64,000 bases of DNA, taken from positions 199,173-263,172 of IMG/VR virus record IMGVR_UViG_3300045988_160394; one strand, given 5' to 3'. The notes beneath the pieces were generated by a model, which searched no databases, had not been told where the DNA came from, and saw only the letters and a program-made list of their open reading frames with translations. Position numbers and translations under genes: made by a program. Of this stretch, positions 1 to 64,000 are shown in pieces. This DNA is from a virus. The stretch's first letter is position 1; each line of letters starts with the position of its first letter.

Positions 1-2721
1 TTTAAATATACTATCTTTATTAAATGTCATTTCAAATGACACTCTCATACAATCATCTATAAATATTTCATTAGGTTTTAAAGGATTGTTTTTATCGTTC
101 TTACCTAATACTTCTTTTATGTTAGACCAGTCTTCATTATTTATAGATTCTAAATTTAACTTTAAGCTAAATTCCCATATAAGATGATATATATCATTAG
201 CATCTTTAGTTATTATTTCATTCATTGTTAAGTCTTTTAAATACTTAGGATTATTAAAGTCCCCTAATAAAGCATTTTGTAAAGGTAATATATAGTTCTT
301 AGTTACACTTGATAAAGCTTTGTCGTTTGTATCATAAATAAATATTCTAGACTTATCTGTATTACAAATATTCTCTTCTCTTGATCCATCTCCTACAAAT
401 AGAGGAGGATTCATCTTTATAAAATGCTTCTTCTTAACAGCATTACCTATTAAGTTTTCTATTGCTATATTAAACTTTTCATTCTTATAGTTCTCAACTG
501 AATCTAAAGCTAATGCTAATTCACTTAATGATTTAACGAATGTTTTAGCATCATCACTTAAATCTATTGAAGAAGTTGGTGTTAATAAGTTTTCATCTCT
601 ATCTTTTTTTATTTGAAGAGCATTCGCTAACCAGTTTTCATCTGGTATATAAAAACTTATTTCTCCTTTATTTACTTTAGGACCGCACTCATACCACCAT
701 GGACCAACAGTATTTTTATGAGTATAATATTGTAGATTATACTCATAGCTATTAAATTCCATAAGACTTAAGTTCGTTCCAGCTATTATAGATCTTTGAT
801 AGTAATATCTGAATATCTCCCAGTTAAAACTTTTTGCGAACATAGGAGGCATTTCTGCTAGTTTTTCATTATCTTCTTTACCTGTATCTTTATCTATAGG
901 TATATCTGGCATATAAACTTTATAGTTAAATTCTTTTAAAGTTAATATTACTTTTAATAGTCTAGGGAAACCTTCTACGTTTTGAATACTCATATTTGAT
1001 AAAGCAACAGCTTCTATTCCTAATACATCATTTATATAACCGTTCTCTATAGGCAAGAAAGGAGCTATTTTGAATTGGGCTATTAAACTTCTTAAGCCAT
1101 CCATTTTATATTCAAAAGATGTTCCATTAGGACTTGTATAAACATAGTCTATTCCATTTATACCAACGTCTTCGTAAAAGTATAATGTTAGTTCTAACAT
1201 TTGCTCATTATGTCCTTTATGTTTAGCTTGAGTACCTTTACTTCTCATATTAGGTATTCTTTCATAAGTACATTGAGTAATGTTTCTTATACTTTCTGGC
1301 GGTATAAGCATTAAAGTATCTCCTATGAATAATGCACAATTTCTAACTTTAGTAAAATCTATTCCTGTTAATTCTTTATGAAGTTTTAATCTATCTTCAT
1401 AAGATTTTTCTGATATCTTATTGAAACTATCTAACCATTCTATATTATTTCTATCATATGACCATAAATTAAATGAATCAGATATTCCTGAACCAATAGC
1501 TTGTAATTCTGGAGAGCTATTAAATTTAGGATTAGCTATAGTTGATTCTGTATTACATAAAACATATTTATTTAAGTTTATCCATTTACCTTCATATTTT
1601 ACATAAACAACTCCTAGAGATCTTTTATAGTTATCCATTCCATATGGTATATAATTATAATTTGTTATAGGAAGGTCTCCATAATACATATCCCATTCTT
1701 TAATCATAAAATCGACAGTATCTTTTAAATAATAAATGCTGTTAAAAGTTCTATCATCATTATCTGAATTAGTTTTACTTGCTTTAATTCCGTTTGCATT
1801 TAAAACTAGAACTATCTCTTCAGATTTTTCTAAAACTTTTCTAGCAGCTTCTTGAGCTTTATAAGCATCTTTAATAGTGTTAGAAGTAGATTCGTCTTTT
1901 TGCCCCATAACAATAAAGTACTTATATCCATCTTTTTTATTTATATATGGATTAGCACTCATTCTAGTTATTATTTCAGTGTATAAAGTTTTATCTCCAC
2001 TTTCTCCTACTTTTCATAAAGTTACTTTGTCGTCATTTTTTCTTTCTGTAACTTTACCACTTTTTCTATCGTAATTTAAGTTTTCATAAGTTATAAGAGT
2101 TTTACCATTAATCATCTCTTTCATTTTACCGAAGGTTGTTTCTGTTACTCTTTTATCATAGTCTTCTTCTCTGCATAGTTGTACTTCATAGTGAGGTATT
2201 TCCATAGAGTCTATACCTAATGCTCTGACTTGTATTGATTGTCCTCCACCCATCTTTTTAAAGAAGTCTCTAAAGTTATTGTACTTTACACTTTCAGAAC
2301 CATTAGTAAACATTATAGGTTGATTACCATCATTTATATCTTCTAATCTAAAAGACCATGTATCTCCGTCAAACTTATTTAAATCTCAAGTAGACCCATT
2401 TTTATCTATATCAGCTTTATTAGCTTTTAATACGAAAGCTCCTTCTTCTGAATAATGTCCTGGATTAGTAGAGAACGGTGCTTCTACATAAAAGTATGAA
2501 TCTAATATTTCTTTATCAGAATATTCACCATCTGTATTTTTATCTACGTATTGTTGATAAATTTCTGACATTAAATCTTCTTGCATCATTTCATCCATAT
2601 CAGGAGTTAAAAACTTTTTAGGATTTACAGTATTAAAGTCGCTTCTATTATTAGCCATACTAATATATTTTTCTTTATTCTCTTTTAGTTTTTTTAGTAT
2701 GTCTTTATTATCTTGACCCAT
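1..2721 (-). CDS. Large virion-associated protein, first 907 codons (continues beyond left edge); needs TGA=sense
   Basis: ATG 2719-2721 lies behind AAAGGAG. The frame stays open to position 1; I scanned every codon and found no TAA/TAG. The only breaks are in-frame TGA at 2386-2388 and 2014-2016. These join track ORFs 2386..2721 and 2014..2313 to an unlisted open frame 1..2013. Weak staphylococcal-nuclease-like motif QVRALGIDSMEIPH. Confidence 0.75.
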
Positions 2722-2769
2722 AGTAGTCTCCTTTCTATTTATAATAGGTGCAACTTAATGCACCTATCA

Positions 2770-5700
2770 TTAAAAATTCCTATTTATATAATTCTCGATA
2801 TCTCTATCTGTTACTGGCTGATCTTTTTTATTTTTTATATTCATGTTTATATTAACAGCTCCACCTACTGTAGCTTCTGCTGCTTTTGCCATGATCTTCT
2901 CCATATACTTTCTACCTTTTTTAGTATCCGCCTTTATATTTATTATATAACCTTGTTGAGTATTCCCTGTCACATAACCGCTATCTTTTTCCATGAATTC
3001 AGGAATGCTCATAATTTGTTGTGATTTATTTTCTTTGCTAACTTCACTAGCTTGTTTATCATTTAAAGGATTACCAGAAGCATAGCCTCCAATCATTAAT
3101 CCAGCTGCTAAACCTAATACTGCTTTACCCATTCCTCCTACTCTTACATTTTTAACTCCATCAGCTAAAGATTCTGTCATACTTTCAGATAAACGTTTTA
3201 TTTCTGCGTCATATTGTCCAGAGTTCATTAGTTTGTTTTTTGCAATATTACTTTCTTGTTGAGCCATGCTTCTTTGAGCTATTTCATCTAAAGCATTTTG
3301 TAAGAAAGCAGGATCTCCATATCCCATTAAAGCTTGGTGTCTAGTTGCAAAAGTACTAGCTTCTTCAGCAGCTGCTCCAATAGAACCATTATACCAAAGT
3401 TTTTCAGTTCTTGCTCCATTTCTTCCAGTAGCTTCTATAGATGCTTTATAAGATAATGCTAGTTTGTCATGAGACATTTCTTTCATTCTTCCTAAGAATT
3501 TTTGTTTCATTGCATTAGCTCCACTTATCATAGGGTCAGCTTGTTTTTCTATATTAGCTCTTTCTTCTTTGCTTAATATAAGATGTCCCATATGTTCATA
3601 TGATTTCTTAAATATATCATCACCATAATCATCTAACCAACTGCCTAATTCATTTAATGATTCTGTAGATGCTACTGTTCCTTTATTATTAAAAATATCA
3701 TTCATTGCTTTTTTGAAGTTTTTAATTCTATTATCATCATATACTCCACCAGCTAATTTTTTAGAAGAGATTACTCCTTGTTCAGCTGTATCTAAAGCAT
3801 TCCAAACATAGTTATTAAAAGCTATTTCTTCAGGAGAAGTATTTCTAAATACATCAGCTAACTTAACAGCATTTAAAGCTTGGTTAACTGAACCTGTTGC
3901 AGCTAGTCCTGTTTTAGCCATCATTTCTTGTGCATACTTATCTACAGACATTCTTTTAATAGCTGTAGCTTCTAATTTACTAAACGTATCATCATCAACA
4001 TTACCTTTTATAACAGTTAAAGCTTCGTCTAGTATTTTGCCAGGCTCTGATGCTTTATTTAAATCTATATCAAATTTTTCATCTTTAGTTATGTCTTTAG
4101 CCAAACTTAATAAATTAGTTGTATCTTCACTTAGCTTATTAAACTCTTTTACAGTAGGCATATGAGCAACAGTTGTAAAAGTCTTTTTACCTAGAATAGA
4201 TTCTCCGCCTGGAACTAAAACCATGTTATCTGGATTAGATAAGTTTTGATTTTTTATAAAATCTTCTTTAATAGTTTTAGCTGCTTTATCTTGCCAATAT
4301 TTATTATCTGTAACAGCAACACTATACATAGCTCTTTCTTGTGCAGCAAAATAATCATATACTTCACCTGACATTAAATTGTTTTCTATTGCATAGTTTC
4401 TACCACCATTTTTATTAGCTAATTCATATAAAGCTCCATCTACTACTTTCCCATCTTTATCTCTATATTCAATTCTGAATGAAGATAAAGAGTCACCGTC
4501 TTGGTCGGCATTAGCTTTTAACATTGTAGATACAGATATCTTAGTTTGATTACCTTGTAATCTTTTATCTAAGAATACTCTAGTTTGGTTTATAGAATTA
4601 TTCCTTGTATTTGGATAACGGTCAGTTATATCAAAAGTACCATATTCTAATAAGAAATCATCCATTTCACTTTCTGTTTTAAATCCAAACTTCTTTAATG
4701 TTTCTGGTTTATAATATCCCATCTTTTCCATCTGTTCTTTTGATACGTATTTATAATCAAAATAAGCTTCACCATTAGCTTCTCATTCAGCTATTGTTTT
4801 ACCCATTATTTTAGATTTTTTAGTAAGATCATCTCCAACAGTTACATCTATACCTGCCTCTTTAGCTGCCTCTACTAACTCTTTAGTCGTAGTATCAGTT
4901 ATTAATCCAGATGATTTAAGTCTATAAGCAGTTGCATTTATTTCTATTTTACTAGCATTATGATGCATACCATTCTTACCAAATATAGAATCTCTTATAC
5001 CTTCTATAGCTTCTGTTCTATTTCCTAAAACTCTTTGGAATAGTCTTTCATATTCATCATCTTGTTTCCCAGATAAAGATTCTAATTCTTCTATACTATG
5101 TTTAAGCTTATTTAATTTTTGATGTCCTACATCTCTAACTTCCTCATCTGCTATTTTCATACCAGTACCAGGGACAGCTAGATATCTATTCTCCTGACCA
5201 AACTTTTCACCTAAATCTACAACTATGTTTCTTTCTACTAAATCATCAACTTTAAAGTTAACATCTTTGATATCAATAACTTCAAAGCCTTTTTGTTTCA
5301 TATCTTCTAAACTTAAGTTATATCCTCTATTAAAGCTATTAGCTTTCATAGCCATTTGTATTTTATATTCTTTTTCTGCACCTTCTACACCTAATTTAAT
5401 CTTATATTTTTTAGCGTATTCATGAATGTCTTTTAAATGAGCGTATCTTTCTGTTTTAACCATATTATCTGTTAGTAGTTCATCAGTGTATGGATTAAAG
5501 AATTGATCATCTTTAAATTGGTCTAATAAACCTTTTAATGATTTCTCTCCTATAATATCTTTAGAAAAAGTAACAGTACCATCAGCATTTTCTGTTAAAT
5601 GATCTTTGAAGGCATGTGAGCTTAACAATGTTTTAGTATCTAGTTCTCCATTATTAATCATTTTTTCAATTTGTTCTGCATGAGCTTCTGTCAAGGATAC

Positions 5701-8700
5701 CCTTTCTAATATAGATAATTCTTGGTCTCCAAACCTCATAGTTTTCATAGTGCCAGCTTTAGAATCTATATCTTCTAACATAGAATCTATTTTCATTATT
5801 TGTTGTTGAATAGCACTTTTCTCACTAGGGTCGGTAGACTTAATCATTTGCTTTTCTAGTCCTATTCTTTCTTTTTTTAATTCTTTTTTTGTTTTTAACA
5901 TTTCAAAGTATTCTGCTGTTACACCTGTTTGTGTTTCTGCATCTCTAACATATTTTACGTTCTCTCTAGTATTAGTACCTATAGCAACTTTAGCATCTTT
6001 TATAAACTTACCATCAACAGTTATATCTTTTTGTATAGTAGCATATGAACCAATAGCTTCTTTTTTGTATTCATATTTACCATCTTTATTCATAATATAA
6101 ATATCTTTAGCTACTAATCTATCATTTTCATCCATATCTTCTAATTCTTCATCTAAAGATTTTATTAATGCTGTAAACTTATCTTTATCTAATGATGTAG
6201 TTTTATTAACAGAATAAAATTTATCATCTATAAAGAATCTACCTTTCTTTTGTTTAACGCCTATAGATTCATAGCTTTTAGTGTCTTTATTTAAATCATA
6301 TTGTTCTATAAATTGAAATGCTTTATTAGAATTTATTTTATCTACAATAAAATCTACAGCATCTTTCTCTGAACCATATTTCTTACCTAAGCTGTTAATA
6401 GCTTTAGATAATAATCCTTCATACATTTGTCCTATATTACCGTGCTTAGCTACGGCATCATTAGCTAATAAATGAGTTTTATTTTTTAGTATCTTATCGA
6501 ATAATAATGCAGAATGCATATTTCTTTCTACAGTTATAGCTTTCTTTAAATCATCTAAAGATTCAAAACCTATTTTCTTAAGTGTACTTTCAGATAAATC
6601 TTTGTTTTTAAAGAATATAGCATCTACAGTTTCATTAGTAATTACTTTGTCTTTTACTATGTCCCAAGAATCTGTTTCTTTAAAAAATTGTTTTATCTTA
6701 TTGTTGTATGATCCAGTAGAAGCATAAACTATATCTGTCATACCTTTTTCTGCACCAGATGTCATTGTTTTAACATACCCCATAGCAGATATATCTTCTA
6801 TAGCATATTGTCCAGTAATACCTTCTTTAGATAGTATCTTCTCTAACTTAGCAGCCATTTCTGCTTGAGTAAGAGGTTGATTGTTTTTATCTAAAAATTT
6901 AGATAAGTTCTTTCTTATTATTTTATTTATATCTTCGTCTCTTAATTTAGTTCCATCACTTTCATAGAAGTTAAAATTGAAAACTCCATAATGCATTTTA
7001 GAAGCAAAGTCTACATTTCTTTCAGCAAAGCCTTTCCATTTAACAGCTGATTCACCTCTGCTTACTAATTTACCAGGAGAAGAATTGAATACTAATTCTC
7101 CATTTTTAAATTCAAAATTACCTCTATAGTTTAGTAATGCTTCTTGTTGTTTCTTTAAATCATTTCCTACTAATTCATTTAATAAAGCACTAACGTCATA
7201 ATTTTTACTAAGCTTCTGAGTACTAGCTGTTCTTAATCCATAAGCAGCTTCATGCACTCTTGAATCTATAATTCTCTCTTGCTCAAAAGTAGATATTGAA
7301 TTTCTTATATAGTTATAAGCTTTTTTCTCTATATCTTTTGTTTTTTCATCTACATTAGAATCTTTCATTACCTTAGCAAAGTTATTATCTATTAAAACTT
7401 GTAAAGCGTTGCTACTAACATATGTTGTATCCATCATTACATCCGTAGTTGTTTTACCTAATCCAAAATAATTTCTCATAGTTCTTTTATCCATAATATC
7501 AGAACTTAAAGTATTACCAGCAGTAATTCCTAGTTTGGATTTCTTTATATCATCTACTCTTAATTGTAGAGCATTACCAGACTGAGTTATAGGTGGTCTT
7601 TGAGAATTATCAAAGATAGAGAATGTAGAGTTTCCTGGTCTATATCCTCTTATTCCTATAAGTGCAGATGTTTTATTTTCTTGACCAGTAAAACCTAATT
7701 CTTTAGTTAAAAAAGCAAATTCATTAGATACGTTTTTGTCTTCTTTAATTTTATCTAATACAAAGTTAATATTCTTAATCAAATCTCTAGTCATTTCTGG
7801 ATTAATATCTTCTAATGCTTTCTCTTCTTTTACATAATATTTAAGATGTTGTTTCATATTATCTAAGAATTCTTTATCAGCAAAATCTATTCCATCTACT
7901 ATATGATTTAATTTTTGATTTTCTCCAAACAAATCTACTAATACATTTTTTATATCTGATATATCTACTCCATAGTTTGAATCTATATCGTTACCTCCAA
8001 AACCATTTATGGTAGATCTACTTCTTAATGAAGCATTATTTAAAGATACTAATCCTACTAATCTATCAAAACCTTCATCTTGGCCTTTCTTCTCTACTAC
8101 TCTTTGTACGTTATTACTTATACTATATCTATTAAGATTATCTAAAGATGAAGCAGAACCTCCTTTTACTTTTCTACCGTCAGCTTTGAAAGTTAACTTA
8201 TTATTTACTTGTATTTTCATAGAACCTAATTCTAAATACATAGTCTCAGAAGGATCATTGTATTTTATTTTAGGCATAATTAATTCCTCTGATCTACCAT
8301 TTTTAAATAATAATAAAGAACCATCTTCTTGTACAGATATAGATGCTCCAAGTTTATCGGCAGTATGAACTACATCTTTTACATAAGTATTTAAATCTTT
8401 ATATAAGTTGTCATACAATATCTGTTTAGTCCTATCACCTTTTTTTATTACATTTCTATTAGGTATATAATACTTTTCAACTAAACTTTTAGCATATCTT
8501 TCAGCAGATTTCTTAGTACCATCTAGAACATTTATATTTGTTCTTTCAACTATATTATTTGCTATTTGTTGAATTATTGGTTTCATATTTTCACTATTTA
8601 AGTATCTAACAAATTCAGTATTACCTTCTAATGCTTTCATAAATGTTCTGCTACCATTTAATATTCCATTTGTAACATTAGACTCTTTAGCTTCTCTCAT

Positions 8701-11610
8701 TCCTTCAATTATAGCTTCTGCTATTTGATACGGATGATAATCTTTATCTTTAAAGCTATTTTTTGAACTAAACTTAAATTGTTTCTTTATATTTTTAAAA
8801 GCCTTTGTATCTTTTAAAACCTCATCTTCTTGTAACATAGCAAATAGTTTTTCAACTGCATCTTTTTCGTAAATTAAATTACCTTTTTTATCTTTACCAT
8901 GAACAGCCTCTGTAGCTGTTTTTATTATTGAGTAAGGGCTATTAACATCATTAAGATTAATCTTTAATATGTTTGCTGTATCTAATGATTTAGCAGTATC
9001 TATATAATTAATTCTTTTTCCTCTAATTATCTTATCGTATTTTATTTCATATAGATTTTTAAAAGTATTAAAATCTGTTTGTAAATTAACGTCGCCTAAT
9101 TTAATCATATCGGCAATATCATCATTACCGCCTCTAAATTTGTTATTAAATATTCATTCAGCAGTCGTTCCTTTTACTTCTTTAACTGTTCTATTAAATA
9201 ATTCTTGTTTAACACTTTCAGCCGTTTTAGGATCTTTAAATACTTCAGTAGCTTCTAAAGCTTCTATTATATTTTTAAACATATTACCATAGCTATTAAC
9301 CATTTCTAATCCTGTAGCATTATTATCAACAGTTGATTGTAATAATCTCATTACATCATTTTTACTATGTCCTAAAGTAGCTATAATCATTTCTTGTGAT
9401 TTTATTAATTGAGCATTACTAAGTTCCATAGCCATTTGCCCTTTAGAAACTCTTTCTGCCATGATAAGAGATATATCTCTACCTGTAATATCCATGTTCA
9501 ATTCTTTAGATAAGTTTTCTTGTAGATCAAGTACATTCTTTATTTTCTTATAAGAATTATCTCTAAACATAGAGTTGTCTGCTCTAGAAATTAATTTCTT
9601 TTCATTATCAGCTAATACAACTCTATTAAATAACTCAGTATCAGAAAGACCTTCTTCATTAACTGGTTTAAAGACAACTTTATTAGTTTCTTTATTTTTG
9701 TTAATTTCTCTAATATCAAATCTGTCTTTCATTCCTTTTTTGATTTGAATTCCATTATCTGTTCTTTCTGCAACAATATCAAAGTTACCGCTTAAAAAAG
9801 CATTCATCTCTTTTTCTGATTTAAATATTAGATTTTGTGTTAAATCTCCTAGTCTTGTTGTAGTTGCGTAATCATCATGTACTGCCATGTTTAATTGAAC
9901 TTGATAAAGTTTTTTACCAGAATATTCAGGGGCTATATCTCCCATCATTGTTCTCAATTCATCTGTTAGTTCTATTTCTCTTATATTAGATATATCGTAA
10001 AAAGAACCTTTATTAATTCCGAAACCTGCACTAAAGTTTTCATGCATAGCTCCACCAGCTGCTTGTAAGGCTTCATCTCCTTTACCTAGTAAATGATTAT
10101 CAGCTGTATATATAGTTCCTGTACTTTTACTTTGTGCAAAGTTGAAATAATTTCTTCCACCATAACTAGTACTAACTCCTTTTTTAGCTTGAAGTATTTG
10201 CTTACCAGGAGTTAATACTGTATCTTCTGTTTTTATATTTTCTATTAAATTGTTTATGTGCTCTATAACAGATACATTCCCTGGAAGACTTTCTGATTTC
10301 TTTGTAAAAAACCATGATAATCCAGTAACGTCATCTTCAGCCATATGAGGTTTTAGTCCTTCACTATTAAACAAACCTCCATAATGTTTTTGTAATAAGT
10401 ATTCCTGTCCTCTTACTTTATCTATATCTCCTATTTTTGCATTTCCATATACAGAAGATAATGAATTATAATCTGTTGCTAATTTAACTCCACCTAAAAC
10501 ATCTAGATCTGCATAAGATGGAATATTAAAGCCAACTCTTTTACTTTCGAAATAATTATTTAATTTTCCATTATAATCGTTATTCCATTTTAATAACATA
10601 TTATTTAAAATAAGTTCGTCAAACGCATTACTGTTAAAACCAGAAATCATTGCTTTTTTATTATTAACAGCTGTTTGAGCTTTACTTATAGTTTGTGTAA
10701 CTTTTAATATATCTGCTTTTATTCCATCAATTTCTCCTGTTTGATGATAAACATTATTTAAAACTTCTGCTCCTTTTTCTATAACTGAAATATCTTTATA
10801 GTTATTTCTATCTACATTAGGGAAATTAGTTGCTTTAAAATATTTTTCTCCTTTAACTTTTTCATATTTAAAATCTTTATCTGCATATTTAGCTAAACGC
10901 ATAGCTGTTACTTTTAATTCTTCGTCACTATCTATAGTTCCATTTTCTATAGCCTTTCTTATTTTATTTACAGTTTCTTCTTTTTCTTTATCTGACATTC
11001 CTATAAGTACACTTACATTATCTATTACCTTACCTGTTTTAACGTCATATTCTTGCATAGCAAATTCTGTAATAGCATTAGGTCTTCATATATTATTTTT
11101 ATCTTTTCCTCCAAGAGTTTCTAAGTCCCAAACAAAAAGACTTCCTCCATTACTTTTTAGAGAGTTAAAATATTTATAAGATTCTTTTCATGAATTGATA
11201 GATTCATTAGCAGAACCTCTTTGTTTACTATGAACAACATTACCTAAATTCTTTATTGTTAATCCTAACATATTCTCTGATGAATTAGATTTATCACCTA
11301 TTATTTCAAAGAAGTTTAATCCTTTATCTCCGATGTTGGTTAATTGTCTAAGCTTTTCTGTTATTACATCTATATCGCCAGTAGCAACTTTTTTATTTCA
11401 TGTATACTTATGCTTATTAATAAACATATGGTCAGAATCTTTTATTAAATACTTACCACTATGTAATAATTCTATTGTTCTATTTATTTCTTCTATAGCC
11501 GCATTTTCTTTATTTATATCTACTTTTTTTGAAGCTTCAATGTTACGTTGAGCTATACGGATTCTATCCATAGTAGTTCCAACTATATTAGTTGATTTAT
11601 TATTAGCCAT
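2770..11610 (-). CDS. Giant 2946-aa protein: N-terminal DEDDh (DnaQ-like) exonuclease motifs plus RNA polymerase beta-like and beta-prime-like (NADxDGD) motifs; candidate virion-packaged RNA polymerase
   Basis: Track ORFs 11398..11610, 9154..11058, 4783..9108 and 2770..4731 lie in one frame. They are separated only by TGA at 11398, 11188, 11086, 9154 and 4783; the gaps were scanned and hold no TAA/TAG. ATG 11608-11610 lies behind GAGGTGG; TAA at 2770. Motifs: LFVWDLETLGG, NSNAFDELIL, KPHMAEDDV (Exo I-III, ca 10320-11130); AKHGNIGQMYE (ca 6430-6447); DRYPNTRNNSI...KANADQDGDS (NADQDGD = 4492-4512). Confidence 0.75.
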
Positions 11611-11659
11611 TATTCCACCTCTTTAAATACACTTATTTCATTATTAATTATTATATTAT

Positions 11660-11693
11660 ATAAAAATAAGACCGCCTTGTATAAGACGATCTT
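11660..11693 (-). terminator. Rho-independent-type terminator between the small membrane-protein gene and the giant gene
   Basis: On the minus-strand RNA: AAGAUCGUCUU-AUAC-AAGGCGGUCUU (11-bp stem including two G-U pairs) followed by AUUUUUA. Confidence 0.5.
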
Positions 11694-11701
11694 AAAAATA
11701 A

Positions 11702-12016
11702 TTATAATACAATACCTAGTTTAATCAGGATACTGTTCATTCTATTAACTTCTTTTCTAAGTTCAGAATTTTCTTTTGTCAAAGTTTCTATCTTTTCTTC
11801 TAGAATCTTTGTTTGTTTAGCATATTCTTCTTTAACTTTTGAGTTTTCTATTGAAAGCTTTTCTATCATCAACATAAGTTGTTCGTTAGCTGTTAAAATA
11901 AGATCTTGCTTTTTATTATTTTTGTTAATTCATAAACCATACATAGTTCCGATTAAAGTTATTAATGCAACAATAATAGTAGCATCAATTGAATTTAAAC
12001 TAGTTAGAATATCCAT
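11702..12016 (-). CDS. 104-aa protein with N-terminal transmembrane segment and coiled-coil tail (holin/spanin-like architecture, function unknown)
   Basis: Absent from the ORF track because of an in-frame TGA at 11930-11932. ATG 12014-12016 lies behind AAGGGGTG; TAA at 11702. Sequence MDILTSLNSIDATIIVALITLIGTMYGL(TGA)INKNNKK, then heptad-like EKLSIENSKVKEEYAKQTKILEEKIETLTKENSELRKEV. Confidence 0.55.
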
Positions 12017-12037
12017 AAAAACACCCCTTAGTTAATA

Positions 12038-15000
12038 TTAAAATAACATTGAAACCAATCCTTGAATACCTGATTGGACACCGTATTCGCCTATTTTTTT
12101 AACATCACTAGCAGTTTGACTTATGTCTCCAACTATTCATAGTCCTGGTGCACTAGTAGGACTCATAGATATATTTTGTAAAGAAACTCCTAATCCAGAC
12201 ATTGCTGTTACCATATTAGAAGCATATTTGATACCACCTGTACCTTTATCAAATTTATGAATGTCTGGTGCATCTTGATATTGAGCTTTTCCTTTCTCTG
12301 ATTCGTAATATCCGAAATCAGATAATAACATACCTTCGTTCTGAATAGTTTTCATTTTAACATGTTTCAAATTAACGTTAGGTTTCCAACCTCTTCAGTT
12401 CATACCAGGTAGTTTATGCTTTTTGAAAAACTTCCTGTTACTATCTACTTTTTTTACTTTCTCTCTTCAAGCTATTTGTAGAGGTTTCCTTAAATATTCT
12501 GGTAAAGATTTAAGGATTTTTTTTCTTTCGTTCTTATCAGTTTCATTCATAAAGTTTATAAAATAATCTTTATATTGATCTGGTATTGACGCTAAGATTT
12601 CATCTTGTGTAGCTCCTTCTGATAATCCATAAATAGTAGATTCCATTGCTTTCTTGTAAGCAACTGCTGCCTTAGTATACTTACCACCTTTAAGCATGGT
12701 TTGTTGTGATTGTAAAGCCTGTATCTTATTGTTAATCTTCATCATTTGTTGATCATATTCATATCCACCAGCTGTATATTTATTACTCAACTTTTCGGCC
12801 TTTTTAATCAATTTAGCAACTTTTTCTTTATTTTTATCTATTTTTCTAAAAGCTTTCTTTATATTTACGCTTCCTTCGAAAACAAAAGCTCTTAAAGCAG
12901 CTTGATTATATAAGCCTTTATATTTCACATATTCTAATCTATCAAAATATTCATCTAGTTCAAATTTCTTTTCAACTTTCTTAGGTATTCATTTTCTTCT
13001 AAACATGTCTTTATCAAAATCAGGATTCTTAATAGCTGATACACCTAATCCAACTAAAGCACCTATAGCTGCACCTTTACCATGTCCTAATTCATCTAAT
13101 TTTAAATATCTAGATAATGTTTCTCCAGCAAAAGCAAATGATGCTGTTGCTTTCAATGGATTTTCAGCATTATTTCATCCTCATGCTAAAGACCCTAAAA
13201 CTGCTCCAACTTCTGCTCCTACTTCTATATTAGTTTTCTTTCTTATATTAGTAGTTCTAACTCCTAAGTTCCATAAAGCAGCAGTACCCATTCCAAGTAA
13301 AGCTGTAGGGTTAGTTGCAGCCATTAATGCTCCTGCTCCATATTTTAAATAAGATTCACTAGTTAGTTTCCCTATATTCATAAATAAAGCAGCGGAAGCT
13401 ACTGCACCTGCATGTTGTAACATAGACTGTCCTGATATTCTATTAAACGCAGGTTTTACGAATCCTTCAATAGGATGATCCCAAGTAGTTAATGAGTTAC
13501 CATAAATTTGTTCATTCATGAAAGATTCTCTAGCTGTTTCTATTTTTAAATACTTATTATGAAGGAATGGAATATTAGCATGACCAATAACTTCTTGAAT
13601 AGCTCCTAATGTTTCTTGCATAGCTGAAACATTTGCTAAATAACCTATGGCACTTGTATCTTCTTTATCTTTAGTTGCCATTCCTCTTTCTATTAATGTC
13701 TTGTTAATATTAGTTCCTAATCCATCTGTATCATATATAACAGCATTAGTAATTAATCCATCTTCTAATCTTTTTATAGCATTAGCTGATGTTCTATAGT
13801 TAATATGTTGACCTACATCTAATACATCATGGACATCAGCATCTTTATCTAAAACAATACCTCCAAGATTAAGTTTTTCTCCTGAAGCTAATTCTACAAT
13901 AGAACCATTGATGCTTTTAACTACACCTTTTTTCATTTTTACATTATTACGTATATATCTGTAATTAAAGAATTCATGGTTCCCTGACATTTTATTAGCC
14001 CTTTGTTGAATCTCTTTCATCTCTTCTATTAACTCAGGGTCTTTTACAGTATTTCTAGCAATGTTTCTCCATATCTTATATTCTTGTGATGATGGTGCTA
14101 TGTCTGCTAATATTTTAAATCTATCAAATGCACCATATTCACCAAACTCATCTGAATGAAGTTTATTAAGAGTTTCGTATCCTTTACCAGGTAATCTCAT
14201 TTCTCCTTTAGGTAATGAAGTAAATGGGTCCCCTGTTAAGAATCTTTCAGGTAATCATTCAGGCATATTATTTCTTAATGGATTATATCTAATAATAGAC
14301 TTATCTTCTGATGGAAAGAAACGTCTAGCTATCTCCATTAATTCTCCACCAAAACCACCTATTTGAGAATCTCAGAATCCTCTAGAGAAACTTGTCATTG
14401 CTCCTGCATCAGCATATCTCATTTTATAGCTATCTTCTCCAAAAGCAAAGTCTCCTAAGAATCCATATATACCAGATAGCTGTTTAGCAGAATATATTCC
14501 ATCTTGCATAAAATTAGTTACAAGACTTTTATTAACCAAACCAGGGTCATATATATCACTATAATATTCTGAATTTCTAACATTCATTTGATTAACAAGA
14601 TTAGTGTATACATAAGTACCTTTAGTCTTATCAGGTAATACACCTTTATTGTATGCTGGGTTAGATTCATAACCAGTTAAATAATTCGCTGCTTTTTTAA
14701 TATACTTATTTAATCCAGAAACTATTTGTCTAGCTATTACTCCTGTTTCTTGAGATTGGCTAGATATTGTTTGTACAATAGGGCTATTAGGATCTATTGC
14801 TTGTGTTTTATCGAATGCTGGATTAACATCTCCATTAGGAACATTTAAATGATTAAAAGATTCAACATCATTTTCTACAAAACCTACTCCAGGAGAAGAA
14901 ACTTCTCCATGAGAAATGTTTATATTCATATGGCCGTCTCCTGGATTACCATATGGAACATACTTAGCATTTCTTACATCAGTACCTTCAAAAATTAAAA

Positions 15001-18000
15001 CATCATCATTTTTATTTCCTCTAGCTTTAATTTTTTCGTTAATGTGTTTTAGTACCGTTCTTATATCTCTTCCATCACTACCTAATCTTTTCTTTACTTC
15101 AGGAAGCATTCTTACTGGTTTTATCATTTCTCCTAAAGTTGGATTAAGTATAGCTCCTCAAGGAGTACCTTCAGTAAATAGTTTTCCTGTTAAAGGATAA
15201 GGTCTATCATCCATATGTTTTTTCTCTAACCAATATGGATCTAAGAATGCTCTTATAGGACTTAGAGGATGTCTAATTGTTGGTATTCAACTATGTTTCC
15301 ATTTTTCATTTTCTGAACCATATATACTAACGTCTTTATAATTACTATGAGCTCTTCTTAAATAGTTAGGTTGATAGTATTGAACTGATCCTCCTCTAAA
15401 TTCATTAGCTGAACCAAAGCCCCAGAAACGTCCTCTTCTAACAACTGATACTCCATTTTCATATCATTCTTTTCTTTCATCAGCATCTTGAAATTCATTT
15501 GTTCCTGTCCAATACTCTCCTATTATAGATGATTCTTTAGCTCAGTTAATAGCTTGACCTATACCAGTAGCATAAGCTAATTTTCTTGCTGCTATATCTA
15601 CATTGGAAACTGCATTAGCTGCTGCTCCAGTAATAGAAACTCCAGTAAAGTTTTCTGATTCAAAATTAAGATAATCATATAGCTTATAAGCAGCCATTAC
15701 TGGCAATACTCTTTTAAGACCTATATTTTTAATTAATTCTAAAGTAGAACCTGTATTTTCTGATGATAGATTTAATCCTACTCCTTCTAATCCTCACATT
15801 AATCTTGCAACCATAAATTGAGGTATTTGAGTAAGGGATGTGTAGTTGCTTAAATCACCATTTCTACTAGCTAGTATTTCCTTACCTGCTTGGCCTGCTA
15901 ATTTAATAGCATCGTTTATTGATTTGATTTGTCCTAATCTTGATAAAGCAGATTCTCTATTAAAAGTATAGTTGTCATACTCATTTATATAAGTTTCATT
16001 TAAACTACCAAAAGTCTTATCATAAATATTAGTTCTAGATCCTAAATCGTCTATCATATTTATGTATTCTTGTTTAAACGTAGGACTAGTAGTTAATAAG
16101 TCATCTAGTTTTTTTAATGGAGAACCTTCTCCTATTAATTGATTAAGATGCAAATCCTGGTCAAAGTCATTATAGATTTCTAAGTTCTTTTGCATAATAG
16201 ACCAGTTAGCAAGATATCTTAAATTCTTTTGTTGTTCTAAAGTTAAGTTAGAGTTTTGTAGAACCTTTTCTAAATTAACTATTCCAGATTTAACTCCACC
16301 ATTAGATTCTCTTAACATAACTTCTTTAAGAGCTTCTCTTCTAATAACGTTTTCTGCATCTAATACATTAGTAGACGAAACAGAATATCCAAATATACTT
16401 TTACTATCTACTTGAGATATGTTTTGCATATTCATTAAATGGTCTATATTAGATAAACCTTTATTAAATATATTGTTTAAATCCTGATTAAAGAAATTAC
16501 TTTCTCCTGAATTATTTATTAAATGTAATAATTCTTCAGCATTTTCATACTCTTTATTATTTAAAATATTAAGTATTCTTAACGATTCTTTATCTGTTAT
16601 TGCTCCAGAATGTATCAATGAAGATATAGAAGAATCAGTCACTTGTTGAGAAGCAGTTATATCATTTAATATAGATGATAATTTTTTATTATCTTCTAAT
16701 ACCATATTTGCTATATTTGCAGAAGCTTCTAATAAACTTTCTTCTGAAAAATCCATTCCTTTTGCTTCAGCATAAACGTAAGATAGTTGATCTATTTTTT
16801 CTTCTGTACTTAAATCACTACCTATAAATCTTTTTACTCTTAATAGCTTGTCTTTAACTCTATCTTGGTCTTTCTTACTATTGCCAGTAAAAATGTCTTT
16901 TATTTTATTAAACATAGTATAGGAACCAGTTTGATCAATGTCTAATTTTTTAGCAAGCTCATTATCACTTGCTGTTAATATGTCTTTATTAGTACCTAAG
17001 AACTCTTTTGTTAATCTAGCCCCTTTACCATGCATATTATTATTTATAATACCATCTGCTATCTTATCTGAAAGAACTAAATTGCCTTGTTCATCTAAAA
17101 CAGTTTCAAACAACTTTGCTTTTTTAGTACTAGCGTTACCTATAGCTATTTTAGAAGTGAAAGCAGTTGTACTAGTATTTCCTTCTTCATAAGCTCCTAA
17201 TAATGAAGTATTTAAAGCTTTAAAGTTAACGAATATAGGATTACTCTTTTTTAATTTTATAGCATCTGTTAATCCAAATATTCTACCTAGAGTACTTACT
17301 GAAAAGTCATCTATAGCTTTATTAGCCATATCTCTTACTTCGGCCGTACTATATATTTCACCATTTCTATTTATTCTAATAGCTTTATCAAAGATAGTAT
17401 TGTCATCTAATTCAGGCATTTTATCAATAAAGTCTTTTAAATTCTTTTTGACTAATCTACCATTTTCATCTTTAGTTACATAATCAAACATTCTAGGATT
17501 ATAGTCTTTAGACTCAGTAAACTTTTTAAAGTCTCCAAGAGTCATTGCTTTATCTCCAGAAAATAATAGTTCACTATCTATTTCTAAACCTAAAACATTC
17601 TTTGCGAATTTATCTACTTTACCAAAGATAGTATCACTTGTTTTCTTATTATCTAATAAGCTATTTCTTAATTCTTTATCTACTTGTTCTCTTATCTTTC
17701 TAGTCTTAGAAAAGTTATTTCTTACTTTTTCAGATATATCTTTTTTAGAATTATATATATATTCTAAGAATTCTTGTTTCTCTTCATTAGAGAAATTCAT
17801 CTTATTGAAATGCTTATCTAAGAAATTAGAAAAAGCTATCTTATTATCTTTAGATACTACTGCATTTTCATTTATTTTTTCATAAGCCTCTAAAGCAGTA
17901 TTTTTAATCGTAACTGGATTTCTTTCGATGTTTTCTTTTTTTGTATATTTAGCAATAAGCTTAAATACTTCTTGTTTCTTTAATTCAGTTTCATAGTTAG

Positions 18001-18403
18001 CTTTAATACCTCTAATAGCATCTGAAGCTCTTACTTGATCTATGTTTTTTATTTGACCAAATAAATTATTTTTTCTAGTACTGTTAAATTTAAAAGAATC
18101 TTTTCTAAGTTTTCTTTCTTCTTCAAAAGTCTTTTTGCCTAATCGGAAAGCATCTCTTAAATCTTCACCAATAGTTCTTTTATCTAATCCTGTTCTAGTT
18201 GCTTTTAAATCTCTAAGCTCTTTATTAGCTTTTTTAATAGCCGTTTTAGCAGAAGGAATAAATTCACTTGATAAAGTTCTTTTTAAAGATGTATTATTAA
18301 AAACAGCTGCACCGCCTCCTATGGCTAATGCAGCTGCTCCAACTTTGGCGACTTTACTAACTGTAGAAGAATCTCTTTCTTTATCTCTTCTTTTTTTAGC
18401 CAA
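12038..18403 (-). CDS. 2121-aa tape-measure-like giant tail protein
   Basis: Track ORFs 15794..18403, 14372..15127, 13181..14200, 12467..12928 and 12137..12370 are one frame. There are 13 in-frame TGA (15794, 15542, 15464, 15287, 15158, 14372, 14255, 13181, 13175, 12989, 12467, 12395, 12137) and no TAA/TAG until 12038. Basic N-terminus, long helical body, Gly/Ala-rich hydrophobic segments near the C-terminus. It sits directly after the chaperone pair, downstream of sheath and tube. Confidence 0.7.
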
Positions 18404-18425
18404 GTATTATCACCTCTTTATTGTT

Positions 18426-19220
18426 TTATCTCAAAGCCACTGGTACTGTACTAGCAGATTGACTTTCATATCCAGTAAACATAGCATCGGCATCCCAATC
18501 TATATCTGGATACATTTTTCTAAAATCTAAGTATTGTTTATACTCACTTTCAGTCATTTCTCTTGATCCAACTTTTATTTTAGCAGAGCCATCTGAATAA
18601 TGTTGAGATGCTTTTTGTTCTACATGCTCTTCATCATTTTCATCATGGTCTTCATAATATTCTTCTTCATCATCTGTTTCTATATTAGCTCTTAAGAAAT
18701 CTGCTAAATCATTTTGTAATTCAAGATTTCTAAATGTAGTTAAGTTATATTCTGCTTTTACAAACATCTTGCAGAATTTAATCATATCTCATTCTTCTAT
18801 TTCTTCTATTCTATAATTAGGGAAAGCTTCTGCTATTATACAAGTCATTTGTGAATCCATCTCTTGTAATTCTTCCCTAAAAGAATTTAATAACTGTAGT
18901 ATCTGATCTGCTCTTAAAAATGAGTTATCTAATATTTGTTCGTAAAGTAAGCTAGGAATGCCTGCTTCTATTTCATCCAAATCAATTTCAGTAGGATATA
19001 AAAGGGTAGCTTCAATTATTTCATCTTCTTTCTCTATTTGTTCAAGCTGATTATTTAATATAATGCTTTTATATTCTTTTCTATTAAGAGGTCTATATAT
19101 GAAGTTATATCCTCCTATATCAGCAAAAAAAATAACTTCATGTTTAGACATTAAATCTTTAACTACTGCATCGAAATCAGCTTCTTGTTGTCTATTTTTA
19201 GAAGCGTTTGATATTTTCAT
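18426..19220 (-). CDS. Chaperone-position protein, 264 aa if TGA 18789-18791 is decoded (143-aa chaperone-like domain plus 120-aa extension)
   Basis: Track ORFs 18789..19220 (ends TGA) and 18426..18785 are in the same frame with only 2 codons between them. The N-terminal part is a paralog of 19224..19640. It lies immediately upstream of the tape-measure-like gene. Confidence 0.6.
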
Positions 19221-19223
19221 ATT

Positions 19224-19640
19224 TTATACCGCCTTTGTGCTTGTTATACCAAATCCAGTCTTTATCATTGTTTCGGATGCTATATAGTCAGATATACCTG
19301 CAAAGTCTTCTATTAATTCGTCTACATTCTCAGGATAAAGTATTACCTTCTTTGCAAAAGCTTCTTGTTTTTCATAAAAAGCTAAATCTGGATCTTCAGA
19401 ATAAGTATCAGTTAATATCTCTTTATATTCACTTCTCTTTAATCTTTTCCATATGATTTGTAAATCTGTACCAGATATTTCAGTTATGAATACTTCTTTT
19501 AATTTATATTTTTCTTTTAATTCCTCAGCTATCATTTCTATTGGTTTTGTTTTCTCAACCTTAACTTCTTCAGAAGTTACTTGATCTTTTATAACTTCTT
19601 CTTTTTTTGTATTATTTTTTTTCATTCTTAAATCCTCCAT
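19224..19640 (-). CDS. Tail-assembly-chaperone-position protein (138 aa), paralog of 18789..19220
   Basis: Intact ORF with TAA stop and no TGA. Shared blocks: VFITEISGTDLQIIWKRLKRSEYKEIL vs VIFFADIGGYNFIYRPLNRKEYKSII; ILYPENVDELIEDFAGI vs LLYPTEIDLDEIEAGI. Confidence 0.6.
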   Translation of the reverse strand: MEDLRMKKNNTKKEEVIKDQVTSEEVKVEKTKPIEMIAEELKEKYKLKEVFITEISGTDLQIIWKRLKRSEYKEILTDTYSEDPDLAFYEKQEAFAKKVILYPENVDELIEDFAGISDYIASETMIKTGFGITSTKAV

Positions 19641-19668
19641 TTTTATTTATTTTCTAATAATTAGTATA

Positions 19669-20733
19669 TTAAGATTTGCTTATATACATAGTACAACTTT
19701 TATTAACTTTAAATACTGTATCTATTTCTGTTCTATATAAGCTGAATTCTAGAGAACAATTTATACCTTTTCCAGAATTAATTTTAGAATTTAGTTTTTC
19801 TATGTCACTTTTATCAGTTATTCTGCATACTCATCCTTGATCACAATAAGTTAGCGTATATGTTTTAGATAAGTTTATTTTACTATCAGAAATAGTTAAT
19901 TTAATATTATTAATCTTATCTCCGCTTTTCTTATTTATTATTTCAGGAAATGCTACAGAAATTAAACAATTATCTTTGTCTAATTTTCTTAATGCAATAT
20001 TAGTAACGATAGCTAAATAATTTTGATTACCTAACGCTTTACTCTTTGCAGTATCAACATCACTTTTATTTTTCTCTTCTACAACAACATAATCATATTT
20101 ATTATTTGCTGATTTTAAATTAGGATTAGGAGTTGGAGTATTATCTTTAACATTGCCATCTTCTTCAGTCTTTTTATAAGATAAGTTTCTTGCTATAAAA
20201 CTATATACTTCTGCTATAGGTTCTCCACTAGTGTCAAGAACTTGTTGATACCCTGTTATATAAACTCCTTCTATAACTTGGAATGTTGCATTATATGATG
20301 TTTCATTACTTACGTTATATCCACCATATCCTATCACTATATCAAAACACTTTCTAAATAAAGCTGCATTTAATGGATCACATGAAACTCCAACTTTGTC
20401 ATAAGGATTCGCTATAGATGATTCTGGTATACGTTCTAATAAATTAGCTATATAACCTACTTCTGTAAAGTTAATTATAAAAGTACCTTCTACTAATTTC
20501 TGTCCAATAATTATTCTAGATGGAAGAAAGCTATTAAAACCATATATGGGTTTTTTCTGTTCAGTATAAGTAAAATCAATTCTAGCTATATCTATTATTC
20601 TTTCTCCACCAATAAACATTTCTGCATCTATTGAAGAGAAATACCTTTTATGTGTTCCAGCATATTTAGTTGTACTAGTAATTAAGTCTCTATCACTAGC
20701 TTGTACTCCATACGTAAAATAAGGCTTAGCCAT
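19669..20733 (-). CDS. Tail-tube-fold paralog 3 (354 aa with TGA 19831 decoded)
   Basis: Track ORF 19831..20733 ends in TGA; the frame continues 53 codons to TAA 19669. FSSIDAEMFIGGERIIDIARIDFTYTEQKKPIYGFNSF...GQKLVEGTFIINF...FDIVIGYGGYN...YSFIARNL parallels the tube protein 23375..24040. Confidence 0.6.
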
Positions 20734-23288
20734 TAAATCACCTCCAAATCTATTGAATAAGCTTTTGTATTTAGATTATCCATTATTACAAATCCTGATT
20801 TTATTACAGGATTACTATCTATCATATAAAAAATATTTATATCATAATTGTCATTTATAATTGCTGAGTTAGAATCATAATGATACACATTATAACTATC
20901 TTTTTTAATGCATATTTGAATAAGTTGAGAATCGTTTGCTTTATCAAAAATGATTGTTTTATTTTTAGAATCATATATTGCTTTTTTATACTTTTCTTTA
21001 TTTATACATTTTTCATTAAAGATAGTCTTATATAATTCATAAAGCAAATCAAAACTATCACTTTTTAATGATAAGATATTTTGAGCATAAGATGGCTCAA
21101 CATTTTTTACAAATGTATTCTCACTATTTACTATAGATGATACATCTGATAAATATCCTTTTTTATTTATATTGCTTTCTATTTTTTTTGTAATCATATT
21201 ACAATCGTTATTCTTTAAATAATTATTAACATCATTACTATCTTCTAATAAAGATACAAAACCTACATCTGAAATAATACTGTACTGTTCGTTTTCTATT
21301 CATAATGCAAATATATCATCTTTATTAATAGCTGTTAAATACTTATTTAATACTAAAGTTTTATCTTTATCTGTAAATTTTATTTTTCTAAAAGTTGTAG
21401 TATCTAAACATTCACTTAATTTAGATATGCATAAATAATATATATTATCTTTGTTTCCTAAGTTTTCTATATAATCAACATCGGCTATTAAATCTAAAGA
21501 TTCATTTATATATCCACCAGGAGCTTTTAATAAATATATATCTTTATCTTTGTTTTCTTTAGCTGTTAAACATTTTAAAGATAAATTAGATAATTTAGAA
21601 TTACTTAAAGACGGTGTATCGTATTTTTCTAATGTATTAACACTATTATATATATTTTTTAAGAAACCTTTGTCATTGTCTGAAAAAGAATAAAAACAAT
21701 ATCTTGGTGATTTAATATTGTTATTATTTATACCTATTACATTATACAATGTATTACTTTTTCCAGTGTATGTTACTTCAGTAGGATAAGAAAGTGTAGA
21801 TTCATAATAATTTTTATTATTTCTATCTATAAAAACATTTGCTTTTATAACACCATTATTAAATTTAAATGTATTGCCAAATACATTATCTATTTTTTTT
21901 GTTGGCATGTAATCATAATTATCACTATTAATAGAAGATATAAATTCGTTATTATATTTTACTGCCATTAACATTAGTTCTTTTGATTTTATATCTTTCT
22001 TACTACTAAGAGTATTTATAAAGTTTTCATCTTTTAATTCATCTAAAATAGGAATATATGAATTGAAATCACTTGCTAATAACATTTTATTGTTCTTTAC
22101 ATATTCTTTGTATTGATTAACAAAACTATCTTTAACTTCTAAAGTTCTTACTTTAACACTTTTACTAAAGTTATTATCTAGTTTTGTATATATAAGATAA
22201 TCTTGATTACTTTCTAAATTATTAAAAGTACATCTTCTAGATATTAACTCTTGTTCTATCTTTTTATTAGTAGCAATATCAATACAAACACATGTATCAT
22301 GGCTACTATTGTTAGACATAACTTTTATAGAACTATTAGTAACTAATTCTATAATAGGAGCATCATCTGATATTGTATTAAACACAATAACTTTATTAAC
22401 AGCAAAAGTAGCTGTATTTGATAATGTTTGACCTTTATTATGATATCAAGCGGAATACTCTCCAGGTTTCATATAAGCATAATGTGTTTTACTTTTTTCA
22501 TTTATTTGTACTTCTTTAACTATATTATTAGTTTTTCTATCAGATATAGATATAGTACCTACTACTTGATTTGGCGAAAGATAAAACTTAACCAAACCTT
22601 CATCTTCATTTGAAGAAGGTTGTTCAACTATTGCTGATAAGTATATCTTTTTAAAATTGTTTGAATTAGTTATATTATTTATATCATGAATAGACTCTCC
22701 TAGATTGTTAGGCTTAGATATATTTCTATTTGGATGAGTAGAAATAACTTTATTATTTTTATTAGATTGATTACTTCCTACTTCTATTCCTTTTCTTAAT
22801 GGTTCCATAGCTGTAGCTACAAATTGATAAGTATTTTCTGTATATAAATCGTTGATTGACATAACTTGTCCTTCATTAATTATTCTTAATCCATATATAG
22901 CCATTCTAGAAGTTCTTCCGTATTCGTTAGCAAATGTTATAGTAATATCTAAAGCAGGTAATTCATCAGGAAGAAAGAATTCTTTACCTGTAGCGGTTTT
23001 TAAATCATCAAACATCTCTGTTGCAAAATGCTGATCGAAAACAGCAAATACTAAAGATCCAGCAATTGTTCTTTGACCTAATGTATAATCTAGAGCATTA
23101 GCACTTCCAATAACTCTAACTGGTTTTTTATCTTGGTGAGTAGAAACAGATAAAGTTTGAATAGAGCCTAATGTATAAACTTTTTCAGCAACGTTACCAT
23201 TAGCTCCAGTTACAACATTTAATCTAGCAGTAACAACTATATCACAACCAGAATAACTGTCATATCCTTTTATTTCGAATTTAGCCAT
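20733..23288 (-). CDS. Tail-tube-fold paralog 2 with long C-terminal extension (851 aa if TGA 22446 and 21300 are decoded)
   Basis: Track ORFs 22446..23288, 21300..22385 and 20733..21197 are one frame. They are joined by TGA at 22446 and 21300, and the gaps hold no TAA/TAG. The downstream pieces lack convincing RBS/ATG starts. The N-terminal 165 aa resemble the tube protein (CDIVVTARL...VYTLGSIQTLSVS...RTIAGSLVFAVFD...LDITITFANEYGR...YQFVA). Confidence 0.6.
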
Positions 23289-23335
23289 TATATATCCTCC
23301 TTTTTTATTTTAGATATAGCTTTAATATATGTTTA

Positions 23336-23368
23336 CAAAAAAAAGAGGAAGTACTGAGACTTCCTCTT
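23336..23368 (-). terminator. Rho-independent terminator after tube gene 1
   Basis: Minus-strand RNA: AAGAGGAAGU-CUCAGU-ACUUCCUCUU (10-bp perfect stem) followed by a run of 8 U. Confidence 0.75.
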
Positions 23369-23374
23369 AAAAAA

Positions 23375-24040
23375 CTACCAAGTAGTACTTATGAAACCTT
23401 TGTTATTATCATCAATAGGCTTCATTGAATCTACTGATCTACAAACGAAAGTATAAGCTTTTTCAGATGTAGGAGCATCAATAGAGAAACCTGTTCCTTC
23501 ATTCAATAACTCTACTCCATATAAAACAGTAGAAGCTTTATTACCATATTCATTAGCAAAAGTGATTGTAATATCGAATGGTAATAGTTCATCAGCGTAT
23601 CTTGGTTTAACATTTTCTGCAACTAGGTCAGAAGGAGTTTTACCTGTAACACCAGCTCCAGTATTAGTACCAGAAGATAGACTAGTCATGTGCTTATCCC
23701 ATTCTTCAACTGAAGTAAATTGTAAAGCACCATTATCATCTGAAGTTTTGAATACATTTGCATGGTATTTACTGATTCCTGGACCATCTGATAATTCAAC
23801 CATTAATGCGTCTCTATTGAAAGTAATGAATACTAAGTTACCAGCTATACCTCTTTTACCTCTTGAGAAAGATCTAGGCTCTGCACTACCCATAGTGTAA
23901 ACAGGAACCTTTTCTCTAGTAATTGAGTATGTTATGGCCTGTAACTCACCAATTGTTTTACCATTGAATGTAGCAACAATATCGCTACCTCCAAAAGTAG
24001 TATAAGTCTTCTTATATTGTTCTGTGGACATGTTAGCCAT
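23375..24040 (-). CDS. Tail tube protein (221 aa)
   Basis: Lies directly downstream of the sheath gene. Intact ORF, TAG stop, no TGA, strong RBS AAGGAGGAA. Bracketed by hairpins, consistent with high expression. Confidence 0.7.
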   Translation of the reverse strand: MANMSTEQYKKTYTTFGGSDIVATFNGKTIGELQAITYSITREKVPVYTMGSAEPRSFSRGKRGIAGNLVFITFNRDALMVELSDGPGISKYHANVFKTSDDNGALQFTSVEEWDKHMTSLSSGTNTGAGVTGKTPSDLVAENVKPRYADELLPFDITITFANEYGNKASTVLYGVELLNEGTGFSIDAPTSEKAYTFVCRSVDSMKPIDDNNKGFISTTW

Positions 24041-24087
24041 TAGAACATTCCTCCTTTATTATATTCATAAACAATATATTTAATTAT

Positions 24088-24108
24088 AAGAGGGGATATA
24101 CCCCTCTT
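24088..24108 (-). terminator. GC-rich hairpin after sheath gene (weak terminator or RNA-stabilising hairpin)
   Basis: AAGAGGGG-UAUAU-CCCCUCUU on the minus RNA. The following tract AUAAUUAAAU is only weakly U-rich. Confidence 0.4.
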
Positions 24109-24113
24109 ACATA

Positions 24114-27044
24114 TTAGTTGCTTTCTTGTACAGAAACAGTGTTTCTAACTTCTTTGATTTCGTTATAAGGGATAACAACGTATTGTATCTTGATTATACC
24201 TAATCTAGCAGAAGCAGCATCTGTTACTATATTGAATTTGTAGTAGCTGATTAATGATTCTTTTAACTTATTTAACATAGATGTTATAGCTGTAGTCATA
24301 GAGTTTCTGTTAGCTAAGTTATCTTGTAATCCAATAAATGGTTGAATTACTTCTCTTAAACTAGCATCAACTATATTTATAACCTTAGCTGTAGATAATC
24401 TTCTGTAAGCAGAATCAACTGGTGCCATTGTTATACCATCTGTTATAACAGTACCATTAGTTGTATTCTTAACAGTAACTATACCTTTACCTGTTAATTG
24501 GCTTAATTGATAGTTTGATAATTCAAACGCTAAAGTTGGTAAGCTTATAGGTTGGTTAGTTGAAGATCTATCAGCTGCTAAAGTAGAAACCATACCAGCG
24601 TATCCAGCTGCACCATTAGATACATAGTTATATCCGTTACCAGTTGTAACTACATATTGCATGAATGGAACTGAGATTCTCATTCCTATTGGATGAGGCA
24701 TGTTATTGTTGTTTAACATGTTATTACCGTTAGGTCTCTTAGCATATAAGTCTAAGTCTAAAGATAATACTTCATTAACTCTTGCTGCTACTGTTGATAA
24801 GTTAACACCATTTAACTTAGCACATCCTATTATTCCGTGAGTTGGGAATGTTTTTAAAGATGTATAAGTACAGTGTTGAGCTAAATGTCTAGCAAAGTTA
24901 TCTGTAGTAGTGTAAGGAATATACATAGTAGTATCGTAGAAAGTATCTCCTTTATCCTTACCTGTACCTTTACAGCTAGCTCCAACTTCTTTATCTGGAG
25001 ATAAAGCTTTTGCTTTAAAGTATTCAGAGAATATTGGGTTTTCATTTAACTTGTCTACTAACTCTCCATAAGTCATCCATTGAGCTTCTGTTGAGAATAC
25101 TACAAGGTTTAATCCTGAAGCAAGATCTTCTACAAAACATATAGTATAATCTTCTTCTAATTCTTTATTAGCTATTTGAGATAATTCTGCTACAGGAGTG
25201 ATTACATTGTTTTCACCAGCAATATATACGTTAGCTATATCTCCATTAGTAGCTATTAAAGTTGTATGTTGAGGAACTTCTTTAACTGTTGCATTACCGT
25301 TTTTAGCTTGTACTAATTTAACATGGCTAGATGTTGATCCTAAAGTATCAGCTTGTAATGCTCTACCATCTTCTGATTGCATTAAAGCACTAGCTTCAGT
25401 TTCTACTAGTTTAACAGTTTCTCCTTTTTGAACTAAGAATAAACCGTCTTCTTTAGTAGATACAACTAACTTACCATTAACTACTTGCTTAATAGTAACA
25501 GTAGTAAAGTCTCCTTCTATTACGGCTACTAAAGTTCCTTCAGGGAATTTAGCACTATCCTCTTGTTCTTTTGTTATACTAACTATTCTTCTAGCTTTTA
25601 AATCAGTATCTATTGAGCTTAATATCTTATTTTGGTCTATGCCTTCTTCTATAGATTTAATTTCAATAGTACAGTCTTTAGCTTCTGAGAAGTCTTTGCT
25701 ATCTATTTTAGCTACTACTTCTATCATGTTAGAAAGATTTTCTTGTAAATTGAAAGTTCCTGCTTTTCTCTTTTTGAAAGCGTCTTTTCTAGGAAGTTTT
25801 CCATTTACTTTAGTTTCTGCATTAACCATACCAGTTAATACTGTATAGTTAGTTGAATGGTTTTCTAACATAGAATAAATACCATCCATTATACCAACTA
25901 CTCTATTAGGATCGTTAGACTCAGGTACAGCAACTTTGTAACCTCTAACTTCTCCATGAGTTCCTTTTAAAGCAACTACTTGAGCAGTTTGAGCGAAACC
26001 AGAACCTAATCTTTTGTATAAATCGAATTCATCTAATTCTACTTCTTCGTAATCCTTTTTATTCTTAACAGCTATTTTATCTATTACTCCAGATGGTTTT
26101 AACCAATCTCCTTGGATATCTGTAGCAATAGGCAATAAAGCACTTAAGTCATTACTTGATTTACCGAAGATAGGATAATCAGCTTTTACATCAGAGTTTA
26201 TAATTAACTCTTTCCAAACTGATTCTTGGTAATTAGAATGAGGTTTTTCATGAGCAGATAAAACATAATTTACATCAGTTTTAGTTTTAACTCCTTCTGC
26301 TGCATGATCTCTACCTATAGTATAAAGACCAGGGAACATTACACCTAAACATAAAGATTGAGCTTCTTTAGATGATGCAGTTACATCTCCACCTTCTTCA
26401 TTAACTATAGCTAATCTTATAACATTATTAGCTTCTAAGTTGTTAACGATATTAATAACGTCAACAAGTCTAGAATCTTTAGTTATACCATAGCCAGCTA
26501 ATTTTATTTCATTAACTAGTAATTCAGATTGGTTAAAAACTAATCCTTGGATTTTTTCTTTCATGTTAGATCTGTCGATAGGTTTGTATATTCTTATAAC
26601 TCCAGCATCACTATTTTGTGCTTGGTTAGCAGAGTAGTTTAAGAATACATCTTTGTTTAAGTTTGATGGGAATATACCGCTTACTCTTAACTTAAGTTTA
26701 GTTTCTGTAGCTAATTGATAGTCTTTGTAAATTTCTTTACCAGAAACTCTTATTGCGTATATTGTTCTACAACCTCTATCTCAAGCATCAAATATTTCAG
26801 CAACTAAAGTAGCTTCTCTTCTTGTTTTAGTATCAAATGAATCACCGAAAATATATTTCGCATGTTCAGGTGAAAAGATAGGAACTACTTTACCAACTGG
26901 ACCATTAAAAGCTGTACCTATTATAGTTACAGATTCAGTTGTATTGAATTTACTTGTGTCGTAATCCTGAGCATAATCAGGGATAATCTCAGTTATTACT
27001 CCAGGAAGGATAAGATCATTGTCAAATATTCCTGTGTTTGCCAT
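24114..27044 (-). CDS. Contractile tail sheath protein (976 aa with TGA 26781 decoded)
   Basis: Track ORFs 26781..27044 and 24114..26564 are in-frame, and the 72 intervening codons hold no TAA/TAG. The N-terminus is sheath-like: MANTGIFDNDLILPGVITEI...TIIGTAFNGPVGKVVPIFSPEHAKYIFGDS...LVAEIFDA(TGA)DRGCRTIYAIRVSG. Followed by tube genes. Confidence 0.8.
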
Positions 27045-27068
27045 TATAGCATTCCTCCTTGATTGTTT

Positions 27069-27749
27069 TTATTTTTTTTCAACAGTATCTCCGTATACTT
27101 CTATGTCATCTAGTCTTCTATTGAATATTACTCTTAATTTTTCTATTTTTACATAGTAACGAAGATTTCTTACTGATAAAGTTTCCCTAAAGTTATTATA
27201 TTCACTGTCCGTAACTTGTTCTTTAAAATATATCTCACTTACACCTTCTTTTTTTAAATAACCTGTATAATTTAATATTAATTCTTCAAAATCTTCCATT
27301 ATTTTATCGGCTATTATACTTTCTGTAGCAAAGATGTTAAATTGAACTATACAATCAAAGAACTGTCCAAAAACAGTACCCCCTCTTTGTTCATTATATT
27401 CATCACATTCATTAGTATTTTCTCTTACTATAGGCTTGTACTCATTTGAAGGTTTTCTACTAACTACTTTATACGATATATATGGATGATTGACTGGAAT
27501 TTCTGGATCAGTAATTTTTATTTGATGTTCATCATTTGTAAATACAACATCATCTTTTTTCATATCATAATCAACTATTGTTCCAATCATTCTTATACAA
27601 TCTATTAAACTAGCATTTTTATCTGCTCTTTGCATTTTCTTTGCTGTTCCACCATGAGGCAATTTACAATTATCTTCTTTTGGAGTTGTCTCTTCTAATC
27701 CATTTATACTATCTAAAGTATTAAGCATGCTTTCTAAATCGTCTCTCAT
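27069..27749 (-). CDS. Hypothetical structural protein (226 aa; neck/tail-completion position)
   Basis: Intact ORF with TAA stop. Tightly packed between structural genes, upstream of the sheath gene. Confidence 0.6.
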   Translation of the reverse strand: MRDDLESMLNTLDSINGLEETTPKEDNCKLPHGGTAKKMQRADKNASLIDCIRMIGTIVDYDMKKDDVVFTNDEHQIKITDPEIPVNHPYISYKVVSRKPSNEYKPIVRENTNECDEYNEQRGGTVFGQFFDCIVQFNIFATESIIADKIMEDFEELILNYTGYLKKEGVSEIYFKEQVTDSEYNNFRETLSVRNLRYYVKIEKLRVIFNRRLDDIEVYGDTVEKK

Positions 27750-27750
27750 T

Positions 27751-28812
27751 TTATACCGCCCCCATTATAATGTTTATATCTTCAATAGTTCCGTAAGGCA
27801 CTATACTATAATCAGCTATTATATATCCAGATGATTCATCAGTCTTTTTGAAAATAACTTTATTAACATGGTATTTTTTTATTAGCTTTCCTTTTAATCT
27901 ATTTAAGCTTTTTGTTATATCGTCTTTTATTTGCATAGATGTATATGGAGTAAATAATTTACCTTTGTATTTACTCATATCTATATTTTTTATAGTAAGC
28001 TTTATTACATCATCTACTAATGCATTAGAATATATATCGTGAGGTTCTTTAAAGTTAAAAGGATTTTCTAAAGTTACTTTATCTATATAAAAATTATATT
28101 TAAAATACATAGCTCTTAATCCTTTTACATCTATATTATCTATATTAAAAACAACTTTTAAATCATTTAATCCTCTAAAGTATTCTGCATAATTTCTTGT
28201 AGAATATAAACCAGCTAATAAAACATTTGAATATGGAATATCTTCTACATTGTTATAAACAAAGTTTAAGTTATTACCGTATTCTTTTAAAAAGCTTTTA
28301 TTCTTTATATTCATTGAAACTACAAAATCATTTTCTATATCACCCATCTCTGTTAGATAACTATCAAAGTTTTCGTATAGACTAGCATGCCTTTCTGTCA
28401 TTAAAATTGTAGTTAAGCTATTAACAGAAGCAAATTGTTTTAAAAAGTAATTTGCATAATATTCATTTGTATCTTCTATAGGGTTATAAAATTTATCACT
28501 TAAATAAATACCAATAGGTACTAAGAGATCAAAATCATAATGGATTAATTTATCTATAACTCTTATATAATCTGATTCGTAAAAGCAATTAGAAGTATAA
28601 ATATTATTAGCTCCCATATCAAACAATAAACAATAAGCTTTATATAATTCACTATTACCATATAGAGATAATGCTTCTTCTTTATTTTTAGGAAAAAGTA
28701 TTTCTCTATTTTTATAATCTGATGAAGCTTCGCCTAATAATATTACTTTTCTATCTTTATTAATATCAGTTGAAAACTTCTTTATATTTTGACTACTTAC
28801 GTTTATACTCAT
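27751..28812 (-). CDS. Hypothetical structural protein (353 aa)
   Basis: Intact ORF with TAA stop. Its start overlaps the upstream gene's end by 20 nt. Confidence 0.6.
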   Translation of the reverse strand: MSINVSSQNIKKFSTDINKDRKVILLGEASSDYKNREILFPKNKEEALSLYGNSELYKAYCLLFDMGANNIYTSNCFYESDYIRVIDKLIHYDFDLLVPIGIYLSDKFYNPIEDTNEYYANYFLKQFASVNSLTTILMTERHASLYENFDSYLTEMGDIENDFVVSMNIKNKSFLKEYGNNLNFVYNNVEDIPYSNVLLAGLYSTRNYAEYFRGLNDLKVVFNIDNIDVKGLRAMYFKYNFYIDKVTLENPFNFKEPHDIYSNALVDDVIKLTIKNIDMSKYKGKLFTPYTSMQIKDDITKSLNRLKGKLIKKYHVNKVIFKKTDESSGYIIADYSIVPYGTIEDINIIMGAV

Positions 28813-29245
28813 GAATTATCTCCTTAAAGTTTTTAATTATTTGCTTATTATTATTCTTTTGAGATGGGCATACGCATCTAGTAAATTTAAATTCTCCATT
28901 AAGTCCTCTATGGAATTGTATAGCATATACTCTATACATATTTTCTCTATCTATTATTAAGTCGTCTTTTTCTATAAATAATTTATTTTTTATATAAAAT
29001 ATCTTAGGAGTAACAGTAGGGAACTCAGCTCTTAAAGCTTCGAATTCCCTAGACTCTCTAGATGTTCCTTCTACTTGAAATATCTTTATTTTATAGCCTA
29101 AACCTAAACAACTTTTACATGTAAGCTTAGGTTGTTTTGTTACAGGATCAACGCATTTGCATTTAATATTGCCTATTTTCTTCACTATTCAAAATTTATA
29201 TTTTCAACTATCTATTACTTCTTGTGCAAAACTATGGTCAATCAT
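28793..29245 (-). CDS. Hypothetical 150-aa protein with Cys-rich (zinc-ribbon-like) N-terminal region
   Basis: ATG 29243-29245 lies 8 nt after AAGGAG. Two in-frame TGA (29204, 29189) precede track ORF 28793..29185. Motif CKCVDPVTKQPKLTCKSCLGLG; TAG stop. Confidence 0.6.
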
Positions 29246-29247
29246 AT

Positions 29248-29991
29248 TTAAAATCTCCTTCCAAATCTGCTAGAGAAATTATTGTACAAACGATTATATC
29301 CATCCATACCATTTGGTCTATAATAAGGAGCTCCTAAGTTTATATCTACAGGCATAGCTGTTCTTCCTCTAAGAGCAAATACTGGATCAGCAAATGTCAT
29401 TAATCTATTTAAGATATCTTCAAAATCTTTTTTAAATCTATCTAATAAGTCTTTTATAGCTGATAAATTATACTGAAATTCTTTAGACAAATCTGATAAA
29501 ACTTCTTTAACCTTTTCAGGTTTAGTTACCATGCATATATATAAAGTACTTAAAGCTTCATAACAAGTTTTATATATTACAAAATGCCAAACTAAACTAT
29601 GTGTATTTTTTAATTCTTCTACATTATCTCTTAATATTAATAAGTCTTCTTTTGAAAAATGTACGTTCTGTTTCTCATAAGCTTTTTGTACTATTACCTC
29701 TACTAATCTAGAAGCTTCTTTTAAATGATATAATATTACTTCATCATTTATATCTATATCTCCTAGTTTATTTTTTATATCATCTATAGATGCATACATA
29801 ATACTAGGTTTAGAAATGTATTTTATTTTTTGAGCTTTTAAGAAAGTACCATTAGTAGCATATATGTTAGGTAATTTAAATTCATATACACTATTATCAT
29901 CAAAGTCTTTTAAATGGAATGGTTTTATAATTAACACATTAGGCTCTATTTCGTCTACAGATATACTACAGCTTACTCTTTCTCTATTCAT
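29248..29991 (-). CDS. Hypothetical head-tail connector-position protein (247 aa)
   Basis: Intact ORF with RBS GGAGTG and TAA stop. Its start overlaps the upstream stop (TAATG). Confidence 0.6.
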   Translation of the reverse strand: MNRERVSCSISVDEIEPNVLIIKPFHLKDFDDNSVYEFKLPNIYATNGTFLKAQKIKYISKPSIMYASIDDIKNKLGDIDINDEVILYHLKEASRLVEVIVQKAYEKQNVHFSKEDLLILRDNVEELKNTHSLVWHFVIYKTCYEALSTLYICMVTKPEKVKEVLSDLSKEFQYNLSAIKDLLDRFKKDFEDILNRLMTFADPVFALRGRTAMPVDINLGAPYYRPNGMDGYNRLYNNFSSRFGRRF

Positions 29992-30920
29992 TAAAAATCA
30001 CTCCTATACGCTATAATCTTTTCAGGTAGTTTACTTGCATCTATATCTAAATTAAACTCTATATAAAATTCAGGATATGTTTCACCATTTTGGCTTCTTG
30101 AAACTATTTTAAGTTCTGTTTCGTCTTCTAAGAAAAATTCTACTGGAGCTAATACTTCTTCTAAATAATCTTTTTCAGCTTCAGTTAAAATATTGTTTTC
30201 ACAATCTTTTCCGTTAGGTACTACAGAAAAAGTTATAGTATCACTTCAATCTCCATCCATATCTTCTTTTTCTTTTACTCTGGCTCTCATGTAATATTGA
30301 CCATTATCTAATTGAATTAATCCATCTGTAAATTTAGAAACATAAGATTGAACTATATCAAAAAAAGCTACATCAGAAGCAAATTGGAATTCATATTGTA
30401 TCCCTGATTCGCTTTCTAATATAGCTTCTTTCATATTAGAATCCCTTAGTTTAGAGTTATAAGTTGGCAGACTTATAATATCTTTTAACTCTGTATTTGG
30501 TTTAACTGTAATAGTTCCATCTTCATTAATTCTATTAATTGAAAAATAAAATAAATTATGTTCTGTTAACACGGCTTCATTATTTACAGGTGATGTTATA
30601 ACAGCTTTATATTTAGAATCTGCTGAAAACTTTATATCTTTAGATATGTTATTAGTTAATTCACGTCCTAACATATCTTTAATGTCTTTAACATTAATTT
30701 GATAAAAGCCTTCAAGATTTGGTCATTCTTTTAAAGTTATTATTATTTTATTATCATCAACAGATAACTTATATATTACAACGGTGCCAGATGATGCATC
30801 TACAACATTAACATTCTTCTTATTTACTGTTTCAGGATTGACAGTAAAATTAGTTAATATAGTGATTTTCTTGTTAGTATATTCTCCATATATACTAGTA
30901 ACATTAAAAATGCTTTGCAT
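29991..30920 (-). CDS. Hypothetical structural protein (309 aa with TGA 30723 and 30246 decoded)
   Basis: Track ORFs 30723..30920 and 30246..30674 plus 85 further codons are one frame ending at TAA 29991. ATG 30918-30920 lies behind GAGGTGA. Confidence 0.65.
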
Positions 30921-30941
30921 TATCTATCACCTCATATTTTA

Positions 30942-31331
30942 TTATTTAGTTGTTTCTGTTTCTTCTACTTTTTTAGTAGATTTCTTTTTAGTAGTTTTTT
31001 TAGCTGGTTTCTTTTCTTCTTCAACTACTTCTTTTTCTTCTGGTTCCACTACTGGAACTTCTTCTTTTACTTCTTCAACAACAGGTTCTTCAATGACCTC
31101 TCTTACTGGTTCTTCACTTACAACAGGATTAGATTGAACTTCATTGTAATCAAGTTCACCTTCTACCACATAGATTAATTTATGAGATATACCTATTTTA
31201 ATATTAGTTGTGTTTGCTCCTTCATAAATAAGAGCTTCTGGTCTAGTAATTGTAAGGTGTGTATTAGTAAGAGGGTCATACCATCCTGGATTACCTGCTG
31301 ATATTTTTATTCTAGCTATTGGTGCTCTCAT
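30942..31331 (-). CDS. Hypothetical 129-aa protein with E/K/V-rich C-terminal tail (capsid-module position)
   Basis: Intact ORF immediately downstream of the capsid gene. Low-complexity tail EEPVVEEVKEEVPVVEPEEKEVVEEEKKPAKKTTKKK. Confidence 0.55.
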   Translation of the reverse strand: MRAPIARIKISAGNPGWYDPLTNTHLTITRPEALIYEGANTTNIKIGISHKLIYVVEGELDYNEVQSNPVVSEEPVREVIEEPVVEEVKEEVPVVEPEEKEVVEEEKKPAKKTTKKKSTKKVEETETTK

Positions 31332-31382
31332 GTGGTACGACCTCCTTTATAATTTATTCTTTTATTTAATTTTTAAACTATA

Positions 31383-32609
31383 CTATTTTGTAGCTGGTGT
31401 ATTAGTTATATTGATAACTGGAGCAGCTGGGTATGATGGAGCTACAGCTATGTTTCTAGCAACAGTGATTGCTCTACCATTATTTAAGATACCTATTCCA
31501 TATCTTTCTTTAGCTTTTAAAGATCTGATATCTTTTTCTGGTTCTGTCCAGTTTCCGTTTGATAAACCTTCTCTTTGAGCGATTATACCTACTTCTGAAC
31601 TATCTAATACATACATATCAAATCTCTTTGTAAGTTTATCAAAGTTTACCCATGGTGAGAAGTTTATAGATAGAGGTACAGGTAATCTGTTTTGAACTTG
31701 TTCTGGCTTCATTATCATTTTTTGACCATTACCGTTATTAGCCATACCAAATGCAGCTGGTGTTCCTTGGATTCCTCCGTTAGGATGAACGTTATTTCCA
31801 CCTAAAGCACCGAAAGTTAATCCGTTACCTATCATTGAGTTTCTTGCGAAGATAACCCAAGTTAATGGATGCATGATAACATCTGTTGGGTTATATCCAT
31901 TACCCATTAATGCTAATGTTAAATCTAAGAAGTCTTCTACTGATAAAGTATCATTGTAGTTACCATCTTTACCAAGTCCAGTTGTTCCTGCTGCTGGGAT
32001 TATTCCTCTCTTAGCATTATCGAAAACAACATGTCCATGTGTAGAGAATGCATTAAATATTAATTCTTCTTTATATCTAGCCATTGCTCTACCCATTTTT
32101 CTTAAGTTGATTCCTAAGATATCCCATGAGCTATCAGCTATAGCTTCTTCTGTTATAGAAACTTTAACTCCGATCTTTTTAACTCTTACTTCTAGAGTAG
32201 CGTTTTCTAGTGTAGTTTGATCGAATCCAGTTTCTTTGTATCTAGTACCTTCTCCAACTTCGTATGCTGTTACTTCCCCAACTATCGGAATAACATATAC
32301 TGCTGAACTTCCTCCGTCAACTTTTACAGTTTGGAAGAACTTAGTTCCTAAATACTCAGGCTCAGCTGCTTCTCTTAATTTACCTTCTATAACTTTTGGG
32401 ATTAATTTAACAGCGTCAGTACTTGAGATTGCTTCTTTTATAGATGCTCTTCCTTTGCTGAAATCTCCGTATAAGTTTCTAGTCATGTTTTCAACTAAAT
32501 CTATAGCTTCTTCAGTTATATTAACTGTTTTCTTATCTTTTTTAGCTAATGCTACTTGTTCTTTTAACTCATTAAGTTGCATTAGAGTTTCTTGTAATTG
32601 AATACTCAT
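31383..32609 (-). CDS. Major capsid protein, HK97-fold type (408 aa)
   Basis: Its position follows the protease/scaffold gene. The sequence pattern is typical of the Phage_capsid family: VYVIPIVGEVTAYEVGEGTRYKETGFDQTTLENATLEVRVKKIGVKVSITEEAIADSSWDILGINLRKMGRAMARYKEELIFNAF. Coiled-coil N-terminal segment; no TGA. Confidence 0.8.
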   Translation of the reverse strand: MSIQLQETLMQLNELKEQVALAKKDKKTVNITEEAIDLVENMTRNLYGDFSKGRASIKEAISSTDAVKLIPKVIEGKLREAAEPEYLGTKFFQTVKVDGGSSAVYVIPIVGEVTAYEVGEGTRYKETGFDQTTLENATLEVRVKKIGVKVSITEEAIADSSWDILGINLRKMGRAMARYKEELIFNAFSTHGHVVFDNAKRGIIPAAGTTGLGKDGNYNDTLSVEDFLDLTLALMGNGYNPTDVIMHPLTWVIFARNSMIGNGLTFGALGGNNVHPNGGIQGTPAAFGMANNGNGQKMIMKPEQVQNRLPVPLSINFSPWVNFDKLTKRFDMYVLDSSEVGIIAQREGLSNGNWTEPEKDIRSLKAKERYGIGILNNGRAITVARNIAVAPSYPAAPVINITNTPATK

Positions 32610-32652
32610 TATTCAAATTCCTCCTCAAAGAATCTTATTTTCTATTTTTTTT

Positions 32653-32675
32653 GAGGGAGCTTTTTAAACTCCCTC
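32653..32675 (-). promoter_or_regulatory. GC-rich hairpin in the 115-nt spacer upstream of the capsid gene
   Basis: GAGGGAG-(9 nt)-CTCCCTC. On the minus RNA it is followed by an A-run, so it is not a classic terminator. It may be a processing or stability element. Confidence 0.3.
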
Positions 32676-32724
32676 TTTCTATTTTTTATTATATAAAAGA
32701 TATACCAATAATTTTCACAATTGA

Positions 32725-34188
32725 TTAAAGTTGTAATAAGATTGATGCAGTACCTACACATCCATCCCAGTCTACCATAGTTGGCATACCAGCTATTAAA
32801 CCTTTTTTCTTATAAGATATATTTACTGGTTGAGCTTGTCCATCTCCGCCACCTCTTGTTTGCTTAATAGCAAATAATCCTTTATGCATATCAGCATAAA
32901 CTACTGTAAATTGTGCTGAACCTACTGTAATAGTAGCATTATCTGTAATAGATACAGCATCTCCTGAACCTATTTTAACTTTAGCTGATTCTAAAGCTGT
33001 ATCAGGTAATCTTAAGATCATTTCATCTTCTGAAGCTTCTTTACCAACAATAACATGGCTTATAGTTAAAGTTTCACCTTTTCCTAATTCTTGAGCAGCG
33101 TGGTTTCCACCATCCATAAGTCCTGGAATACCTCTGTCTAATCTCATAGCTTCGTCTAATCTTGGATCAAATGCACCTTCTCTTGATGAAGCTAACATGT
33201 GTAAATCATTAGAAATGTAGTTCTTATCGTAAGGATATCCTGGATAAGTAAAGTCTGATTGATAAGCAGTTGGAGGATTAGTTACGAAATCTTCTCCAGC
33301 TCTTCCTGAATTAGGCCAGATTTGTGGATTGAAGTCGCTGAAGTTTCTTCTATCTTCTAAGCTCCATTGAGCAAATCTAGCAGCACCTTCTGGTAATAAT
33401 GATTTATCAGTTGCGTAAACTGTTCCTATAACTTGTTGTCTTTCTGCTTCTATTTCAGCAGCTGTCATATCTGCCATTCCTTTTGGTTTGTTATCTTTAG
33501 GGAAAGATAAAGGTGAGATAGTTATTCTACCATTAGCGTCAGCTTTTAATTTGTGTCCTGGTTTTAATTCTCCATATACACATCCCCATGGGTTTCCTTC
33601 TGCTTTATCTTTTTGTTCGAACCATGGTAAATCAACTAATTTATCTGTCCAGATTGGTCCTGGCATGATACCATTGAATGCATCTGCATTTCTAGTATAT
33701 TCGTTTCTTCCTAACATACCTAATGGTAAGTTAGCATCTCTTAATGTTTCAGGTTTACTTTGGTCTTTACCGTTTAAAGTATTAACTTGGAAAGTATCTT
33801 CTACTTCTTTCCATGTGTTACCTTCTTGTAATTCTACTACTTTACCACCGTTTGCTAAAGTAACAGCATTGAAGAAGTGTTGAGTTTCAGTATCCATTAC
33901 AGTTAAGTGTGGATCAGCAGCTACTATTCTTCCTTTTGGAATTACAATTTGGTTATATCCGTATGCCCATCCATATCTGAATAATGGTTTTAATCTTGGG
34001 TCCATAACGTATTTAATATTTAACGTATCATGTTCACTCACAATTAATGAGTTATTAGTTCTATTTATTCTTTGGTCGTCGGTTCTATGTCCTGGTATAC
34101 CGTTATTTTGGAACATGTCCCCTCTTGCACCAGGTTGTAATACCTCTCTTGATGAGAAGCTATATGGTTGTAATGCCATTGTATTCAC
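32725..34188 (-). CDS. Hypothetical capsid-module protein (487 aa)
   Basis: Intact ORF between the protease/scaffold and major capsid genes. TAA stop, no TGA, no family recognised by eye. Confidence 0.6.
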   Translation of the reverse strand: MNTMALQPYSFSSREVLQPGARGDMFQNNGIPGHRTDDQRINRTNNSLIVSEHDTLNIKYVMDPRLKPLFRYGWAYGYNQIVIPKGRIVAADPHLTVMDTETQHFFNAVTLANGGKVVELQEGNTWKEVEDTFQVNTLNGKDQSKPETLRDANLPLGMLGRNEYTRNADAFNGIMPGPIWTDKLVDLPWFEQKDKAEGNPWGCVYGELKPGHKLKADANGRITISPLSFPKDNKPKGMADMTAAEIEAERQQVIGTVYATDKSLLPEGAARFAQWSLEDRRNFSDFNPQIWPNSGRAGEDFVTNPPTAYQSDFTYPGYPYDKNYISNDLHMLASSREGAFDPRLDEAMRLDRGIPGLMDGGNHAAQELGKGETLTISHVIVGKEASEDEMILRLPDTALESAKVKIGSGDAVSITDNATITVGSAQFTVVYADMHKGLFAIKQTRGGGDGQAQPVNISYKKKGLIAGMPTMVDWDGCVGTASILLQL

Positions 34189-34284
34189 TCCTTGTATTTA
34201 ATTTCTTTTTAATGATTTCTTATTTTAGTATATTCATACATTTGAAAATATTATCTTTTCGTTGCTTTTATTATATTAAAGAGA

Positions 34285-35736
34285 TTATTCTAGACCAAAT
34301 ATGTTACCTAATTTAGCTTTAAAGTCTACGCTCTCTTTTAAGTTTCTTGCAGCAGTAGTTGATCCTGAATCAACAATAGTATTATCTCTTTCATCAGATA
34401 CACTTACAGGAGATTCTATTACACTCATTTGTCTAATAGCATTTAAATTAGATTCTTTACATTCTGTATAAGTTTTTAAACTAACTTGTAAAGACTCAAC
34501 TGAACTCTCCATTAAAGATGCTACATCTTGAGCTTTTAATCCAATATCAGTTCTAAGCTTATTAACTCTTTCTACTAGGTCAACTTTTCTTTCTTGTTGT
34601 ACTTTTACTAATTCTACTTCAGCAGATTCTTTTAATTTCTTTTCTACTTCTACAGATTTCTTTAATGAAGCATTTTCTGCTTTTAATTTCTCTATTTCAG
34701 CTTTTAACTCTTTTATTTCATTTCCTTCTGTCTTTTTGTCTTTACCTTCGTTAGTTTTATCGTCGTTTACTTCGCCTTCTTTAGAACCTTCATCTGATTT
34801 AGGATCTTCTTTTGGTTTTTCTTCTCCTTCATCGTTCTTAGGATTCTTTTCATCATCTTTTTGTTCAGGAGTTTCTTCAGGCTTTTGCTCAGGATCTTTC
34901 TTTCCTTCTTCACCTTCAGTTTCACCTTCTTCTTTTCCTTGCTTATTTTCTTCTTCAATTTTTCCAGTTTGATTTGCGTTTTCTCCATCTTTTACTTCTT
35001 CATCTAAAGGAGAACCTTCTGCGATAGCAGCTTTAGTTGATTCTATTAAATCAGCAAATATATTATTTGTTCCAAATGCCATTGATTCATTCACCTCATT
35101 ATTTTTATTTTTTTTAACAGCTGGGTATACTCTAGTACTATGAGCATATATATCAGATGGTACAATTACGAAAGATAATTCTTTAGGTTCAATTCTTTTT
35201 ACTATCCAATAACATCTTTTGCCATCATATATTTCACCTTTAGAATGTTCGCATAGTCCTTCTTCTACCAAATTCCTATTACAAATAGAACATCTTATAT
35301 CATGAGCTATAGCTCCTATAGATACAGTAGCTAATGTTCCATTTTTAATTCCTGTTTTACCTTCTTCGTCTCCTATATTAGTAACAAATTCAAGAGCAGC
35401 TGTTCCACTTCTTTCACTCTTACTAATATAATTAGCACTTTTAATTCTACCTATTATCTTTCCATCTCTTTCATTATGATGCATTATTACTGGTCTTTCA
35501 TAAGGAGATGTCCAATAAGGTACTGATTCTTTTAAACAGTCTGGTGCATAATAAGTATCATTTCTGGTTATAATAGAATGGATTCCTTCTATATCTACCA
35601 TCAACGAATTCTCATCTATATAAGTTTGTGTATAGCCCTCGGATAACAAAGCAATTTCGTTATCCTTGGACTTTACATTTAAAGCTACAGCACCGACATA
35701 TTCTTTTAATTCAAATGCCATACTATGCTTTTTCAC
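34285..35736 (-). CDS. Prohead protease fused to acidic/coiled-coil scaffold-like domain (483 aa)
   Basis: Lies immediately after the portal gene. N-terminal block RPVIMHHNERDGKIIGRI resembles the prohead serine protease family. It is followed by a very acidic K/E-rich stretch and then a heptad-like C-terminus (ELKAEIEKLKAENASLKK). Confidence 0.65.
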   Translation of the reverse strand: MKKHSMAFELKEYVGAVALNVKSKDNEIALLSEGYTQTYIDENSLMVDIEGIHSIITRNDTYYAPDCLKESVPYWTSPYERPVIMHHNERDGKIIGRIKSANYISKSERSGTAALEFVTNIGDEEGKTGIKNGTLATVSIGAIAHDIRCSICNRNLVEEGLCEHSKGEIYDGKRCYWIVKRIEPKELSFVIVPSDIYAHSTRVYPAVKKNKNNEVNESMAFGTNNIFADLIESTKAAIAEGSPLDEEVKDGENANQTGKIEEENKQGKEEGETEGEEGKKDPEQKPEETPEQKDDEKNPKNDEGEEKPKEDPKSDEGSKEGEVNDDKTNEGKDKKTEGNEIKELKAEIEKLKAENASLKKSVEVEKKLKESAEVELVKVQQERKVDLVERVNKLRTDIGLKAQDVASLMESSVESLQVSLKTYTECKESNLNAIRQMSVIESPVSVSDERDNTIVDSGSTTAARNLKESVDFKAKLGNIFGLE

Positions 35737-37858
35737 CTGCCTTTGGTTTTGTATATGTTATTTCACAATTACAGAAAGAATGATAAGCTGGTATTTCTTC
35801 TACTGTAAAAGCTTTTGTATCTATAACGTCTTTATTTTCATTAGCGTCTTTATCGCTGCTAAATTTAATATATGCTTTATCTATTCCAACAAACGCTCCT
35901 GTTTTTACATATGAATACCAATAAGATTTTCTAGCATAATAATCTTCTAAGAATCTAACTTTATACTCATATTTGTTGAAAGCTTGTTCTACATCAGCAT
36001 CTTCTTTATCTAAATCTTTAACTATGTTTTTAAATATATGTTTTAAATCATTAGAAAACTCTTCATAGAATTTAGTTAATACTATTTTATCTTTAGGCAT
36101 AGATACTTTCTTAACATTAGTATTTATATCTTTTAAAGCATCTACCATACCTTGATTTGAATTCATATCAACTATTCTTTCTAATAAAGTAGATATTGTT
36201 TCAGCTGTTAATGGAAGTATTAAATCATTATCTTCTCCATTCATTATGTCATCGCAAGCATCCATATATATAGAATAGATTTCTTTTGTATATACCTTTT
36301 TATTATATTCACTATTAAACGCTTCTTTTATTTTTGCAGATGTTTTACCATGTTGATTAGCAGGTCTATTATTATTATCTACAGCTTTATTAGGGCTTGA
36401 ACTCTTAGAGCTTCTTGGAGATTTATTAGCTGTTGATCCTTTTGATGCAGAACCACTATTATTAGCATTTCTACTTTGAATGCTCATTTTAGCAATCTCT
36501 TTTTGATGTTCTGCTGTTCTATCAATTTCTTTCATTCTTGCTTTAGTATCAATGTAGTTTTTATATAATTTTTCTTCATCATCAGGACTATCTTTGTATC
36601 CCATTTTTCTTCTAGATTCACTAATGCTTGTAACATTAGATTGATACTTAAGCATTTCATGATTTTCTTTTTTAACTTTAGTCTCTAATGAGATTTCTTC
36701 AAATTCATAATCTACTATATCTTCTTCATTTAATATAGGATTAAATCCATTTTCTAATAGTAATTCACTTAATATATATTCTCTAATAAAGATTTCCATT
36801 ATTCTTTGAATATATTTAACAGTATCATGTATTTGAGCTTCCATAGAATCTGCATCTTGTTTAGCTCCTCCTCTACCCATTTGAGAAGCAGATACTCCTA
36901 ATGCAGAGAATACTCTATTTTCAAAATAAGTTAAATATCCTTGTGCATTTAAAGCAGTTCCTTCAGCTCCTATAGCTTTTATAGTTGTTCTTTCATTAGT
37001 AATTAATATTCCATCCAATGTTGAATTTTCTACTTCTCTTTGTGCCTTTTGTATTTCTGGATCAGTTCCTCCCATACCTGGTTGAGGTAATCCTATTATC
37101 CATTGATATAAAGGCATAGAAAATCTATATATTAATGCACTGACGTTACCTTCTATTTTTCTTAATAGCTTAACGTCTTCTAATGCTGCTATTACTCTAG
37201 GTGTACCAAAAGAGTTATTTGCATCTTTATCTAAATACATATGAATAACATCTCTAGGATAAAATTGTTTTTTATTTTTACCATATCCTTGTTCGTATTT
37301 TAATACGTTACCATTTAAATCTCTTTTAATTCTTATAGACGCAGGATCAACTCTAAAATATCCACCAACTATTTTATCAGCAAATATAGGTTGTAATCCT
37401 GGCATACCAGGAATAGCATCTACTCTTTTCTTTATTAAAAAAGCATTAGAATATTTAACTAAGTCGTCTGCTATTTCTTGAAAAAGTATATCCATTGGTT
37501 TTTGAGTAGCAAAAGACATCATTCTAAATCTTTTTTCTAAATACTCAACTCTATCGTCTTGACCTTTTAAAGATGCTCCTTCTTTATATATTAAATAAGA
37601 ATATTTACTAAAAGATATTTTTATATAAGAATCAGCCTCTGAAGCTTCTTTTATTTCTCAAAGATTATATTCAGGTCTTTCAAATCTTTCTCTACTATCA
37701 GATTGATTAGCTATAGCACCTATGGCTTTAACAACAAAATCTTTTATTTTAGCCTTATTTATTTTTATAGGTCTGGATGTAGTTACTTTTTCTTCAACAG
37801 GAGTTTCATCTAAATCAATACTTTCTTTTCGTTTGAACAGCTTGTCAAACAAATCCAT
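35723..37858 (-). CDS. Portal protein (711 aa with TGA 37658 decoded)
   Basis: Track ORFs 37658..37858 and 35723..37522 are in-frame, and the 45 intervening codons hold no TAA/TAG. ATG 37856-37858 lies behind AGGTGA. Position (terminase, portal, protease, capsid) and size fit a portal. Confidence 0.75.
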
Positions 37859-37883
37859 GTTATCACCTGTCTTTCATATTTAA

Positions 37884-38186
37884 TTATTTAACTCTTGCTA
37901 ATATATCAGTCTCTTTTAATAGCAAGTATTTTTTATTATCAAATTGTATTTCAGTTCCAGCATATTTATTGTATAATACTTGATCTCCTACATTAACTGA
38001 AGGAATTAATAACTGTCCATTGTTTAGCATTCTTCCTTCTCCGATTGCAACAACTCTTGCCATATCTGTTCTTAAAGATTGTTCAGTTCCTTCATTAAGT
38101 AAGATTAATCCACCTTCTGTTTTTTCTTCTTTTTGTTTAACCTCTATTTCTAATAATAAATTATCTCCCATTGGTTGTAGATTCAT
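37884..38186 (-). CDS. groES: GroES/Cpn10-family co-chaperonin (100 aa)
   Basis: Aligns by eye along its whole length with bacterial GroES. MNLQPMGDNLLLEIEVKQKEEKTEGGLIL / ARVVAIGEGRMLNNGQLLIPSVNVGDQVLYNKYAGTEIQFDNKKYLLLKETDILARV versus [27 protein letters not shown] / [30 protein letters not shown]...LIMSESDILAIV. Confidence 0.85.
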   Translation of the reverse strand: MNLQPMGDNLLLEIEVKQKEEKTEGGLILLNEGTEQSLRTDMARVVAIGEGRMLNNGQLLIPSVNVGDQVLYNKYAGTEIQFDNKKYLLLKETDILARVK

Positions 38187-39162
38187 GTTTTATACCTTCC
38201 CTTTCTATTAATGTTTGTTTTGACTTTATTTCTTGAACTCAACTTTGAAAACTATCCTTTATAACTTTATTTGAGCTATTAAGATAACGATATAAGTTTT
38301 CATAAGCTATATCATATTTCTTATCGTATGATATTAATGATGCTGTTAATACATTATTGTTATATTGATTTGATTTCGTTCCACCGTCAGTTTTTTCTAT
38401 ATTAGCATATCTAATTCTAAACTCTTGTGTGGCTTTTAATTGTTTTAAATTTATTATTGTTGATTCTAAGTTAAACATAAGTTTGTGATAATCTAGTTTC
38501 ATATCTTTTATTATTTGTTGTCTAACAGCAGAATCTAACAAATGCTTAGCATTATCTATAATATCGTTACTATTAAATAGTATATTATTAATTATTAATC
38601 CAATTTCACTGTCTGTTTTATTACTAGTTGCTAAAATATAATCTCTTCAAAATTCAGTAATTATATTTTGTAACTCAATATTATAATAATAAAATAAGTC
38701 TACTAAATTCTTTATATATTCTTTTTCGTATATATCTTTTTTTGTATACTCTTCTTCTTCTGTTGGAAAGAAGTCATCTGTTCCTCACATATTATCAACA
38801 TCTTCATTATTGTTATTATCATCATTTTCGTTATCACTATTTTCATTGTTGTCAGTATCAGCATAATTCCAATCATCTTCATCAGGAATAGGTTCTACAA
38901 CTTTATCTTTTAATTCTTCATTTATAAAATCTAAGACTGGATCAAACACTTCTTTTATTGTATTAGAAGCTTCATTTGGCAATTTAGAAATCAATGTGTT
39001 TAATACATTCATATTATTTATCAAATTGTCTATGATTTCTTTACCTTCGTCTTTTTCATCTGGTGCATTATTGTCTATTTCACTATATTCTATTTCTGAA
39101 TAATAATCATCAGTGTAATTAAGCTCAGGAACATAACCTATTCGTTTTTTATTTTCATCCAT
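38161..39162 (-). CDS. Hypothetical acidic protein (333 aa with TGA 38785, 38647, 38239 decoded)
   Basis: Track ORFs 38785..39162 and 38239..38541 plus the connecting codons are one frame ending at TAA 38161, which is 26 nt inside groES. ATG 39160-39162 lies behind AAAGGAG. Confidence 0.6.
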
Positions 39163-39227
39163 TATTAACAGCTCCTTTCATATAAAAGTATATTAGCGAT
39201 GATATAATAGAATACCATCGCTAATTA

Positions 39228-42200
39228 CTATCTACTAAATCCACCTCTTCTACCAAAACCTCCAGAACGAGAACCTCAACCACTACTCCTTCCACCAAAT
39301 CTATTAGACATAGCTTTAGCTGATCTATAATCCATATCAACCTCTACTCATGTTTGTCTATCTCCAGGTAAATCATCTCAATCATTATTAGCATAAAAAT
39401 CAGATATTCTAGAGTCTGTATTAATTCTATTAACAGAAGTAGCATACATTCCTGCTCCACCCATTTGTTTATTAGATATATGGAAGTCTGAAGTAGTTTT
39501 TATATCTTCAACGACACCTGTTAGTTCTTTAAATTCCATAACCATTGCTAAGTGAGCTAAACCTAAAGCGTCGACAAAGTGTTCGTTTTCTGATGTATAT
39601 TGAGGTATACCTGCTTTAGACATTTGAACAACTTCGTAATCTGTTAATTGTTTAGCTAATACATCGTCGTAAGGAGATAATATAATTCTATCTCTTTCAA
39701 AAGCTATTTGTAGTTGGTTAACCATAAATGGTTTAAAAGGTTTGCTATCTAATTCTTTAGTTATAGGGTCCATTATTTGAAGCTTAGTAGAAAAGTTACA
39801 CTTCTTAACTTTAGCTTTTAATCCTGTTTGTGGATTTTCATCACCTATGATATGCAAGCGTTCTATTTGATATTCTCCTGCTCCTGCATCACAATATATT
39901 CAGCTAGGATTATATAGAGCATTTAATTCAACTATTAAATTAACAGCTGCATCATAAGAATATTCACTTCTAGGAACTTCTACTCTTTTTAATACTTTAA
40001 ATTTATTAAAGTTTACATCATAATCTAATATTAAAATAGAAGATGAAGCTCCATATTTATCTCAGTCAACCCCCATAGTTCTAAAAACATTTCTAGGAGG
40101 AGGATTTGTTCTGTCATACAATTCCATGAAGGGGTATAATCCTGTTTCTTGTAGTTTTTCTTTTTGGAAATAATCTAATTCATTATAAGCATAATTATAA
40201 AACTTTTGAGCAGCATCTAATTTATTCTTATCAAATACCCCTGTTTCTTGTGTACCGAACTCAGCTAAAACTTCATGCACATAACCTTCAGCTGTTAATT
40301 GAGCTTTAAGTTCTGCTTCCATTTGAGCATTCCAGTTAGGGTTATGTGTAGATGGATGATAATGTTGAGAATATCCCATACTCTTATCTGTACACATTTG
40401 ATAGAACTTACTACGTTTACCTAAAGGTGTAGATGAAACTGTTATACCTATTTCAGGTCTCTCTATAGCAACAGCAGCAACAACTTCGAAACAATATTCA
40501 CTCATGAAGTCAACCTCATCTATGAATATCCAGTCTGCTTTTTGTCCTCTTATAGAAGCTGCATCATCACCAGTAGTAAATCCTAGTATCATAGATCCGT
40601 TAGCAAATTCTATTTTTGCAGGGTTCTTTGTAGAAGCAACTACTGTTTGTTTTAATAATGGAGATTCTGCTATTAACTCATTTAATCTTGTAAACATGTT
40701 TCTGATTTGGTTTTCATATGGAGCAGCCATAAGTATTCTAAAGTTCTTATTACTACTAGCCATATATAACATCTCAACTACCATTGTTTCAGTATTATGA
40801 GTTATAAAGTCTTCTGCTACAAAGTTCATTGTTAATGGTATAGATAAATTATATGTTTGCATCTCTCCTAAGGATTGTATTGAAACTATTTCATCAAAGA
40901 TAAATTCACCATCTGCAAAAGCTTTTAAATCTTCATTATCTAATACATTAGCGAATTCTTTTAATCTACTCCTTTGGATATCATAATTCATTCTTAATCT
41001 AACATTAGGATTTGTTTTACACAAATCAGCTTTAGATAATCCTTGTTTAATTCTATCTTCTTCTACGAATTCTAATATCTCTTTTGGTAGATAAGTATCG
41101 TATTTATTATTTATTAAAGCTAATTCATAAGCTTCTTTCATAACTTTCTCTTTAGAGAAAATACCAATCTCTTTATAGAACTTAATAACGTTTATAGAAT
41201 CTGTTATTAAAAGCTGATAACAAACTTTAATTGTTCCATTATATTTATTTTTCTTAGTTACAACATAGCTATTAATTCCAAACTTTAATAATAAATGTTG
41301 TATATCAGAAATAAGTTCTCTTGATACAGAACTATATCCTATTTGTTGTTTATTATTTCTAGCATATGCTCAACCATCTGTAGCGTATAATCTAGATAAG
41401 AATAAAGCTGTATCGTTTTTACTTAATTTAAATATATCTTTAGGAACGAATTTAGTATGAGATGTTTTCCCAAACAATTCGTGCTTTTCTAAAATCTCTT
41501 TAATATTGTTAGGATAGATTCTATTATTCCTGTTATGTTTTTTTACAATATTATAATCTATGTTTCTATTGCTTTTATATTGTACTAATTCACAGTCAAA
41601 ATAGTTAACTGCTCTTTCTAATTCACTTCTTATCTCTTCAGAAGCTGTACAGAATCTAATAGCCTTTGTAGAGCAATTACCGTCACCAATCATGTAAGCT
41701 AATAGTTTTATTTCATTTTCGCTCATGTAGTGATTACCGAAATATCCTAAGTTACCAGCTAATGCTACTCTATCTCCTGGTTTTAAGAAATCTATTGCTT
41801 GTCATCCTTTAGCAGTAAATAATGGGTGATTTCCCGTAGCATCTATGTGCCTACCTGACTTTGTAGTAACTCTAAAGACTTCTTTAATTCCGTTATCTGT
41901 TATTTCATTAGTAAAGTGAGGACTCATCTTATAATCATCTGTCATAGTTACAAAATGAGCTCGACCTTGTTTATATAACTCTTCTGCTGTTACTCTTTCT
42001 CCTGTTTTAGGATTAAATACTCTAGTATGACCAGGGATACATTTCCCTATACGTCTTCCACATCTATATACTTTTCTAACACTTTTGTCTCTTAACATTT
42101 CAACTTGATATCATCTAGCTGTTCAAGGCACGTATTCTTTTTTTCTAGGATCGAAAGTTTTTAAAAAAGCTTGAGACCATAATATAGGGTCATCCATAAT

Positions 42201-42239
42201 TTCTTTAAGCTTCTTGGACTGAGCTCTATTTATTGCCAC
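39228..42239 (-). CDS. terL: Terminase large subunit precursor (1003 aa) interrupted by an intein in the Walker A motif
   Basis: One frame runs from GTG 42237-42239 (8 nt after AAGGAG) to TAG 39228. It passes through 9 in-frame TGA (42123, 42111, 41802, 41370, 40062, 39900, 39378, 39348, 39276). Exteins: ...VP(TGA)TAR(TGA)YQVEMLRDKSVRKVYRCGRRIGK | TETMVVEMLYMASS..., giving P-loop GRRIGKT. Walker B is DWIFIDEVDF. The nuclease-type C-terminal domain contains EHFVDALGLAH. Confidence 0.85.
40794..42041 (-). mobile_element. Intein (416 aa) with LAGLIDADG homing-endonuclease domain inside terL
   Basis: N-terminal splice block CIPGHTRVF...TGNHPLF. LAGLIDADG motifs LLAYMIGDGN and LYATDG(TGA). C-terminal block MNFVAEDFITHN followed by the +1 Thr. 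Inserted between K and T of the Walker A GKT. Confidence 0.8.
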
Positions 42240-42478
42240 TGTTTTCACTCCTTACATGTTGATTAGAAAAATAAGTCAAAAGGTTCATCATCAAATTCTA
42301 ATAATATTTCTCTTTTGTATGTTCTTTCATCTAAATACTTTTTAAATTCTTCTATTTCTGATTCATTATATGCTTCACTAGCTTTTGCTATATATCTAGT
42401 AATATAACAACTGCTACATAACTCTTTAGTTAATGGAGTTGTTCCTGCTATTGATATACTAACTTCTTCATTATTTGC

Positions 42479-42904
42479 TCATATAGTACTTAGTTTGAAA
42501 AATGATAGTAAATCATCAAAAGCTCTTCTAGAAAAATAAGGCTCGTCGACTTTTAAATGTTTTAATCTTAATCCTCTAGCGTCTCCTCTTTCTATTTCGT
42601 TAATACTTTTTATATACAATGTATTATCATTAATAATAACTTTGTCATTTACTAATTCATATTCGCAATCTAAAGCAGAGCATATTTCTTTAATAGTTTG
42701 TAAGATATGTTTTTTTTGTGCTACATAACTGCAACAGAATAACACATCAGATTCATTGTTCGCTTGCATATCTCTTACTGTTGATAAACATAAAGCAGAT
42801 GTTTTTCCAACTCTTCTACTTCCTAATAATATTTTTATTTTAGAATTGTTATCATATATAAAATTTCTAATAGTATCTTTACTTAAAATATCCATTACAT
42901 TCAT
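42479..42904 (-). CDS. Small P-loop NTPase (141 aa) resembling a terminase ATPase core
   Basis: ATG 42902-42904 lies 9 nt after AAAGGAG (the track start 42973 lacks an RBS). Walker A LLGSRRVGKTS, compare TerL GRRIGKT. Walker B-like LKHLKVDEPYF. TAG stop, no TGA. Confidence 0.55.
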   Translation of the reverse strand: MNVMDILSKDTIRNFIYDNNSKIKILLGSRRVGKTSALCLSTVRDMQANNESDVLFCCSYVAQKKHILQTIKEICSALDCEYELVNDKVIINDNTLYIKSINEIERGDARGLRLKHLKVDEPYFSRRAFDDLLSFFKLSTI

Positions 42905-42944
42905 TATTTTAATATCTCCTTTATTATCCTGTTTTTTATTTTTA

Positions 42945-43985
42945 CTATATGCGATGCATATATTGAGCTTCATTCCCCATAATTGATTGTTGTAAATTGT
43001 ATTGTGACATCTTAGCTAATTCCATACCAGCTTGTCTCATTGTAGCTAATTGTCGAGTATCATGAAATTCAGCTTCTCCAAATGTTTGAAATCTTTGAGA
43101 ACTATTCATTTCTCTAGTTACTTTTTGTAATGAGTCTACACTACTAACGACCATAGAAGGTAACTGTTTAGCTAACATTACAGGGAATGCTGCTCCTTGA
43201 AGAACCTCTCCCGTTACGAACATGGCCCCCGCTTTAGCAGCTGATTTAACAACACCATTACCTTGATTTCTAGCATCTTTATAATCAGAGATAGCCACAC
43301 CAGTGTTTATTATTACTCCGACGCTTCTTTTATTAAATATCTTTTTAAATACAGATTCTTCTAGTTTATCTTCTGCTTCATTCATTCCTTCTTTAGTTAC
43401 ATCTTCTATAACTTCTTTAGTTTCTTCTTTTATCTTTTCCTTAACTTTCTTTTTAGTTTGTTTTTTACTTTCTTTTTCTGCTTCTTTTCTAAAAACAACA
43501 TTATGCTCTTTATCATATTCTTTTGTAAATTTATTTATTTCAGAATCGACATCAAACAATTCTTCAGGCTTACTATATTTAATCCTTTCTCCTTCGTAAT
43601 CATAAAACAGTCCTTCATTTTCAGAAAGGAATCTTTTCATACTTTCAAGATCTTCATTACTTTCTATTACGCCACTTCTTCTTGCTCTATTAATAGCACC
43701 TTGTGCGTCAAAATAATCAGTATCTTCTCCTAATATATTGTTTATCTTTTCATACAAAGGATTGCCTTTAAGATTATTTAATTCATTATGTTCTAATAAA
43801 GAAGCTCGTTTCTCATTTATAGCTTTTTCTCTGTCTTTAAGCATCTTTTCATAAGCTTGATCTTCTTGTCTAGCATTTTTTCTCTTATCATTTTTTCTAT
43901 GTCTTCTTTTCCATTTAGAATAAGATAGCTTACCTCCACCAGCTACATACTCTTCATACAAGGCTTTTAATTCTTCTTCATTCAT
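42945..43985 (-). CDS. Hypothetical protein (346 aa), charged N-terminal half, hydrophobic Gly/Ala-rich C-terminal half
   Basis: Intact ORF with TAG stop and no TGA. Confidence 0.6.
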   Translation of the reverse strand: MNEEELKALYEEYVAGGGKLSYSKWKRRHRKNDKRKNARQEDQAYEKMLKDREKAINEKRASLLEHNELNNLKGNPLYEKINNILGEDTDYFDAQGAINRARRSGVIESNEDLESMKRFLSENEGLFYDYEGERIKYSKPEELFDVDSEINKFTKEYDKEHNVVFRKEAEKESKKQTKKKVKEKIKEETKEVIEDVTKEGMNEAEDKLEESVFKKIFNKRSVGVIINTGVAISDYKDARNQGNGVVKSAAKAGAMFVTGEVLQGAAFPVMLAKQLPSMVVSSVDSLQKVTREMNSSQRFQTFGEAEFHDTRQLATMRQAGMELAKMSQYNLQQSIMGNEAQYMHRI

Positions 43986-43986
43986 A

Positions 43987-44664
43987 CTACATCATTCCTC
44001 CATGTCTTAAATTGTTTAAAGCAAATACTAAATCACCAGTAGCTCCACCGTCTTGTGCATAAGCAGGAACTCTTGGAGCGGAAGTAGTAACTTGACCATC
44101 AGGATTTATTCCTTTTCTATCTTCTATAAATTGTTTAGCTGCATCAGGAGTTCCTATAATAGCCATACCTGCACCTGCTAATAAAACACCTCTTTTAGTA
44201 GCTTTATATCCTACTAAACTTTCTTCATCTTTTCTTATAAGCTGTAATGGGTTTTTGACCTTATGGCCGTCAACGATATTATAGTCTCTTGATATAGTAT
44301 CAAAAACAGCAGCTCCATTATTTACGAACTGTTTTCCTCTTCTACTTAAATCATCTAAGAATAAAGGCTTTCTACTAATACCAACTTTACCTACAATATT
44401 ATAAGAAGAATCATCAGATAATATTGTTGTGCTTGTTTTCCCTATTCCTCTTTTAACAGCTCTTTTTACAGAACCATCTTTTATTTTGCCAATAAAGTCT
44501 TTCCCCATATGAATTCCTTTATCAGCGGCCCCAGCTCCTCCTTCAATTAATCCAGGAACATGTTTAAAGATTTTATTAGTAATCTTACCTACTTTAGCAG
44601 CGATACCAATAGATACATCATTAATGTTACCCATAAGTTTATTTACTCTACCTAATAACGACAT
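43987..44664 (-). CDS. Hypothetical protein (225 aa), Gly-rich
   Basis: Intact ORF with TAG stop, packed 1 nt from the next gene. Confidence 0.6.
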   Translation of the reverse strand: MSLLGRVNKLMGNINDVSIGIAAKVGKITNKIFKHVPGLIEGGAGAADKGIHMGKDFIGKIKDGSVKRAVKRGIGKTSTTILSDDSSYNIVGKVGISRKPLFLDDLSRRGKQFVNNGAAVFDTISRDYNIVDGHKVKNPLQLIRKDEESLVGYKATKRGVLLAGAGMAIIGTPDAAKQFIEDRKGINPDGQVTTSAPRVPAYAQDGGATGDLVFALNNLRHGGMM

Positions 44665-44722
44665 TTAATCAACTCCTTATGTTTATAGTAATAAAGTGCA
44701 GCTATTAAACTGCACTTATAAA

Positions 44723-45172
44723 TTAGATAAATGGTACTCCAGGTAAATTGAAGTTACCGTATCTATCTCTATATAATCCTCCACCAGTAACAACTCTACC
44801 AGCAACTCCTACAGTAAACGCAGTTCCAGCAACTTTCTTTGCACTGATATGACCATTAACCATATGCCCCTTTTTAATAGCTTCTAAAGCAGTAGCACCA
44901 GACTCTCTTGCTTTAAAAGAATCAGTTATCCCTTTAAATACTTTTGCATTACCAACAGCTGCTCCCATTTTATAGCTTTCTTTTTGCATAAGTTCATTAG
45001 TTAATTCATGCCCCATCTTTAAAGCTTCTCTTTTAGATTTAGTAACTCCTTGTGCTAAAATCCCTGCTGCTGATCTTTTAGCAAGTCTACTTTCAGCTTT
45101 ATTACTCGCTGCTGAAAATAAACCAGCCGCAAATTCAGTCATACCTTCAGCTATTTTTCTTCCTTTACTCAT
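44723..45172 (-). CDS. Hypothetical protein (149 aa), Ala/Gly-rich
   Basis: Intact ORF with TAA stop. Followed by hairpin AGTGCAG-(9 nt)-CTGCACT at ca 44694-44718. Confidence 0.55.
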   Translation of the reverse strand: MSKGRKIAEGMTEFAAGLFSAASNKAESRLAKRSAAGILAQGVTKSKREALKMGHELTNELMQKESYKMGAAVGNAKVFKGITDSFKARESGATALEAIKKGHMVNGHISAKKVAGTAFTVGVAGRVVTGGGLYRDRYGNFNLPGVPFI

Positions 45173-45184
45173 TTAAATCACCTC

Positions 45185-45847
45185 TTATAAATTATCTGGT
45201 CTTTCCTCTACAATAAATTCAGTACTAATAGCATTATCAAGCATCTCATTAACAGATAAAGTATTACCTTGTTGTCCTTTTTGTGATCTTCTAGTTCCAA
45301 GCATATTATCAAGAATCTTATCTTTTCTATTTAAACATCTTTCATATAGTTCATAAGCTTTAGATACTTCTGGTCTAGTATATTCTTCTCCTGATTCAGT
45401 CATACCTGCAACTACATCTGTTATAGGCAATTGTTCTTTAGACAATATAGCTTTACATCTTTCTAACATTACATCTATATTAATTAATTCAGCTACTAAT
45501 GTTTGATCAGTAAAGCTGGCTTCGTCTAGATTGTAATCTTCCATATAATAGTTTCATCTTGTTTCTATCATGGCCGTTTCTACTGGACATTTTTCTCCTA
45601 AAGGAGCTAAATCATATTCCAATAAACCACAAGTAGCCGCATATGGACAATCACTTTGTTTACAAACAATTGGCACTTTAGCAAATAGGCCTGTCTTAGT
45701 AGATAACATTGCCATAGCTGCTTTTTTAGCCTCTACTCCAACAACACTATGTCCTCAAAAGTTATTTGACATAGCTTGTATGAAACCTTCTTTTTTAGCT
45801 ATTGCATCCTCTCTTTCTTGTAGAGAAATCTCCTTATTTATTTCCAT
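45185..45847 (-). CDS. Hypothetical 220-aa protein with Cys cluster (small-terminase position; function not established)
   Basis: ATG 45845-45847 lies behind GGGGGTGAG. Two in-frame TGA (45755, 45554) precede track ORF 45185..45544. Motif VCKQSDCPYAATCGLLEYDLAPLGEKCP. The antisense track ORF 45570..46088 is a shadow. Confidence 0.6.
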
Positions 45848-45853
45848 AATATA

Positions 45854-46219
45854 TTACTCACCCCCTTCCCATAATTTACTATCATCATCTTTATATATTT
45901 CTTTTTCTAATTTTTCAACCATTTCTTCTGATAAGTTCGTTTCTCCATTTTTTATAGAATATTCTTCAGCAGTAAAGTTATATAAGATATTAAAATCTTC
46001 TGATCCAAATACTTCATTAAAAACCTTGACGTTTTTTAAAACATATCTACTACTTTCTATTTTATTAATATCATCTATATATCTATGAGTTGTCATGCTA
46101 CCTGTTATTAATATTTCTTCTTCTCCATTTTCATTCTCTATTAATTTAGTTTCAAACGTAAGACGCCCTTTGACTCTCTTTAATTGTTTATCTCCTGTTA
46201 CTATCTTTAGGTTCGCCAT
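45854..46219 (-). CDS. Hypothetical protein (121 aa), first gene of the minus-strand operon
   Basis: Intact ORF with TAA stop, preceded by the 290-nt AT-rich divergent spacer. Confidence 0.55.
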   Translation of the reverse strand: MANLKIVTGDKQLKRVKGRLTFETKLIENENGEEEILITGSMTTHRYIDDINKIESSRYVLKNVKVFNEVFGSEDFNILYNFTAEEYSIKNGETNLSEEMVEKLEKEIYKDDDSKLWEGGE

Positions 46220-46286
46220 AAAATTGTCCTCCTTATATATTTTTCCTATATATTAATATATTCTAGTATTTTATTTATTTTAAATT

Positions 46287-46300
46287 GTCAGAAAATTCTG
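46287..46300. promoter_or_regulatory. Perfect palindrome TCAGAA-AA-TTCTGA in the divergent control region
   Basis: Read directly in the 46220-46508 spacer between the two opposed gene blocks. Candidate operator; I could not call confident -35/-10 boxes. Confidence 0.25.
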
Positions 46301-46517
46301 AAAACTTTCATCATATATATTTTTATATATTTTTCTACACCAATTTACAAATTTTTCCTATATAGAGCAAAATTTTTATAATTTTTCGAAGCAGTACCTA
46401 GTTATTGATAATAGATAAAAAGCTAAGAATTTTAGCCCCAGGTCTATTAAGTTAAACAAAATAAAAATAAACGAAAGGGTCTAATGATAAAAGATTGATT
46501 AGACAGAGGTGAATAAA

Positions 46518-46856
46518 ATGGAAAACTTAAAAGAAGTAAAAGCAACAAGAGTAAACGGAAGATTAATGGCTTCAGGTAAAGTAAAGTCATTAAATGAAAA
46601 GAGAAGAGAACAAGGAGTGAATATTATGAAACAAGAACAAGTAGTAGAAGTAAAAGAAGAAAGAATAGATACATCTATGTTTGATAAATTAAGTGCTAAT
46701 AAAGCAGCTTATAATAAGCACTTAGAGGATCTAGCTTATGACAAATGGTTAGATGAACAATTCGATCAAGAAGACAAGGAAAAGAAGCTATCATATAAGA
46801 TATCAAAGTTGTTTAAAATGATGGCTAGAGACTTGCAAGGAAAGAAAATAAAATAA
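46518..46856 (+). CDS. Hypothetical early protein (112 aa)
   Basis: ATG 46518 lies 7 nt after GAGGTG (the track starts at GTG 46509). TAA stop. Confidence 0.6.
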   Translation: MENLKEVKATRVNGRLMASGKVKSLNEKRREQGVNIMKQEQVVEVKEERIDTSMFDKLSANKAAYNKHLEDLAYDKWLDEQFDQEDKEKKLSYKISKLFKMMARDLQGKKIK

Positions 46857-46878
46857 ATAAACAGTAGGAGGTAAAGTG

Positions 46879-47283
46879 ATGAAGAAATCAAACAATTATA
46901 GACATGAGTTAGAGAGGTTAAAACCATTTAATAACTTCATAGTAGAAGGTAAGGTAGAGTGTATTAGTAGTAAGTTCACTGATAGTTTCTCAGGAGGATA
47001 TAAGACTAAGACTATGTTATTAACTAATGTAGGAATAGCATTAAGATCTAAGAAAGATAAGAAACTACACATAGTTATGAGAATAGATCACATATGGATA
47101 GCAGAGGATACTAATACAATACCTAGAGATAAAAATACAAAAATAGGAGATATAGTTAAGTTCAGAGGTAAAGTATATGAGTATAAATATAGTCATGGAG
47201 GTATACAATTAGGCATTAAACAGAGCATGAAAGGACATGTGAATGTAACCAAAGGAATAAGCTATAAAATATTGTATAAATAA
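46879..47283 (+). CDS. Hypothetical early protein (134 aa)
   Basis: ATG lies after AGGAGG. TAA stop. Followed by the AT-rich 9-bp hairpin CCTATATAT-(9 nt)-ATATATAGG at ca 47295-47321. Confidence 0.6.
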   Translation: MKKSNNYRHELERLKPFNNFIVEGKVECISSKFTDSFSGGYKTKTMLLTNVGIALRSKKDKKLHIVMRIDHIWIAEDTNTIPRDKNTKIGDIVKFRGKVYEYKYSHGGIQLGIKQSMKGHVNVTKGISYKILYK

Positions 47284-47404
47284 TATAGATTATGCCTATA
47301 TATGCATTACGTATATATAGGTATAAATGTGTATTATTCATACACTATGCACAGAGTATGTGGCATTATGGTCAACGAACCGCCCGCTCAATGGAGGTGC
47401 AATT

Positions 47405-49663
47405 ATGTCAAATTTAAACAACGTATTAGGGAACAACAATAATGTAGAAGGAGGAAGCAATATGAAAAAAGTAGTAATCAAAGCTACAAACAACAATAGC
47501 AGAAAGGCTGCTAAAATGAACAAGGAGTTACATGATGTAATGGCTAAGAGATTTATGAAACAAAATCTATATAACTGGGCTCCAGTTATCAGAATGATTA
47601 CTATAACAGGAGTAGATGATTTAGAAAACTTAGTGTTTGATATGTACAATACTATAGGAGGTAACAGCCCTGTAATGAGAGAGTTCGTTAAAAGAAATGG
47701 ATCCGTTACAGAAGGGGAGGTAGATGTCGTTCAAGTATTACCAGATGGAAGAAAAACAACTAGAAAGGTTGTTTGTGGAGAAGTTAAAGGTAAGATGAGA
47801 CATGATTATGTGGAGGATATATTCCTTATCCAATTTAAGGATTTAGAAAAGAATTTTAAAGGTATAACTAAGAAAGAAAAGAAAGAAGCTAGTGAATTAT
47901 TAGTTGCTTCCGTTCTTGATAATGGATTATCCATAGTAACAGATGTTAATGGATATCCTGCTGTTAGAATAAAAGGCCAAGAGATGGAAGGAGATGTAGT
48001 TAATAAAACTATTTCACCATTCATATGGACACCTTCAAACGAAAGAAATGGTCAAATACTAATGACTAGTATAGACCATAATGAAGCTTGGGACATATTA
48101 GAGACTGTTGGTGGAAGAACAGTTAGCAAGCTATTAGAAAAAGGAGAAGAGATGCCAATAGCTAAATTCAAGAAGTTAGCTTCAAGAATAGGTTTATTCG
48201 CAACTCCAGCTATTAAGTTCGGAAAAATAGGTACAGCTAAACATGGCCTATTATTAATAAACAGGACCATAGCTGGTGCTGATGATTTTGATAAAATTGC
48301 TAAGGAAGTGTTAGACTCTGTAGGAGTTGAAATAGATGATAACCAATATGATGGAGCTGTTTGGTTCTCAGCAGAATGGTTATCAGATTGTTTCAAAGAA
48401 AATGGATTTAACATTTCACCAGCTCAAGCCATCTGGTTTTCAGCTCAGCTAAGAGTCAATAAGATATATGCTAAAGTATTTGGAGAAGCATTTATTCAAG
48501 AGCTAGTTAATGTAATGGCTCACAAATTAATTGAAAACTTAGTAGAAGGTAGAGATTATACTATCATAGGTAATAGAGACAATATCTCAATGATACTAGA
48601 TAGTAATGGTGCTAAGTTATTGGATTTAAACTTAAAAGATAAATGTGATGTTTATCTATTAGATATAGCTAAAGGCACACAATCAGGTACAGCCATACAA
48701 ATGACAGATAAAATGGCTGTAAAAGATAAAGAAGCTACTTGCAACTTCTTATACAAAAGAGGTATAGAAGAATGTCACAATTATGTAAATGCTATAGGTG
48801 ATACAACTAAATCATTAGTAGAAGATGATATAAATGTATCAGAGTACTTAATAAATGTTGCAAAACATAATGGAGGAGCAATTGCTTCTAAAGTATTCTC
48901 TGATCAATATATCGTATCAGGTATATTAAGAGATGCAACTAAGAAACATGAAGCTGCTTATAGAAGAGGTAGAGTAGAATTAAACTCACTATTCCAAAGA
49001 GCTTTATTTGATAATACTTATGTATTTACTAGTGGTAAATTAGACTCAGTATTAAGAGTTGATAGTAGAGGTGCTATAGAATGCTATTCAACTGATGTTT
49101 TAGAATTAAATAGAGAAGTAATAGATGCTATAGAAAATGATAATACATTAAATGATTATGAGAAGGATATGAAATTAAGAGAAGTATTATCTGCTTGTAT
49201 TATTAAATACCCTACTCCGGGTACAGAGGAAATAGAACTTGTAGTCTTCTTAACAGAGAAACAAATAAATAGAAGACTACAAGGTTATGTGAAATCAGGT
49301 ATGATAACTAAAGAAGAAGCTTTAGTTCTATATAAATATTTTGTATACTCATCATACGGTACAATAAAAATAGCTGCTGATAATAGTGTAAAACACAAAT
49401 TAGCAGGATTTGATACAGATTACGACGGATTCGCAGTCGTATTCGAAAAAGAATTGGTCACTATAATAGAAGGAGTGTATGTTGAAAGAACTGAATCATT
49501 CCAAGAATCAACAGGTTCAATAGCTACACATGGTGGTGTTACTCCATTTATTGATTGTGGACATGATGCTAAGAACTATATAGAGCTAAATAATAAAAAT
49601 GTTAATATGAAAGATAAATCAGTACAGGACGAAATAAGTATTTGGAATAACTTATTCGAGTAG
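47405..49663 (+). CDS. 752-aa protein with two-barrel RNA-polymerase-like catalytic loop (DxDxD); paralogous to the C-terminal region of the giant 2770..11610
   Basis: ATG 47405 lies behind GGAGGTG (the track start 47327 has no RBS). IIKYPTPGTEEIELVVFLTEKQINRRLQGY...LAGFDTDYDGFAVVF aligns with the giant's ITDRYPNTRNNSINQTRVFLDKRLQGN...KANADQDGDSLSSF. DTDYDG = 49412-49429. Confidence 0.65.
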   Translation: MSNLNNVLGNNNNVEGGSNMKKVVIKATNNNSRKAAKMNKELHDVMAKRFMKQNLYNWAPVIRMITITGVDDLENLVFDMYNTIGGNSPVMREFVKRNGSVTEGEVDVVQVLPDGRKTTRKVVCGEVKGKMRHDYVEDIFLIQFKDLEKNFKGITKKEKKEASELLVASVLDNGLSIVTDVNGYPAVRIKGQEMEGDVVNKTISPFIWTPSNERNGQILMTSIDHNEAWDILETVGGRTVSKLLEKGEEMPIAKFKKLASRIGLFATPAIKFGKIGTAKHGLLLINRTIAGADDFDKIAKEVLDSVGVEIDDNQYDGAVWFSAEWLSDCFKENGFNISPAQAIWFSAQLRVNKIYAKVFGEAFIQELVNVMAHKLIENLVEGRDYTIIGNRDNISMILDSNGAKLLDLNLKDKCDVYLLDIAKGTQSGTAIQMTDKMAVKDKEATCNFLYKRGIEECHNYVNAIGDTTKSLVEDDINVSEYLINVAKHNGGAIASKVFSDQYIVSGILRDATKKHEAAYRRGRVELNSLFQRALFDNTYVFTSGKLDSVLRVDSRGAIECYSTDVLELNREVIDAIENDNTLNDYEKDMKLREVLSACIIKYPTPGTEEIELVVFLTEKQINRRLQGYVKSGMITKEEALVLYKYFVYSSYGTIKIAADNSVKHKLAGFDTDYDGFAVVFEKELVTIIEGVYVERTESFQESTGSIATHGGVTPFIDCGHDAKNYIELNNKNVNMKDKSVQDEISIWNNLFE

Positions 49664-49692
49664 TATTGATTGAGTAATTGTGTAATAGGTTC

Positions 49693-49728
49693 GGTGAGTG
49701 TATACCTTTAAAACTCACCATTTAAATT
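49693..49728 (+). terminator. Terminator-like hairpin after the RNAP-like gene
   Basis: GGTGAGT-(13 nt)-ACTCACC followed by ATTTAAATT. Confidence 0.45.
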
Positions 49729-49795
49729 AAAATATAAAAATAAAAGATAAAAAATTAAGGAAATCTTCAAAGAGTGAAGATATTAGGAGGAAACA

Positions 49796-51646
49796 ATGAT
49801 GAAAATATTATTAAACAACAACAACAATGGAGCAAATACTTTAATGGAGGCTGTTTCAAACGAAATGATGAAAATAACAGAAGCATCTAAGTTTAATGTT
49901 GCTAATGGTGTAGCAGGATTATATAACAGTGAAAAGAGAATAGATAAGAGAATGTTAGATTATTTAACAAAAGTAGATACTAGAAAGCTAGATAACATAC
50001 AAAGAGCTTTCGCAGTAACATCTTTTGCGACAGGTTCAATGGTAGGTATAACTACTATTGGTATAGAAGCAGCTTTAACTTTAGCTACTTCAACTTATCA
50101 ATATTTAGATAAAGATGGGAAGGTAAATGCTAAGAAAGTTGAAAGAGTTGTTAAGAACATAGGTGAAAAGCCAGAAGCTGGATATAGATATGTATCAGTG
50201 TTTAATTACAATGTAAACAAGGCTTTAGCTATATCTAAGTTCAGCAGAGCTTCAATATTTATAAGAGTATCTGCTCATGAAATAAAAGAGTTCCAAAAGA
50301 GAATAAGAAAGATTGATATGACAGCTATCCAACCAGAAGATCTTGTTACAATAGCATATGACATGGATATCATAGGTAGAGCTCTTCAAGAGTTATCTAT
50401 AGACGTTACTAAGGATAAATCAAAAGATATTGGTTATGATATCAATTCATTAATCAATATGACTAATAAAACAAAGTCTAACATTATTAAGAATACAGTT
50501 GTTAAAAACAACATAGAAGATATAATATCAGAAAAGATATTTAAAGGAACAGTTTCTAAAAAATACTCAATGGAAGCTATAATAGATGGTAAACCAATGA
50601 GTGAAGTAGATGTTAATGATAAAGATGAATTAAATAGTGCTTACATCGATAATTTAGGTGGAGATTGTAAAGACGCTATAAATGCTGGTTACATGAAAGG
50701 ATTCGAGCCTATTGTTGAGTTATTAAAAGTAAGCAATAATGATGCTTACCAAGTATTCAAGAACAGAGTAGTAACAGCTTCTCAAAACTCTAACCAAAAG
50801 GATGTTATTATGAATCAAATAATAACTGCTGCTAGAGTTGCTATGGATATCATTAATAATCTATATGGTAAGAAGCAATATGACAATACTATAACAAGCA
50901 GCTATATCAAAGAAGTTGCTGCTAAATTAAGAAATGCTATATACACTGTAGGAGCTAAATATGGAGTAGATCCAGTTAACACAGTTAAGATAGCTATGTC
51001 AGCTCCATTTGCTAAAATAGTTAACGGAGAATTAAAAGTAAAAGAAAGACCAACTAGCTTAAGAGCTATATTAGACATCTTCCCAAAAGAATTTGTAGTA
51101 GAATATGTATGTAATCCATATGATACAGAACAAAGCAAAAGAGAAGTAGCTGAATCAGCTTGTTACTTAACTGTTACATTCTCTGATTATGATTTATGCT
51201 TAGGAGATGAATTAGATTTCGAAGATAGTTTATCTATGACTGAGTATGGTATGGTTTCAATTAAAGAAAAATTCTCAGGTAAAGCTGTTGTTACAGAAGA
51301 AGGATTAAAAGCTGTTGTTGATATATACGCATTTGAATATACTGATGCTGTATTCTTAAGTGAAATATATACAAATAACGAACAAAGTTTTAATGCTCCA
51401 TTTGTACAACCAGTTTGCTTTACAAAAAATAGTGATGAATCTAATATAGAAACATCAATAGAAATGAACGCTATAAGAGAGAAAATAGACACTTGCTTAG
51501 ACGCAGGTACTAACGGTGTTCTATTATGTGTAAAAACAAAAGAGGGGAACTTATCAAAGATAGGTAGATTAGCTTTCCCTTATCAAGGAAAAATTAGAAT
51601 AAAAGATTATATAATAAATACATCTTGTGGAGTTGTATTATTATAA
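49796..51646 (+). CDS. Hypothetical early protein (616 aa)
   Basis: Intact ORF with RBS AGGAGG and TAA stop. No family recognised by eye. Confidence 0.65.
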   Translation: MMKILLNNNNNGANTLMEAVSNEMMKITEASKFNVANGVAGLYNSEKRIDKRMLDYLTKVDTRKLDNIQRAFAVTSFATGSMVGITTIGIEAALTLATSTYQYLDKDGKVNAKKVERVVKNIGEKPEAGYRYVSVFNYNVNKALAISKFSRASIFIRVSAHEIKEFQKRIRKIDMTAIQPEDLVTIAYDMDIIGRALQELSIDVTKDKSKDIGYDINSLINMTNKTKSNIIKNTVVKNNIEDIISEKIFKGTVSKKYSMEAIIDGKPMSEVDVNDKDELNSAYIDNLGGDCKDAINAGYMKGFEPIVELLKVSNNDAYQVFKNRVVTASQNSNQKDVIMNQIITAARVAMDIINNLYGKKQYDNTITSSYIKEVAAKLRNAIYTVGAKYGVDPVNTVKIAMSAPFAKIVNGELKVKERPTSLRAILDIFPKEFVVEYVCNPYDTEQSKREVAESACYLTVTFSDYDLCLGDELDFEDSLSMTEYGMVSIKEKFSGKAVVTEEGLKAVVDIYAFEYTDAVFLSEIYTNNEQSFNAPFVQPVCFTKNSDESNIETSIEMNAIREKIDTCLDAGTNGVLLCVKTKEGNLSKIGRLAFPYQGKIRIKDYIINTSCGVVLL

Positions 51647-51655
51647 GATAAAGAT

Positions 51656-51690
51656 AAGGCATGACTTACATAGTTGTGCCTTTTATTATA
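51656..51690 (+). terminator. Rho-independent-type terminator
   Basis: AAGGCA-(15 nt)-TGCCTT followed by TTTATTAT. Confidence 0.5.
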
Positions 51691-51744
51691 CTCAAAGATA
51701 TAAAATAAGAATGCAAAGAAAATAATAAAGTGAGGTAAAGAAAG

Positions 51745-52908
51745 ATGAAAAAGATAGCAATAGAAATAATGGAAAGACAATTACAAGAAAGAAAGGAAGC
51801 TGCAACTAGTATTATAAACAACACAATAGAAGCATTAAAAGTATTAGGACAAGAAGAGTTATTATCTTCAAATGTAGTAGAAGTAGAGAAAGAAAAAATA
51901 GTAGAAGTTAAAGTTCCAGTTGAAGTAGATAAGAGTGAATTAGAAGCTTTAAAAGTAAAAAATGCAGAAGCTGAAGCTATTATCAAATCATTAAAGAAAG
52001 AATTAGCTAATGAAAAGAGAAAGGCTACTAACAGTAACAAGAGAGTAGATAAATTAAAAGAACAAGTTTCTGAATTAAAATCAGATGTTAAAGGTTTATC
52101 TAAGATAGCTGATAAAAATAAAGAGCTTGTAGAAGAGAATAAATACTTAAAAGATATGATTACAAAATTAGAAGCTAAATTAAACATGAAAACAAATGCT
52201 GAATTTAAAGTACCAGTGAAGAATAAAGAAACAGTTAAGAAGCAAACTCCTGTTCAAATTAATAGCGATTTGAAAATTTATTCAAACAATAACATAAGTA
52301 TATTAGCTCAATATAAAAATGTTATATTTGAAGCTTCTAAAAGAATGGATGCAATAACCATATATGATCCAAGTATGTACGGTATGAAAGAAGAAATAAA
52401 AGCTGCACTAGAATCAGCTAAATTATTTACTCAAGCTAGAGATGTAAAAGACCATGACAGAATAGAAACTGAAATAGGTTCATGTCATGCTATATCTAAG
52501 ACTAAGTATATGGGATTCGTTATGGATAACGGTAAAGCTATTTGTTATGTATACGAACCAAGTAAATATGATACAGCTAAAGCTATTTTAATAAACAAAA
52601 GATTAAATAACACTAGTATTAAATATGAACCAGCTACAGAATCTCAACAAGCTCTTATTAACAATTTAGTAGCTCAACATGTAGCTGCTAATAATAAGAG
52701 AATGGAGCAACTTTCTCAAGATGCATATACTGGTTTAGGGTTAGATTTCTTAGATGGAAATAATAATCAACAAACAGTTAGTAATAGTGCTCCTAGTGTT
52801 AGCTTAAACTTTACAAAACAACCTGAACAAACTGCACCTTCAACTAATAGTCCTGAAGAGGATATGATGGCTGAATTTGCTAGAATGTTAGATGGTTTAA
52901 ATGCATAA
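51745..52908 (+). CDS. Hypothetical protein (387 aa) with N-terminal coiled coil
   Basis: Intact ORF with RBS GAGGT. Heptad-rich residues 1-150. TAA stop. Confidence 0.65.
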   Translation: MKKIAIEIMERQLQERKEAATSIINNTIEALKVLGQEELLSSNVVEVEKEKIVEVKVPVEVDKSELEALKVKNAEAEAIIKSLKKELANEKRKATNSNKRVDKLKEQVSELKSDVKGLSKIADKNKELVEENKYLKDMITKLEAKLNMKTNAEFKVPVKNKETVKKQTPVQINSDLKIYSNNNISILAQYKNVIFEASKRMDAITIYDPSMYGMKEEIKAALESAKLFTQARDVKDHDRIETEIGSCHAISKTKYMGFVMDNGKAICYVYEPSKYDTAKAILINKRLNNTSIKYEPATESQQALINNLVAQHVAANNKRMEQLSQDAYTGLGLDFLDGNNNQQTVSNSAPSVSLNFTKQPEQTAPSTNSPEEDMMAEFARMLDGLNA

Positions 52909-53205
52909 GCGTTACCTTTCCCCTGCGGGGGTAGTTTCTCACGTTAAGCCCTACGGGTTTGAGTTAAAAGTAACTACCTTCGGTTATCGAGAAATTAGAA
53001 ATATTTCTTTCTATGACAAGTTAGCTCCGCTTCGCTACGCTAACTGTTAGAAAGAAGAAAACTCGCTTCGCTCGTAAGAAATAGAGCGTTTTGTGAGTAT
53101 TCGTGAGAAGAGTGCTTCTCTTTGGTGGGTAAAACCACCAACGGTTGTACTTAGCTCTACGAGTGCCATAAGAAATCATAAAAGAAATAGTACTTCTTTT
53201 TGATT
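52909..53205 (+). ncRNA. Unclassified GC-rich structured RNA island (about 300 nt, at least 6 hairpins, several UNCG tetraloops)
   Basis: Noncoding in all frames and far more GC-rich than its flanks. Hairpins and helices read directly:
- CCCC-UGCG-GGGG;
- GGUAGUU...AACUACC enclosing CUCA[..AAGCCC-UAC-GGGUUU..]UGAG;
- C-UUCG-G;
- a 16-bp bipartite helix UUCUUUCUA..AGUUAGC-(13 nt)-GCUAACU..UAGAAAGAA (53005-53056);
- CGCUC-(10 nt)-GAGCG;
- GAGAAG-AGUG-CUUCUC;
- GGUGG-GUAAAA-CCACC.
The stable loops are UNCG only on the plus strand. Confidence 0.6.
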
Positions 53206-53247
53206 ATAAACTAAATCAATTATATTAAATTAAAGGAGGTATTCACA

Positions 53248-53730
53248 ATGAATACAAATACAACTATCAAGAAAAGAATATTTACTATGGCTATGAGAGG
53301 CAACACTGCTATCTTAACAGACAGTAGTAATCCTCAATCTACTATCTCATTTAAAGGAGAAAACTTATCTATTATTGGCTTACAACTATTAAATAAGCTA
53401 TTAGAAAGTATGCCAACTCAAAGATTAAACTATAAAGTAGCAGTATTATTACCACATACTGTAGTTATTCCTACATTCGAAAATACTAGAAATGCATGGA
53501 TTGCTAATGGTAAAACTAAGACTGGTAATGATATAGAACCTGCTAAGCTTCATGAAGTTATTAGACTTAATGAGCTATTAAGAGTTAAAGGTCATAACGT
53601 AGAAATCTTTGACCAAAGCAAACTAACTAGTGTAATGTATAAATCATTTACTAGAAAGACATGGGAGCTTATGGATAAGATAGTACCAAAAGCAGAGGCA
53701 GAAGATTGCAATGCATTTATGGTTCAATAA
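53248..53730 (+). CDS. Hypothetical early protein (160 aa), distant paralog of 55406..56248
   Basis: Intact ORF with RBS AAAGGAGG. Shared block ANGKTKTGNDIEPAKLHEVIRLNELL vs RTGKTKSGTQLTGQEMQAFKDVYKMI. Confidence 0.6.
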   Translation: MNTNTTIKKRIFTMAMRGNTAILTDSSNPQSTISFKGENLSIIGLQLLNKLLESMPTQRLNYKVAVLLPHTVVIPTFENTRNAWIANGKTKTGNDIEPAKLHEVIRLNELLRVKGHNVEIFDQSKLTSVMYKSFTRKTWELMDKIVPKAEAEDCNAFMVQ

Positions 53731-53760
53731 TATTATTATGAGTCAGTGAAATATCTGGCT

Positions 53761-53821
53761 CTTTCTGTCGTGGAAGATACAGTCCACCTGATGATGGCTA
53801 TTAGGTAGCCGAAACAGAAAT
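53761..53821 (+). ncRNA. Hammerhead ribozyme, type III (open stem III)
   Basis: Layout: UUUCUGU-C^ (stem III 5' strand, GUC triplet, cleavage after C53769); GUGGA-AGAUACAG-UCCAC (stem I); CUGAUGA; extra U; GGCUA-UUAGG-UAGCC (stem II); GAAA; CAGAAA (stem III 3' strand). All invariant core nucleotides are present. Confidence 0.85.
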
Positions 53822-53846
53822 ATTATTACATTATGAGGTGATTGAT

Positions 53847-54269
53847 ATGAAAATATTTATACCAGCTTACGAAGGAATATCTGGATTATATACTGTAGAA
53901 GAAATAAGAGAAGGAGAAAACTTCTATTATGATAATGGATCTATGGTAAACATATATGACAACTATTTTATTGTTATCAATAACAATGGAATAATCGAGT
54001 ACGAAAGTGATGAAGGATTATACAGCATATTTGTTATGTGTTCTGATGAAGAAATAAAATTCTTAGAACAATTTACAGATATAGGATCTAAAAAGATTTT
54101 AGAGAGAATGTTAGAGCGTAGAATGTATTACGCTAATCTTAAAAAATCTGTAGATGGTAAAACATGTCCTGTATGTGGAAAGAAACTATCCGAATCTAAT
54201 ATAGATGCTGGAATAAGAAATCTATTCTGCAATAATTGTAAGCATAGTGAAACTATTTGCATAGATTAG
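53847..54269 (+). CDS. Hypothetical early protein (140 aa) with C-terminal zinc ribbon
   Basis: ATG lies after GAGGTGATTGAT. Motif CPVCGKKL...FCNNCKH. The G of the TAG stop is the first nt of the next ribozyme. Confidence 0.6.
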   Translation: MKIFIPAYEGISGLYTVEEIREGENFYYDNGSMVNIYDNYFIVINNNGIIEYESDEGLYSIFVMCSDEEIKFLEQFTDIGSKKILERMLERRMYYANLKKSVDGKTCPVCGKKLSESNIDAGIRNLFCNNCKHSETICID

Positions 54270-54329
54270 TCGAAACGGTAGAAATACCGTCGTACAGGGA
54301 TGGCTTCCTGTGCCTGATGATGACAAGCC
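54269..54329 (+). ncRNA. Hammerhead ribozyme, type II (open stem II) with loop I pseudoknot
   Basis: Layout: GUC-GAAA; ACGGUA-GAAA-UACCGU (stem III with GNRA loop); C^ (cleavage after C54291); GUACAGG-GAUGGCUU-CCUGUGC (stem I); CUGAUGA; extra U; GAC (pairs with the 5' GUC); AAGCC, which is complementary to GGCUU in loop I. Confidence 0.8.
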
Positions 54330-54363
54330 AAACTATATTTGAATTTAAAGGAGATTGATTGAT

Positions 54364-54921
54364 ATGAAAACAAAATTCACATTAAAAGGATTAGAAATAG
54401 GAAACATTAAGATAGGAGATATCGTTGTTGAAGGCGAATACTTTGTTAAAGAGGCATGGGGTATGAAAAACCTAATTAAAGGAACAGTTGAAGATTTGTT
54501 ACACAACATGCCAAAATATCTTGATCAAGTATCTACAATAAACAACAAGTACGAAGAACTATCTAGAAAAGAATTCTTAAAGAAAGTAGACCATATTCGT
54601 ACTAGAATTAATGGAGCTAAAACTATAGAAGAATTAGATAGTATCTGTAAATGCTATTACGAAATATGTCCATTTAGTATGCATAGTGAAATAGATGCTC
54701 TTCATAACCAAAGATATCATGAGTTAAGAAGATATTCTGATGATGAAATTAAAGAGCTAAAAAAAGAAATAGAGTCTTCAGGTACAATTACAGGTATTGC
54801 AAGACTTATCAATATTGTTAAGAGTGAAGTTATTCCTGATAAATATAGAGACGAATTGTTAGCTATGGTTGACAGGAAACACTCAGAAATATTATTTAAA
54901 TATACAACAAGTATGAATTAG
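54364..54921 (+). CDS. Hypothetical early protein (185 aa)
   Basis: ATG lies after AAAGGAGATTGATTGAT. The TAG stop overlaps the start of the next ribozyme. Confidence 0.6.
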   Translation: MKTKFTLKGLEIGNIKIGDIVVEGEYFVKEAWGMKNLIKGTVEDLLHNMPKYLDQVSTINNKYEELSRKEFLKKVDHIRTRINGAKTIEELDSICKCYYEICPFSMHSEIDALHNQRYHELRRYSDDEIKELKKEIESSGTITGIARLINIVKSEVIPDKYRDELLAMVDRKHSEILFKYTTSMN

Positions 54922-54986
54922 TCGAAACGGTATAGAAATATGCCGTCGTGTAGAGATAGCCTACTACACCTGATGATGACAGGCTA
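54921..54986 (+). ncRNA. Hammerhead ribozyme, type II with loop I pseudoknot (second copy)
   Basis: Layout: GUC-GAAA; ACGGUAUA-GAAA-UAUGCCGU (stem III, 2 bp longer than copy 1); C^ (cleavage after C54947); GUGUAG-AGAUAGCCUA-CUACAC (stem I); CUGAUGA; extra U; GAC; AGGCUA, which is complementary to UAGCCU in loop I. Stems I and III and the pseudoknot all covary relative to 54269..54329. Confidence 0.8.
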
Positions 54987-55019
54987 AATAATATTTTAAT
55001 TTAAAGGAGATTGATTAAT

Positions 55020-55280
55020 ATGACAAATTGGAAAATTACAAAAATAACAACAGGAGTAGCAACTGAAGAAGAGGTAAAAGGATGGGAAGAAATAGAAAAT
55101 GATGACATCTGTCCTGTATGTGGATCAAAAATGATTGATGATGAAGAAGAACAATTATTACAACATACTGAATGTCCTATATGTGGTTACTTTGAAAACA
55201 TCTACGGTAATGCTATAGATTTCTATGGTAAAGAATGTTTCGAAGAAAAGAAAAAAGAAATAGGTCTTTTAAATGAATAA
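55020..55280 (+). CDS. Hypothetical early zinc-ribbon protein (86 aa)
   Basis: ATG lies after AAAGGAGATTGATTAAT. Motif CPVCGSKM...ECPICGY. TAA stop. Confidence 0.6.
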   Translation: MTNWKITKITTGVATEEEVKGWEEIENDDICPVCGSKMIDDEEEQLLQHTECPICGYFENIYGNAIDFYGKECFEEKKKEIGLLNE

Positions 55281-55297
55281 TTAGGGAGTTCTCTCCC

Positions 55298-55356
55298 TTC
55301 TTCTAATGTAGCCAATGACGGTCACAAGCCCGTATAAGAAATACAGAGTGGAAGAA
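55298..55356 (+). ncRNA. Twister ribozyme (P1-type arrangement)
   Basis: Sequence: UUCUUC U^AA UGUA GCCAAUG ACGG UCACAAGC CCGU AUAAGAAA UACA GA GUG GAAGAA. Pairings: P1 UUCUUC/GAAGAA, P2 UGUA/UACA, P4 ACGG/CCGU, pseudoknot CAC/GUG. Conserved blocks UAA, GCCAAUG, UC.CAAGC and AUAA match the rice twister as I remember it (..CUAACACUGCCAAUGCCGGUCCCAAGCCCGGAUAAAAGUGGAGGGGG..), with compensatory changes in every helix. Predicted cleavage between U55304 and A55305. Preceded by hairpin AGGGAG-UUCU-CUCCCU. Confidence 0.85.
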
Positions 55357-55405
55357 AATAATATTATGGGTTAAGCTTCCCTAAAAAGCATAGGAGGAAA
55401 CAATT

Positions 55406-56248
55406 ATGAAAAATGTAGTATTAGTATTCAAAGGAAATCACGCTTTAGCATTAGACAATGCTGGAACAGTTATTAAGAAGACTTCAACTGGTAGCTTTTT
55501 AGCTAACTTAGAAACTTTAGCAGAAGTTCTTAACACTATCCCTGTAGGAGATGTAGCTCCAGAAGTTACAACTATTCATATCCCTGACTTTATTCAAGGT
55601 ATAGCTTCAGGTACAGCTTTAGATTATATTAGAACTGGTAAGACTAAATCTGGTACACAATTAACTGGTCAAGAAATGCAAGCTTTTAAAGATGTGTATA
55701 AGATGATAGCAGAAAGAATCTATAACGTTAGATTAAGCTTAGCTAAGTTCATACCAAAGACTAATACAGAGTTAATAGCTTTAAGAACAAACGCTTATAA
55801 TGCTTTAACTAATTATGTTGCAAGTACTGGTGGAATGGTAATGGGAGGAATGGCTCCAGCTTCACAAGTAATTGACCCTGATAAAGCTTTAAGAGAAGCA
55901 TTAGATGCTCAAATCATAGAAGCTATTAATAAGGGAGATATGGATAAGATAATGCAATTAAAAGCTATGAGAGATACATTAAAGCAACCAACTATGGTTC
56001 AAGGTACTGCTCCTGTAGCTCAACCAACTAATAGTTATGTGCCTACACCAAACTTTGGAATGGAAAGCACTACAGCTCCAACAGAAAATAATACTGCTGT
56101 TGCACAAGATAGTAATAACCAACCAATAGCTACACCTGAAGAAACTCAACAACAAGCTCAAGCTCCAGTAGAAAATGCAGGTACTGATGTTAGTTTCACT
56201 AATACAACTACAACTGATGCAAGTAACATCAACTGGGCTAATGTTTAA
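55406..56248 (+). CDS. Hypothetical early protein (280 aa), Q/T/P/A-rich C-terminal half
   Basis: Intact ORF with RBS AGGAGG and TAA stop. Confidence 0.65.
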   Translation: MKNVVLVFKGNHALALDNAGTVIKKTSTGSFLANLETLAEVLNTIPVGDVAPEVTTIHIPDFIQGIASGTALDYIRTGKTKSGTQLTGQEMQAFKDVYKMIAERIYNVRLSLAKFIPKTNTELIALRTNAYNALTNYVASTGGMVMGGMAPASQVIDPDKALREALDAQIIEAINKGDMDKIMQLKAMRDTLKQPTMVQGTAPVAQPTNSYVPTPNFGMESTTAPTENNTAVAQDSNNQPIATPEETQQQAQAPVENAGTDVSFTNTTTTDASNINWANV

Positions 56249-56261
56249 TTAATAGCTAATA

Positions 56262-56294
56262 AAGCCTCTATTAATATAGGGGCTTCTTTATATT
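56262..56294 (+). terminator. Rho-independent-type terminator
   Basis: AAGCCUCU-(8 nt)-AGGGGCUU followed by CUUUAUAUU. Confidence 0.55.
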
Positions 56295-56335
56295 ATCAAA
56301 AATAAAATTATAAGAAGAAAAAGGAGACGATTGAA

Positions 56336-57097
56336 ATGAAAATTATAAAAGGATCACAAAAAATGTTAGAGGAATTACAAGCAAACTTATTTAATATGTT
56401 ATCAGAAGAAGGACATGAATTAAACGGAAGTGAAGCAGACGGATATGCATTAAAGATAGACGAGGAAGTATTTAATGATAACCAAAGAAGAATAATTGAA
56501 GTAGCTATGAAAGCTAGAATAAACGCAGGAGTATTAGATCCATCAGCTTATACAATAGATGAAGAATTAGTTAAGAATAGTTTCTCATTAATAGCTGACT
56601 CTCAAGAAAAGATGGAAATAATCCAAACAGATATATTAAGAGGAGCTAAGATACCAGAAGAAAATATAGTAATATTATTACAACCATGGGCTCCAGAAAT
56701 GTATAGTACATTCTCATACTTAGTAATAGCATTTGGTTTAAGTAACGATCAAATGAAGGCAGTACAATTATCAGCTAAAGCAGCTAAGACTGGATTAAAG
56801 ATAACACAAGCTACTAAGAAAGCAGCTATGATAGCAGGTTCTACTGGTAATGTTGTAAACAGAGTAGGTAGAGAAGTAACTTTAGCTGGTGTTGAAATAG
56901 GAGCTACTATTGGTGCAGGTATGGTTAAGACTGGTATAGAAGCAGCTGCATGTGCTGTTAATATAGGCATTAGAGATCTTAATCCTAGAGAGTTAGCTAA
57001 AGGAGAAAATGTACAAAGATTAGGTAAAACAATTAAAAGTTTATTTAAGAAGAACGGTGAATCACAACAAATAACTAATGGATTTGCTGCTCTATAG
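56336..57097 (+). CDS. Hypothetical protein (253 aa) with Gly/Ala-rich hydrophobic C-terminal region
   Basis: Intact ORF with RBS AAAGGAG and TAG stop. Confidence 0.65.
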   Translation: MKIIKGSQKMLEELQANLFNMLSEEGHELNGSEADGYALKIDEEVFNDNQRRIIEVAMKARINAGVLDPSAYTIDEELVKNSFSLIADSQEKMEIIQTDILRGAKIPEENIVILLQPWAPEMYSTFSYLVIAFGLSNDQMKAVQLSAKAAKTGLKITQATKKAAMIAGSTGNVVNRVGREVTLAGVEIGATIGAGMVKTGIEAAACAVNIGIRDLNPRELAKGENVQRLGKTIKSLFKKNGESQQITNGFAAL

Positions 57098-57105
57098 TTT
57101 ACATA

Positions 57106-57131
57106 AGAGAGTCTATATGGCTCTCTTTTTA
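57106..57131 (+). terminator. Rho-independent terminator
   Basis: AGAGAGUC-UAUAU-GGCUCUCU followed by UUUUU. Confidence 0.65.
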
Positions 57132-57161
57132 TTATTATTAATATAAGGGAGATTGATTGAT

Positions 57162-57308
57162 ATGGATAGAATAATTAATAGCAGATTAACGCTTATAAAG
57201 AAAATAGATAAGGCATGGGATGATAAACGTGACTTATATGGAGTTAAATATGATGTAGATAAAGGTTATATCGCCTATAGAAATGCAATAATGAATCTAT
57301 TATATTAG
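57162..57308 (+). CDS. Small hypothetical protein (48 aa)
   Basis: Below the track cutoff. ATG lies after AAGGGAGATTGATTGAT, the same initiation module as the ribozyme-flanked genes. TAG stop. Confidence 0.45.
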   Translation: MDRIINSRLTLIKKIDKAWDDKRDLYGVKYDVDKGYIAYRNAIMNLLY

Positions 57309-57515
57309 GTGATATATGTGATTAATATAGATATAAAATCTAAGAATAGAAAAGAATTAATTAAAGCATATAAAAGAGCTTTACATATGATAAAAGAGTA
57401 TGAATATGGTCTTAATAGCTTAACAGCTAAAGAAATAGATACAATAAATGATATAAAGAAACAAATAAGAGATGAAATAGCTATAAAAGATTGTATAAAT
57501 AAAGGTGCTTATTAA
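57309..57515 (+). CDS. Small hypothetical protein (68 aa)
   Basis: Track ORF with a GTG start abutting the previous stop (TAGGTG). TAA stop. Confidence 0.4.
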   Translation: MIYVINIDIKSKNRKELIKAYKRALHMIKEYEYGLNSLTAKEIDTINDIKKQIRDEIAIKDCINKGAY

Positions 57516-57561
57516 TAGAATTGTTATTTGAAAATTATATATTTGAGAGGAGATTAATAAT

Positions 57562-57720
57562 ATGAGTAAAGAAGCATTACAATTAGTTAATAGAATAGCA
57601 GGATTAAAGGATGATTTTGTTATAGACAAGATAATATGTGCAGCAATAGAACAAGGTTTAGATGTTAGTCCTGAAGCTGGTATAGAAGAAGATATGGATG
57701 AGATAGTATTAGAGTTATAG
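57562..57720 (+). CDS. Small hypothetical acidic protein (52 aa)
   Basis: Below the track cutoff. ATG lies after GAGAGGAGATTAATAAT. TAG stop. Confidence 0.45.
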   Translation: MSKEALQLVNRIAGLKDDFVIDKIICAAIEQGLDVSPEAGIEEDMDEIVLEL

Positions 57721-58075
57721 AGTATATATAAGGGAGGGGCGTAAGCCCCGACCGATTTAAAAAGTATTTATATCTACGAGCTAATATATATATTGCGAGC
57801 GTCAGCGAGCAACCATATAACATTATATATTATTACTCAGAAATAGAAATATCTTTTAGAAATATAACTATTTTTGCTTATATTTTTATCTACTTATTGT
57901 GATATGAAGTTTATTACAACTAAACTTTTACGAAAAAAGTGTTTAACTTTTACGTACTTTTGTTTGGTATTACTAAACTTTTACCCTTTTTCTGCTTTTT
58001 TAGTTACCCTCGTTTTAAATAATATTATTGAAATTTATTATTTTGTCGAGGAGGAACTACCCCCGCCCGTATGTT
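57721..58075 (+). other. Noncoding region: two GC-rich structured ends flanking an AT-rich core with direct repeats
   Basis: Left end: GGGGC-GUAA-GCCCC (GNRA hairpin) and GCGAGC-GUCA-GCGAGC. Right end: UAGUUACCCUCG-(34 nt)-CGAGGAGGAACUA hairpin, then CCCCCGCCCG. Track ORF 57874..58077 has no RBS and is low-complexity. Confidence 0.5.
57919..57985 (+). repeat. Three direct repeats (A/G)(C/T)T(A/T)AACTTTTAC(G/C) in the AT-rich noncoding core
   Basis: ACTAAACTTTTACG (57919-57932), GTTTAACTTTTACG (57941-57954) and ACTAAACTTTTACC (57972-57985), spaced 22 and 31 nt start to start. Confidence 0.6.
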
Positions 58076-58271
58076 AAAGTCATATATGGAAATAAGGATG
58101 AAAGTTCCGTTTTGAAGAAATGAGCTATATCAAGGGATAAGAAGGCACTTTTCAGCATAAATACTATAAAAACCGCTATTTTAGGTATAAATGTCTAATA
58201 AGTAAATAAAACAAAAACAAATATAATTACATACGTATATCTATGTATATACACATAAGGAGGTAAATAAA

Positions 58272-58877
58272 ATGATTGAAAACCTATATTATGAATGTCA
58301 ATATTGGGTTAAAGTAAGAAAAGAGAAATTAAAGATATTTAAATGGATATTATCAAGTCAACATGGTTTAGATTATAGAGCAAAGAGATTAGATGAAAAA
58401 GATTTATTCTTGTGTAGAAATGTACAAAGTGATGAAAATAAAGTAGAAATATTGATAATAAGTGCATGGATAAGAGTAGACAGAGAATATTTAGAAGTAA
58501 TTAAACCAGAAGGTAAAGCATACATAACATATGTATTAAAGAACTTTAAAGATAGTATAAAGTTAAACCATTATTATGAGATAGTAGCAGAAGGTACTAA
58601 TGGATATTATATAATTGATGAAGATGGAGATCTAATATATTATGATAGTGATTGTTTAACCATAATAAAAGATGATAAAAGTAATGAGTATAAGTTAATA
58701 GACATAATAAAGAAGAATATATCTGATATAGAGTTTAGTACAATAGATAATAATAATAAGTTTATGTTAGATAAAGATAATAGATTAATAATATACTTAC
58801 CAGAAGAGATAAGTAGTAAATGTAATAAGAAGAGATTAGTAATAGATTTAAATAGTATATGTGTAATAGATAAATAA
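58272..58877 (+). CDS. Hypothetical protein (201 aa)
   Basis: Intact ORF with RBS AAGGAGG and TAA stop. Confidence 0.6.
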   Translation: MIENLYYECQYWVKVRKEKLKIFKWILSSQHGLDYRAKRLDEKDLFLCRNVQSDENKVEILIISAWIRVDREYLEVIKPEGKAYITYVLKNFKDSIKLNHYYEIVAEGTNGYYIIDEDGDLIYYDSDCLTIIKDDKSNEYKLIDIIKKNISDIEFSTIDNNNKFMLDKDNRLIIYLPEEISSKCNKKRLVIDLNSICVIDK

Positions 58878-58901
58878 GAGTTCGAGTCTTTAAGGCTAAA
58901 C

Positions 58902-58918
58902 AATAGGAGCCAATTTAA
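58902..58918 (+). promoter_or_regulatory. Motif AATAGGAGCCAATTTAA (copy 1), 40 nt upstream of the next start codon
   Basis: A 17-mer repeated at 60080-60096 with one R difference. It is not the RBS; the real RBS GAAGGAGAG follows downstream. Confidence 0.35.
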
Positions 58919-58957
58919 TATAAGTATAGACAATAAAGAGAAGGAGAGAAAAAAGAA

Positions 58958-59377
58958 ATGAAGAATGTAATAAGTAATGAGAGATTAATAGAGCTATTAG
59001 AAGAAGGATATTATCCAGTAAATATAGATAAAGGAACAACAGGTATATTTGTTAATATAGAAGAAGAAATAACATATTTAGTATTAAGTGATGAAGTTAC
59101 TATACAAATAAAGAATGAAGAGAGTATAAGATCTACTAATAATAAAGATATAGAAGAATTTAAAGAATGGATGGAAGGATATTGGAATACATATAGTTAT
59201 AGAGAGTTTATAGAATCAATAAGAGAATTTAGAGAGAATACAGAATATTATGAAGAGAATGTAGAATTTATAATAAACTGTTTAGAAAAAGATGATTGGG
59301 ATAAATTAAATCTTTTTATAGATTTAGCAATGAATGATAATTTAAGTTTACCTATATCTAGAATAATAGAAGATTAA
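58958..59377 (+). CDS. Hypothetical acidic protein (139 aa)
   Basis: Intact ORF with RBS GAAGGAGAG and TAA stop. Confidence 0.6.
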   Translation: MKNVISNERLIELLEEGYYPVNIDKGTTGIFVNIEEEITYLVLSDEVTIQIKNEESIRSTNNKDIEEFKEWMEGYWNTYSYREFIESIREFRENTEYYEENVEFIINCLEKDDWDKLNLFIDLAMNDNLSLPISRIIED

Positions 59378-59410
59378 TATATATATTATTATAAATTAGG
59401 AGGATTAATT

Positions 59411-59569
59411 ATGATAAAGAAAATAAAAGCACACATAACAGGAACACTTAATAAAGGAAATATGTTATATGGATTAGCAGGAGCTATAGAAGCTATTAAT
59501 GATTTAACAGATAAAGTTAATGAGTTAGTAGATGCAGTTAATGAATTAAAGAAAGAAAAGGAGAGCTAA
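59411..59569 (+). CDS. Small hypothetical protein (52 aa)
   Basis: Below the track cutoff. ATG lies after AGGAGG. TAA stop. Confidence 0.45.
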   Translation: MIKKIKAHITGTLNKGNMLYGLAGAIEAINDLTDKVNELVDAVNELKKEKES

Positions 59570-59573
59570 TAAT

Positions 59574-59756
59574 ATGTATAAGTATTTTGTAGCATATGAT
59601 GCTGTAGATCAATATGCAAACTTTAAAGGTAATTGTTGTGTTGATATAGAGCATAAGATAGGATCAGAAGATATTAAAAAGATAGAAAAAGAATTGGCCC
59701 AAAAGTTATCAGTAACAAAGATAATTATTAATAACTTTATATTAATAGATAATTAG
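59574..59756 (+). CDS. Small hypothetical protein (60 aa)
   Basis: Track ORF with RBS AAAGGAGAG and TAG stop. Confidence 0.5.
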   Translation: MYKYFVAYDAVDQYANFKGNCCVDIEHKIGSEDIKKIEKELAQKLSVTKIIINNFILIDN

Positions 59757-59766
59757 AAAGAGAGTT

Positions 59767-60054
59767 GTGATATATATGAGATGTAATATAGAATCAATAG
59801 ATAGAAATATAACTGTAGGAGATTTAATATTATATAGAAATAATAAAGTTATAATTGAAAATGATAATAGAAAATGCTTAATTGTATTCAAAAGTATTAA
59901 AAATACAGTTATAGAACTATTAGATATAGAAACTATGGATATAATAGCGGAGTTTCAAAGTGTTATGGATATAATTAAAGACCCTAATTATATTAAGTTA
60001 ATATGTAGAGGAGAAGAATTAGAATTAAAGAGAATAGAAGAGCTAACATCTTAG
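59767..60054 (+). CDS. Hypothetical protein (95 aa), paralog of 63360..63617
   Basis: Track ORF; an ATG at 59776 is an alternative start. Shared pattern: ITVGDLILYRNNKVI...ELLDIETMDIIAEF vs NIGLGDIVRYNNVID...RLVNLETGLTVDSF. Confidence 0.5.
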   Translation: MIYMRCNIESIDRNITVGDLILYRNNKVIIENDNRKCLIVFKSIKNTVIELLDIETMDIIAEFQSVMDIIKDPNYIKLICRGEELELKRIEELTS

Positions 60055-60079
60055 TTAGCTCGTTTCTTTATGTTTAAAA

Positions 60080-60096
60080 AATAGGAGCCGATTTAA
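60080..60096 (+). promoter_or_regulatory. Motif AATAGGAGCCGATTTAA (copy 2), 59 nt upstream of the next start codon; degenerate third copy at 60103-60119
   Basis: Matches 58902-58918 at 16 of 17 positions. AATAGGAGTGTATTAAA follows 7 nt later. Confidence 0.35.
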
Positions 60097-60154
60097 ATGA
60101 TGAATAGGAGTGTATTAAATATAAAAAACAAGTAAAAGAGAGGTTTAAATTGTA

Positions 60155-60406
60155 ATGAGTGAACATAAGTGTATTAATAAATTTGATAATGATAGATTAG
60201 GTTTATATAAAATAGCATTAAGAAAGTATGATGAATTATATTGTAAGTATGATATTTATATAATAAAAGATAAAGATGATGAAGAATTATATTGCTTAAT
60301 GAGTAGAGATAGATCTGATAAAACATTGTTCTGGAATATTTATAAAGAACTAAAAACACAAGCAACTTTAATAGAATATGTATTAAAAAAGAATGGAGTG
60401 ATCTAG
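60155..60406 (+). CDS. Hypothetical protein (83 aa)
   Basis: Track ORF with RBS AGAGAGG and TAG stop. Confidence 0.5.
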   Translation: MSEHKCINKFDNDRLGLYKIALRKYDELYCKYDIYIIKDKDDEELYCLMSRDRSDKTLFWNIYKELKTQATLIEYVLKKNGVI

Positions 60407-61102
60407 ATGTTAACCAGAGATTATTCTTATTATGAAGTATTGAAAGAGATTAGGTTTAATAGATCAGCTTATAAATATGCAAAAGGAGATATAATAAGAG
60501 TAAATTTTAATATATATCGTGAAAAAGTAATAGATACAACTGTATTGAATAGATATTATAGAGATCAGATATGGGGAATAGATGATCAGAAAGAATTCTT
60601 TAATCAATTAGATAAGAAGGCTATAAAGATAACTAATATATTAGACTATCCATTAGTTATGAAAGATATTAAAGAGATAGCTCTTAAAAGATTAGATTAT
60701 AAAGATAAAAAGTTAGGTTATTACAAAGCATTAAATATAATGAATCAAGCAATAGATAATATAGCTAAAGAAAAGGGCCCTCGTTGTAAATTAAAAGCTT
60801 ATGATGATGAAACTATAGGATGTAAAGTTACTACAAGTGATTGTGGTTTATGTACATTATTTAGAGATTTAGACTCAAATCGTCATGATATAGAAGATTA
60901 TCCGTGTCCTTTTGATAAAAGTGCAGATGCCTATATAGATAACATAGAAGATAGAATAAAATCTATGAAGTATATTAAATATGAATGGCAAGGCTGTTAT
61001 TACAGATGTAAATTAAAGAATGGGTTAACCATAGAAAAAGGCAGAAATATTATAGATAATTATAAAGATAAAATATATAAACAAATAAACAAGGAGAAAT
61101 AA
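60407..61102 (+). CDS. Cys-rich hypothetical protein (231 aa), paralog of 62698..63348
   Basis: Shared blocks: YPLVMKDIKEIALKRLDYKDKKLGYYKALNIMNQAIDNIAKEKG / CGLC / YPCPFD / CYYRCKL versus YPIVLEDIKEFNKYRLDYNDKRMGYLRALNLANERLDEIINEKG / CGMC / YPCPFD / CYKRCKL. Confidence 0.65.
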   Translation: MLTRDYSYYEVLKEIRFNRSAYKYAKGDIIRVNFNIYREKVIDTTVLNRYYRDQIWGIDDQKEFFNQLDKKAIKITNILDYPLVMKDIKEIALKRLDYKDKKLGYYKALNIMNQAIDNIAKEKGPRCKLKAYDDETIGCKVTTSDCGLCTLFRDLDSNRHDIEDYPCPFDKSADAYIDNIEDRIKSMKYIKYEWQGCYYRCKLKNGLTIEKGRNIIDNYKDKIYKQINKEK

Positions 61103-61105
61103 AAT

Positions 61106-61297
61106 ATGTTATATACAACAGTTAAATGTGATTGTGGAAGATATGCATCAGCTGATGATTTAATGGAATCAGAGGCTAGTAGTATAATCATTTGCCCAGA
61201 ATGTTCAGCAACTTGCCCTAATTGTGGTAGAATAATTTGTGAAGATGAAATACTATGGAATACAAAGAAATGTCCAATGTGTGATCCAGATTATTAA
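61106..61297 (+). CDS. Small zinc-ribbon protein (63 aa)
   Basis: Motifs CDCG...CPECSATCPNCG...CPMC. RBS AAGGAG. Confidence 0.55.
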   Translation: MLYTTVKCDCGRYASADDLMESEASSIIICPECSATCPNCGRIICEDEILWNTKKCPMCDPDY

Positions 61298-61313
61298 AAA
61301 GGAGAGATTTAAT

Positions 61314-61625
61314 ATGAAATGTTTAAAATGTGGTCATGAAATAGAAGTGGAAAAAATAGAATTAAATAACGGTAAGACTTTTAAGATATTTAAAAAGTGT
61401 TCTATTTGCAATACTGTTAATAATGCCAGAGATTATTATCCACTTATGTATAAGAATACTATCCTTAATTACCTTAAAGATAGATTGCATAAAGAAGAGG
61501 ATAGAGAAATAATAGGTGTAGATAAAGATTATGATGATGAAGTGAATATGAAATATGGAGCAATCAATATTTTAGAAGAAGTTATTCATCATATTGAAAC
61601 TAGTATGCCTGTAAAAGGAGAGTAA
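61314..61625 (+). CDS. Small zinc-ribbon protein (103 aa)
   Basis: ATG 61314 lies after AAAGGAGAG (the track start 61239 overlaps the previous gene). Motif CLKCGH...CSICN. Confidence 0.55.
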   Translation: MKCLKCGHEIEVEKIELNNGKTFKIFKKCSICNTVNNARDYYPLMYKNTILNYLKDRLHKEEDREIIGVDKDYDDEVNMKYGAINILEEVIHHIETSMPVKGE

Positions 61626-61630
61626 TTATT

Positions 61631-61876
61631 ATGTTTGGTTGCAAAAGAGAATCTAGTGAACAAATAAGAGAAAGATTGCTTAAATTGTGTAAAGAAGAAG
61701 GACGTGAATCATGTCCTCCATGCTTAGATGCAGATGTTGCATTAAATGAGTTAGCGGATCATTTGCTGGGTAAAGACTGGTATGTTGTTGGTCCTATTCA
61801 TGCTAAACAAGTTAATTTTGAAATAGTAAAAGCTATAGAAGAAAAATATAAGAGGGTGAAAAGTAATGGCTATTAG
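61631..61876 (+). CDS. Hypothetical protein (81 aa)
   Basis: Track ORF with RBS AAAGGAGAG and TAG stop. Confidence 0.5.
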   Translation: MFGCKRESSEQIRERLLKLCKEEGRESCPPCLDADVALNELADHLLGKDWYVVGPIHAKQVNFEIVKAIEEKYKRVKSNGY

Positions 61877-62156
61877 AAGATGGAATGGACCTATCATAAT
61901 AGACAAAGAAACTGCTAAAGAAATGGCTAAAAAAGAACCATGTAGTGAATATCAAAAACGTTGTGCTGATTTTGTTAGTAAATTCCCTAGTCCTATATTA
62001 CATAGGTCAGCTTTAATGTCATCTATAGAAAAAGAAATAGATAAATTTGAAAAAGAATGTTGTAATGAATGTGATCCTTATAACATAGCTTATGGAGAAG
62101 GTATAGTAAAAGGATTATATATTGCTTTAGGTATAGTTGAAAAAGGTAAATTATAA
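61866..62156 (+). CDS. Hypothetical protein (96 aa)
   Basis: Track ORF with RBS GAGGGTG. It overlaps the previous gene by 11 nt. Confidence 0.5.
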   Translation: MAIRRWNGPIIIDKETAKEMAKKEPCSEYQKRCADFVSKFPSPILHRSALMSSIEKEIDKFEKECCNECDPYNIAYGEGIVKGLYIALGIVEKGKL

Positions 62157-62191
62157 TAATTAATATTAAAAATGAAAGTGAGGAAATTGAT

Positions 62192-62356
62192 ATGAAAAAT
62201 AATGAATTAAGAGCAAGAGGTATGAAAAACTTAGAGGAGGCTATAAAAGATATATCTAAAATGGAATGTAAATGTTCAGAAATGGATACAGTTTGTGATA
62301 GATGTAGAGCTTTAAGTTCTGCTATTCATGCTAAAGACTCATTAGAAAGATTATAA
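62192..62356 (+). CDS. Small Cys-containing protein (54 aa)
   Basis: Below the track cutoff. ATG lies after GTGAGGAAA. Motif CKCSEMDTVCDRC. TAA stop. Confidence 0.4.
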   Translation: MKNNELRARGMKNLEEAIKDISKMECKCSEMDTVCDRCRALSSAIHAKDSLERL

Positions 62357-62378
62357 TATAATTAATGGAGAGAGAAAG

Positions 62379-62540
62379 ATGAAATATTGTAGTAATTGTG
62401 GTAAAGAATTAAAGACAACTGTAGACTTTGATAGAACCATTATTGGCAATTTTAAAAAAGGTATTAAATTAAGCAAAAAATGTTTCTATTGTGGAGCAAT
62501 ATTAAATGTTGCATATATAGAAGAAAAGAGTAATAGATAG
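62379..62540 (+). CDS. Small zinc-ribbon protein (53 aa)
   Basis: Below the track cutoff. ATG lies after GGAGAGAGAAAG. Motif CSNCGKEL...CFYCG. TAG stop. Confidence 0.4.
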   Translation: MKYCSNCGKELKTTVDFDRTIIGNFKKGIKLSKKCFYCGAILNVAYIEEKSNR

Positions 62541-62542
62541 CT

Positions 62543-62686
62543 ATGGATATAGTATTTTTTATATTATGTATGGCTATTATAATAGGAATGGGAGTTATTA
62601 GTATTACATCTGGAGATAATATTTCAGGAGTTGCTTATATATTAATAGCTCTCTTTTTTATTTTATTACTATTAAGTACTTTATAG
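62543..62686 (+). CDS. Small two-helix membrane protein (47 aa)
   Basis: Below the track cutoff. Almost entirely hydrophobic (MDIVFFILCMAIIIGMGVISI...YILIALFFILLLLSTL). TAG stop. Confidence 0.35.
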   Translation: MDIVFFILCMAIIIGMGVISITSGDNISGVAYILIALFFILLLLSTL

Positions 62687-62697
62687 GAGGTATATAT

Positions 62698-63348
62698 GTG
62701 TTTGGTTTTAAAAAAGAATACAAGTATTATATAGTTGATAATATAGATAGGAACTTTGATTTTAAACTAGGAGAAATAATTAGAGTCGTTCGAGAAAATA
62801 AAAGTTTATATCTATATAGTATTTTCGATAAAAGAACTGAAAGTGCATGTGGTAATTCTAGATTTAAATATTTGAAGTTTATAAAGAAAAACTGCTCACT
62901 TTTATGTGATTTAGAATATTATCCAATAGTATTAGAAGATATAAAAGAGTTTAATAAATATAGATTGGATTATAATGATAAAAGAATGGGTTATTTAAGA
63001 GCATTGAATCTAGCAAATGAAAGATTAGATGAAATAATTAATGAAAAAGGTGAAAATATATTATTAAACCGTTTCGAGAATAATTGTGGAATGTGTTCAA
63101 GAAGAAAAAAGTTAGGTTATTTTTTCTTTATAGATTTAGATGGTTATCCTTGCCCATTCGATACTGATTCAAAGGATTTTTTAAAAGATAGTAAGGTATT
63201 TAATGAAATAGAAGATATTAATTACAATTGTTATAGCTGTTATAAAAGATGTAAATTATCAAAATTAACAGCTAAGGAAGCAAAGAAAATATTAAATGAT
63301 ACTGAAAAAGTAGTAAAAGAAGCTATATTAAAAGAAAAAAGATTGTAG
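62698..63348 (+). CDS. Cys-rich hypothetical protein (216 aa), paralog of 60407..61102
   Basis: GTG start 7 nt after AGGAGG. See the shared blocks listed for 60407..61102. Confidence 0.65.
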   Translation: MFGFKKEYKYYIVDNIDRNFDFKLGEIIRVVRENKSLYLYSIFDKRTESACGNSRFKYLKFIKKNCSLLCDLEYYPIVLEDIKEFNKYRLDYNDKRMGYLRALNLANERLDEIINEKGENILLNRFENNCGMCSRRKKLGYFFFIDLDGYPCPFDTDSKDFLKDSKVFNEIEDINYNCYSCYKRCKLSKLTAKEAKKILNDTEKVVKEAILKEKRL

Positions 63349-63359
63349 GAGGCATTATT

Positions 63360-63617
63360 ATGAGATTAGCATTAGAAGAAAAACCTAAAAATATAGGATT
63401 AGGAGACATAGTTAGATACAATAACGTAATAGATTGTTTAGTTATAAAATTAAATGGTGAAGACGATTTATATAATGATATTAGAGTAATTAGATTAGTA
63501 AATTTAGAAACTGGTTTAACAGTAGACTCATTTATAAGTTTAGAAGAGCTTAATAAGTTTACTTTAGTTAAATTAATAGCTAAGTCAAATGAAGTAAAGA
63601 TAGGATGGGATAGATAA
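63360..63617 (+). CDS. Hypothetical protein (85 aa), paralog of 59767..60054
   Basis: Track ORF with RBS AGGAGG and TAA stop. Confidence 0.5.
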   Translation: MRLALEEKPKNIGLGDIVRYNNVIDCLVIKLNGEDDLYNDIRVIRLVNLETGLTVDSFISLEELNKFTLVKLIAKSNEVKIGWDR

Positions 63618-63844
63618 TGAAAAAAAGAATATTAGGAATTATATCAACTGTAGTCATTTGTACTACAGTTTTTATTAGTTGTTCAAACAATACTGTTCAT
63701 TCTGAACAAAAAGAATGTTTAAAACTTTTAGGAAATAGAGGAGGCATTTATGTTTATGAAGATGTCATGAATGGCAATATTGTATATGAATGTTATCAAC
63801 ATGGAATAGCTGTAGTGCCTAAACATGAAGTAAAAGGAGAATAA
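63617..63844 (+). CDS. Predicted small lipoprotein (75 aa)
   Basis: Signal peptide plus lipobox: MKKRILGIISTVVICTTVFISC|SNN. Its start overlaps the previous stop (TAATG). Confidence 0.55.
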   Translation: MKKRILGIISTVVICTTVFISCSNNTVHSEQKECLKLLGNRGGIYVYEDVMNGNIVYECYQHGIAVVPKHEVKGE

Positions 63845-63845
63845 T

Positions 63846-64000
63846 ATGAAATATATAGAACTAATAGTTTTAATAATATTTTATATATTAGTTGTTATAT
63901 TATGGGGTATATCAACAATGAGTTTAGTAATAGCTATTAAAAGCAATAATGATGTATTGATGTTATTATCTGGCTTTTATTTAATATTATCTGTAATATG
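63846..64000 (+). CDS. Small membrane protein, N-terminal part (runs off right edge)
   Basis: ATG lies after AAAGGAG. The frame is open to the end of the window and the sequence is hydrophobic. Confidence 0.4.
   Translation, partial: MKYIELIVLIIFYILVVILWGISTMSLVIAIKSNNDVLMLLSGFYLILSVI

What the first reader, a model, noticed from the sequence alone, without database searches (positions are those of the whole stretch)
55298..55356. Twister ribozyme in the next spacer: a second ribozyme class in the same gene array
The spacer after 55020..55280 has the twister architecture, with every conserved single-stranded block in place: U^AA, GCCAAUG, UC-N-CAAGC, AUAA, GA.

All helices are compensated relative to the rice twister as I recall it: P1 UUCUUC/GAAGAA, P2 UGUA/UACA, P4 ACGG/CCGU, pseudoknot CAC/GUG instead of CCC/GGG.

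Twister and hammerhead ribozymes are known to co-occur in ribozyme-rich loci. Here they occupy equivalent positions between consecutive small genes.
Basis: partly seen in the sequence, partly recalled or inferred. Interest (0 to 1): 0.75.

Follow-up and report, generated by a model that had tools for sequence, protein, structure and literature searches.

The report
Twister ribozyme between jumbo-phage genes
The 59-base spacer element is a genuine twister self-cleaving RNA, the last of four ribozymes sitting between consecutive small genes of a ~263-kb phage, an arrangement already known from other phages and most likely used to cut a long messenger RNA into single-gene pieces.

Summary
The observation and the interpretation both hold. 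Window 55298-55356 (+) is a complete type-P1 twister ribozyme without the optional P3 stem. Every conserved block, P1, P2, P4 and both pseudoknots are present. Rfam twister-P1 scores it 49.1 bits (E = 6.8e-8 for the window). That is below the curated cut-off of 67.2, but 13 other P3-less phage twisters also score only 33-61 bits. A model built from 85 independent phage twisters scores it 70.9 bits (E about 1e-17).

Across 91 such sequences P2, P4, P1 and the middle pair of pseudoknot T1 covary. Relatives whose downstream protein is 77% and 57% identical keep the 46-nt core unchanged, with a compensated C-G to U-A change in P1.

The window is part of a ~263-kb tailed phage. The three spacers upstream hold one type III and two type II hammerheads. 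In two relatives a type II hammerhead replaces the twister before the same gene, and the small genes between ribozymes differ between strains.

The best reading is intercistronic self-cleavage at U55304/A55305 of a polycistronic phage mRNA. This is a new member of a known kind. Its function is inferred, not shown.

The parts
55284..55297 (+). G+C-rich hairpin GGGAG-UUCU-CUCCC directly abutting the 5' strand of P1. It probably corresponds to the optional twister stem P0. After cleavage it would be the 3'-terminal hairpin of the upstream RNA.
   Evidence: Sequence. The centroid fold of 55278-55410 shows the hairpin plus the twister. The hairpin is kept in L161 and L163. 54 of 86 phage twisters have such a hairpin ending within 10 nt of the cleavage site, against 7-8 of 86 at control offsets, with a peak at 4-6 nt. 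P0 is listed as an optional stem in PMC5408937 and PMC6154101; its position was not verifiable from the text.
55298..55303 (+). P1, 5' strand UUCUUC (pairs with 55351-55356).
   Evidence: L161 has a C-G to U-A compensated change at the innermost pair, and L163 has a G-U there.
55304..55306 (+). U^AA: predicted scissile bond between U55304 and A55305.
   Evidence: Aligned to the invariant UAA of Rfam RF03160 and of 91 phage twisters. The U-A cleavage dinucleotide adjoining P1 is described in PMC5408937.
55307..55310 (+). P2, 5' strand UGUA (pairs with 55342-55345 UACA).
   Evidence: P2 is 99% paired across 91 sequences, and all 4 pairs show changes on both sides.
55311..55317 (+). L2 junction GCCAAUG that replaces stem P3. 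G55311-C55312 form the 5' half of pseudoknot T2.
   Evidence: A conserved GC in L2 forms T2, and P3 is replaced by a short junction in about 20% of twisters (PMC5408937).
55318..55333 (+). P4 hairpin ACGG / CCGU with loop L4 UCACAAGC. C55323-A55324-C55325 form the 5' half of T1, and G55328-C55329 the 3' half of T2.
   Evidence: The outer P4 pair covaries (AU 39, GC 34, CG 10). The L4 residues are invariant apart from the T1 middle base.
55334..55341 (+). Linker AUAAGAAA containing the conserved UAA/AAA adenines.
55342..55345 (+). P2, 3' strand UACA.
55346..55350 (+). GAGUG. G55348-U55349-G55350 form the 3' half of pseudoknot T1.
   Evidence: The middle T1 pair covaries across 91 sequences (AU 78, UA 5, CG 4, GC 2, 2 unpaired).
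55351..55356 (+). P1, 3' strand GAAGAA.
55020..55280 (+). Upstream gene: 86-aa zinc-ribbon-like protein (CPVCG...CPICG). Its stop codon lies 17 nt before P1.
   Evidence: only weak zinc-ribbon hits. The gene is called in L156. Gene plus twister are absent from L162.
55392..56248 (+). Downstream gene: Shine-Dalgarno AGGAGG at 55392-55397, ATG at 55406, 280-aa protein of unknown function. Its start lies 49 nt after the ribozyme.
   Evidence: There are 17 homologues, all from metagenomes. The N-terminal ~150 aa gives weak RNase H-like fold matches.
53762..53820 (+). Type III hammerhead, predicted cleavage after C53769. It is preceded by hairpin 53740-53761.
   Evidence: Read directly from the sequence: stem III 7 bp, stem I GUGGA/UCCAC, CUGAUGA, stem II GGCUA/UAGCC, GAAA. 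It is the descriptor hit, with 0 hits in 200 simulations. Stem II has a compensated G-C to A-U change in L161 and L162. Rfam does not report it.
54267..54334 (+). Type II hammerhead, predicted cleavage after C54291. It has a loop I / 3'-tail pseudoknot GGCU/AGCC, and the UAG stop of the upstream gene lies inside it.
   Evidence: Rfam RF02276 at 40.4 bits against a cut-off of 37, E = 9e-5. Also found by the descriptor.
54919..54990 (+). Type II hammerhead, predicted cleavage after C54947, with pseudoknot UAGCCU/AGGCUA.
   Evidence: Sequence, alignment with five relatives and the descriptor. Rfam does not report it even at E <= 10.

Best explanation
Window 55298-55356 encodes a type-P1 twister self-cleaving ribozyme with a P0-like hairpin and without P3 and P5. 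It lies on the coding strand of a co-directional block of genes of unknown function in a ~263-kb tailed phage.

When the block is transcribed as one RNA, the ribozyme folds into P1-P2-P4 locked by pseudoknots T1 and T2. It then cuts its own backbone between U55304 and A55305.

This frees the upstream 86-aa gene as an RNA that ends in the hairpin 55284-55297, then UUCUUCU with a 2',3'-cyclic phosphate. It frees the downstream 280-aa gene as an RNA that begins with a 5'-hydroxyl, the compact ribozyme body, 35 nt of leader and its Shine-Dalgarno sequence.

Together with the three hammerheads in the preceding spacers, it chops a polycistronic phage transcript into single-gene mRNAs, so that the stability and translation of each are uncoupled from its neighbours.

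Shown here: identity, fold, conservation, position and interchangeability with a hammerhead. Inferred: that cleavage happens in vivo, that the genes are co-transcribed, and what cleavage does to expression.
For: Identity:
- Rfam twister-P1 matches full length at 49.1 bits, E = 6.8e-8.
- An independent model built from 85 phage twisters scores it 70.9 bits, E about 9e-18.
- All 19 pairs of P1, P2, P4, T1 and T2 form in the window sequence.
- Across 91 sequences 89% of cells are paired, against 21-44% when partners are slid. P2, outer P4, P1 and the middle T1 pair covary.

Selection:
- The core is identical in L161 and L163, whose downstream proteins are 77% and 57% identical, while the flanking spacer has diverged.
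- P1 carries a compensated change in L161.

Position:
- The ribozyme is on the same strand as all flanking genes, 17 nt after a stop codon and 49 nt before the next start. That leaves no room for a separate promoter between ribozyme and Shine-Dalgarno sequence, so the 3' cleavage product would be the mRNA of the 280-aa gene.
- In general, 48 of 78 phage twisters have a Shine-Dalgarno sequence plus start codon within 300 nt downstream on the same strand, against 3 of 78 on the opposite strand. The medians are 28 nt after a stop codon and 32 nt before a start codon.

Class-independent role:
- Upstream of the orthologous gene, L162 and L164 carry a type II hammerhead instead of the twister.
- Three hammerheads occupy the three preceding spacers.
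- All four ribozymes would leave a hairpin a few nt from the new 3' end and a structured new 5' end (sequence).

Literature:
- Hammerhead arrays flanking single genes in prophages cleave in vitro and were proposed to process long phage transcripts (PMC3088659).
- The same proposal has been made for twister (PMC6765202).
- An engineered twister-assisted polycistronic co-expression system has been published under that description (PMC9872166, title and abstract only).
Against: - There is no experimental or transcript-end evidence for this locus.
- The score is below Rfam's gathering cut-off (49.1 against 67.2).
- P1 is A/U-rich, and the nested fold alone is only modestly better than shuffles (z = -2.3; z = -1.5 with flanks).
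- Co-transcription is assumed. The hairpins before the twister and before the type III hammerhead resemble weak terminators, so some transcripts may never reach the ribozyme.
- For the glmS ribozyme, cleavage is followed by degradation of the mRNA by cellular RNases (PMC6765202). Cleavage could therefore lower rather than preserve expression of the downstream gene.
- The biological role of bacterial and phage twisters is unresolved in the literature (PMC6765202, PMC5408937).
Confidence: 0.6

Rival explanations
1. The ribozymes matter mainly at the DNA level. As conserved direct repeats at the ends of small gene cassettes (leader, ORF, hairpin, ribozyme), they promote recombination that inserts, deletes and swaps accessory genes between related phages. 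RNA cleavage would be secondary or a hitch-hiking property of the cassette.
For: Three near-identical ~263-kb genomes differ exactly in the genes between ribozymes:
- window and L156: 140 aa, HH-II, 185 aa, HH-II, 86 aa, twister
- L155: 140 aa, HH-II, 79 aa, HH-II, 116 aa, twister
- L157: 140 aa, HH-II, 116 aa, twister

The L157 junction is a hybrid: the first hammerhead is followed by the leader that follows the second hammerhead in L155. L162 lacks the 86-aa gene plus twister, with the junction inside the shared AAAUAAUAUU that follows both ribozymes. The small proteins are mosaic paralogues that share N- and C-terminal segments.
Against: - Recombination needs only sequence similarity. It does not explain the preservation of every catalytic nucleotide, the compensated P1 change, the four different compensated hammerhead pseudoknots, or the replacement of one ribozyme class by another at the same site.
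- The two roles are not exclusive.
Confidence: 0.15
2. Cleavage is a negative or conditional control. Read-through RNA is cut, and the 5'-OH downstream fragment is degraded (as with glmS). The twister would then act as a post-transcriptional terminator or a regulated switch for the 280-aa gene, not as a maker of stable mRNAs.
For: - A terminator-like hairpin followed by a U-rich tract lies directly before the twister and before the type III hammerhead.
- glmS ribozyme cleavage leads to degradation of the mRNA by cellular RNases (PMC6765202).
- The nearest capsid relatives infect Firmicutes.
Against: - Only 49 nt, mostly leader and Shine-Dalgarno sequence, separate the ribozyme from the start codon. 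No independent promoter is evident that could express the gene if the cleaved RNA were destroyed.
- No ligand-binding extension is present. The RNA is a minimal constitutive twister.
Confidence: 0.15
3. Paired ribozymes release gene-length RNAs with 5'-OH and 2',3'-cyclic phosphate ends. An RtcB-type ligase then joins these ends into circular or spliced RNAs.
For: Each small gene is flanked by two ribozymes that would generate ends of that chemistry (RtcB ligates 5'-OH RNA ends, PMC4787814). Perreault et al. raised this possibility for hammerhead arrays (PMC3088659).
Against: - Perreault et al. looked for such products and did not detect them (PMC3088659).
- None of the 20 window proteins scanned against Pfam and PHROGs gave a ligase hit. 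Most of the 263-kb genome and the host were not examined.
Confidence: 0.05
4. A chance resemblance, or a decayed and inactive twister relic.
For: It scores below Rfam's gathering score and is not reported in gathering mode. Activity has not been tested.
Against: - E = 6.8e-8 and about 1e-17.
- Every consensus position is matched.
- The core is invariant across lineages whose flanking protein is only 57% identical, and P1 carries a compensated change.
Confidence: 0.03

Closest known systems
Type-P1 twister ribozymes lacking P3 (Rfam RF03160; the crystallised rice Osa-1-4 ribozyme, PDB 4OJI)
   Same: It has the same order of elements: P1, U^AA, P2, the GCC...G junction, P4 with the UC-N-CAAGC loop, the UAA/AAA linker, P2', GAG-N-G and P1'. 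It has the same two pseudoknots. P3 is replaced by a short junction, as in about 20% of twisters (PMC5408937, PMC6154101).
   Different: T1 is CAC/GUG instead of CCC/GGG, which is the majority form among the phage examples collected here. P1 and P2 are A/U-rich. A P0-like hairpin abuts P1, whereas the crystallised rice construct lacks P0 (PMC6154101). The source is a phage rather than a plant genome.
Phage twisters in IMG/VR contigs (for example L063, L094, L118, L151)
   Same: They share the P3-less architecture and the UCACAAGC/GAGUG pseudoknot. The L063 core differs from the window only in linker length and P1. They score similarly below the Rfam cut-off (33-61 bits). They are likewise intergenic between co-directional genes. 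Several can occur per locus, as in L151 with four twisters and a RAGATH-28 RNA.
   Different: The host genomes are unrelated. Neither the flanking 280-aa protein nor the region's DNA in the deposited-phage collection gave a match.
Hammerhead ribozyme arrays flanking single genes in prophages (Perreault et al. 2011, PMC3088659)
   Same: Several ribozymes in consecutive spacers flank single, variable genes. The type II hammerheads have a loop I / 3'-tail pseudoknot. The proposed role is processing of long phage transcripts.
   Different: Here the array mixes two ribozyme classes and three topologies. It lies in a ~263-kb lytic-type tailed phage genome rather than an integrated prophage. Orthologous positions switch between twister and hammerhead.
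Engineered ribozyme-assisted polycistronic expression (pRAP, PMC9872166)
   Same: [quoted passage not shown]
   Different: That system is synthetic and was read here only as title and abstract. The natural element has not been tested.

Membership tests
Twister ribozyme, type P1 | Highly conserved nucleotides of L1, L2 and L4: UAA at the cleavage site, GCC...G, CGGUC-N-CAAGCCCG, the UAA/AAA linker and GAG-N-G | tested here: met
   Every upper-case consensus position of RF03160 is matched, apart from the compensated T1 middle pair. The same columns are invariant in 91 phage twisters.
Twister ribozyme, type P1 | [quoted passage not shown] | tested here: met
   P1 has 6 bp, P2 4 bp and P4 4 bp in the window. 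The MFE and centroid folds recover them. Covariation is seen in P1, P2 and outer P4 across 91 sequences. The definition is from PMC5408937.
Twister ribozyme, type P1 | Pseudoknot T1 between L4 and the 3' strand of L1 (3 Watson-Crick pairs) | tested here: met
   In the window this is CAC with GUG. The middle pair is AU 78, UA 5, CG 4 and GC 2 of 91, with 2 unpaired.
Twister ribozyme, type P1 | Pseudoknot T2 between the conserved GC of L2 and the GC of L4 | tested here: met
   G55311-C55312 pair with G55328-C55329. The pairs are invariant in all 91 sequences, so they are present but without covariation support.
Twister ribozyme, type P1 | Score at or above Rfam's curated gathering threshold for RF03160 (an annotation cut-off, not a property of the RNA) | tested here: not met
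   The score is 49.1 against 67.2 bits. The deficit comes from the deleted optional P3 columns. All 13 other P3-less phage twisters scored 33-61 bits. A P3-less model gives 70.9 bits.
Twister ribozyme, type P1 | Site-specific self-cleavage at the U-A step, giving 2',3'-cyclic phosphate and 5'-OH ends | not testable with these tools
   This needs in vitro transcription and cleavage, or end-mapping.
Hammerhead ribozyme, type II (neighbours 54267-54334 and 54919-54990) | Core CUGANGA, GAAA and U-H at the cleavage site; closed stems I and III; open stem II; loop I / 3'-tail pseudoknot | tested here: met
   RF02276 gives 40.4 bits against a cut-off of 37 for the first copy. The second copy is not reported by Rfam but meets the structural descriptor, which gives 0 hits in 200 simulations. 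Four different complementary pseudoknot sequences occur among six relatives.
Hammerhead ribozyme, type III (neighbour 53762-53820) | Core CUGANGA, GAAA and U-H; closed stems I and II; open stem III | tested here: inconclusive
   All core residues and three stems are read from the sequence. It is the descriptor hit, and stem II has a compensated change in L161 and L162. No Rfam hammerhead model reports it at E <= 10.

The most novel reading that the evidence does not exclude
In this family of ~263-kb phages, self-cleaving ribozymes of any class may act as interchangeable end-makers of exchangeable accessory-gene cassettes. Each cassette would consist of a leader, an ORF, a 3' hairpin and a ribozyme. 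The same element would define the RNA ends of each gene and supply the recombination joint by which cassettes are gained, lost and swapped between strains. That would explain why unrelated ribozyme classes share gene neighbourhoods.
Probability: 0.2. Interest if true: 0.6.

Novelty: new member of a known kind. Interest (0 to 1): 0.35.

Why it matters
The twister class, its P3-less form and its habit of sitting near hammerheads in phage-like DNA are all established, so the element itself adds one more member.

The locus is useful because the role of phage twister and hammerhead arrays is still unresolved (PMC6765202, PMC5408937). Here four ribozymes of two classes sit in four consecutive spacers, and two natural comparisons are available:
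- Relatives carry a hammerhead in place of the twister before the same gene.
- Sister strains have different genes between the same ribozymes.

These comparisons make the 'generic RNA end-maker' idea directly testable.

There is also a practical point. Default Rfam annotation missed all four ribozymes in this window, so P3-less phage twisters and pseudoknot-variant hammerheads are probably under-counted in phage genomes.

Tried and rejected
- **Rfam in gathering mode:** it found nothing in the window. This turned out to be a threshold and filter effect, not absence.
- **Close relatives:** a blastn search of 52000-58000 against deposited phages found no match. A search of IMG/VR with the 280-aa protein also found none. 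Relatives were reached only through the protein database and exact-protein look-ups.
- **Flanking gene functions:** Pfam and PHROGs scans of ten flanking proteins gave no assignable function.
- **Gene context of phage twisters:** a naive longest-ORF analysis was too noisy in G+C-rich contigs, with 23 of 91 apparently inside ORFs. It was replaced by a Shine-Dalgarno-plus-start test with an opposite-strand control.
- **Phage promoter motif:** AAAUAAUAUU follows two of the ribozymes and I considered it as a promoter motif. It recurs too rarely and too unspecifically in this A+T-rich window to support that.
- **Long-range helix:** the MFE fold of 55278-55410 pairs 55281-55290 with 55374-55384 around the twister. 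The downstream partner is not complementary in L161 and L163, so I rejected it.
- **Upstream hairpin as a new feature:** it probably corresponds to the known optional stem P0 (PMC5408937, PMC6154101).
- **280-aa protein:** the structure prediction (mean pLDDT 63) gave only weak RNase H-like fold matches (TM 0.25-0.48). I do not use this for the argument.
- **Roth et al. 2014:** I tried the PMC id I recalled for this paper (PMC3867598), and no paper is held under that id.

Full report
**1. What is in the sequence**

The + strand of 55298-55356 reads UUCUUC U^AA UGUA GCCAAUG ACGG UCACAAGC CCGU AUAAGAAA UACA GAGUG GAAGAAA minus the final A, that is, ending GAAGAA.
- P1: 55298-55303 with 55351-55356
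- P2: 55307-55310 with 55342-55345
- P4: 55318-55321 with 55330-55333
- Pseudoknot T1: C55323-A-C55325 with G55348-U-G55350
- Pseudoknot T2: G55311-C55312 with G55328-C55329

The element lies in a 125-nt spacer. It starts 17 nt after the stop of an 86-aa gene (55020-55280) and ends 49 nt before the ATG of a 280-aa gene (55406-56248), on the coding strand of both.

**2. Is it more than chance?**

Rfam in gathering mode reports nothing in the window. With E-value reporting, twister-P1 (RF03160) matches 55300-55354 over the full model at 49.1 bits, E = 6.8e-8 for the whole window on both strands (6.4e-10 locally).

The alignment shows why the curated cut-off of 67.2 is missed. The 16 columns of stem P3 are deleted, while every conserved position is matched.

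P3 is an optional stem. It is absent from about a fifth of twisters, including the crystallised rice ribozyme (PMC5408937, PMC6154101).

Thirteen other P3-less twisters in phage contigs scored 33-61 bits against the same model, all below the cut-off. The threshold failure is therefore a property of the model, not of this RNA.

I then built a model from 85 independent P3-less phage twisters, excluding the window. It scores the window element at 70.9 bits, E about 9e-18 (the calibration is rough), and this is the only hit in the window.

**3. Comparative support for the fold**

From these, 91 distinct full-length twisters including the window were aligned. The selection pattern fixed only the conserved single-stranded blocks and did not require complementarity.

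On this alignment:
- The proposed 19 pairs are formed in 89% of cells, against 21-44% when the 3' partners are slid by 1-3 columns.
- All four P2 pairs show changes on both sides (99% paired).
- The outer P4 pair is AU 39, GC 34 and CG 10.
- The inner four P1 pairs take all pair types.
- The middle pair of T1 is AU 78, UA 5, CG 4 and GC 2.

The last result confirms the pseudoknot register without relying on memory. It also shows that CAC/GUG is the common phage form rather than an unusual compensation of the rice CCC/GGG.

The window sequence forms all 19 pairs. Its nested fold is the MFE and centroid structure (-13.6 kcal/mol, z = -2.3) and persists with flanks in the centroid.

**4. Where the window comes from, and orthologous spacers**

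The window encodes a tail sheath, portal, major capsid protein and large terminase. The capsid is closest to Moorella phage MTATph1 (52%) and to the 219-kb Bacillus phage 0305phi8-36 (37%).

The exact 280-aa protein is found on metagenomic contigs of 263 kb. This is therefore a jumbo tailed phage, probably of a low-G+C Firmicute (window G+C about 29%).

Homologues of the 280-aa protein exist only in metagenomes. Four graded relatives were fetched, and the gene order (616, 387, 160, variable genes, 280, 253, 48, 65, 52 aa) is conserved.

| Locus | Identity of the 280-aa homologue | Element in the spacer before it |
|---|---|---|
| L161 | 77% | twister |
| L163 | 57% | twister |
| L162 | 66% | type II hammerhead |
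| L164 | 45% | type II hammerhead |

In L161 and L163 the twister has an identical 46-nt core while the rest of the spacer has diverged. In L161 the innermost P1 pair has changed from C-G to U-A, and in L163 to U-G. In L162 and L164 the hammerhead before the orthologous gene is read from the sequence. The two ribozyme classes are therefore interchangeable at this site.

**5. The array**

The three spacers upstream of the twister also hold ribozymes.
- Rfam reports a type II hammerhead at 54268-54333 (40.4 bits against a cut-off of 37).
- A second type II hammerhead at 54919-54990 and a type III hammerhead at 53762-53820 are not reported by Rfam even at E <= 10.
- Both unreported elements have the full core (CUGAUGA, GAAA, GUC) and all stems.

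A descriptor requiring the core plus paired stems finds exactly these three sites, all on the + strand. It found none in 200 simulated 64-kb sequences.

Among six related type II copies the loop I / 3'-tail pseudoknot takes four different complementary sequences: GGCU/AGCC, UAGCCU/AGGCUA, UUGGUCU/AGACCAA and UAGUC/GACUA. Perreault et al. showed that this tertiary contact is needed for fast cleavage (PMC3088659). Stem II of the type III copy has a compensated G-C to A-U change in L161 and L162.

The small genes between ribozymes differ between nearly identical genomes:

| Genome | Order of elements (the 280-aa gene follows the twister in each) |
|---|---|
| Window and L156 | 140 aa, HH-II, 185 aa, HH-II, 86 aa, twister |
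| L155 | 140 aa, HH-II, 79 aa, HH-II, 116 aa, twister |
| L157 | 140 aa, HH-II, 116 aa, twister |

The junctions fall at the 3' edge of a ribozyme. L162 lacks the unit made of the 86-aa gene and the twister. The small proteins are mosaic paralogues with a shared MxNWKITK N-terminus and a zinc-ribbon-like C-terminus.

**6. The hairpin before P1**

GGGAG-UUCU-CUCCC (55284-55297) abuts P1 and is kept in L161 and L163. Among the phage twisters, 54 of 86 have a hairpin of at least 5 bp and at least 3 G-C pairs ending within 10 nt of the cleavage site. At control offsets the figure is 7-8 of 86. The distance peaks sharply at 4-6 nt.

The twister literature lists an optional stem P0, present in 21% of annotated twisters (PMC5408937, PMC6154101). 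This hairpin most probably is P0, although the texts I could read do not state where P0 lies.

**7. How it most likely works**

The chemistry is that of the class: attack of the 2'-OH of U55304 on the adjacent phosphate, giving a 2',3'-cyclic phosphate and a 5'-OH on A55305 (PMC5408937).

The role is inferred from position.
- The ribozyme is co-directional with its neighbours.
- It is too close to the next Shine-Dalgarno sequence for a separate promoter to fit. The 3' product would therefore be the mRNA of the 280-aa gene.
- In 78 phage twisters, a Shine-Dalgarno sequence plus start codon lies within 300 nt downstream on the same strand in 48 cases, against 3 on the opposite strand.
- All four ribozymes of the array would leave a hairpin near the new 3' end and a folded 5' end.
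- Class swapping shows that what is selected is a cut at this place, not a twister as such.

This matches the proposal that phage hammerhead arrays process long transcripts into single-gene mRNAs (PMC3088659, PMC6765202). It also matches engineered ribozyme-assisted polycistronic expression (PMC9872166).

I put 0.6 on this. The main rivals are a DNA-level role as cassette recombination joints (0.15, and not exclusive of the main reading), negative control through degradation of the 5'-OH product (0.15), RNA circularisation (0.05), and a chance or dead element (0.03).

**8. Comparison with what is known, and verdict**

All defining sequence and structure features of a type-P1 twister that can be tested in silico are met. 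Only the Rfam annotation cut-off is not met, for an understood reason. Catalysis is untested.

Twister, its P3-less form, optional P0, its association with hammerheads and ribozyme arrays around single phage genes are all published. This is therefore a new member of a known kind.

Three things go modestly beyond the literature I could read:
- a mixed four-ribozyme array in a jumbo phage
- natural twister/hammerhead replacement at an orthologous site
- strain-level cassette turnover bounded by ribozymes

Interest: 0.35.

Noticed in passing
window 52909-53247 (+); counterparts L163 3035-3345 and L164 2987-3321: The 339-nt spacer just upstream of the ribozyme array folds far better than shuffles (-107 kcal/mol, z = -6.3). 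It forms a row of G+C hairpins with UUCG/UACG-type loops separated by AAGAAA/GAAAUA motifs. The same layout appears in distant relatives. There is no Rfam match. It could be a structured non-coding RNA or a regulatory leader.
   Followed up: partly
window 53762-53820 and 54919-54990 (+): Two hammerheads (type III and type II) with complete cores and stems are invisible to Rfam even at E <= 10. A third, at 54268-54333, exceeds its gathering score but is lost by the default filters in gathering mode. Default annotation would report no ribozyme at all in this window.
   Followed up: yes
window 53838-55280 compared with L155 8677-9875, L157 9018-9875 and L162 3325-3885: The small zinc-ribbon-like genes between the ribozymes are swapped, fused or missing between otherwise near-identical ~263-kb genomes. 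Breakpoints lie at the 3' edges of ribozymes.
   Followed up: partly
IMG/VR loci L001-L154: 63% of P3-less phage twisters carry a G+C-rich hairpin ending 4-6 nt before the cleavage site. That is about three times the 21% quoted for optional stem P0 across all twisters (PMC6154101).
   Followed up: partly
window 54267-54270 and 54919-54922: In both type II hammerheads the UAG stop codon of the upstream gene is part of the ribozyme (UAG UCGAAAC), so its AG belongs to the 5' strand of stem II. A terminating ribosome would cover part of the ribozyme, which hints at coupling between translation and cleavage.
   Followed up: no
window 57720-58272 (+): This is a stretch of about 550 nt without a convincing gene. 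It contains a G+C hairpin (GGGAGGGGCGUAAGCCCCGACC, about 57733-57754) and three copies of AACTTTTAC within 60 nt (about 57920-57985).
   Followed up: no
window 40062-41141 (-): The large-terminase ORF combines a Terminase_6N match with a weak intein-splicing-domain match at its N-terminus (E = 6e-6, below the cut-off). This suggests an intein-interrupted or split terminase gene.
   Followed up: no
window 47272-47347 (+): A long, nearly perfect A+U-rich hairpin lies between two + strand genes. It was picked up as a weak mir-1277 look-alike (31 bits, E = 0.077). It is more likely a terminator or regulatory hairpin than a microRNA.
   Followed up: no
window 55406-56248 (+): This is the 280-aa protein whose gene is always preceded by a ribozyme. 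Its N-terminal ~150 residues are predicted with moderate confidence and give weak RNase H-like fold matches (TM 0.25-0.48, E about 1e-4). Its C-terminal 90 residues are predicted with very low confidence (pLDDT below 50) and look disordered.
   Followed up: partly
L151 (IMG/VR contig 14 kb locus): One phage locus carries four twisters and a RAGATH-28 RNA within 9 kb. It is another dense ribozyme array.
   Followed up: no
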